DNA of 32,000 nt from Erysipelotrichaceae bacterium (GCA_963663995.1 OY760660.1:1380001-1412000), one strand, 5' to 3'; positions 1 to 32,000 are shown, counted from the stretch's first letter. Program-made: numbers and translations. Notes: a model not told the origin generated them from the sequence alone.

Positions 1-93
1 GATATTAAGTGGTGCTAACTCAATCCCCAATTTTTTCGCTTCATCGGGCATTAAAGCGATCGATGAATCTGCAACAACACATATTCTAGCCAT
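1..93 (-). CDS. DegV family fatty-acid-binding protein, N-terminal fragment (gene continues past the left edge)
   Basis: The minus-strand ATG (93-91) follows an AAGGAGA SD (complement of 102-108) by 8 nt. My translation, MARICVVADSSIALMPDEAKKLGIELAPLNI, matches the usual DegV N-terminus (xxIxIVTDSxxDLP...xGIxVVPLxV pattern). Confidence 0.55.
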   Translation of the reverse strand, partial: MARICVVADSSIALMPDEAKKLGIELAPLNI

Positions 94-121
94 TATGTTA
101 ATCTCCTTGTAATGCTTAAAT

Positions 122-149
122 TTTGACAAATAACATAGTTGTTGTCAAA
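122..149. promoter_or_regulatory. 8-bp inverted repeat TTTGACAA-N12-TTGTCAAA in the degV / CoA-binding divergent region. Each arm reads TTGACA on its own strand.
   Basis: Read directly: arms at 122-129 and 142-149. On each strand TTGACA is followed after 17 nt by TGt+CAAATA / TGt+CAAAAT, an extended -10-like box supplied by the other arm. Confidence 0.3.
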
Positions 150-196
150 TAGCATTATCTTATTATTCTATTCTATTTTAGTGTATTATAGTTTTC

Positions 197-580
197 ATGA
201 ATCCGAAAGAAATATTAAATAACGCAAATACTATTGCCGTCATAGGAATGACAGTTAGAGAAGAGTCTTATGCGAACAAAATTGTTCACAAAATAAGAAG
301 TCTAAACAAAGTTGCTTACCCTGTAAATCCTCGTTATGATTTCCTCTTTGGTGAGGAAATCTATGAGTCCATTGAAAAGTGTCCAAGCATTCCTGATTTA
401 GTGGTCTTTGTCGTTAACCCCCAAATAGGTATTGAATACTTACCTCATATCAAAGAATTAGGTATTAAAAACATCTGGCTACAACCTGGAACGTTCGATG
501 TTGAATTTTTAGAAGAAGCTAAAAACTTACAGTTAAACGCCATTGAAGCCTGTGTCTTGGTTGTTGGGAATTATTTATAA
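197..580 (+). CDS. CoA-binding domain protein (YccU/YneT-like)
   Basis: 127-aa ORF. It has the NTIAVIGMT Rossmann-like start, YPVNP, and the DLVVFVVNP ... WLQPGT motif order typical of the small CoA-binding family. Confidence 0.75.
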   Translation: MNPKEILNNANTIAVIGMTVREESYANKIVHKIRSLNKVAYPVNPRYDFLFGEEIYESIEKCPSIPDLVVFVVNPQIGIEYLPHIKELGIKNIWLQPGTFDVEFLEEAKNLQLNAIEACVLVVGNYL

Positions 581-603
581 ACAGATTTTAAATCTGTTTT
601 TTT
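579..603 (+). terminator. Rho-independent terminator after the CoA-binding gene
   Basis: ACAGAT (581-586) / ATCTGT (592-597) stem, 5-nt loop, then a T-run at 598-603. Confidence 0.7.
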
Positions 604-637
604 ATGAAGCAAAAATGATACTAAAAGTAATTGATTT

Positions 638-646
638 TGTTATATT
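638..646 (+). promoter_or_regulatory. Extended -10 box TGtTATATT, 6 nt upstream of the chrA ATG; no SD present
   Basis: TG at 638-639, TATATT at 641-646, spacer tttcat, ATG at 653. An in-frame TGA at 632-634 prevents any longer ORF. Confidence 0.4.
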
Positions 647-652
647 TTTCAT

Positions 653-1708
653 ATGAAAGAATTATTATTTTTATTTTTACGTTTAGGCTTTTTTGCATTT
701 GGTGGTCCCGCTGCTCACATCGCGATGATGGAACATGAATGTGTTGAAAAGAGAAAATGGTTAAGTGAAGAAGAATTTTTAGATCTCATCTCATTAACTA
801 ATTTAATCCCTGGACCAAACTCAACTGAGATGGTTTTACATATGGGTTATCTCAAGGGAAAAGGCAAAGGCATGTTAGTGGCTGGTTTGTCATTTATCCT
901 ACCTGCAATGTCGATGGTTCTAGCCTTGGCTTATATTTTAAAAACTTACGGAACTTTACCTCAAGTAGAAACAATCCTCTTAGCCATCTCACCTGTCATT
1001 GTTGCGCTAATCGCATCAGTCGGTTATAAACTAGCTCGCAAACAATTGAAGGATATAAAAACTATTTTAGTTTTTAGTTTTGCTATTATTATAAGTTTCT
1101 TTGGACTACAAGAGTTATTAGTATTAGCACTATCTGGTCTACTTTATATTATTGTCGATAAATTCAAATCAAAGACATTGGTTATTGAACCCTTATCTTT
1201 ACTTACATTATTTCTTATCTTTTTAAAAATAGGATCTGTATTATACGGAAGCGGCTATGTACTACTATCCTTTTTAGAAACTGAATTAATGGTCCCAGGT
1301 TATATGAGTTCACAAAGTATCATTGATGCCGTAACAATTGGCCAATTAACGCCTGGTCCAGTCTTTACCACCGCTACTGCGATTGGTTACTTCCTATTAG
1401 ATATTCCAGGGGCAATTCTGTCAACTATCGGTATATTCTTACCTTCATTTCTATTTGTGTTTTTTCTACATCCACTCTTCCCTAAAATTAAACAGAATAG
1501 ATTATTAAGTCACATTCTTGATGGTGTTCGTTTAGGATCATTAGCCTTGATATTTAAAGTTGTTTTCAGCTTAAGCATCACTTCCCATGTTTGGGCAATA
1601 GCCACTTCAATCATTGTATTTACTCTTATGTTAAAGACAAAAATTAACCCAACAATTTATATTTTAGTGATGGGATTGGCTGGTTTTTTATATTCAACCT
1701 TGTTTTAA
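653..1708 (+). CDS. chrA: Chromate ion transporter (CHR/ChrA) family membrane protein
   Basis: 351-aa polytopic ORF. It has the FGGPAAHIAMM ... NLIPGPNSTEM motif and a second GQLTPGPVFTTAT half, the two-CHR-domain signature. Confidence 0.8.
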   Translation: MKELLFLFLRLGFFAFGGPAAHIAMMEHECVEKRKWLSEEEFLDLISLTNLIPGPNSTEMVLHMGYLKGKGKGMLVAGLSFILPAMSMVLALAYILKTYGTLPQVETILLAISPVIVALIASVGYKLARKQLKDIKTILVFSFAIIISFFGLQELLVLALSGLLYIIVDKFKSKTLVIEPLSLLTLFLIFLKIGSVLYGSGYVLLSFLETELMVPGYMSSQSIIDAVTIGQLTPGPVFTTATAIGYFLLDIPGAILSTIGIFLPSFLFVFFLHPLFPKIKQNRLLSHILDGVRLGSLALIFKVVFSLSITSHVWAIATSIIVFTLMLKTKINPTIYILVMGLAGFLYSTLF

Positions 1709-1752
1709 ATAAGCAAATTGAAAGTTTATATCTTTCTGCCTTTTAAAGTTGA

Positions 1753-3186
<1,434 letters not shown>

Positions 3187-3194
3187 TCTAAATT

Positions 3195-3222
3195 AGACAT
3201 CCCCTATGGATGTCTTTTTTTT
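3195..3222 (+). terminator. Rho-independent terminator after bglA
   Basis: AGACATCC (3195-3202) / GGATGTCT (3208-3215) stem followed by a T8 run. Confidence 0.8.
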
Positions 3223-3259
3223 GGTATGATGTGTTTACATTTTATAAGGGAGTCAAACT

Positions 3260-4303
3260 ATGATAAAGTTCACCGAAGTTCACTTCATAAAAAATGATTA
3301 TTCTCAAATCACTAAATACCTTGAGAATGAGATTGTTGTTTTTTTAGGTGGTGAAACTGCTTTAGCAAAGTTGATGCCTAAACTTGAAAAGCACCTGAAT
3401 AATTCAACCTATACAAGAAAAATCTATGGTAAAGAATGTACCCATGCCAATGCTGATAAATATAAGATTGATCAGGATGTTTTAGATGCTACTGTGATTG
3501 TGGCTGTCGGTGGTGGAAAAGCTATTGATCAAGCTAAATATATTGCGAAAGATTTAGGAAAGAAATTATACACAATTCCAACCATTGCATCGACTTGTGC
3601 AGCAACTTCATCTGTATCTGTTGTATATGATGAGTCCCATCACTATGTCGGTGTCATGCAGTATGAAACTGCTCCGGATATCTGTTTTATTCCATTGAAT
3701 ATCATTGCTGAAGCACCTTATAAATATTTATGGGCTGGGATTGGTGATACAATTGCCAAACCCATTGAAATGGATATGACATTAAGACACAGAGAACAAA
3801 GTGTAAATATGCAATTAGCTCGTGCTTTAACACCTTTATGTTTAAGCGAATGTTTAAACTATGGAGAAGAAGCTTTAATGTCTGTTAGAAAACAAGAAGT
3901 TTCATTAGCATTAGAACATCTTGCTTATGCGATTATTGCCAACACTGGCTTTGCATCATGTTTAATGCATTTACGATATGGAACAAATCTTGCTCATTCA
4001 ATACATAACGCATTAGTCAGTTATCCACAAATCCATGATCATCATATCCATGGAGAGATTGTTTCTTATGGTTTATTAGTTTTATTACAAATGGATCATA
4101 ATGAAAAAGTTCATCAAGAGCTCACTGATTTCTATCATAGGATTAAACTACCAACGAAGTTGAAAGACCTAGACATGTCTAATGATAATAAAATGTTAGA
4201 TGAGATTGTTATCGGGACATTAGAAGATGAGTTCTTAGTAGAATCTTGTTATCCAATTACATTTGAGATGGTAAAAGAAGCCTTATTAAAACAAGAAAGT
4301 TAA
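3260..4303 (+). CDS. Iron-containing alcohol dehydrogenase family, glycerol dehydrogenase (GldA)-like oxidoreductase
   Basis: VAVGGGKAIDQAKYIA nucleotide-binding motif, AGIGDTIAKPIE (GldA metal Asp region), and HSIHNAL ... HGEIVSYG His ligands. AAGGGAG SD. Confidence 0.75.
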   Translation: MIKFTEVHFIKNDYSQITKYLENEIVVFLGGETALAKLMPKLEKHLNNSTYTRKIYGKECTHANADKYKIDQDVLDATVIVAVGGGKAIDQAKYIAKDLGKKLYTIPTIASTCAATSSVSVVYDESHHYVGVMQYETAPDICFIPLNIIAEAPYKYLWAGIGDTIAKPIEMDMTLRHREQSVNMQLARALTPLCLSECLNYGEEALMSVRKQEVSLALEHLAYAIIANTGFASCLMHLRYGTNLAHSIHNALVSYPQIHDHHIHGEIVSYGLLVLLQMDHNEKVHQELTDFYHRIKLPTKLKDLDMSNDNKMLDEIVIGTLEDEFLVESCYPITFEMVKEALLKQES

Positions 4304-4348
4304 AAGGAGCAATTGTTGGTTCTACTTAGAGAATCGAGACTTATACAC
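4304..4348. repeat. Left arm of a long imperfect inverted repeat (core 4304-4340, weaker extension to 4348)
   Basis: AAGGAGCAATTGTTGGTTCTACTTAGAGAATCGAGAC matches the reverse complement of 4871-4905 except for a 2-nt indel and one A/G mismatch. The extensions TTATACAC / TTATGCAC also match. Confidence 0.85.
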
Positions 4349-4459
4349 AGATATTTTTTAAAATATAAATATTGATAAAGAGTTTTGAATGAGTAAATAA
4401 AATAAAAACAACAATTCTATTGATTGTCGCTTTAATGAATTAAGTACTAGATAATTTGA

Positions 4460-4585
4460 CTATTTCCCCTTATTATTAATTTCTTGGTTAGCTTCAATGA
4501 TTGCTGACTTGATTACGTACTTTAAAACAATCATTGATATCCCAAAGTAAATGAAGCCTAATACGCTTGAAACAAAAAATTCCAT
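4460..4585 (-). CDS. Candidate 41-aa hydrophobic micro-protein (MEFFVSSVLGFIYFGISMIVLKYVIKSAIIEANQEINNKGK), unannotatable
   Basis: ATG at 4585-4583, 5 nt after a GGGGGAGA SD (complement of 4591-4598). Perfect TATAAT about 45 nt upstream (complement of 4633-4638). Weak A/T-rich hairpin + T-run downstream (4401-4427). One predicted TM helix plus a charged tail. It is below the ORF-track length cutoff. Confidence 0.35.
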   Translation of the reverse strand: MEFFVSSVLGFIYFGISMIVLKYVIKSAIIEANQEINNKGK

Positions 4586-4632
4586 CAATTTCTCCCCCGA
4601 CTTTTATGAATTGTGGTTACTATTTCTTTTTT

Positions 4633-4638
4633 ATTATA
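4633..4638 (-). promoter_or_regulatory. Perfect TATAAT -10 hexamer upstream of the micro-ORF
   Basis: The minus strand reads ...gttaatagacgTATAATaaaaaagaaatag... I found no good -35. Confidence 0.3.
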
Positions 4639-4791
4639 CGTCTATTAACTATTAACAATTTATTAAAATATGTTTTGCAGATTCTTAAATTAGTCAGGGT
4701 ACATTATAACTATCCTTTAAACAAAAAGACACTACATAAAATTTAATATAGTAGAAATCATTTCTCGAAAGAACCATAATTTAGCAAATAT

Positions 4792-4816
4792 AAAACCGAG
4801 CAACTAACTCGGCTTT
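4792..4816 (-). terminator. Probable murQ terminator, located inside the IR-bounded module
   Basis: The minus strand reads AAAGCCGAG-ttagttg-CTCGGTTTT followed by atattt: a 9-bp stem with one G-U pair. Confidence 0.5.
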
Positions 4817-4861
4817 GTTGCATAAAAATGCTTCAATATAATCCATTAAAATATCTTTAAG

Positions 4862-4905
4862 GTGCATAAGGTCCCGATTCTCTAAGTAGAACCCAATTGC
4901 TCCTT
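4862..4905. repeat. Right arm of the long inverted repeat; it overlaps the murQ stop codon
   Basis: The reverse complement of 4871-4905 is AAGGAGCAATTGGGTTCTACTTAGAGAATCGGGAC. See the left arm. Confidence 0.85.
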
Positions 4906-5800
4906 ATTTTTTTATCGCTTGTCTAACAAAGCCATTTGCTTTCTCTAGCTGTTGCTCTGCTTTAATAGAATCACATCGATTAAGAATCATCAGTATTGCA
5001 ACTTTAGGACGATAATCACTTTGAATTAGTTTGTCTTCTGCTTCATGATAATCACAATCAGTTGCTTCCATAATAATTCGTTTTGCTCGATCAACAAGTT
5101 TAACATTTGTCGGATTAACATCTACCATCAGGTTTGAATAAGCTTTACCTAATCCAATCATCGTTGCCGTAGAAATCATATTTAAAACCATTTTTTGGGC
5201 TGTTCCAGATTTTAGTCGTGTAGATCCTGTTAATACTTCTGGTCCCACCGCAACCTCAATCGCATACTCAGCTCGTTTTCCCATCTCTGTTTCTTTATTA
5301 CAAGCGATGGCGATTGTGTGTGCACCTAAAGATTCCGCATAATCAATCCCCCCTAGACAATAAGGAGTTCTTCCGCTTGCCGCAACAGCTATAGCAACAT
5401 CATTCTTATTGAAGTTAAGAGCTTTGAGTTCTTCTATACAAAGTTCACTCGAATCTTCAGCATGTTCAATTGAAGATCTTAACGCATCATCACCACCTGC
5501 CACTAAACCAATAAAATCTGTACTCGATGAAAAAGTTGGTGGTATTTCTGAAGCATCTAAAACCGCTAATCTTCCACTGGTTCCAGCTCCAAAAACAATG
5601 ACTCGTCCATGATTATTAATCTGTTCAATAATCATGTCGACAGCCTTCGCAATAGTTTCAAGTTCATTGTGGACTGCCTTCGCTACCTTCTTGTCTTCCT
5701 CGTTCATCAACGTTACTATCTCTAGACTATTGAGTTGATCTAGATTCATTGACTTGGGATTACGTGATTCTGTTTTTAGTTTGTGTAGTGTATTGTTCAT
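4904..5800 (-). CDS. murQ: N-acetylmuramic acid 6-phosphate etherase
   Basis: SIS-domain protein with LKTESRNPKSMNLD, GAGTSGRLAVLDASEIPPTF and the GSTRLKSGTAQK motifs characteristic of MurQ. Confidence 0.9.
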   Translation of the reverse strand: MNNTLHKLKTESRNPKSMNLDQLNSLEIVTLMNEEDKKVAKAVHNELETIAKAVDMIIEQINNHGRVIVFGAGTSGRLAVLDASEIPPTFSSSTDFIGLVAGGDDALRSSIEHAEDSSELCIEELKALNFNKNDVAIAVAASGRTPYCLGGIDYAESLGAHTIAIACNKETEMGKRAEYAIEVAVGPEVLTGSTRLKSGTAQKMVLNMISTATMIGLGKAYSNLMVDVNPTNVKLVDRAKRIIMEATDCDYHEAEDKLIQSDYRPKVAILMILNRCDSIKAEQQLEKANGFVRQAIKK

Positions 5801-5806
5801 AATTCT

Positions 5807-5812
5807 ATTGTA
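5807..5812 (-). promoter_or_regulatory. TACAAT -10-like hexamer 6 nt upstream of the SD-less murQ ATG
   Basis: The minus strand reads ttttttttgtttaagagTACAATagaattATG, directly downstream of the IIA terminator. Confidence 0.3.
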
Positions 5813-5821
5813 CTCTTAAAC

Positions 5822-5853
5822 AAAAAAAAGAGAATTCCAATGAAGGAATTCTC
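5822..5853 (-). terminator. Rho-independent terminator after the PTS IIA gene
   Basis: GAGAATTCC / GGAATTCTC 9-bp stem (5830-5838 / 5845-5853) followed on the minus strand by T8 (complement of 5822-5829). Confidence 0.8.
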
Positions 5854-5877
5854 TCTCTTTAATTTCTTAATTTAAAA

Positions 5878-6189
5878 TTAAGCTTCGATTTTTTTATAAA
5901 CGTCGATCATTTCTTCAGCTAATAGCTTGAAAACTTCTGCGCTCATAACTTGGTCTTCTGCGTGGATAAGTAGAATGTTTGCACCTACTTCTTCACCAGC
6001 AGCGAATTTTTGAATTAAATCAGCATGTACGTGATGTGCTTCAGTAAAAGCTTCGTCACCTTGTTTGATTAATTCTTTTGCGTCGTCATAACGACCTTCT
6101 TTAGCAGCTTGCAATGCTTCAACGTATGAAGAACGTGCTGTACCGGCTGCTGCGATAATTTGAAAACTAACGAGTTCTAAACCTTCCAT
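5878..6189 (-). CDS. PTS lactose/cellobiose-family EIIA component
   Basis: 103 aa. FQIIAAAGTARS ... EAHHVHADLIQ ... LLIHAEDQVMSAE is the helical-bundle IIA(Lac/Cel) pattern with the phosphorylatable His region. AAGGAG SD. Confidence 0.9.
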   Translation of the reverse strand: MEGLELVSFQIIAAAGTARSSYVEALQAAKEGRYDDAKELIKQGDEAFTEAHHVHADLIQKFAAGEEVGANILLIHAEDQVMSAEVFKLLAEEMIDVYKKIEA

Positions 6190-6191
6190 GT

Positions 6192-7292
6192 CTACTCCTT
6201 TATCTTGAATGAAATTCCACTATATTTTACTTGCTTAAGCAATCGTTGACAAGAAGGTTTTACCATTCCGACACAATTTGCCAAAGTAGATGGAGCTAAA
6301 TCTCTTAATGTTATTTGTAATTCACCCTCATATCGTTCTGCGTTTTCGTTATCAAGGGTAATTGTCCCAAAAGGTCTATTAATACAATTTTGAGCACTTA
6401 CCTTCACTTTTTTTCGTGTACTTGTACTACGAATTAAGGTTGAAGCAACATCTAAACGATTTTTATGAAGAATATTAGTAATTAAATCTCTTTGATTTTC
6501 ATCTAAATCTTCATCTAACCAAGCATCAATACTACAGTATGGATTCATAAAACAATCTGCGACAGATTTTAAATCACGATACGAAGGATATGAGTCTCCA
6601 AACATGATGATGTCATAGGCATCCGTATTTCTTAACTCTTCAAATGCAATATGAGGTGGAAGATATCTTTGATCTTCTATTGTACAGACCCCATTACTAT
6701 ATTTGCTTAAACTGTGTGGAGAGGATTGAGAGGTTATAAAGATACCGACTGAATAACCCATTTCAATGAATTCTTGACTTAAAACTTCAGTCTCATCAAA
6801 ATCAAGACCAGTATCATTGTGTGGGAAAAAATTATGACAGAAACGGTATTGTTGTGGATTGCCCTTTTCTAAGATTAAACGAGCACGCTTATACACACTC
6901 TCATCAGAAATAGGATTATCTTCAATGATGATGTCTAATTTATTTAAACTTAATTGGACCGTTTCTTCTTCAGAAAAACCAAAATCTAGACGTAGTACAT
7001 CTACACCTAGATCTTTTAGTTTTTTCATATTATCAACAGTTGCGCCAATTTCTTCAAATATTTCCCGGTTAATATCGGCATGGATTTTGAAGTTTAATTG
7101 ATGTGCATAATTTGTTATTTCTTGATAATCTTCAAGTTGAAAATCACTATTTTGAAAACCAAGATTTGAAAGTTGCAAAGAGGTAAAAACTCGTGAATAG
7201 CCTAAATCAGACGCCTGTTTAAGCTGAAGCTTAATCTCATCGATTGAATTAAATTGTGGATAAACACTTAAACCTATTTCACACTTTCTCAT
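6192..7292 (-). CDS. mupG: DUF871 / MupG-like 6-phospho-N-acetylmuramidase family protein
   Basis: 366 aa. N-terminal (beta/alpha)-barrel-like GLSVYP ... GYSRVFTSL start typical of DUF871 ('outer surface protein'). Context next to murQ and a PTS IIA. AAGGAG SD. Confidence 0.7.
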   Translation of the reverse strand: MRKCEIGLSVYPQFNSIDEIKLQLKQASDLGYSRVFTSLQLSNLGFQNSDFQLEDYQEITNYAHQLNFKIHADINREIFEEIGATVDNMKKLKDLGVDVLRLDFGFSEEETVQLSLNKLDIIIEDNPISDESVYKRARLILEKGNPQQYRFCHNFFPHNDTGLDFDETEVLSQEFIEMGYSVGIFITSQSSPHSLSKYSNGVCTIEDQRYLPPHIAFEELRNTDAYDIIMFGDSYPSYRDLKSVADCFMNPYCSIDAWLDEDLDENQRDLITNILHKNRLDVASTLIRSTSTRKKVKVSAQNCINRPFGTITLDNENAERYEGELQITLRDLAPSTLANCVGMVKPSCQRLLKQVKYSGISFKIKE

Positions 7293-7303
7293 AAATACTC
7301 CTT

Positions 7304-8596
7304 CTAGATGCCTACTCTCTTAAAGATAGCATCTACTTCTCGTAAGTAGAAGTCTACATCAAAGCTAGCATCTAATTCTGCTTGAGTAAAAGCAGTTTTA
7401 ACGCGATCACTATTTTCGAGTAATGTTTTGAAATCTTTTTTATTTGTCCATGCATCCATTGCGATTGGTTGTATCATGTCATAGGCTTCTTCACGTACCC
7501 AACCTTTTTCATCAATCAATACATTCATAATACGTTGGGCAAAGATAACGCCATGCGTTAATCCAATATTCGCTAACATACGATCTTCAAATAAACCAAT
7601 ATTCTTCATTAAACCAATCATACGATTTAAAGCATAGTCTAGTAAAATCGTCGCATCAGGCATAATGATTCTTTCAACAGATGAGTGTGATATGTCTCTC
7701 TCATGCCACAGAGGAATGTTTTCATACGCCGCTAACATATATCCACGAATGACACGTGATGCACCAGTGATATTTTCAAAGGAAATTGGGTTACGTTTAT
7801 GTGGCATTGCGCTAGATCCTTTTTGACCTTTCGCAAAACCTTCTTCAACTTCACGAACTTCTGTTCTTTGAAGATGTCTCATTTCAACTGAGATTTTTTC
7901 TAATGTTCCAGCAATTAAAGCTAAGCTAGATAAATAGAAAGCATGGCGATCACGTTGTAATGTTTGGGTTGAAATCTTGGCAGAGTTAATGCCTAACAAT
8001 TTACATGTTTCGTCTTGTAGAGGAATTCCTGTATAAACATGATTTCCTACTGCTCCTGAAATTTTACCAGTTTCAACATCAGCTGCCGCCATTTCAAAAC
8101 GTTCAATTTGACGATTAATTTCTTCCACCCATAATGCAAACTTTAAACCGAAACTTGTGATTTCAGCATGGACACCGTGAGTACGTCCAATACATGGGAA
8201 ATGTTTCGTTTGATTCGCTTTTTCAATTAAAACTTCTTTAAGTTGTTTTAAATCTTCTCTAATAATATTATTAGCTTCTTTATATAAAAGCGCATAGGAT
8301 GTATCGACAACATCGGTTGATGTTAAACCATAATGAATCCAACGCTTTTCTTCACCTAAGCTTTCAGATACACAACGGGTAAAGGCGACGACATCATGTC
8401 TAGTTGTTTTTTCAATTTCTTCGATTCGTTCAATATTGAAAGTCGCTTTGCGGAGTTTCTCCATTTCATCATCAGTGATTTTTCCTTGTTGATGATACAC
8501 TTCACAAACAGCTAATTCGACTTTTAACCAAGCCTCAAACTTTGCCTGTTCGCTCCATACATTCTGCATTACTTCTCTTGAATATCTCTCTATCAT
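7304..8596 (-). CDS. purB: Adenylosuccinate lyase
   Basis: MIERYSREVM start, TSTDV, and the GSSAMPHKRNP fumarate-lyase signature. Confidence 0.95.
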   Translation of the reverse strand: MIERYSREVMQNVWSEQAKFEAWLKVELAVCEVYHQQGKITDDEMEKLRKATFNIERIEEIEKTTRHDVVAFTRCVSESLGEEKRWIHYGLTSTDVVDTSYALLYKEANNIIREDLKQLKEVLIEKANQTKHFPCIGRTHGVHAEITSFGLKFALWVEEINRQIERFEMAAADVETGKISGAVGNHVYTGIPLQDETCKLLGINSAKISTQTLQRDRHAFYLSSLALIAGTLEKISVEMRHLQRTEVREVEEGFAKGQKGSSAMPHKRNPISFENITGASRVIRGYMLAAYENIPLWHERDISHSSVERIIMPDATILLDYALNRMIGLMKNIGLFEDRMLANIGLTHGVIFAQRIMNVLIDEKGWVREEAYDMIQPIAMDAWTNKKDFKTLLENSDRVKTAFTQAELDASFDVDFYLREVDAIFKRVGI

Positions 8597-8622
8597 ACTT
8601 GCCTTTCTATAAGCGTTCTATA

Positions 8623-8631
8623 TGCTATACT
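8623..8631 (+). promoter_or_regulatory. Extended -10 box TGcTATACT, 9 nt upstream of the SD-less yigZ ATG
   Basis: TG at 8623-8624, TATACT at 8626-8631, spacer ttagacgct, ATG at 8641. Confidence 0.4.
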
Positions 8632-8640
8632 TTAGACGCT

Positions 8641-9255
8641 ATGTCATACCGCCTACATAATAACACAAGCCATCGCATCAGCCTTAAAAAATCAGAATTT
8701 ATTACCCTGCTTTTTCGTGTAGATTCAATTGAAGAGGTTAAGGCAATAATAAAAGATGTTCGCAAGGAACACTATAAAGCCACCCATGTTTGTACTGCTT
8801 TTCGTGTTAATGAACTCGAACAAGCAAGTGATGATGGTGAACCAAGTGGGACAGCTGGACAACCCATCTTGGAAGTACTTCGATCAATGGATGTTGAAAA
8901 TATACTTGCTTGTGTGGTTCGTTATTATGGTGGAATACAGTTAGGTGCAGGCGGCTTAATTCGTGCTTACAGATCATCCGTTTCTGAAGCTATTCATCAA
9001 GCTGATTTAACCGAACTTATGACTATTACAGAAACGATATGTTCGATCAGTTATTCCCAGCTCGATCAAAAATTATTAGCGATTGAAAAGATTGCTGAAA
9101 TTATCGATAAACAATTTGAAACGGAAGTTATCTTAGCTTTACATACCAATACGGATATAAGTGAAAAACTTAATGAAATTACCAATGGACAAATCGTTCT
9201 AAAATCAATTTCTCAAAAGCAAATTGAGAAAGTTCTCAAACAAAAGGGGGTATAG
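8641..9255 (+). CDS. yigZ: IMPACT/YigZ (UPF0029) family protein
   Basis: I trimmed the start to the ATG at 8641, because the track ORF from 8542 overlaps purB. LKKSEFITLLFRV ... HYKATHVCTAF ... DDGEPSGTAG ... VVRYYGGIQLGAGGL are YigZ hallmarks. Confidence 0.8.
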   Translation: MSYRLHNNTSHRISLKKSEFITLLFRVDSIEEVKAIIKDVRKEHYKATHVCTAFRVNELEQASDDGEPSGTAGQPILEVLRSMDVENILACVVRYYGGIQLGAGGLIRAYRSSVSEAIHQADLTELMTITETICSISYSQLDQKLLAIEKIAEIIDKQFETEVILALHTNTDISEKLNEITNGQIVLKSISQKQIEKVLKQKGV

Positions 9256-9262
9256 TACTAAT

Positions 9263-9553
9263 ATGGAAGATAAAATTGTTTTATGTAAAAAATATGAAGA
9301 AGTATTCTCTTGGATTGGAAAACGCTGGACTGGACTCATTCTAAGATGTTTAAGTATGCAAGCAATGCGTTTTAAAGAATTAGCGCGTTGCGTCGATGCT
9401 TGTAGTGAAAAAGTCTTAACCGAAAGACTAAAGGAATTACTTGAAATTGGTTTAATCCAATTAAATGATAGTCATTATTCATTAACTGATTTAGGGGTTG
9501 AACTCAATAAAGCATTAGATGCTGTTCAGAAGTTTGCCGATGATAATTTATAG
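9263..9553 (+). CDS. HxlR (DUF24) family winged-helix regulator, YodB/HypR-like with a conserved N-terminal Cys
   Basis: ATG at 9263 follows an AAAAGGGGG SD. LCKKYEEVFSWIGKRWTGLIL aligns with the YodB MCPKMESAFSLLGKRWNGLII region, including the sensing Cys. Confidence 0.8.
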   Translation: MEDKIVLCKKYEEVFSWIGKRWTGLILRCLSMQAMRFKELARCVDACSEKVLTERLKELLEIGLIQLNDSHYSLTDLGVELNKALDAVQKFADDNL

Positions 9554-9641
9554 TACTTACTTTTTGTAAGCATATTGCTTGTAGTTTAGTTCATAGGTTT
9601 TTATACTTGTCTTAGTTGATAAAACAACAAGGAGAAAACTT

Positions 9642-10241
9642 ATGAGTTTAAAATTATCAGTTATTTATTACAGTACCTATGGATCAAATGTTCAATTAGC
9701 TAAGTGGGCTAAAGAGAAAGCTGAAAGCCTAGGTGCAGAAGTTAGAGTTAGACAAGTGGCTGAACTAGCTCCACAAGCTGTTATTGATTCACAAGAAGCA
9801 TGGATTGCTAACCAAGAAGCTACAAAAGATATTCCTGTCGCGAGTTCTGATGATATTGAATGGGCTGATGCTATTCTGTTCTCAGTTCCAAGTCGATTTG
9901 GGAATGTTCCATCACAGTTCAAGCAATTCATCGATACACAAGGTGGTCTTTGGGCAACTGGTAAAACCGTAAATAAAGTTGTCAGCGCAATGAGTTCTGC
10001 TCAAAATCCACATGGTGGACAAGAAGCAACGATTCTTAACTTATATACATCCATGTATCACTGGGGCGCGATTGTTGTTGCACCAGGTTATACAGATCCT
10101 TCAATTGGTTTAGCTGGTGGTAATCCTTACGGAACTAGCGTTTCAATTAATCAAGCTGGTGAAATGGTAGAAGATGTAAGACCTGCTGTTGAACACCAAG
10201 TTAAACGTTTATTAGAAGTAGCCGCAAAAGTTAAAGCGTAA
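9642..10241 (+). CDS. wrbA: NAD(P)H:quinone oxidoreductase, WrbA-type flavodoxin-like protein
   Basis: VIYYSTYGSN start, FSVPSRFGN, and the GGQE ... HWG motifs of WrbA. AAGGAGA SD. Confidence 0.9.
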   Translation: MSLKLSVIYYSTYGSNVQLAKWAKEKAESLGAEVRVRQVAELAPQAVIDSQEAWIANQEATKDIPVASSDDIEWADAILFSVPSRFGNVPSQFKQFIDTQGGLWATGKTVNKVVSAMSSAQNPHGGQEATILNLYTSMYHWGAIVVAPGYTDPSIGLAGGNPYGTSVSINQAGEMVEDVRPAVEHQVKRLLEVAAKVKA

Positions 10242-10243
10242 AG

Positions 10244-10267
10244 AAAAGGTAGAATCTACCTTTTTTT
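10244..10267. terminator. Bidirectional terminator between convergent wrbA and the EamA gene
   Basis: AAAAGGTAG-aat-CTACCTTTTTTT: stem flanked by an A-run and a T-run. Confidence 0.75.
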
Positions 10268-11121
10268 CATGCTCTTTTAAATAGTTGAATTATCCTTGGA
10301 CCAATTTCAATCATCACTACCGATGAAATCATTAAGCCTCCACCAATAATTAGTTTTAAACTAAGTGGTTCTGATAATAAGAGTATCGCAAATAATGCCC
10401 CAAAGAAAGATTCCAAGGTCATCAGTAAGCCAGCGACCGTCGGATGAGTATGCGCTTGTCCATACATCATGGTAAACATCCCTACACCACTTGCCATAAT
10501 CCCAATATAAAGAAGGTATCCATAGCCCGTACTTGGCAGAGCCTGCTTTTCAAAGAAAGCAAAGATAAAACCAAAGATTGAGAGTGTAAAAGTTTGAATA
10601 GCGGTAGCGGAAACTAAGTCCCCATGATGTGTTAATCGCTCATTTAGAATAATGTGTACCGCAAAGAAGAAAGCACAAGCAACAATCAGTAAGTCGCCTA
10701 TATTAATTGAGAAACTTGAATCTAAACTCAAGAAGGCCGTTCCTGCGACTGCCATGACTATCGACACAAAGATACTTGTGGTCATTTTATGTTGACGCCA
10801 CAGAAGTAATGGAACAAATACAACATAAAGAACGGTTATGAATGAAGCATTTTGAACACTCGATAATTTTTGCCCATAAGTTTGCAAAAGCAAACCTAAG
10901 AATAAGAAGAAACCAACAATGAATCCTTCAATCATTAATTTCTTATTTAACCAAAATTTATTTTTATAACTAAAGAGTGTTAAAAAAAGACCTCCAATAA
11001 GTCCACGCATTCCCAATAACTGAAAAGTTGTCCAACCACCATCAAGGGCTAGATCAATAAACGAAAATGAAATACCCCAAATAACAGCCGTTAAAATGAG
11101 TGATATCTTACCCTTATTCAT
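10267..11121 (-). CDS. EamA/DMT superfamily transporter
   Basis: 284 aa, about 10 TM segments in two EamA-like halves. Its start overlaps the xpt stop by 8 nt. Confidence 0.8.
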   Translation of the reverse strand: MNKGKISLILTAVIWGISFSFIDLALDGGWTTFQLLGMRGLIGGLFLTLFSYKNKFWLNKKLMIEGFIVGFFLFLGLLLQTYGQKLSSVQNASFITVLYVVFVPLLLWRQHKMTTSIFVSIVMAVAGTAFLSLDSSFSINIGDLLIVACAFFFAVHIILNERLTHHGDLVSATAIQTFTLSIFGFIFAFFEKQALPSTGYGYLLYIGIMASGVGMFTMMYGQAHTHPTVAGLLMTLESFFGALFAILLLSEPLSLKLIIGGGLMISSVVMIEIGPRIIQLFKRA

Positions 11122-11692
11122 CTCTTAAAAATACTTTTCCGTTCTCAATACGATCGATGATCGCACAAGAAACTAAATCTACATTCATATCTCTTAACAT
11201 TTTCCCACCTGTATCAAATCCTTTTTCTATTGCTATACCAACGCCAACACAAGTAGCATCTGCTTGTTTAATCAAATCCATCAATCCTAAGACTGCATGT
11301 CCTTTTGCTAAGAAATCATCAATAACTAATACCTTCATATCTTTTTTTAAATAGTCTTTAGACACATAAATACGTGTATCAATATTCTTTGTGGCAGAAT
11401 GAACAATCGTTGTATAGATATTTTCTTGGTGAAGTGAGTTATTTCCTTTTTTCGCAAAGAGAACTGGAACTTTTAACTTTTGGGCAGCCATGATTGCTAG
11501 TGCTATTCCTGAAGCTTCTATTGTTAAGATTAAGTCGATGTCTTTATCTTCAAATGAAGAAGTGAATACATGGCCCATTTTTTCAAGTAATTCAATATTA
11601 AGACGATGATTTAAAAAACCATCTACTTTAACCATATTGTCATTAATGACAATTGCTTCTTGAACTATTCTTTCCTTTAATTCTTTTATCAT
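11114..11692 (-). CDS. xpt: Xanthine phosphoribosyltransferase
   Basis: LKERI ... VKVDGFLNHRLN start and the VLVIDDFLAKGHA PRPP-binding motif. Confidence 0.9.
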   Translation of the reverse strand: MIKELKERIVQEAIVINDNMVKVDGFLNHRLNIELLEKMGHVFTSSFEDKDIDLILTIEASGIALAIMAAQKLKVPVLFAKKGNNSLHQENIYTTIVHSATKNIDTRIYVSKDYLKKDMKVLVIDDFLAKGHAVLGLMDLIKQADATCVGVGIAIEKGFDTGGKMLRDMNVDLVSCAIIDRIENGKVFLRDE

Positions 11693-11702
11693 AAGTCTCT
11701 CT

Positions 11703-11711
11703 ATTTTATCA
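11703..11711 (-). promoter_or_regulatory. Extended -10 box TGaTAAAAT, 10 nt upstream of the xpt ATG
   Basis: The minus strand reads gTGATAAAATagagagacttATG, immediately after the prs terminator. Confidence 0.35.
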
Positions 11712-11721
11712 CTTAAGTTAT

Positions 11722-11744
11722 AAAAAAACCCACATTGTGGGTTT
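11722..11744 (-). terminator. Rho-independent terminator after prs
   Basis: The minus strand reads AAACCCACaatGTGGGTTTTTTTA. The stem overlaps the prs stop codon. Confidence 0.75.
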
Positions 11745-12714
11745 AAGATTTAGTATCCTCATTAAACATCTTATACATTTCAGAGACAGGTGTATGTAAG
11801 TGTATCGCTTGAATCGTACGAGCCAACATATAACCAATTGAAATTTGTTTAATTTTTGGTTCTTTTTTCATTTCATCTGTGAGTGGAATAGAGTTTGTCA
11901 CAACGACTTCTTTTACAGAAGAATTCGCAATATTCTCTAAAGCTTTCCCTGAGAAGATTCCGTGAGAACAAGCACAGTAAACTTCCGTTGCACCTTTATC
12001 ATATAGCATCTTTACACCACCCATGATGGTTCCACCGGTATCAATGATGTCATCAACGATGATACATGTTTTACCATCTACATCCCCAATGAGGTTTAAT
12101 GCTTCAGCCACATTTGGTTTTGTTCGACGTTTATCAATAATCGCGATTGTACTATTTGGTAATGTATCTGATAAATTACGTGCTCGTGTTGCACCACCAT
12201 GATCTGGTGAAACCACAACGACTTCATTTTCAAATTGTTTTGTTCTGAAATATTGGCCTAACATTGAAACCGCTGTTAAGTCATCTGTAGGAATATCAAA
12301 GTATCCTTGAATTTGTGGAGCATGTAGATCTAAAGTCACGACACGATCTGCTCCAGCAGTGGTTAGTAAGTTAGCCATTAACTTTGCAGTAATTGGTTGA
12401 CGAGCTCTTGCTTTACGATCTTGTCTTGCATAACCGTAATAAGGCATAACCACAGTAACTTTTTCAGCAGATGCACGTTTACATGCATCTAAAGCAATGA
12501 GTACTTCCATATAAGCATCTGTTACTGGACGACATGTTGATTGGACAATGAAAACATGTTTACCACGTACAGATTCAAGAGGTTCAATAATGATTTCTCC
12601 ATCTGCAAAATGTCTGACCGCAATTTGTCCTCGATCAATACCTAGTGTTGCACAAATCTCATCAGCAAGTTCGATACTTGTTGAAAGTGCAAATACAATA
12701 ATATCCTTTACCAT
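11743..12714 (-). CDS. prs: Ribose-phosphate pyrophosphokinase
   Basis: YYGYARQDRK, DLHAPQIQGYF and IVDDIIDTGGT motifs. GGAGAGGG SD. Confidence 0.95.
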   Translation of the reverse strand: MVKDIIVFALSTSIELADEICATLGIDRGQIAVRHFADGEIIIEPLESVRGKHVFIVQSTCRPVTDAYMEVLIALDACKRASAEKVTVVMPYYGYARQDRKARARQPITAKLMANLLTTAGADRVVTLDLHAPQIQGYFDIPTDDLTAVSMLGQYFRTKQFENEVVVVSPDHGGATRARNLSDTLPNSTIAIIDKRRTKPNVAEALNLIGDVDGKTCIIVDDIIDTGGTIMGGVKMLYDKGATEVYCACSHGIFSGKALENIANSSVKEVVVTNSIPLTDEMKKEPKIKQISIGYMLARTIQAIHLHTPVSEMYKMFNEDTKS

Positions 12715-12725
12715 TTTTCCCTCTC

Positions 12726-14090
12726 CTATTTCTTGTTCTTCTCTTTGTAACGCAAACCTAATCCTTCTTTATTGATTTGACGTGCACGCGCAATTGCCAT
12801 ATCTGTTTCTAGGACATCTTCATAGATTGTAGAGCCAGCCGCAACGACTGCGTTTTTACCAATTTTAATGGGTGCAATCAAGTTCGCATTTGAACCAATA
12901 AAAGCACCATCTTCAATCACGGTTTGGAATTTATTTTTCCCATCGTAATTAACTGTAACCACACCACAACCCATATTTACATTTGCCCCTACTATACTAT
13001 CACCTAAATAGGTTAAATGGGCACATCTTGAGTCATAACCGAAACTTGTTTTCTTCATTTCTACGAAATTACCAATACGATTCTTATCTGCAATCACACA
13101 ATGCATTCTAAGATGAGCATAAGGCCCAATATTAACCTCATTCCCCACTTCAGAATCAGTGATTCGTGAAGCATCAATCTTCACATCATTGCCAATACTT
13201 GTGTTTGATAAATAAGTATTCGGTAATAGTGTCACATTATTCCCAATCGTATTCTTGTTTTCACAATAAACATTTGGATAAACTGTGACATCCGTTCCAA
13301 GTGTTGTATTCAGTGATATAAAAGATAAGTTAGGATCAACAAAGCTAACCCCATCTTTCATCCAATTTGTATTAATCTTCATTTGAATCCATTTAGCAGC
13401 TTTCGCTAAATCAATTCGATCATTAACACCTTGGACTTCATCAACATCATCAATTACTAAAGCTTGAACTTTTCCACCATGACTTAAAATAATTTCAACT
13501 AAATCCGTTAAATAAAATTCCTTTTGCGCATTATCATTTTTAAGCTCTTTCATATAAGCATGAAGTGCTTTATTTTTTACACAATAAATACCTGTATTAA
13601 TTTCTTTAACAAGTTTCTCTGATTCTGAACAATCCTTATACTCAACAATAGCCTTTGCTTGACCTTGAGTATCTCGAACTAAACGACCATATTGTTTAGG
13701 ATCATCTAAGATTGCTGTATAAATGGTCATATCAAAATCTTTATTAACATCAAAGATTTTTTCCATTGTTTCTGATTGAATACAAGGAACATCTCCATAA
13801 AGAATAATGGTATCTCCATCATCATTTAAAATGGGTAAAGCTTGCATAACCGCATGGCCAGTACCCAATTGTTCAGTCTGTGTTGCATATGAAACACTTG
13901 TTTTTAAACAGTCTTGAACCACTTCCGCTTTATGACCTACCACAACTATTGTTTGATCTACATTAATTCGATCTAAATGACTTGTGATATGAACAATCAT
14001 AGGTTCACTTAAAATCGGATGCATAACCTTAGGTAATTCCGATTTCATTCTTGTGCCTTTACCAGCCGCTAATATAATCGCACTTCTCAT
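12726..14090 (-). CDS. glmU: Bifunctional UDP-N-acetylglucosamine pyrophosphorylase / glucosamine-1-phosphate N-acetyltransferase
   Basis: ILAAGKGTRMKS N-terminus, a long left-handed beta-helix hexapeptide-repeat C-terminal half, and 454 aa length. Confidence 0.95.
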   Translation of the reverse strand: MRSAIILAAGKGTRMKSELPKVMHPILSEPMIVHITSHLDRINVDQTIVVVGHKAEVVQDCLKTSVSYATQTEQLGTGHAVMQALPILNDDGDTIILYGDVPCIQSETMEKIFDVNKDFDMTIYTAILDDPKQYGRLVRDTQGQAKAIVEYKDCSESEKLVKEINTGIYCVKNKALHAYMKELKNDNAQKEFYLTDLVEIILSHGGKVQALVIDDVDEVQGVNDRIDLAKAAKWIQMKINTNWMKDGVSFVDPNLSFISLNTTLGTDVTVYPNVYCENKNTIGNNVTLLPNTYLSNTSIGNDVKIDASRITDSEVGNEVNIGPYAHLRMHCVIADKNRIGNFVEMKKTSFGYDSRCAHLTYLGDSIVGANVNMGCGVVTVNYDGKNKFQTVIEDGAFIGSNANLIAPIKIGKNAVVAAGSTIYEDVLETDMAIARARQINKEGLGLRYKEKNKK

Positions 14091-14109
14091 TGATTTAATT
14101 CTCCCATAC

Positions 14110-14973
14110 CTATTTTAACAAATTATCACTAGCCTCAACCATTAATGATGTCTTTCTTACAAAGCGCACACGCCCTCTAAAATATTTAACACATTGGTCG
14201 ATAATTTCTTCATTTTGACTAAAGCCCATCACCACTGAACCTGATCCACTCATCTGTGTTGCATCACAGCCTAACTGAATCAATTCATCTTTAATTTCCT
14301 GAATTTGTGGAACTAACTTAATCGCTACATCTTCAAAACTGTTCCCTAAGTTCTTACATAATGTTGAATAATCTTGACTGACTAACGCATCCTTTAATTG
14401 ATCAATATCTGGATGTTTTAAATGTGGATAATCTAAACCTGCAAAAGCCTTAACTGTTGATACACCTTTTTTAGCTTGAACTAAAACAACGTGAGTTGTT
14501 GATTTAAAATCAAAGAATTGAAGCTTATCTCCAATCCCTTCAACTAAAGCAGGTTTATTAAAAACACAGAAAGGAACATCAGCCCCAACTTCTTTAGCGA
14601 TTTCAATTTTTTCATCATCAGAAAGATTCCAACCATAATGATCAATTAAATAATTAAAGACAGCCGCTGCATCTGCACTACCTCCCCCAATTCCTGCTTG
14701 AGAGGGGATATGTTTATGTAAAGTGACTGAGAAATGTTCATGAAAGTTAAAGCGATCACGACACACCTTTATCATCTTTAATATTGTGTTCTTTTCTGGA
14801 TGAATATAAAACTTAGGATAGACTCTAAATCGATCTTCTTTATAGGGATGAATCATGATTTGATCGTGTAGTGTAATTGGCACAAACAATGATTTTAAAT
14901 CATGATAACCCATTTCATTTTTACCAACAATGTCTAATCCAAGATTGACCTTAGCATAAGCATTCAATTTCAT
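14110..14973 (-). CDS. ispE: 4-diphosphocytidyl-2-C-methyl-D-erythritol kinase
   Basis: AYAKVNLGLDI start and the IPSQAGIGGGSADAAA GHMP-kinase motif. 4-nt overlap with rsmA. Confidence 0.9.
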   Translation of the reverse strand: MKLNAYAKVNLGLDIVGKNEMGYHDLKSLFVPITLHDQIMIHPYKEDRFRVYPKFYIHPEKNTILKMIKVCRDRFNFHEHFSVTLHKHIPSQAGIGGGSADAAAVFNYLIDHYGWNLSDDEKIEIAKEVGADVPFCVFNKPALVEGIGDKLQFFDFKSTTHVVLVQAKKGVSTVKAFAGLDYPHLKHPDIDQLKDALVSQDYSTLCKNLGNSFEDVAIKLVPQIQEIKDELIQLGCDATQMSGSGSVVMGFSQNEEIIDQCVKYFRGRVRFVRKTSLMVEASDNLLK

Positions 14974-15779
14974 GCATTAACCCTTTTATATAATTCTTCG
15001 AATTGTTCTTTACTCAATGCTTCTGCACGGATACTTTGTGAAAGATCCATGTCAGTTAAAATATCTTTTAAATTTTCTACATCTCTTAAGTTATTCACCA
15101 ATGTTTTACGTCTTTGTGTAAAAGCTTTTTTCACAAATGAAAAGTACGCACTTAAGTTTTTTGTATCGACATTATCTTTACGTCTTAATTGCACCACTGC
15201 TGAATCAACATTAGGTTTTGGCATAAAGACATTGGCATTTACTTTTAGAACTGTTTTAACGTCGCACAAGGTATTTAAAATAATACTTAACGCATTGTAT
15301 TCTTTGGTCCCTACTTCAGCACTCAAACGATCTGCAACTTCTTTTTGAACCATTATCGTGATGACTTTAATTTGGTCTAAGTTCTCTAAGATATGAAACA
15401 AGATTGGCGTCGTAATGTAATAAGGTAAATTGCCCACACAGTGACTCGCTTTAAAGTCTGTATTGGTAACAGTTAAAAAGTCTTGATTTATAACTTCAAC
15501 ATTTGCATTTTCAAAATGTTGATTAAGATGTTCTATCCAATCTCTATCAATTTCATATGCTGTTACAGAGTGTGCTAAAAAAGAAACTTGTTCAGTTAGT
15601 GACCCTAAACCTGGTCCGACTTCAATAACATTTTTATCCTTAACATCTGCCAATTCAGCAATCTTCTTAACAACAGATGGATCAATAATAAAGTTTTGTC
15701 CAAACTTTTTCTTTGCCGATTTATTATGTTCTTTAAGTATTCTTATTGTCTCTGAATGAGCACTAATCGGTTTCTTCAT
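14970..15779 (-). CDS. rsmA: 16S rRNA (adenine1518/1519-N6)-dimethyltransferase
   Basis: KKFGQNFI, VIEVGPGLGSLT SAM motif, and GNLPYYITTPI. Confidence 0.95.
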   Translation of the reverse strand: MKKPISAHSETIRILKEHNKSAKKKFGQNFIIDPSVVKKIAELADVKDKNVIEVGPGLGSLTEQVSFLAHSVTAYEIDRDWIEHLNQHFENANVEVINQDFLTVTNTDFKASHCVGNLPYYITTPILFHILENLDQIKVITIMVQKEVADRLSAEVGTKEYNALSIILNTLCDVKTVLKVNANVFMPKPNVDSAVVQLRRKDNVDTKNLSAYFSFVKKAFTQRRKTLVNNLRDVENLKDILTDMDLSQSIRAEALSKEQFEELYKRVNA

Positions 15780-16290
15780 AGATTAAATCCTTTTTTGATA
15801 AACCAAAGTGATGACACTGTTTTAAAAACTGTTTAGCATTTCCTTCACTCAGGTTTAATTTACGTGCTAATTCATTTCTATTGTGTGATGCTTCTGCATT
15901 ACCACTCAGATTTAAATCAACCAAATCATTCATTGTTAAGTCACTTTTAAGTTCACTTAATTCGATAACATTTTTTAATGCATCTAATAATACTTCTTTG
16001 GATGCATGTTCAATTCCAACTTTTCGTTTATGACGTGCATCCTTTTGGGCTAAGAAAGCTTGTTTTGCACTTGGAATCTCATCTAGGATTCTTTGTCTTA
16101 ATCGCTTTCCTGGATTATCTGGATCAGTAAAGATAATAATTCCATTGCGTTTATTTAAGTCTTTTAAATGAGCTAAGGTTTCTTTTCGTAAATGTGAACC
16201 ATTCGTCACAACAATATCAGCTTCGATTATTTCTTTTAATCGCGCTTCATCATGACGTCCTTCAACGACAATACTTTCTTTAATTTTCAT
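15763..16290 (-). CDS. rnmV: Ribonuclease M5 (5S rRNA maturase, Toprim domain)
   Basis: I trimmed the start to MKIKESIVVEGRHDE, the same N-terminus as B. subtilis RnmV (MKIKE.IVVEG). The longer track ORF runs through the upstream terminator. Confidence 0.85.
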   Translation of the reverse strand: MKIKESIVVEGRHDEARLKEIIEADIVVTNGSHLRKETLAHLKDLNKRNGIIIFTDPDNPGKRLRQRILDEIPSAKQAFLAQKDARHKRKVGIEHASKEVLLDALKNVIELSELKSDLTMNDLVDLNLSGNAEASHNRNELARKLNLSEGNAKQFLKQCHHFGLSKKDLIYEETD

Positions 16291-16297
16291 CGTGTCC

Positions 16298-16306
16298 ATT
16301 ATAACA
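16298..16306 (-). promoter_or_regulatory. Extended -10 box TGtTATAAT, 7 nt upstream of the SD-less rnmV ATG
   Basis: The minus strand reads tgTTATAATggacacgATG, directly after the yabE-like terminator T-run. Confidence 0.45.
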
Positions 16307-16332
16307 AAAACAATCCTATTTCTAGGATTGTC
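16305..16332 (-). terminator. Rho-independent terminator after the yabE-like gene
   Basis: ACAATCCT / AGGATTGT 8-bp stem (16310-16317 / 16324-16331), followed by TTTTTGTT on the minus strand. Confidence 0.8.
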
Positions 16333-16339
16333 TTTTCGC

Positions 16340-17185
16340 TTATTGACAGACTCTTTGTCCGTAACTATTTGTTGACCATTTAAGGAAATCAACAACTGTT
16401 ACTTTTAAACCATTTGTTAGACCACGATCAATAATGCCTAAGTTCTTTTCTGAACCAGCATATAAATCTAAGTGAGTTGTTTTAATCGCTCCACCACGAT
16501 CTAATACAATTGCTTTAAAAGGAACACCTGGGACTAATCCATAGCCACTCATGTTTTTATTTTGTATTTCTAATACTGTACAGAATGGGAATGCTTTATC
16601 AGCCGCCACAATGTAGTAACCTTCATAAGTTAATGTATCTGTATAGATACCACTTGCTTGTCTAACTGAAGTGTTTTTAACTTTAATACCTGATGAAGTC
16701 GTTGCGGCACCATCTAAGCCAATGTTACAACCAACACAGTCATATCCATAACGGGTAATAACAGAGGTATAGAAATAAGCACCGATTTCAACCTTTGCCC
16801 CATACTGATAAACCGTTGGGGTTGCAGGTGTTTCAATATCAGACCCAGGAACTTGTTCTGTAGATAAGAGTTCACCTTTAACATCATAGGTTGAGCGGAT
16901 GGTTGTGGTGATACTTGCTGGTGATCCCGTCGACACTTTTGAGATCAACCAACTATAGCCACTACGTGTACTATCCGTTTGTTTTAATACTGTTTTGACA
17001 GGTGCAGTATCATAAACTGTTTGTAACTCTTCCGAGAAAGTATATGGACTAATTTGTGTATTATTCTGTAATAATGTTGTGTCTTGCGCTTGCAAAAGGA
17101 CAATTTCTTTTGTCTCTTCAGGCGCTGAGCAGGCTGTAAAAGATAACAATAAGCTGCATAATAGTAGTTTTTTAAACCGTTTCAC
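16340..17185 (-). CDS. Lipoprotein with a C-terminal 3D (RlpA-like double-psi beta-barrel) domain, YabE-like by position
   Basis: GTG start 6 nt after GGAGGA. Signal peptide with lipobox LSFTAC. The C-terminus AADKAFPFCTVLEI ... VLDRGGAIK ... HLDLY has the three-Asp 3D-domain pattern. It sits between tatD(yabD) and rnmV, as yabE does in B. subtilis. Confidence 0.65.
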   Translation of the reverse strand: MKRFKKLLLCSLLLSFTACSAPEETKEIVLLQAQDTTLLQNNTQISPYTFSEELQTVYDTAPVKTVLKQTDSTRSGYSWLISKVSTGSPASITTTIRSTYDVKGELLSTEQVPGSDIETPATPTVYQYGAKVEIGAYFYTSVITRYGYDCVGCNIGLDGAATTSSGIKVKNTSVRQASGIYTDTLTYEGYYIVAADKAFPFCTVLEIQNKNMSGYGLVPGVPFKAIVLDRGGAIKTTHLDLYAGSEKNLGIIDRGLTNGLKVTVVDFLKWSTNSYGQRVCQ

Positions 17186-17220
17186 AGTCGTTCCTCCCTA
17201 TTTTTGTCTAAGACTAAGGG

Positions 17221-17249
17221 ATAATAGCACATCAATAATTATTTGTAAA
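17221..17249 (-). promoter_or_regulatory. Candidate sigma-A-type promoter for the yabE-like gene (TTTACA-N17-TATTAT)
   Basis: Minus strand: TTTACA (complement of 17244-17249), a 17-nt spacer, then TATTAT (complement of 17221-17226). Confidence 0.4.
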
Positions 17250-17260
17250 CCTTTTAGAAC

Positions 17261-18037
17261 TTACACTGATTGAGTGAATAATCGATTGAAATTATGAAAA
17301 AGCACTTTCTTTAATTCATCTAATGGAATTTCTTTTAATGAAGCAATCACTGCTGCTGTCTCAATAACATAACTACTTTCATTGCGTTTTCCACGATGTG
17401 GACTAGGACTTAAGTAAGGTGCATCTGTCTCAATATGTAAGTGATTTATATCAATATGCTTTGCAACTTCTTTTGGTGTATGAGCATTCTTAAAAGTCAC
17501 TGGACCCGCTAAGCTAATATCATATCCAATCTTTATAAACTCATTTGCCATTTCTAAACTACCTGAATAACAATGTAGAATACCCGATGCAATGGCACGA
17601 TGTTCTTTCATAATCTTATAGGTTACTTCACTAGCATCGCGCATATGAACTAAGATTGGTTTGTTTAATTCATTCGCAATTTCTATTTGTTTAATAAAGA
17701 GCTCTTCTTGTCTTTGATGAACATCATGATCTTTGACCCAATAGTGATCTAAACCAATCTCACCAATCGCAATAACTTCATCTCTTTTCATCATCGCTAA
17801 CATGATTGGCCAATCTGAGTCTTTGATATCATCCACTTCTTCTGGATGAAATCCCACAGCGACTTTAAAGATTGAATCTGTTTGTGCAAGTTTAAGTGCA
17901 CTTTGCCCACCTTCAATTCCAACGCCCACTAAAAGAATCGTCCCAATCCCGACATCTTTTGCCCGTTGGATGACATCATTAATATCTTCAGTAAATTCTT
18001 CAGACGCTAAGTGCGCATGTGTATCAATCCAAAACAT
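17261..18037 (-). CDS. tatD: TatD family metal-dependent DNase/hydrolase (YabD-like)
   Basis: IDTHAHL start, GEIGLDHYW, HCYSGS and ETDAPYL motifs. The start abuts the mnmE stop with no gap. Confidence 0.9.
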   Translation of the reverse strand: MFWIDTHAHLASEEFTEDINDVIQRAKDVGIGTILLVGVGIEGGQSALKLAQTDSIFKVAVGFHPEEVDDIKDSDWPIMLAMMKRDEVIAIGEIGLDHYWVKDHDVHQRQEELFIKQIEIANELNKPILVHMRDASEVTYKIMKEHRAIASGILHCYSGSLEMANEFIKIGYDISLAGPVTFKNAHTPKEVAKHIDINHLHIETDAPYLSPSPHRGKRNESSYVIETAAVIASLKEIPLDELKKVLFHNFNRLFTQSV

Positions 18038-19360
18038 TTATTTACCTAAACAGAATCGTCTAAACAATTCATCTCCTAAATTAAAATCTTCAGCACCCAT
18101 CATCGCATATAAGGAATGATGTGCATCCTTTATATCAATTAAAGCTAAATCAACTTCCATTTCATTTTCAAGTGAGAACTCAGCTTGTTTCATTGAGTCA
18201 AAAGCAGCTTGTGCTAATCCAATACTACGTGCTTGCGAAAGAACAGGACGATCAAACACAAATTGATCTTTCTCAAATCGTTTTTCAATTTGTTGAACTA
18301 AAGCTTCAATATCATTATGTAGTGCTGAAATCTCTAAGCGATTAGATTGTGTATTCAGATCTTTCTTTGTGTAAACCAAAAGCACTTTCTCTTCTGGTAA
18401 AGACTCAAACAATTCAGTATCTGCAATCGACATCTCTTTTGAGCCATCGACTAAGAATAAAATTAAATCAGCTTTCTCAATATGATCAAATGTTTTTTGT
18501 ATCCCAATTTTTTCAACGGTATCATCACTTTGTCTAATCCCAGCCGTATCTAAAAGTTGTAGCGTAACATTCTCTAAATGTAATGTTCCTTCAACCACAT
18601 CTCGTGTTGTTCCAGGTATGTCAGTGACGATAGCTTTATCTTCTTCAAGTAATGCATTTAATAAGGACGACTTCCCTACATTAGGTTGTCCAATGATAAC
18701 TGTCTTGACGCCTTCTTTCATTCTTTGACCACTACGTGATTCAATTAATAGTTTATCTAACTGTTTTAATAAGTCTTTAACTTTAAGTAATAATTCAGGG
18801 CGTGATATTTGTGGGATATCATATTCTGGATAATCAATATTAACTTCTATTTGGGCAATCAATTGAATGAGATCTTCAACTAATGGTTCTACTAAAGTTT
18901 TCACACTCCCTTTTAAACTTGCGAGTGCGAGTTGGGCTGATTGTTTAGAATCTGCTAATACTAAATCATTAACCGCTTGCGCTTGTGAGATATCAATCCG
19001 ACCATTCATCACCGCTCGTTGGGTAAACTCACCTGAAAGGGCTAATCGTGCTCCCATCGAGAGAACAATTGATAGTAAACGCTCTGTCACAAAAACACCC
19101 CCATGACATTGGATTTCGACAACATCTTCGCGCGTATAGGTTTTAGGGGCATTCATAATCAAAAACAGTCCTTCATCAAGAACTTCATGTGTATTTGGAT
19201 CATAAATATTTGAATAAATGATGCGATGATCGGCATCACTTAAATCTTTATGACTGAGTGTTTCAGCAATTTTAATTGCCATATCACCAGAAAGTCTTAG
19301 GATACTGACTGCTTGTGCTCGCAAAGCAGTAGATAGTCCAACAATCGTATCCTCTAACAT
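18038..19360 (-). CDS. mnmE: tRNA modification GTPase MnmE (TrmE/ThdF)
   Basis: I trimmed the start to MLEDTIVGLST, because the track start would overlap parB by 29 nt. GQPNVGKSSLLN G1 motif, DTAGIR, and the C-terminal FCLGK tetrapeptide. Confidence 0.95.
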   Translation of the reverse strand: MLEDTIVGLSTALRAQAVSILRLSGDMAIKIAETLSHKDLSDADHRIIYSNIYDPNTHEVLDEGLFLIMNAPKTYTREDVVEIQCHGGVFVTERLLSIVLSMGARLALSGEFTQRAVMNGRIDISQAQAVNDLVLADSKQSAQLALASLKGSVKTLVEPLVEDLIQLIAQIEVNIDYPEYDIPQISRPELLLKVKDLLKQLDKLLIESRSGQRMKEGVKTVIIGQPNVGKSSLLNALLEEDKAIVTDIPGTTRDVVEGTLHLENVTLQLLDTAGIRQSDDTVEKIGIQKTFDHIEKADLILFLVDGSKEMSIADTELFESLPEEKVLLVYTKKDLNTQSNRLEISALHNDIEALVQQIEKRFEKDQFVFDRPVLSQARSIGLAQAAFDSMKQAEFSLENEMEVDLALIDIKDAHHSLYAMMGAEDFNLGDELFRRFCLGK

Positions 19361-19361
19361 C

Positions 19362-20207
19362 TTAGTTTTCCAAAGCATCCATAATTTCAAGGATGCGATT
19401 TAAATCTTCTTCATCTTCAAAATGAATATTGATCGAATGATCAGAAAGATGAATCTTTGTTTGATATTTTGTACGTAAAAGTGATTCAACATAACGATAA
19501 TCAGTCGTTTCAACTTTTGTTGTTTTTTCTTTTTTAGGCTTCATCAGTTTTTCAACTTCTCGAGCACTTAGTTTTTTAGAAACAATCTCTTTAGCGAGTG
19601 CTTCAATTTGAGCCTTATCCTCAATATTGACTAAAGGTCTTACTTGACCCATCGTTAAACTTTGATTAAGTAAAAGTGTTTGAACAGATTCCGGTAAGTT
19701 CAATAATCTTAATAAATTTGTGATATGTGGTCTTGATTTACCAACTTTTTGAGCGAGTTGTTCTTGGGTTAAATCTAATTTCTCAATTAAGACTTGATAA
19801 GCTTTAGCTTCTTCAACGACTGACAAATCTTCACGTTGAATATTCTCAATCAATGATATTTCCATCATTTGTTGATCATCAAACTCTAAAGTTATGGCTG
19901 GTATCGTATCTAAATCAGCTTTTTTAGCAGCACGGTAACGTCTTTCACCGGCAATCAGCTGATAACCCGATACAGCTTTACGCACTAAGACAGGCGTAAA
20001 AACACCATGTTCTTTAATGCTTTGTGCAAGTTCGTCTATTTTTTCTTCATCAAAAACGACACGTGGTTGATATGGATTTGGATGAATCTCACTTAGTTTA
20101 ATTTCACTGGCTAATGAACGATCTTGTTGAAGGTCTTCTAAAACATCATTGACGTTTTCTCCAAACAAAGCCTCTAAGCCTCTTCCTAAACGTTTATTGT
20201 CACTCAT
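19362..20207 (-). CDS. parB: Chromosome partitioning protein ParB/Spo0J
   Basis: [11 protein letters not shown]-terminus, GERRYRAAK ParB box, [27 protein letters not shown]. 4-nt ATGA overlap with parA. Confidence 0.9.
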
Positions 20208-20983
20208 GAAGATCCTTTCTCATTCGCTTTAATCACTTCTTTCGCTAAAGCTGCATATGCTTTTGCGCCTTCAGAGCGAACGTCATATTCAAATATACTT
20301 AAGCCACGAGATGGGGCTTCGGATAATTTAATATTACGAGGGATATATGATTTATAAACACGTTCTTTAAAATACTTACGAACTTCTTGTTGAACTTCAA
20401 CAGAAAGTTTTGTACGTGCATCAAACATCGTTAGTAAAATACCTTCAATTCTTAATTCTTTATTAAAGAGTTTTTGAACTAAACGAATAGTACTTAATAA
20501 TTGGGTTAAACCTTCTAAGGCATAATATTCACATTGAACAGGAATAATCACAGAATCAGCGGCTGTTAATGCATTTGTGTTTAATAAACCAAGTGATGGT
20601 GGACAATCTATCAATATAAAATCATATTGATCTTTAACTTCGTCAATTTTATTTTTAAGGAGATTTTCACGACCAACTTTATATTCAACCATTTCTAAGT
20701 CTGCTCCCGCTAAATCAATGGTTGCGGGAATGAGTGAAACAGGTGGGCGCTTTATTTGAATGGTTGTTTCATTAGCATGTTTACCATTCATCACTAAATC
20801 GTAGACAGTAGTCTTAATCGCTTCGCGAGAAGCTCCAACGCCTTGGGTACTATTACCTTGAGGATCGAAATCAACTAAAAGTACCTTCTTATTTAAGTAG
20901 GCTAAGCCAGCGGCTAAGTTGATACTAGTGGTTGTTTTCCCGACACCACCTTTTTGATTGGTTATTGCGATTACTTTTCCCAT
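20204..20983 (-). CDS. parA: Chromosome partitioning ATPase ParA/Soj
   Basis: Deviant Walker [11 protein letters not shown]. 259 aa. Located between the two ParB-family genes. Confidence 0.95.
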
Positions 20984-20984
20984 A

Positions 20985-21749
20985 CTATTTTATAAACCGA
21001 ACTCTAATTTCATATGCTTCATCATTTTGTTCTTGAACAACATCTATTTTAACACCAGTTTTTTCTATCATTTTAACAGATGCTAATAATGTGTTAATCG
21101 CAACTTGGATAGAGCGCGTAATCCCTCTAATCGCGTGTTTGCGTTTTTTCTCAACTGGTTTAGAAACTTGTTCAACAAGTGCTTCTGTTTGACGCACGTT
21201 TAAATGTTGATGTTGAATCTTATGAAAGACATCTTTTTGAGTTTCTTCACTTAAACCCAAAAGTGCTCTGGCGTGTCTTTCAGACAATACTTTCTCAGTG
21301 ACTGCGACTTGAATTTCATCAGGCAAATTAAGTAAACGAATTTTATTCGCAATCGATGATTGTGATTTACCGACTCTTCTCGCAATAGCTTCTTGAGTTA
21401 AGGCATGTGATTTAATCATCGCATGAAAAGCTTTAGCCTCTTCAATCGCTGATAAGTCTTCACGTTGAATATTTTCAACTAAAGCCATTTCAGCTAATTG
21501 CGCATCATCAACCTCTAAAATAAAAGCTGGTATTGAATGATATTGTAGTTTTGTGACAGCACGATAACGTCTTTCTCCAGCAATGATCTCAAAACGTGCC
21601 CCATTCCTTCTAACAGAAATTGGTTGAATTAAACCATTCCCTTTAATTGACTCTGCTAATTCATCAATTGCTTCTTCATTAAAACTTAAACGAGGTTGGA
21701 ATCGATTTGAGTCAATCAGACTTAATAATATATCTTGTGTTTCTTGCAT
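20985..21749 (-). CDS. noc: Noc-like ParB-family paralog (nucleoid occlusion protein-like)
   Basis: I moved the start to the ATG at 21749, 5 nt after an AGGAG SD that overlaps the rsmG stop. GERRYRAV box, [16 protein letters not shown], and a C-terminal tail resembling B. subtilis Noc. Positioned as rsmG-noc-soj-spo0J. Confidence 0.75.
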
Positions 21750-21757
21750 GTGCACTC

Positions 21758-22465
21758 CTACAATGATTTCTTTTTAATAAATTTATATTCTCTAGGATAA
21801 ATCTTCGGACAAGCTTTGTCCTTATTAAATATATAGTGAATTCTTTTACCTGCAGTAGGTAGTTCACTTTCAATTGTTTGTGGTTGATTTAGGTTTAGTG
21901 TTTTTATCGCATTTAAACTTAGGTCTAATTCATCTTGTGCATTAGATCCTTTCATCGCAATAAATTCTCCACCTACCTTAACTAAAGGTGTGCAGAGTTC
22001 TAAAAGAACAGGAAGAGATGCGACAGCTCTTGCGGTTACAAGATCAAATGTTTCTTTTAAATCACTACAATCTTCTGCTCGCTTATTTAAAACCGTCACA
22101 TTTTTAAGATTAAGGGCTTCAACCACATTCATCATAAACGAACAACGCTTCAGTGTGGGCTCAATACAAACTACCTGTACATCATTTCGGACAATCGCCA
22201 ATGGTAAACCAGGGAAACCTGCACCAGAACCAATATCAGCCACTTTAACATTTTCCTTAATCATCGGCTCTAATAACAAGGAATCTAAGAAGTGTTTTTC
22301 ACGCACTTCATCCTCATCATTAATCGCAGTTAGATTCATGACTTGGTTTGTTTCATATAAAAGCTTTCGATAGACTTCAAAAGCTTGATCGATTTCTACA
22401 AATCGATCAGGATATCTTTTCTCTAAATGAGATTTAAAAACGCTACGAGAGATGCCACTTTCCAT
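21758..22465 (-). CDS. rsmG: 16S rRNA (guanine527-N7)-methyltransferase RsmG (GidB)
   Basis: NLTAI ... HFLDSL ... DIGSGAGFPGLPLAI SAM motif. Follows mnmG. Confidence 0.9.
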   Translation of the reverse strand: MESGISRSVFKSHLEKRYPDRFVEIDQAFEVYRKLLYETNQVMNLTAINDEDEVREKHFLDSLLLEPMIKENVKVADIGSGAGFPGLPLAIVRNDVQVVCIEPTLKRCSFMMNVVEALNLKNVTVLNKRAEDCSDLKETFDLVTARAVASLPVLLELCTPLVKVGGEFIAMKGSNAQDELDLSLNAIKTLNLNQPQTIESELPTAGKRIHYIFNKDKACPKIYPREYKFIKKKSL

Positions 22466-22471
22466 AGCGTC

Positions 22472-22477
22472 ATTATA
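22472..22477 (-). promoter_or_regulatory. Perfect TATAAT 6 nt upstream of the SD-less rsmG ATG
   Basis: The minus strand reads ttcaatagTATAATgacgctATG. There is no purine-rich SD within 25 nt. Confidence 0.35.
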
Positions 22478-22512
22478 CTATTGAACGAGAAACTTTCATG
22501 AACAAGTTCATC

Positions 22513-24360
22513 TCATTTTCGATTCAAATATGTTTTCAAGACAACTAAGTCGGCAGGATTAACACCAGATATCCGTGATGCTTGTCCAAAAGTAATTGGT
22601 CGTATCTTAGAAAGTTTTTGTCGACCTTCAATTGATAAGTTATCCACTAAGGCGTAATCAATATCGACTGGTAACTTTAAATGTTCAGTTGCTTCTAATC
22701 GTTTAACTTCTTTTTTAGCTTTTACGATATAGCCTTCATACTTCACTTCTATCTCAACGGCCTCAATTACTTCATCATTAAAATCTTTGATTTCAGTATA
22801 TGAAAGAATATCTTTTAATTTTATATTAGGACGTTTAATAAGATCGTAAGCACTAATGCCTTCGTAAAGGTTTGGATAACCTTTTTCAATGAGAAGTTTC
22901 ATAATCGTATCTTTTGGTTTGAAACGAATCTCTCTTAATTGATGACTTAAGCTTGCGATATCCTCTTTCAACTTAAGATATCGTGCATAACGCTCTTCAT
23001 TTAATAAACCAATTGAATGTCCGAGTTCTGACAAGCGCATTTCAGCATTGTCGTGTCTTAGAAGTAATCGATGTTCCGCACGAGATGTGAGTAATCGATA
23101 AGGTTCTTCTGTTCCCTTTGTGACTAAATCATCAATCATGACACCAATATAAGCTTGATCGCGTCCAAGAATGACAGGTTCTAATTGTCTTAGTTTTTGA
23201 ACCGCATTTATACCAGCCATTAAACCTTGAGCTGCAGCTTCTTCATAGCCAGATGTTCCATTGATTTGACCCGCACAAAATAGATTTTCAATCGTTTTAA
23301 CTTCTAAACTTGGATAAAGTTGGGTTGGATCTATCGCATCATATTCAATCGCATAAGCATATTTTTTAATGACACAGTTTTCTAAACCCGGTAGTGATCT
23401 CAACATTTTTTCTTGAATATCATGGGGCATAGACGTACTAAAACCTTGAACATACGTCGTATCTAAAGATAAACTTTCAGGTTCTAAAAAGATTTGATGG
23501 CGATCTTTATCAGCAAACTTAACAAGTTTATCTTCAATTGATGGGCAATACCGTGGTCCTACCCCTTCAACTAAACCAGAATACATTGCTGATTTTTTTA
23601 TGTTTAGGTTAATGATTGAATGCGTTTCAGCTTGTGTATAGATCAAATAACAAGGTACTTGTTGTTTTGGATATTCATCTTTTGTAAAGTCAGCCGAAAA
23701 GTGAATAAAGTCTGTGTCACCTTCTTGAATTAAACCTTGGCTAAAATCGATCGATTCTGTCAAAATTCTTGCCGGTGTTCCCGTTTTTAATCTAAAGGTT
23801 TTTAGTCCTAAATCTCTTAAAGATTGTGATAAGTCATTGGTTGTGGGCATTTCTTCTGGACCAGAAGAAGTTGCGGTACTTCCAACTAATATTTTAGAAC
23901 TCATATATGTTCCAGCGGTAATGACTAAAGCATCACATTCAAGAATACGACCATCTTTAGTTTCAACGGCTTTGACTTTATTGTTTTGAGCAATAACTCT
24001 GGTTGCGATGCCTTCAACAACGCTTAGATTTTCAGTATGATGGACGACTTCTTCCATGTACTTTGAATAAGCAACTTTATCTGATTGAACACGTAAACAT
24101 TGAACACCTGGTCCCTTATTACTGTTGAGTTTTTTAAATTGTATAGCAGTCTTATCTCCACTGATTCCCATTTGTCCACCTAAGGCATCAATTTCTCTTA
24201 CGACTATCCCTTTTGCAGGACCGCCTAAGGATGGGTTACATGGCATACTTGAGATATGATGGGCAGACATCGTTAAAAGGATGGTTTCTACACCCATTCG
24301 ACTACTTGATAGTGCAGCTTCTACACCTGCATGTCCAGCACCAATGACGATAATTTTCAT
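22513..24360 (-). CDS. mnmG: tRNA uridine 5-carboxymethylaminomethyl modification enzyme MnmG (GidA)
   Basis: IVIGAGHAGVEAA FAD motif and a 615-aa GidA-type sequence throughout. Confidence 0.95.
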   Translation of the reverse strand: MKIIVIGAGHAGVEAALSSSRMGVETILLTMSAHHISSMPCNPSLGGPAKGIVVREIDALGGQMGISGDKTAIQFKKLNSNKGPGVQCLRVQSDKVAYSKYMEEVVHHTENLSVVEGIATRVIAQNNKVKAVETKDGRILECDALVITAGTYMSSKILVGSTATSSGPEEMPTTNDLSQSLRDLGLKTFRLKTGTPARILTESIDFSQGLIQEGDTDFIHFSADFTKDEYPKQQVPCYLIYTQAETHSIINLNIKKSAMYSGLVEGVGPRYCPSIEDKLVKFADKDRHQIFLEPESLSLDTTYVQGFSTSMPHDIQEKMLRSLPGLENCVIKKYAYAIEYDAIDPTQLYPSLEVKTIENLFCAGQINGTSGYEEAAAQGLMAGINAVQKLRQLEPVILGRDQAYIGVMIDDLVTKGTEEPYRLLTSRAEHRLLLRHDNAEMRLSELGHSIGLLNEERYARYLKLKEDIASLSHQLREIRFKPKDTIMKLLIEKGYPNLYEGISAYDLIKRPNIKLKDILSYTEIKDFNDEVIEAVEIEVKYEGYIVKAKKEVKRLEATEHLKLPVDIDYALVDNLSIEGRQKLSKIRPITFGQASRISGVNPADLVVLKTYLNRK

Positions 24361-24371
24361 TTGCGTACCCT

Positions 24372-24380
24372 ATTATAGCA
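24372..24380 (-). promoter_or_regulatory. Extended -10 box TGcTATAAT, 11 nt upstream of the mnmG ATG
   Basis: The minus strand reads gttTGCTATAATagggtacgcaaATG. Confidence 0.45.
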
Positions 24381-24416
24381 AACTCTACGTATAATCGTTT
24401 GAATAAGAATTAAACA

Positions 24417-24425
24417 TGTTAAAAT
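24417..24425 (+). promoter_or_regulatory. Extended -10 box TGtTAAAAT for the VIT1-family gene
   Basis: acaTGTTAAAATattatacGAGGTGaaATG. Here an SD is retained in a short leader. Confidence 0.45.
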
Positions 24426-24440
24426 ATTATACGAGGTGAA

Positions 24441-25316
24441 ATGATGTTAGATGCTAAAACAATGAACACTATACGTAAAATGCAAAAAGGTGAAATCACA
24501 GAATTTTATGTATATCACAATATTGCGAAACGTGTTAAAGATGATAAAAATAGAGAAATATTAGAAAAAATAGGAAAAGAAGAAAGAGCTCATGCTTTGA
24601 TTTGGTCGAAATATACCAAAGAAGAGTCTAAGCCTAATAGATTTAAAGTATTTTATTTTACCCTTCTAAATTTGATCTTTGGTTTTACTTTTACTTTAAA
24701 GTTAATGGAACGAACTGAAGAAGATGCTAGTGAAGTTTATGAAGCAATTGCGGATGATGTAGCTGAGGCTAAAAGAATTGCGGCTGAAGAAGATGCTCAT
24801 GAAGCAGCTTTAATTAAAATGTTAGATGAAGAACGCCTTCAATATGTGGGTTCAATGGTATTGGGTTTAAATGATGCTTTAGTCGAATTGACAGGTACAC
24901 TTGCAGGATTAAGCTTAGCTTTACAAAACACTAAACTGATTGCTTTATCTGGTTTAGTGACTGGTATATCGGCTACCCTATCAATGGCAAGTTCTGAGTA
25001 TTTATCATCTAAGAGTGATGGTGAAGAACATCCTTTAAAGTCAGCCACATATACAGGTATCATGTATATGGTTGCGGTTACCTTAATGGTTCTACCCTAT
25101 TTACTCTTTGACAGCGCACATTATCTCTATGCTTTAGGAACAATGTTGACAATCGTTGTATTGATTATTCTTATCTTTACTTACTATGTATCCGTCGCCC
25201 AAGATTTACCATTTAGATCAAGATTCTTGGAGATGGTAACCATTTCATTATCAGTCGCTGCCTTCTCATTTATTGTTGGCTTGATTGTAAAGAATGTATT
25301 AGGTGTTGATATTTAA
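24441..25316 (+). CDS. Ferritin-like (erythrin) domain fused to a VIT1/CCC1-family iron/manganese transporter
   Basis: N-terminal EITEFYVYHNIA ... EERAH ... EEDAHE di-iron-type E..H pairs, then a C-terminal multi-TM region with the GLNDALVELTG VIT1 motif. Confidence 0.8.
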   Translation: MMLDAKTMNTIRKMQKGEITEFYVYHNIAKRVKDDKNREILEKIGKEERAHALIWSKYTKEESKPNRFKVFYFTLLNLIFGFTFTLKLMERTEEDASEVYEAIADDVAEAKRIAAEEDAHEAALIKMLDEERLQYVGSMVLGLNDALVELTGTLAGLSLALQNTKLIALSGLVTGISATLSMASSEYLSSKSDGEEHPLKSATYTGIMYMVAVTLMVLPYLLFDSAHYLYALGTMLTIVVLIILIFTYYVSVAQDLPFRSRFLEMVTISLSVAAFSFIVGLIVKNVLGVDI

Positions 25317-25337
25317 GCCCATTTAGGGCTTTTTTTA
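25315..25337 (+). terminator. Rho-independent terminator after the VIT1-family gene
   Basis: AAGCCC-attta-GGGCTT stem followed by T7. Confidence 0.75.
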
Positions 25338-25384
25338 TTGACGATATATTTTAACTGTACTACTATTATAGTACAGTAGTACAG
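25338..25384 (+). promoter_or_regulatory. Promoter (TTGACG-N17-TACTAT) overlapped by a 10-bp perfect inverted repeat CTGTACTACT-N10-AGTAGTACAG; probable GntR autoregulatory operator
   Basis: TTGACG at 25338-25343, TACTAT at 25361-25366, IR arms at 25355-25364 and 25375-25384. GTAC-rich palindromes are typical of YtrA-subfamily operators. Confidence 0.5.
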
Positions 25385-25396
25385 AAAGGATTGGCT

Positions 25397-25765
25397 ATGA
25401 TTACACTATCGAGTTTTAGTCGTACCCCGATTTATCAACAAATTATCGATCAAGTACTCGCACAAATTGCTAGTGGTGTTTTAGCACCTCATACACAAAT
25501 GCCTGCCGTTCGTTCTTTAGCAAAAGACTTAGGGATTAATCCTAATACAGTTGTTAAGGCCTATAACGAATTAGAACATGCTGGCTATTTATATGCTAAA
25601 GCAGGTGTTGGTTCATTTGTTTGTGAAAAAGCCAAAATTGACGAATCCATATCAAGTATCCGTTTAGATGAATGTCGTAAAGAAATCCATCTATTAAGAA
25701 ATCTAGGTATTTCTAAAGAAACTTTAAGTAATTTATTGGATGAAGTCTATAAAGAGGAGAAATAG
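25397..25765 (+). CDS. GntR family transcriptional regulator, YtrA subfamily (short C-terminal domain)
   Basis: I prefer the ATG at 25397, 6 nt after a GAAAGGA SD. PIYQQI ... LPAVRSLAKDLGINPNTVVKAYNELE wHTH. Only 122 aa. Confidence 0.85.
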   Translation: MITLSSFSRTPIYQQIIDQVLAQIASGVLAPHTQMPAVRSLAKDLGINPNTVVKAYNELEHAGYLYAKAGVGSFVCEKAKIDESISSIRLDECRKEIHLLRNLGISKETLSNLLDEVYKEEK

Positions 25766-26656
25766 ATGATTAATTGCGAAAATATCTCCAAGCACTTTGA
25801 TCAAAAACACGTATTAGAAAATATTGATTGGCAGATTCCAAAAGGATCTGTGTTTGGACTAGTTGGCCCAAATGGTGCCGGGAAAAGCACCTTACTTAGA
25901 ATAATTGCTGGTGTTTTACAAGCAGATGAAGGAAATGTGAGTGTTAAAGGACAAAGCGTTTTTAATAATCCACTTATTAAACGACACATCTTTTTTGTCT
26001 CAGATGATCCTTGTTTCTTAGGTCAATCAAATTTAAAAGAAATGAAGGAATTTTATCAAATCTTCTATCCAAGTTTTGATGAAGGGATGTATCAAAGACT
26101 CGTTACTATCTTCAAAATTGATGAGAAAGCCTCAATTCAAAATTTCTCAAAAGGCATGAAACGACAAGTTTCGATTATATTAGCCTTATCTGTTATGCCT
26201 GAAGTTTTATTATTAGATGAAGCTTTTGATGGATTAGATCCTGTTATGCGTCTAACTTTAAAACGGATAATTACTGATGAGTTACTTAATAGAGAAATCA
26301 CGGTTGTCATTTCTTCACATAACTTGCGTGAGTTAGAAGATATCTGTGATCGTATTGCTTTATTGAATGATACTAAAATGACTTTACAAGATGAAGTTGA
26401 AAATATACGTGAGCATTACCACAAAATTCAAGTTGCTTATAAAGAAGCCTCTTATGATGATTTATTTAAATCTTTTAACGCCTTACACCTTGAAAAAAGA
26501 GGTCACGTTTATATGATGGTCACTAAAGGTGATCTAACAGACATTAAATCTCAGATTGAAAAAACTCAACCTGTTTTATTTGAAGAAATTCCAGTAAGCA
26601 TGGAAGAAGTCTTTGTTTATGAAATGGAGGGTAGTGATTATGGCAAACTTATTTAG
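25766..26656 (+). CDS. ABC transporter ATP-binding protein (ABC-2/YtrB-like)
   Basis: Walker A GPNGAGKST, signature-like FSKGMKRQ, Walker B LLLDEAFDGLD, H-loop SSHN. Confidence 0.9.
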   Translation: MINCENISKHFDQKHVLENIDWQIPKGSVFGLVGPNGAGKSTLLRIIAGVLQADEGNVSVKGQSVFNNPLIKRHIFFVSDDPCFLGQSNLKEMKEFYQIFYPSFDEGMYQRLVTIFKIDEKASIQNFSKGMKRQVSIILALSVMPEVLLLDEAFDGLDPVMRLTLKRIITDELLNREITVVISSHNLRELEDICDRIALLNDTKMTLQDEVENIREHYHKIQVAYKEASYDDLFKSFNALHLEKRGHVYMMVTKGDLTDIKSQIEKTQPVLFEEIPVSMEEVFVYEMEGSDYGKLI

Positions 26657-28859
26657 AATGCGCGTTAATATTGATTACCTTCGTTTTTTAATCAAACGCA
26701 ATCGAAGATTTATATTTTTAATGTCGGTCGCAATGCTCGTTGTCTTTCCCGTTTTATATCTAACAACTTTAGCCATTAACCCCGACAGTAATCAAGAATC
26801 ACTCAGGATCTTTGGACAAGTCTTAGACCTATTACTTTTGATTACATCCTCAGTGATTCTACCGATTATCTTATTTGCTTATATCAATCATAAAAAGGAT
26901 TTAGATGTCTATCATGCTTTGCCAATCAAACAGGGTGATTTGTTTATTACAAATGTTTTAGCTTCTATTATTCTTATGACTTTACCTTTCTTAATAGGTT
27001 GGTTAAGTGGAAATCTAATTTCATTAGATGCTGAATTCACTTGGGTTAACATGATCGAGAATGCTGTTTCTAGTTTGTTTATGGCTTTTTCAATCTCAGC
27101 CATCGTAACACTTGCTTTAGTCCATGTAGGGACCAGTGTTGATGGTATTCTCTATGCAGCACTTCTTAATGTATTACCCGTGATTGCTTATCTTTCATAT
27201 AACTTATTTAGATCAATTATTTTCTTAGGTTTTAATCAAGATGTATCGATTCGAATTATTGGACTACTCTTTCCAGTCTGGTCAATCTTTGAGAATAATT
27301 TTAACTTGAATAATCGAATGTTTGATTCAGTTTTCTTGAATGGTGTTTATTGGCTTATCTGGACCTTAATCATCTTCAATGTATCACGTCTTGTTTATTT
27401 AAATCGTAAACATGAAAAAGCTGAATCAGCCTTCACAAACAATTATTTTTTCCCAGTTATTTCTAGTTTCTTTATGATATTACTGATTTTTATTATGTAT
27501 TCTACCTTCTATACAATCAGTAATTCTATGAATCAAAGCTATTATGCTTTAGCAAACTTTATTTTCCCATTCTTCTTTGCTGGTTTAGTTTATCTTGTCA
27601 TGGATACCATCTCTCAGAGATCTTTCAAACATCTCTTTAAAGCAATGTTGAAATATTGTCTGATTGCCCTGGCTGGATTTTCACTTTTAATTCTTGGTCT
27701 ATTTTCACGAAGTTTTAGTTTTGTCGAACGTATTCCTGATCTCGATGAAGTCGTTTCAGTAGAATTTGCGATTCAGGATTATGAAAATAGAATATTCCAA
27801 AGTGATTTCACCTACAATGACTACAACAAAAACTTTAATACCCTTAATATTACTGATACAAAAGGAATTCAAACAGTTATTGATTTCCACCAACTCATCC
27901 TTAATGAATATGCCTGGATTGATTATTCAACTAACAATCAATATCAATACAATAATAATTTATTAATTGATTCTATTGAATCTCAAGAAGGATATGTAAA
28001 ATCCTATGAAGATTATCCTTATTCCTTAGAAAATATCTACAATAATGTTTTTGTCTCCATCATTTATCAATTGGAAGGTGGACAAAAGATTGCCCGTGAA
28101 TACTACGTACCCCATCAATGGACTTTAGGTCTATATGAACTTTATGATTCTCCCTCAATTATCAATTTCATGGCTCCAAGTCTTGCTTATGCAGATGAAT
28201 ATTCAACACTTAAGAGTGCTAGCTTAAGAGAGTACAGTAATGCGAATCTAACTATGATTACAGATCTTGATCTAGGCAAACTCAAAGAAGCCTATGAAAA
28301 AGATATGAATAATTGGACAAGCTCAAGTTATCTTGAATTACAAGATCAAACACTAGCTATCTTGAATCTGAAAGTCACTAAAAATGACAAGTATATTGAA
28401 AGTGATATTCCTTTATCAAATCTCACACCAAACACTAATGCCTATCTAAAAAGTTTAGCTGACTTTCCACAAACAGGCAGTGATGCGCGATATATCAATT
28501 TGATCTTTAATGATAAAGTTTCGAACTCTATGTTGTTTCATAAACCCGTCACTTCTGGTCCTTGGTATTACGAAACTGTTGATGGTGGTATAAACTATGT
28601 CGAATTGAATGCAGATTTATATGAAGAAATTCTACCGTATACCACGCAGTTTGGACTATCCAATGAACCATTGTTGGCAATTGTTATTCAAGAAGCGTAT
28701 TATGCTTCAATTGAAATGGATGATATGGGTTATCTCAATACTTTAGTTGTAAAACCTGAATTTGAAGATATTGTATTAGATTTAATTAAAGATGAAGAAA
28801 TTAAAATCACAAATGATTTATTTAGTTTCGAATATCCTGCTGTTACATACATAGACTAA
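26640..28859 (+). CDS. Large (739-aa) putative ABC permease: about 10 TM N-terminal half plus a C-terminal extracytoplasmic domain of about 380 aa with unknown fold
   Basis: ATG at 26640, 8 nt after a GGAGGG SD, overlapping the ATPase stop by 17 nt. Hydrophobic segments run to about 27710. No hydrophobic segment follows, and I recognise no motif in that part. Confidence 0.65.
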   Translation: MANLFRMRVNIDYLRFLIKRNRRFIFLMSVAMLVVFPVLYLTTLAINPDSNQESLRIFGQVLDLLLLITSSVILPIILFAYINHKKDLDVYHALPIKQGDLFITNVLASIILMTLPFLIGWLSGNLISLDAEFTWVNMIENAVSSLFMAFSISAIVTLALVHVGTSVDGILYAALLNVLPVIAYLSYNLFRSIIFLGFNQDVSIRIIGLLFPVWSIFENNFNLNNRMFDSVFLNGVYWLIWTLIIFNVSRLVYLNRKHEKAESAFTNNYFFPVISSFFMILLIFIMYSTFYTISNSMNQSYYALANFIFPFFFAGLVYLVMDTISQRSFKHLFKAMLKYCLIALAGFSLLILGLFSRSFSFVERIPDLDEVVSVEFAIQDYENRIFQSDFTYNDYNKNFNTLNITDTKGIQTVIDFHQLILNEYAWIDYSTNNQYQYNNNLLIDSIESQEGYVKSYEDYPYSLENIYNNVFVSIIYQLEGGQKIAREYYVPHQWTLGLYELYDSPSIINFMAPSLAYADEYSTLKSASLREYSNANLTMITDLDLGKLKEAYEKDMNNWTSSSYLELQDQTLAILNLKVTKNDKYIESDIPLSNLTPNTNAYLKSLADFPQTGSDARYINLIFNDKVSNSMLFHKPVTSGPWYYETVDGGINYVELNADLYEEILPYTTQFGLSNEPLLAIVIQEAYYASIEMDDMGYLNTLVVKPEFEDIVLDLIKDEEIKITNDLFSFEYPAVTYID

Positions 28860-28885
28860 AAAAAGACACTTCGGTGTCTTTTTAT
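28858..28885. terminator. Bidirectional terminator between the ABC operon and the convergent regulator
   Basis: AAAAAAGACAC-ttcg-GTGTCTTTTTAT, symmetric with A and T runs on both sides. Confidence 0.8.
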
Positions 28886-29883
28886 TCAGCCATTAAGAAA
28901 TGTTCCTTTTGAACTTGTGAGAAGTTGTGGTCCACTACATGATTGAAGTATTCCCAATCTTCTTCCGTTTCTAAATATTGTTTAAGATTAAAGAGAATAT
29001 TTCGTAATTTATCAACATCTTTTCGCTCTTCTAATATATGAATGAGTTGATGCTGAAGATGGAAGAAATGTTTCTTCGCTTCGTATGCCTTTTCTAATTG
29101 CCATTCATTATGAAAGTTATATAAGAGGCCTTTGCCATAAGTGAGTAAAGCCAACTCTAAGCGATGATTTGATATCCTATTCGCATCCAATTCCATAAAG
29201 TTTATATAATCAATAGAAACATGATTACACACTAAATGGTATTCCTGGTCAAAGTATTCAATTCTTATGTATTCATCTATATGTTGAATATCTTGTCTAA
29301 GTTCATAAATGAGCGCTTTTAGTTCATGAATTGAATAAGCAAATTCCTTATCATTCATTAAATCTTTCGCCATATCTACAGCACCAGCTTTAAATTTATG
29401 TAGGATCAGATAAGCAATGATTTCTTTTTGACGTTTACGAACGATTCGCACATTTCGTGAATTCATTTTCACTTCCATACTTCCAAACATCTTAACCGAT
29501 ACATCTCCCACAAATTTTTCAACAGCACGATATCTATAATGTCTCGCATTGCAAACAACTGTTTTTAGTCGATAAGGATTTATTGGTTTTAAGATATATT
29601 CAATGTCATAGTTTTCGAATACTTCCGCTTCATTATTTTTAAAACGTGTTAAGAAAACAATGTACGTGTTAGGATTAGCATTTTTTAATTGAAAAGCTAT
29701 TTCAAAAGGATCCTCATGATTAATTGAATAATCTATAAAAATCATTTGATAATCATGAGCTGCTTTATAATCAAATTGACTTAAATCATTTATCACTGTG
29801 ACATCTGACATATTAAGATGAGTTAGTTGTTCAACTAGCTGACTTGTAATATTATGATGTGCTTCTAAAATTAAACTTCTCAT
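28882..29883 (-). CDS. Atypical receiver domain fused to a SARP-type winged helix + BTAD domain (orphan response regulator-like activator)
   Basis: REC-like N-terminus: FIDYS Asp, FLT Thr and ILKP Lys are present, but the N-terminal acidic pair is replaced by E-A. Then FGSMEV ... RQKEIIAYLIL ... ELKALIYELRQ (OmpR/SARP wHTH) and LELALLTYGKGLLYNFHNEW (BTAD-like). GGGGGG SD. Confidence 0.6.
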   Translation of the reverse strand: MRSLILEAHHNITSQLVEQLTHLNMSDVTVINDLSQFDYKAAHDYQMIFIDYSINHEDPFEIAFQLKNANPNTYIVFLTRFKNNEAEVFENYDIEYILKPINPYRLKTVVCNARHYRYRAVEKFVGDVSVKMFGSMEVKMNSRNVRIVRKRQKEIIAYLILHKFKAGAVDMAKDLMNDKEFAYSIHELKALIYELRQDIQHIDEYIRIEYFDQEYHLVCNHVSIDYINFMELDANRISNHRLELALLTYGKGLLYNFHNEWQLEKAYEAKKHFFHLQHQLIHILEERKDVDKLRNILFNLKQYLETEEDWEYFNHVVDHNFSQVQKEHFLMAE

Positions 29884-29905
29884 ATGCCCCCCGTAATTAT
29901 TACTA

Positions 29906-29934
29906 AAACTAAAGCATTAATAGTATTTTGTCAA
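29906..29934 (-). promoter_or_regulatory. Candidate promoter of the REC-SARP gene (TTGACA-N17-TAGTTT); the -35 lies within a tandem heptad TTTGAAC-TTTGACA
   Basis: The minus strand reads gcTTTGAACTTTGACAaaatactattaatgcttTAGTTT. The -10 is weak. Confidence 0.3.
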
Positions 29935-30019
29935 AGTTCAAAGCTTATAGCAAACTATATGAATACGATTGTATGAATTTAGAAATCTTTTTAACTTTTA
30001 TGTCAATTAATGTTCTATT

Positions 30020-30042
30020 AATAAAGGGCTAAGCCCTTTATT
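30020..30042. terminator. Symmetric hairpin AATAAAGGGC-taa-GCCCTTTATT; probable terminator of the HTH-PfkB gene
   Basis: 10-bp perfect stem with a 3-nt loop. TTTATT follows the GC core on both strands. It lies about 150 nt downstream of the 30196 stop. Confidence 0.45.
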
Positions 30043-30195
30043 GTTAAACGATAAACCTAACACTCATTTCATATAGAATGGTGCTAGCTTCAATGTTCCC
30101 CATAAGCATAGAGCTTTCACTTATTTATTTAAACTGTATCGTTTTAATGTCCTAATATTATCCCCATTAATATATTTGTAATAATAACATTTTTA

Positions 30196-31287
30196 TTAAA
30201 TAAAGTATTCTTTTTGTTTGTAACGAAGTGTTTCCTCATTCAAATTTTGTGCAATCGTATCACTATTTTCAATACATAATGCCGCTGCACTAAGCGCTAA
30301 TTGAACACTCTCTTTTAAACTGCAATTATTTACTCTTGCATAGACTAAGGCAGAAATAAATGCATCACCTGAGCCCGTTGTATTCTTAATCTTTACAGCT
30401 GGATTCATAAAAAAGTTAGCTTCATTTTCAGTAGAAGCATAAACACCTTTTGATCCTAGAGATATAAAAACATTCTTTACCCCTAATTCGTGCAATTTAT
30501 GTGCTGCCATTTTGATATCATCATCATTTTTTATTTTTATACCTGTTAAAATCTGTGCTTCTAATTGATTAGGTTTCAAAGTGTCTACTTTGTTTAAGAT
30601 ATTTACAAGTTTCAATGCTTTAGTACTTGAAACTGTATCAATAAATATAGGCGCTTGAGTATATGAACATACTTCTGCGATAACATCCTCTTTTAAGTTT
30701 GCATCCATAACAATTATTTGAGCGGATTGTATGATTGCTTTTTTTGTTTTAATAAAGTCTAAATCAATATAATCAACACTTTTCATTGAATTTATCGCTA
30801 CATTCATATCATGGTTTTGATCAAGAACTGCTAAATAAACTGATGTCATTTGATCTTTTATGATAAGTGAGTCTGCCATATTTAAACCAATCGATAATGA
30901 ATGATCTAGTATCTTCTTTCCAAAAACATCATCACCCAAAGCTGAAATTAGTTTTGTATTCAATCCTAACTTTGTACAGTTTTCAGCAATATTTCTCCCA
31001 ACCCCACCTAGTGATAGTTCAATTGAACCAATATTAGAGTCGCGTGCTATTAATTTATTATCAGGGATTCCGGTTATATCGATATTACTCGCACCAATGA
31101 CTAAGATATAGGGTTCTTCATTAAGAATATAACCTTTCCCTAAGATTAAGCCTTTTTTCATTAGATTAGTGATATGCACTGCTACACTTGAACGCGCTAG
31201 ATTTAATCGTAGTGCTAAATCATTTTGTGAAATACTAGGTTCTGCTTTGATAATCTCTAATATCTCTTTTTCTCTATTACTTATCAT
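30196..31287 (-). CDS. N-terminal winged-helix HTH fused to a PfkB-family carbohydrate/nucleoside kinase (YeiI/pseudouridine-kinase-like architecture)
   Basis: REKEILEIIKAEPSISQNDLALRLNLARSSVAVHITNLMKKGLI HTH, then a ribokinase fold with the GGVGRN and C-terminal TTGSGDAF motifs. Confidence 0.8.
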   Translation of the reverse strand: MISNREKEILEIIKAEPSISQNDLALRLNLARSSVAVHITNLMKKGLILGKGYILNEEPYILVIGASNIDITGIPDNKLIARDSNIGSIELSLGGVGRNIAENCTKLGLNTKLISALGDDVFGKKILDHSLSIGLNMADSLIIKDQMTSVYLAVLDQNHDMNVAINSMKSVDYIDLDFIKTKKAIIQSAQIIVMDANLKEDVIAEVCSYTQAPIFIDTVSSTKALKLVNILNKVDTLKPNQLEAQILTGIKIKNDDDIKMAAHKLHELGVKNVFISLGSKGVYASTENEANFFMNPAVKIKNTTGSGDAFISALVYARVNNCSLKESVQLALSAAALCIENSDTIAQNLNEETLRYKQKEYFI

Positions 31288-31352
31288 TTTGTTTAGCCTC
31301 TAAACATTTCTTTATTTCAAGTGTAATGAAAAAAATATTGAATCTCAATCGT

Positions 31353-31979
31353 TTAATAGGGAATATTTTCTATTTCTGCACTTGCTCTCCAGAAATAGAA
31401 GGACGCAGCTGATAAATGAGGGCTTAAACGCTTTTTAATTTTATTAAAGAAAGCGGGGGTAATTTCCTTTTTATGATAGATGCGCATCATGCCTCTTAAG
31501 ATAGCTAAATCACCATAACTCAAAATGTCTTCCTTCTCCAAAGTGAAGATCAACAACATTTCCACTGTCCATCTTCCTACCCCTTTAATCGGTAGTAGAA
31601 AATTACTAATCTCTTCAGAACTGTATTGATGTAAGTCATCAAATGGTACAGAACCATCGATTTTGGCTTGAGCGATATTCTTCAAATAGGAACTTTTAGA
31701 ATTTGACATCCCACACGCTCTGATATCATCAATCGAAGCATCTAGTATCTTTTGTGGATCACCTTTTTCAAAGGCACTGAAGAAACGATCAGAGATTGAT
31801 TGAGCAGCTTTGGTGCTCACTTGTTGAGAAATAATACAATCTAAACAAGCAAGATAAGGATCTTCAATACCTGTTCGTGATAGAGGACCCATTTTTTGAA
31901 TAAAGGACCCCAAAATGGGATCCTTTTGGATAAGTTCATTCATAGCCTTTTCACTTACCGTGATTTGAAAGGTTTTCAT
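31353..31979 (-). CDS. alkA: HhH-GPD superfamily DNA-3-methyladenine glycosylase II (AlkA-like)
   Basis: ISQQVSTKAA, the LLPIKGVGRWTVEMLLIF helix-hairpin-helix, and the downstream catalytic D in YGDLA. Confidence 0.8.
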   Translation of the reverse strand: MKTFQITVSEKAMNELIQKDPILGSFIQKMGPLSRTGIEDPYLACLDCIISQQVSTKAAQSISDRFFSAFEKGDPQKILDASIDDIRACGMSNSKSSYLKNIAQAKIDGSVPFDDLHQYSSEEISNFLLPIKGVGRWTVEMLLIFTLEKEDILSYGDLAILRGMMRIYHKKEITPAFFNKIKKRLSPHLSAASFYFWRASAEIENIPY

Positions 31980-32000
31980 CGAATTGTTGAACCTGATTGT

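What the first reader, a model, noticed from the sequence alone, without database searches (positions are those of the whole stretch)
4304..4905. 0.6-kb AT-rich module bounded by a 35-45 nt inverted repeat, wedged exactly between two convergent stop codons
- The arms are 4304-4340 (AAGGAGCAATTGTTGGTTCTACTTAGAGAATCGAGAC) and the reverse complement of 4871-4905 (AAGGAGCAATTG--GGTTCTACTTAGAGAATCGGGAC). They are identical apart from a 2-nt indel and one transition.
- The similarity continues for about 8 more nt (TTATACAC / TTATGCAC).
- The left arm starts 1 nt after the GldA-like stop codon. The right arm overlaps the murQ stop codon. So the whole intergenic space is one bounded unit.
- The indel breaks any shared reading frame, so conservation is at the nucleotide level (DNA or RNA function), not the protein level.
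- The interior is the largest non-coding stretch in the window and much more AT-rich than its flanks. It holds a promoter/SD/micro-ORF/terminator mini-gene and the likely murQ terminator.
- Possible readings: (a) a MITE-like non-autonomous element with terminal inverted repeats; (b) an invertible segment (inverton) flipped by a recombinase encoded elsewhere; (c) a long-range RNA duplex formed in read-through transcripts, which would be an RNase III substrate.
- I could not identify a convincing target-site duplication, and no recombinase lies in this window.
Basis: seen in the sequence. Interest (0 to 1): 0.7.

Follow-up and report, generated by a model that had tools for sequence, protein, structure and literature searches.

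The report
Cargo-carrying mini-transposon inserted in a terminator
The 0.6-kb inverted-repeat-bounded block is a small non-autonomous transposon, related to IS1595-type insertion sequences and carrying a 41-residue membrane-peptide gene, that landed in the hairpin of the terminator shared by two convergent genes; it is a real mobile element of a familiar kind, not a new type of system.

Summary
The inverted repeat is real (0 of 100 shuffles give it), but each "35-45 nt arm" is composite. The inner 23+ nt (4318-4340, 4871-4893) are the terminal inverted repeats (TIRs) of a 576-bp element (4318-4893). The outer 12-14 nt are an 8-bp target-site duplication (CAATTGTT / CAATTGCT) plus the two halves of a host terminator hairpin.

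Removing the element and one duplicate rebuilds AAGGAGCAATTGCTCCTT. Two related genomes have an intact bidirectional terminator hairpin at exactly that gldA-like/murQ junction, so these are empty sites. Both relatives carry the same element elsewhere, one certainly and one from the same sample, each between other convergent genes with its own 8-bp duplication.

The same TIR bounds at least five other cassettes of 0.6-1.3 kb with different cargo. It also lies directly upstream of a 493-aa transposase that matches the IS1595 model in 23 of 23 relatives.

Seven of eight insertions sit at a terminator hairpin apex. The cargo here is a conserved 41-aa membrane peptide gene of unknown function.

Verdict: the MITE-like reading is right, or more exactly a "mobile insertion cassette". 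The inverton and RNA-duplex readings are unnecessary. This is a new member of a known kind, of moderate interest.

The parts
4304..4309 (.). Left half of the host bidirectional terminator stem (AAGGAG). This is host DNA, not part of the element.
   Evidence: The reconstructed empty site AAGGAGCAATTGCTCCTT folds as a hairpin. Orthologous intact hairpins lie at the same position in L018 and L020.
4310..4317 (.). Left copy of the 8-bp target-site duplication, CAATTGTT.
   Evidence: It is a direct repeat of 4894-4901 with one mismatch. All eight complete family members have 8-bp duplications with 0-1 mismatch.
4318..4340 (+). Left terminal inverted repeat, GGTTCTACTTAGAGAATCGAGAC. Weaker similarity continues to about 4365.
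   Evidence: The family consensus is gGtTCTACTtaGAGAATCG. Several metagenome contigs break exactly at this terminus.
4396..4430 (-). Hairpin plus U-run downstream of the peptide gene, its likely terminator.
   Evidence: It is part of the consensus structure of three copies and has one compensatory pair. This is read from sequence and is not experimentally shown.
4460..4585 (-). Cargo gene for a 41-aa hydrophobic peptide, MEFFVSSVLGFIYFGISMIVLKYVIKSAIIEANQEINNKGK. Read from the TTG at 4588 it would be 42 aa.
   Evidence: The ORF is listed and was called as a 41-aa gene in a public assembly. It is conserved in L001 (98%) and L017 (85%). Synonymous versus non-synonymous codon changes are 5:1 and 10:7. 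No Pfam, NCBIfam or PADLOC family matches.
4592..4598 (-). Shine-Dalgarno sequence GGGGGAG, 6 nt upstream of the ATG.
   Evidence: Read directly from the sequence. It is invariant in the three copies.
4782..4816 (-). Inward-facing intrinsic-terminator-like hairpin with a U-run. It now serves as the first terminator met by murQ transcripts.
   Evidence: Found by the terminator scan. The CCGAG/CTCGG stem is conserved in L001 and L017.
4871..4893 (-). Right terminal inverted repeat, GGTTCTACTTAGAGAATCGGGAC on the minus strand. It extends inward to about 4846.
4894..4901 (.). Right copy of the 8-bp target-site duplication, CAATTGCT.
4902..4913 (.). Right half of the host terminator stem (CCTT) and its T-tract. 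It overlaps the murQ stop codon and last codons.
4318..4893 (.). The whole 576-bp non-autonomous element.
   Evidence: It is 93.8% identical to the L001 copy and 74.7% to the L017 copy, each in a different genomic context.

Best explanation
Window 4318-4893 is a 576-bp non-autonomous DNA transposon. It has terminal inverted repeats and no transposase, so it is a mobile insertion cassette or cargo-bearing MITE. It belongs to a divergent, largely unannotated gut-Firmicute branch of the IS1595 family.

**Insertion event (shown).** It inserted by staggered cut-and-join into the apex of the hairpin of the bidirectional intrinsic terminator shared by the convergent gldA-like and murQ genes. The insertion duplicated 8 bp (CAATTGCT).
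- the split halves of the host hairpin;
- the partly palindromic duplication;
- the element's own terminal repeats.

**Mobilisation (inferred).** It is moved in trans by a 493-aa zinc-finger DDE-type transposase. That transposase is found next to the same terminal repeat in other contigs.

**Target choice (inferred).** The choice appears to depend on structure or context, namely an A-tract, a hairpin and a T-tract. The duplicated 8-mers share no consensus.

**Cargo and termination.** The element carries a 41-aa single-pass membrane peptide gene with its own Shine-Dalgarno sequence and terminator, under purifying selection. Its function is unknown. My best guess, about 25%, is a type-I-toxin-like or other membrane-active peptide that favours retention of the cassette. 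The element also carries an inward-facing terminator at its murQ-proximal end. I infer that this replaces the terminator it destroyed.
For: **The same element sits at other sites.**
- L001 (Erysipelotrichaceae MAG OY781039.1) matches the window only over 4301-4898 at 92.5% identity. There it lies between an M20 peptidase gene and an acyltransferase gene.
- L017 has a third copy between a HAD hydrolase gene and a transaldolase gene.

**Empty sites.**
- L018, which is the same chromosome as L001, has gldA-like and murQ separated by only 17 nt.
- L020/L021, from the same sample as L017, have them separated by 16 nt.
- That spacer is a hairpin scored as terminator-like on both strands.

**Duplications and target structure.**
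- Eight independent complete insertions each have an 8-bp duplication with 0-1 mismatch.
- Each reconstructs a hairpin between an A-run and a T-run. Seven of eight are at the apex.

**Link to a transposase.**
- The same terminal repeat directly precedes a 493-aa ORF in L010, L011, L022, L023 and L026-L033.
- Contigs break exactly at the repeat terminus, and identical transposase genes have different flanks.
- The transposase matches NCBIfam IS1595 (E 1.4e-17) and the IS1/IS1595 zinc domain. All 23 of 23 aligned relatives match, with a best E of 8e-29.
- D157, D246 and H323 are invariant.
- The predicted fold is closest to DDE transposases and integrases.
- IS1595 family features are an 8-bp duplication and an N-terminal zinc finger. 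Its eukaryotic Merlin relatives have termini starting GG (PMC8101967).

**Age and selection.**
- The element is 93.8% identical between the window and L001, while the flanking orthologues are 75-77% identical.
- The peptide shows 5 synonymous changes to 1 non-synonymous change.
Against: - No transposase and no further copy of the terminal repeat lie in the 32-kb window.
- The complete relative chromosome contains the exact 19-mer only in its single element. There is therefore no evidence of current mobility in these hosts, and the copy number is far below that of a classical MITE.
- No complete autonomous copy with both ends was captured.
- The transposase scores below NCBIfam's and Pfam's curated cut-offs.
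- One of the eight insertions (L001) lies in the stem rather than at the apex.
- The peptide has no known homologue. Only two other clusters were found among 5.8 billion proteins.
- No promoter reached the scan threshold for the peptide gene.
- Terminator function of any hairpin is predicted, not measured.
Confidence: 0.9

Rival explanations
1. It is an invertible promoter segment (inverton). A recombinase encoded elsewhere flips the 0.55-kb interior between the two arms to switch expression of the peptide gene or of read-through into the neighbours.
For: There are long inverted repeats about 0.55 kb apart, with a small gene and AT-rich promoter-like DNA between them.
Against: - The repeats are fully explained as transposon ends plus duplicated target.
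- The same repeats bound cassettes of 0.6-1.3 kb with unrelated contents, and they abut a transposase gene.
- The only other assembly of this locus has the same orientation.
- No invertase was seen near any copy.
Confidence: 0.03
2. The arms act at the RNA level. Transcripts spanning both arms form a duplex of about 37 bp that is cleaved by RNase III, or that closes the peptide mRNA in an inert form, as the fold-back element does in hok mRNA.
For: A hypothetical minus-strand RNA covering 4920-4290 folds with the two arms paired (MFE -168.5 kcal/mol, z = -11.8). The two arms change together in L017, from TTAGAG to TGGGAG at both ends.
Against: - A terminator-like hairpin with a U-run at 4816-4792 lies between murQ and the far arm.
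- The peptide gene has its own terminator-like hairpin before the left arm.
- Concerted change of both ends is equally expected for sites bound by one transposase.
- Part of the duplex is host sequence that differs at each insertion site, so it cannot be a conserved function of the element.
Confidence: 0.05
3. It is a resident type I toxin-antitoxin or small-protein locus that belongs to this intergenic region. The inverted repeat would be its own regulatory architecture rather than a sign of mobility.
For: - The cargo is a 41-aa hydrophobic peptide with a charged tail, a strong Shine-Dalgarno sequence and its own terminator.
- A possible 5'-end helix (ACCCUGAC, 4693-4700) pairs with the Shine-Dalgarno region in two of three copies.
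Against: - The locus is absent from the orthologous junction in two relatives and present at unrelated sites.
- The repeat is shared with elements that carry other cargo.
- There is no similarity to any toxin family in Pfam, NCBIfam or PADLOC.
- A toxin-like cargo is compatible with the transposon explanation but does not replace it.
Confidence: 0.02

Closest known systems
Mobile insertion cassettes (MICs) and MITEs of bacterial insertion sequences, for example MIC231 of the IS231/IS4 family in Bacillus cereus. The MIC231 example is from my own knowledge; several papers using the term were listed.
   Same: It is bounded by the terminal inverted repeats of an insertion sequence and flanked by a target-site duplication. 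It has no transposase and carries passenger DNA. It is presumably mobilised in trans.
   Different: The parent is an IS1595-type element, not IS231. It is single-copy per genome rather than amplified. Its cargo is a tiny peptide gene.
The IS1595 family, including its passenger-carrying subgroups, and the related eukaryotic Merlin transposons (PMC8101967).
   Same: It makes an 8-bp duplication, and its termini mostly start with GG. The associated transposase has an N-terminal zinc ribbon and a domain matching the IS1595 model.
   Different: - The transposase is about 490 aa, with a C-terminal extension of about 140 aa.
- It is only 23-26% identical to annotated IS1595 transposases.
- It falls below the curated cut-offs.
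- H323 is invariant at the position where, from my recollection of the family motif, the catalytic E, N or H lies.
- I did not find apex-of-terminator targeting described for this family in the papers searched. ISfinder could not be consulted.
IS1272 / TnSha1 (IS1182 family) of staphylococci (PMC4923244).
   Same: It is a cargo-carrying transposable unit that inserts into hairpins, many of them transcription terminators, with no primary-sequence consensus. It is usually single-copy per genome.
   Different: TnSha1 cuts in the stem, deletes part of the hairpin and makes no duplication. The element here leaves the hairpin halves intact and makes a clean 8-bp duplication. The transposase family is unrelated.
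Insertion sequences that target REP palindromes (PMC1525189), such as IS110-family elements like ISPpu9. From my own knowledge, group IIC introns that target terminator stem-loops are also comparable.
   Same: They prefer extragenic palindromic hairpins between genes, which avoids gene disruption.
   Different: They use different chemistry (DEDD recombinase with bridge RNA, or retrohoming) and different end structures. The IS110 family and the introns do not make an 8-bp duplication.

Membership tests
Non-autonomous TIR transposon (MITE / mobile insertion cassette) | Terminal inverted repeats at both ends | tested here: met
   There are 23-nt cores with one mismatch between them. A family consensus was derived from 29 distinct ends.
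Non-autonomous TIR transposon (MITE / mobile insertion cassette) | Direct target-site duplication of fixed length whose sequence differs from site to site | tested here: met
   All eight of eight independent insertions have 8-bp duplications with 0-1 mismatch, and all eight sequences differ.
Non-autonomous TIR transposon (MITE / mobile insertion cassette) | Empty sites in related genomes | tested here: met
   L018 and L020/L021 have an intact hairpin at the gldA-like/murQ junction.
Non-autonomous TIR transposon (MITE / mobile insertion cassette) | No transposase inside, and the same ends found on a transposase-encoding element | tested here: met
   The only ORFs of at least 30 aa in the element are 59, 42 and 34 aa. 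The repeat abuts a 493-aa transposase in L010, L011, L022, L023 and L026-L033.
Non-autonomous TIR transposon (MITE / mobile insertion cassette) | High copy number within a genome (classical MITE criterion) | tested here: not met
   The exact 19-mer occurs only in the one element of the complete 1.96-Mb relative chromosome. It occurs only twice in the window, as the two arms. The source genome itself could not be scanned.
Non-autonomous TIR transposon (MITE / mobile insertion cassette) | Non-coding interior (strict MITE) versus passenger gene (MIC) | tested here: not met
   A conserved 41-aa ORF with a Shine-Dalgarno sequence shows mostly synonymous change. Sister cassettes carry ORFs of 73-287 aa. 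It therefore fits MIC rather than strict MITE.
IS1595 family (for the partner transposase and the ends) | DDE_Tnp_IS1595 catalytic domain | tested here: inconclusive
   NCBIfam NF033547 gives E 1.4e-17 at 64 bits against a cut-off of 75. All 23 of 23 relatives match, with a best E of 8e-29. Pfam PF12762 gives only E 0.004. The fold is closest to DDE transposases and integrases.
IS1595 family (for the partner transposase and the ends) | N-terminal zinc-ribbon domain | tested here: met
   The IS1/IS1595 zinc domain matches at E 8e-6 in L011 (26.3 bits against a cut-off of 28) and matches in 23 of 23 relatives, with a best E of 9e-11. C49, C72 and C75 are invariant and C52 is nearly invariant.
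IS1595 family (for the partner transposase and the ends) | 8-bp target duplication | tested here: met
   Measured. The family rule is taken from PMC8101967.
Inverton (invertible DNA switch) | Both orientations present in a population, and a cognate invertase | not testable with these tools
   No reads are available. The two assemblies of the locus have the same orientation. I did not search the window for an invertase.
Type I toxin-antitoxin (for the cargo) | Small hydrophobic toxin related to a known family, plus a cis-antisense RNA | tested here: not met
   The peptide is hydrophobic but has no Pfam, NCBIfam or PADLOC match. No Rfam family matched. An antisense RNA cannot be tested without RNA-seq.

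The most novel reading that the evidence does not exclude
This cassette is one member of a previously unannotated clade of IS1595-type transposons in gut Firmicutes, and that clade has four unusual properties.
- Its transposases are about 490 aa, have a C-terminal extension, and show invariant D, D and H residues.
- It recognises the apex of intrinsic-terminator hairpins by structure.
- It brings its own inward-facing replacement terminators.
- It shuttles cargo ranging from a 41-aa peptide to whole type I restriction-modification systems.

In this reading the 41-aa peptide is a new type-I-toxin-like retention module that keeps a single-copy, transposase-less cassette in place.
Probability: 0.2. 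Interest if true: 0.6.

Novelty: new member of a known kind. Interest (0 to 1): 0.38.

Why it matters
- It explains an odd-looking long inverted repeat without invoking a new mechanism.
- It shows how a palindromic target can hide a target-site duplication and inflate an apparent repeat.
- It flags a poorly annotated transposon clade, whose members are mostly called "hypothetical protein". This clade seems to use terminator hairpins between convergent genes as safe landing sites and to move small accessory genes between Erysipelotrichaceae species.
- If the terminator-apex preference were confirmed experimentally, it would be a useful case of structure-directed DDE transposition.
- For genome annotation it adds three items: one small-peptide gene, one mobile element, and one disrupted host terminator now replaced by an element-borne one.

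Tried and rejected
- **Rfam.** There was no match at gathering thresholds over the whole window. The permissive scan of 4200-5000 gave only a chance-level hit, AgrB at E = 1.
- **Peptide families.** Pfam, NCBIfam and PADLOC found nothing for the peptide. Most sister cargo proteins also had no match.
- **Exact look-up.** The 42-aa form found nothing. The 41-aa form found only the source-like contig.
- **Other collections.** The viral-contig scan for the repeat gave zero hits. A plasmid search with the whole unit gave no match.
- **Promoter.** The scan gave no convincing promoter for the peptide gene. It found 3 weak sites against 4.5 expected by chance.
- **Complete autonomous copy.**
  - The right ends of L022 and L023/L024 were not found within the DNA held.
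  - None was found in L026-L029 either.
  - L025 has a diverged end and an IS3-type element next to it.
- **L002.** It carries two direct copies of the arm. I could not find a matching opposite end or the other half of the target.
- **Ideas dropped on reading the sequence.** I considered a group II intron end, a tRNA or tmRNA fragment, a CRISPR repeat, and an att site for a site-specific recombinase. The att idea fails because the 8-bp flanking repeats differ at every site.
- **Structure covariation.** An RNA consensus fold of three copies has too few sequences to support or reject Shine-Dalgarno sequestration.

Full report
**1. The observation**

- The repeat finder reports inverted arms 4318-4340 / 4871-4893 (23 nt, 96% complementary). 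It also reports an outer pair, 4289-4315 / 4894-4920.
- The 23-nt core with up to 3 mismatches occurs only at these two places in the 32-kb window. None of 100 dinucleotide-preserving shuffles gave a match.
- The gldA-like ORF, an iron-containing alcohol dehydrogenase with NCBIfam glycerol dehydrogenase as best hit, ends at 4303. The murQ ORF matches the N-acetylmuramic acid 6-phosphate etherase model at E 3e-125 and has its stop codon at 4904-4906.
- The interior is 27% G+C against roughly 33-38% for the neighbours.
- It is the longest stretch without a sizeable ORF.

**2. The same block sits elsewhere with different neighbours**

An exact scan of one genome per species with a 19-mer from the arm found two loci.
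- In L001, a complete 1.96-Mb chromosome of an Erysipelotrichaceae MAG (OY781039.1), BLAST aligns the window only over 4301-4898, at 92.5% identity.
- There the block lies between an M20-type peptidase gene and an acyltransferase gene, which are again convergent.

A protein search with the small interior ORF found only two other clusters among 5.8 billion proteins.
- One is the L001 copy.
- The other (P0002, 85% identical) lies in L017, between a HAD-type hydrolase gene and a transaldolase gene.
- The three copies align end to end.

**3. Empty sites**

Homologues of the GldA-like protein led to the orthologous junction in relatives.
- L018 is the same chromosome as L001. There the gldA-like and murQ genes are 17 nt apart.
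- L020/L021 come from the same sample as L017. There the genes are 16 nt apart.
- The spacer is a hairpin: AAGACGCAATTTGCGTCTT in L018 and AAGACGCCTTGGCGTCTT in L020.
- In both, the hairpin is followed by a T-run on each strand. It is scored as terminator-like in both directions.

In the window, deleting 4318-4893 and one copy of the 8-bp repeat gives TAA-AAGGAGCAATTGCTCCTT-ATTTTTTT. This is the same architecture at the same position.

The block is therefore an insertion into the shared bidirectional terminator of the two genes.

**4. What the "arm" really is**

- Left side: AAGGAG | CAATTGTT | GGTTCTAC...
- Right side: ...GTAGAACC | CAATTGCT | CCTT

The 8-mers are a direct repeat with one mismatch, that is, a target-site duplication. 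Their CAATTG core is palindromic and the flanking AAGGAG / CTCCTT are the two halves of the host stem. The duplication therefore aligned as part of an inverted repeat and produced the apparent 2-nt indel. The element proper is 4318-4893 (576 bp).

**5. A family**

A metagenome scan gave eleven more loci. With the arms and flanks tabulated, there are eight independent complete insertions: the window, L001, L003, L004, L005 (= L006 = L012), L007, L009 and L017.
- Every one has an 8-bp duplication with 0-1 mismatch.
- The eight duplicated sequences share no consensus.
- Every reconstructed empty site is a hairpin between an A-run and a T-run.
- Seven insertions are at the apex. One (L001) is in the 5' stem.
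- Thirteen of fourteen independent flanks show the upstream A-run.

Sizes range from 576 to 1,267 bp and cargo differs between cassettes:
- small predicted membrane proteins of 41, 73, 76 and 93 aa;
- a 144-aa protein;
- a 287-aa alpha/beta hydrolase.

None contains a transposase.

**6. The partner transposase**

- In L011 and L010 the same terminal repeat is followed, after a short inward hairpin, by a 493-aa ORF.
- It matches NCBIfam "IS1595 family transposase" (E 1.4e-17, 64 bits, cut-off 75). It also matches the IS1/IS1595 zinc-binding domain (E 8e-6). Pfam hits are weak.
- A database search found 54 related clusters of about 490-510 aa, almost all unnamed.
- All 23 that I aligned match the IS1595 model, with a best E of 8e-29. 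The invariant residues include the CxxC pairs, D157 (in a ...CDE... motif), D246 and H323.
- An AlphaFold model (mean pLDDT 81) is closest to the ISCth4 transposase and to retroviral integrases.
- Annotated IS1595 transposases on plasmids are only 23-26% identical.
- Several metagenome contigs begin exactly at the first base of the repeat. Identical transposase genes have different upstream flanks. This independently fixes the element terminus and indicates more than one insertion site.
[quoted passage not shown] Its eukaryotic relatives (Merlin) have termini starting with GG (PMC8101967). All of this fits.

I did not capture a complete autonomous copy with both ends.

**7. Age and selection**

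- The window and L001 copies are 93.8% identical over AT-rich, mostly non-coding DNA. The flanking orthologues of the two hosts are 74.9% (gldA-like) and 76.8% (murQ) identical.
- The element is therefore younger than the split of the hosts and sits at different sites. It was acquired independently or transferred.
- Within the peptide gene, codon differences are 5 synonymous to 1 non-synonymous against L001 and 10 to 7 against L017. This argues that the peptide is a real product.

**8. Interior anatomy (read on the minus strand)**

- After the right repeat comes a terminator-like hairpin with a U-run (4816-4782). It faces incoming murQ transcription and is conserved in all three copies.
- About 180 nt of AT-rich DNA follow, with no promoter passing the scan. 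A TATAAT lies at 4708-4703.
- Then come the Shine-Dalgarno sequence GGGGGAG (4598-4592) and the 41-aa ORF (4585-4460).
- A hairpin with a U-run follows (4430-4396). It has one compensatory pair among the three copies.
- The consensus fold also pairs ACCCUGAC (4700-4693) with the Shine-Dalgarno region in two of three copies. That would be typical of a type I toxin mRNA, but three sequences cannot establish it.
- The peptide has a hydrophobic N-terminal two-thirds and a charged tail, read directly from the sequence. It matches no known family.

**9. Consequences for the host (inferred)**

- The insertion leaves both coding sequences intact but separates the two halves of their shared terminator by 0.6 kb.
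- murQ transcripts now meet the element's inward terminator.
- gldA-like transcripts enter the element antisense to the peptide gene. They meet only weak terminator-like structures.
- Most transposase-proximal ends in the family carry a similar inward hairpin, AAGAGGTT..AACCTCTTTT.

**10. Rivals**

- An inverton is not needed and has no support.
- A long-range RNA duplex would form if a transcript spanned both arms. However, terminator-like hairpins intervene, and a third of the duplex is host sequence that differs at every site.
- A resident toxin-antitoxin locus is excluded as an explanation of the repeat by the empty sites. A toxin-like cargo remains possible.

**11. Comparison with known systems**

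The element works like a mobile insertion cassette of an insertion sequence, and its ends and partner enzyme place it in the IS1595 family, though distantly.
- Insertion into terminator hairpins has a precedent in IS1272/TnSha1 (IS1182 family). That element deletes part of the hairpin and makes no duplication (PMC4923244).
- Other precedents are REP-targeting insertion sequences.
- I found no description of this preference for the IS1595 family in the papers searched. ISfinder could not be consulted.

**12. Verdict**

It is a new, unannotated member of a known kind of element. Interest is moderate (0.38), mainly for the consistent terminator-apex targeting and the diverse cargo of the clade.

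Noticed in passing
L022 2727-7781; L023 3427-8482; L024; L026-L030: In three transposase lineages (72-82% identical to the L011 enzyme), the terminal repeat and transposase gene are followed directly by type I restriction-modification genes. These are a CLB_0814-family gene with hsdM, hsdS and hsdR, or a convergent hsdR-hsdS. No second terminal repeat was found in the DNA held. The autonomous form may be a transposon of 9 kb or more with a restriction-modification system as cargo.
   Followed up: partly
L027, L028, L030, L033 position 1; L031, L032, L026: Several independent metagenome contigs start exactly at the first base of the terminal repeat (CGTTCTAC...). Identical transposase genes have different upstream flanks (TTTATG versus ...CAAGCT). 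This is the pattern expected for a repeat present at more than one site in those communities.
   Followed up: partly
L002 3552-3574 and 4046-4068; 4389-4483; 4552-5034: In a contig labelled Ruminococcaceae, the arm occurs twice in direct orientation, 494 bp apart, and the first copy lies just after an A-run. Downstream are two 47-nt tandem copies and a 160-aa ORF that reminded me of ToxN/AbiQ-type toxins. Pfam and PADLOC gave no significant match, and no opposite end was found.
   Followed up: partly
L019 1376-3761: In another relative (GldA-like protein 81% identical), the same gldA-like/murQ junction holds a different 2.4-kb insert. It contains an ABC-F-type ATPase gene, a RelB antitoxin gene and what looks like a split RelE/ParE-like toxin gene. 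The terminator hairpin is gone, the gldA-like C-terminus is altered, and none of the terminal repeats is present. The junction seems to be a recurrent insertion site.
   Followed up: partly
window 1810-3186 versus L018 1574-2950: The GH1 6-phospho-beta-glucosidase gene is 89.8% identical in DNA between the two hosts. The adjacent gldA-like and murQ genes are only 75-77% identical. This could reflect stronger constraint or a recent exchange of that gene.
   Followed up: no
window 4693-4700 with 4592-4600 (minus strand): ACCCUGAC lies just downstream of a TATAAT box (4708-4703) and can pair with the GUCGGGGG that overlaps the Shine-Dalgarno sequence of the peptide gene. The helix is kept in the window and L001 copies and partly broken in L017.
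   Followed up: partly
L025 8628-10000: In a Candidatus Faecousia MAG, a 69%-identical transposase is preceded by a diverged end (GGTTCAATTTAGAGATTTTGGAC). An IS3-type element (HTH_Tnp_1 plus rve genes) lies immediately upstream.
   Followed up: no
L017 3695-3717 and 4246-4268: Both terminal repeats of this copy carry the same variant (CGCTCTACTGGGAGAATCG instead of GGTTCTACTTAGAGAATCG). The TGGGAG variant also occurs at the transposase-proximal end in L023/L024. The two ends therefore co-vary, possibly tracking transposase subtype.
   Followed up: no
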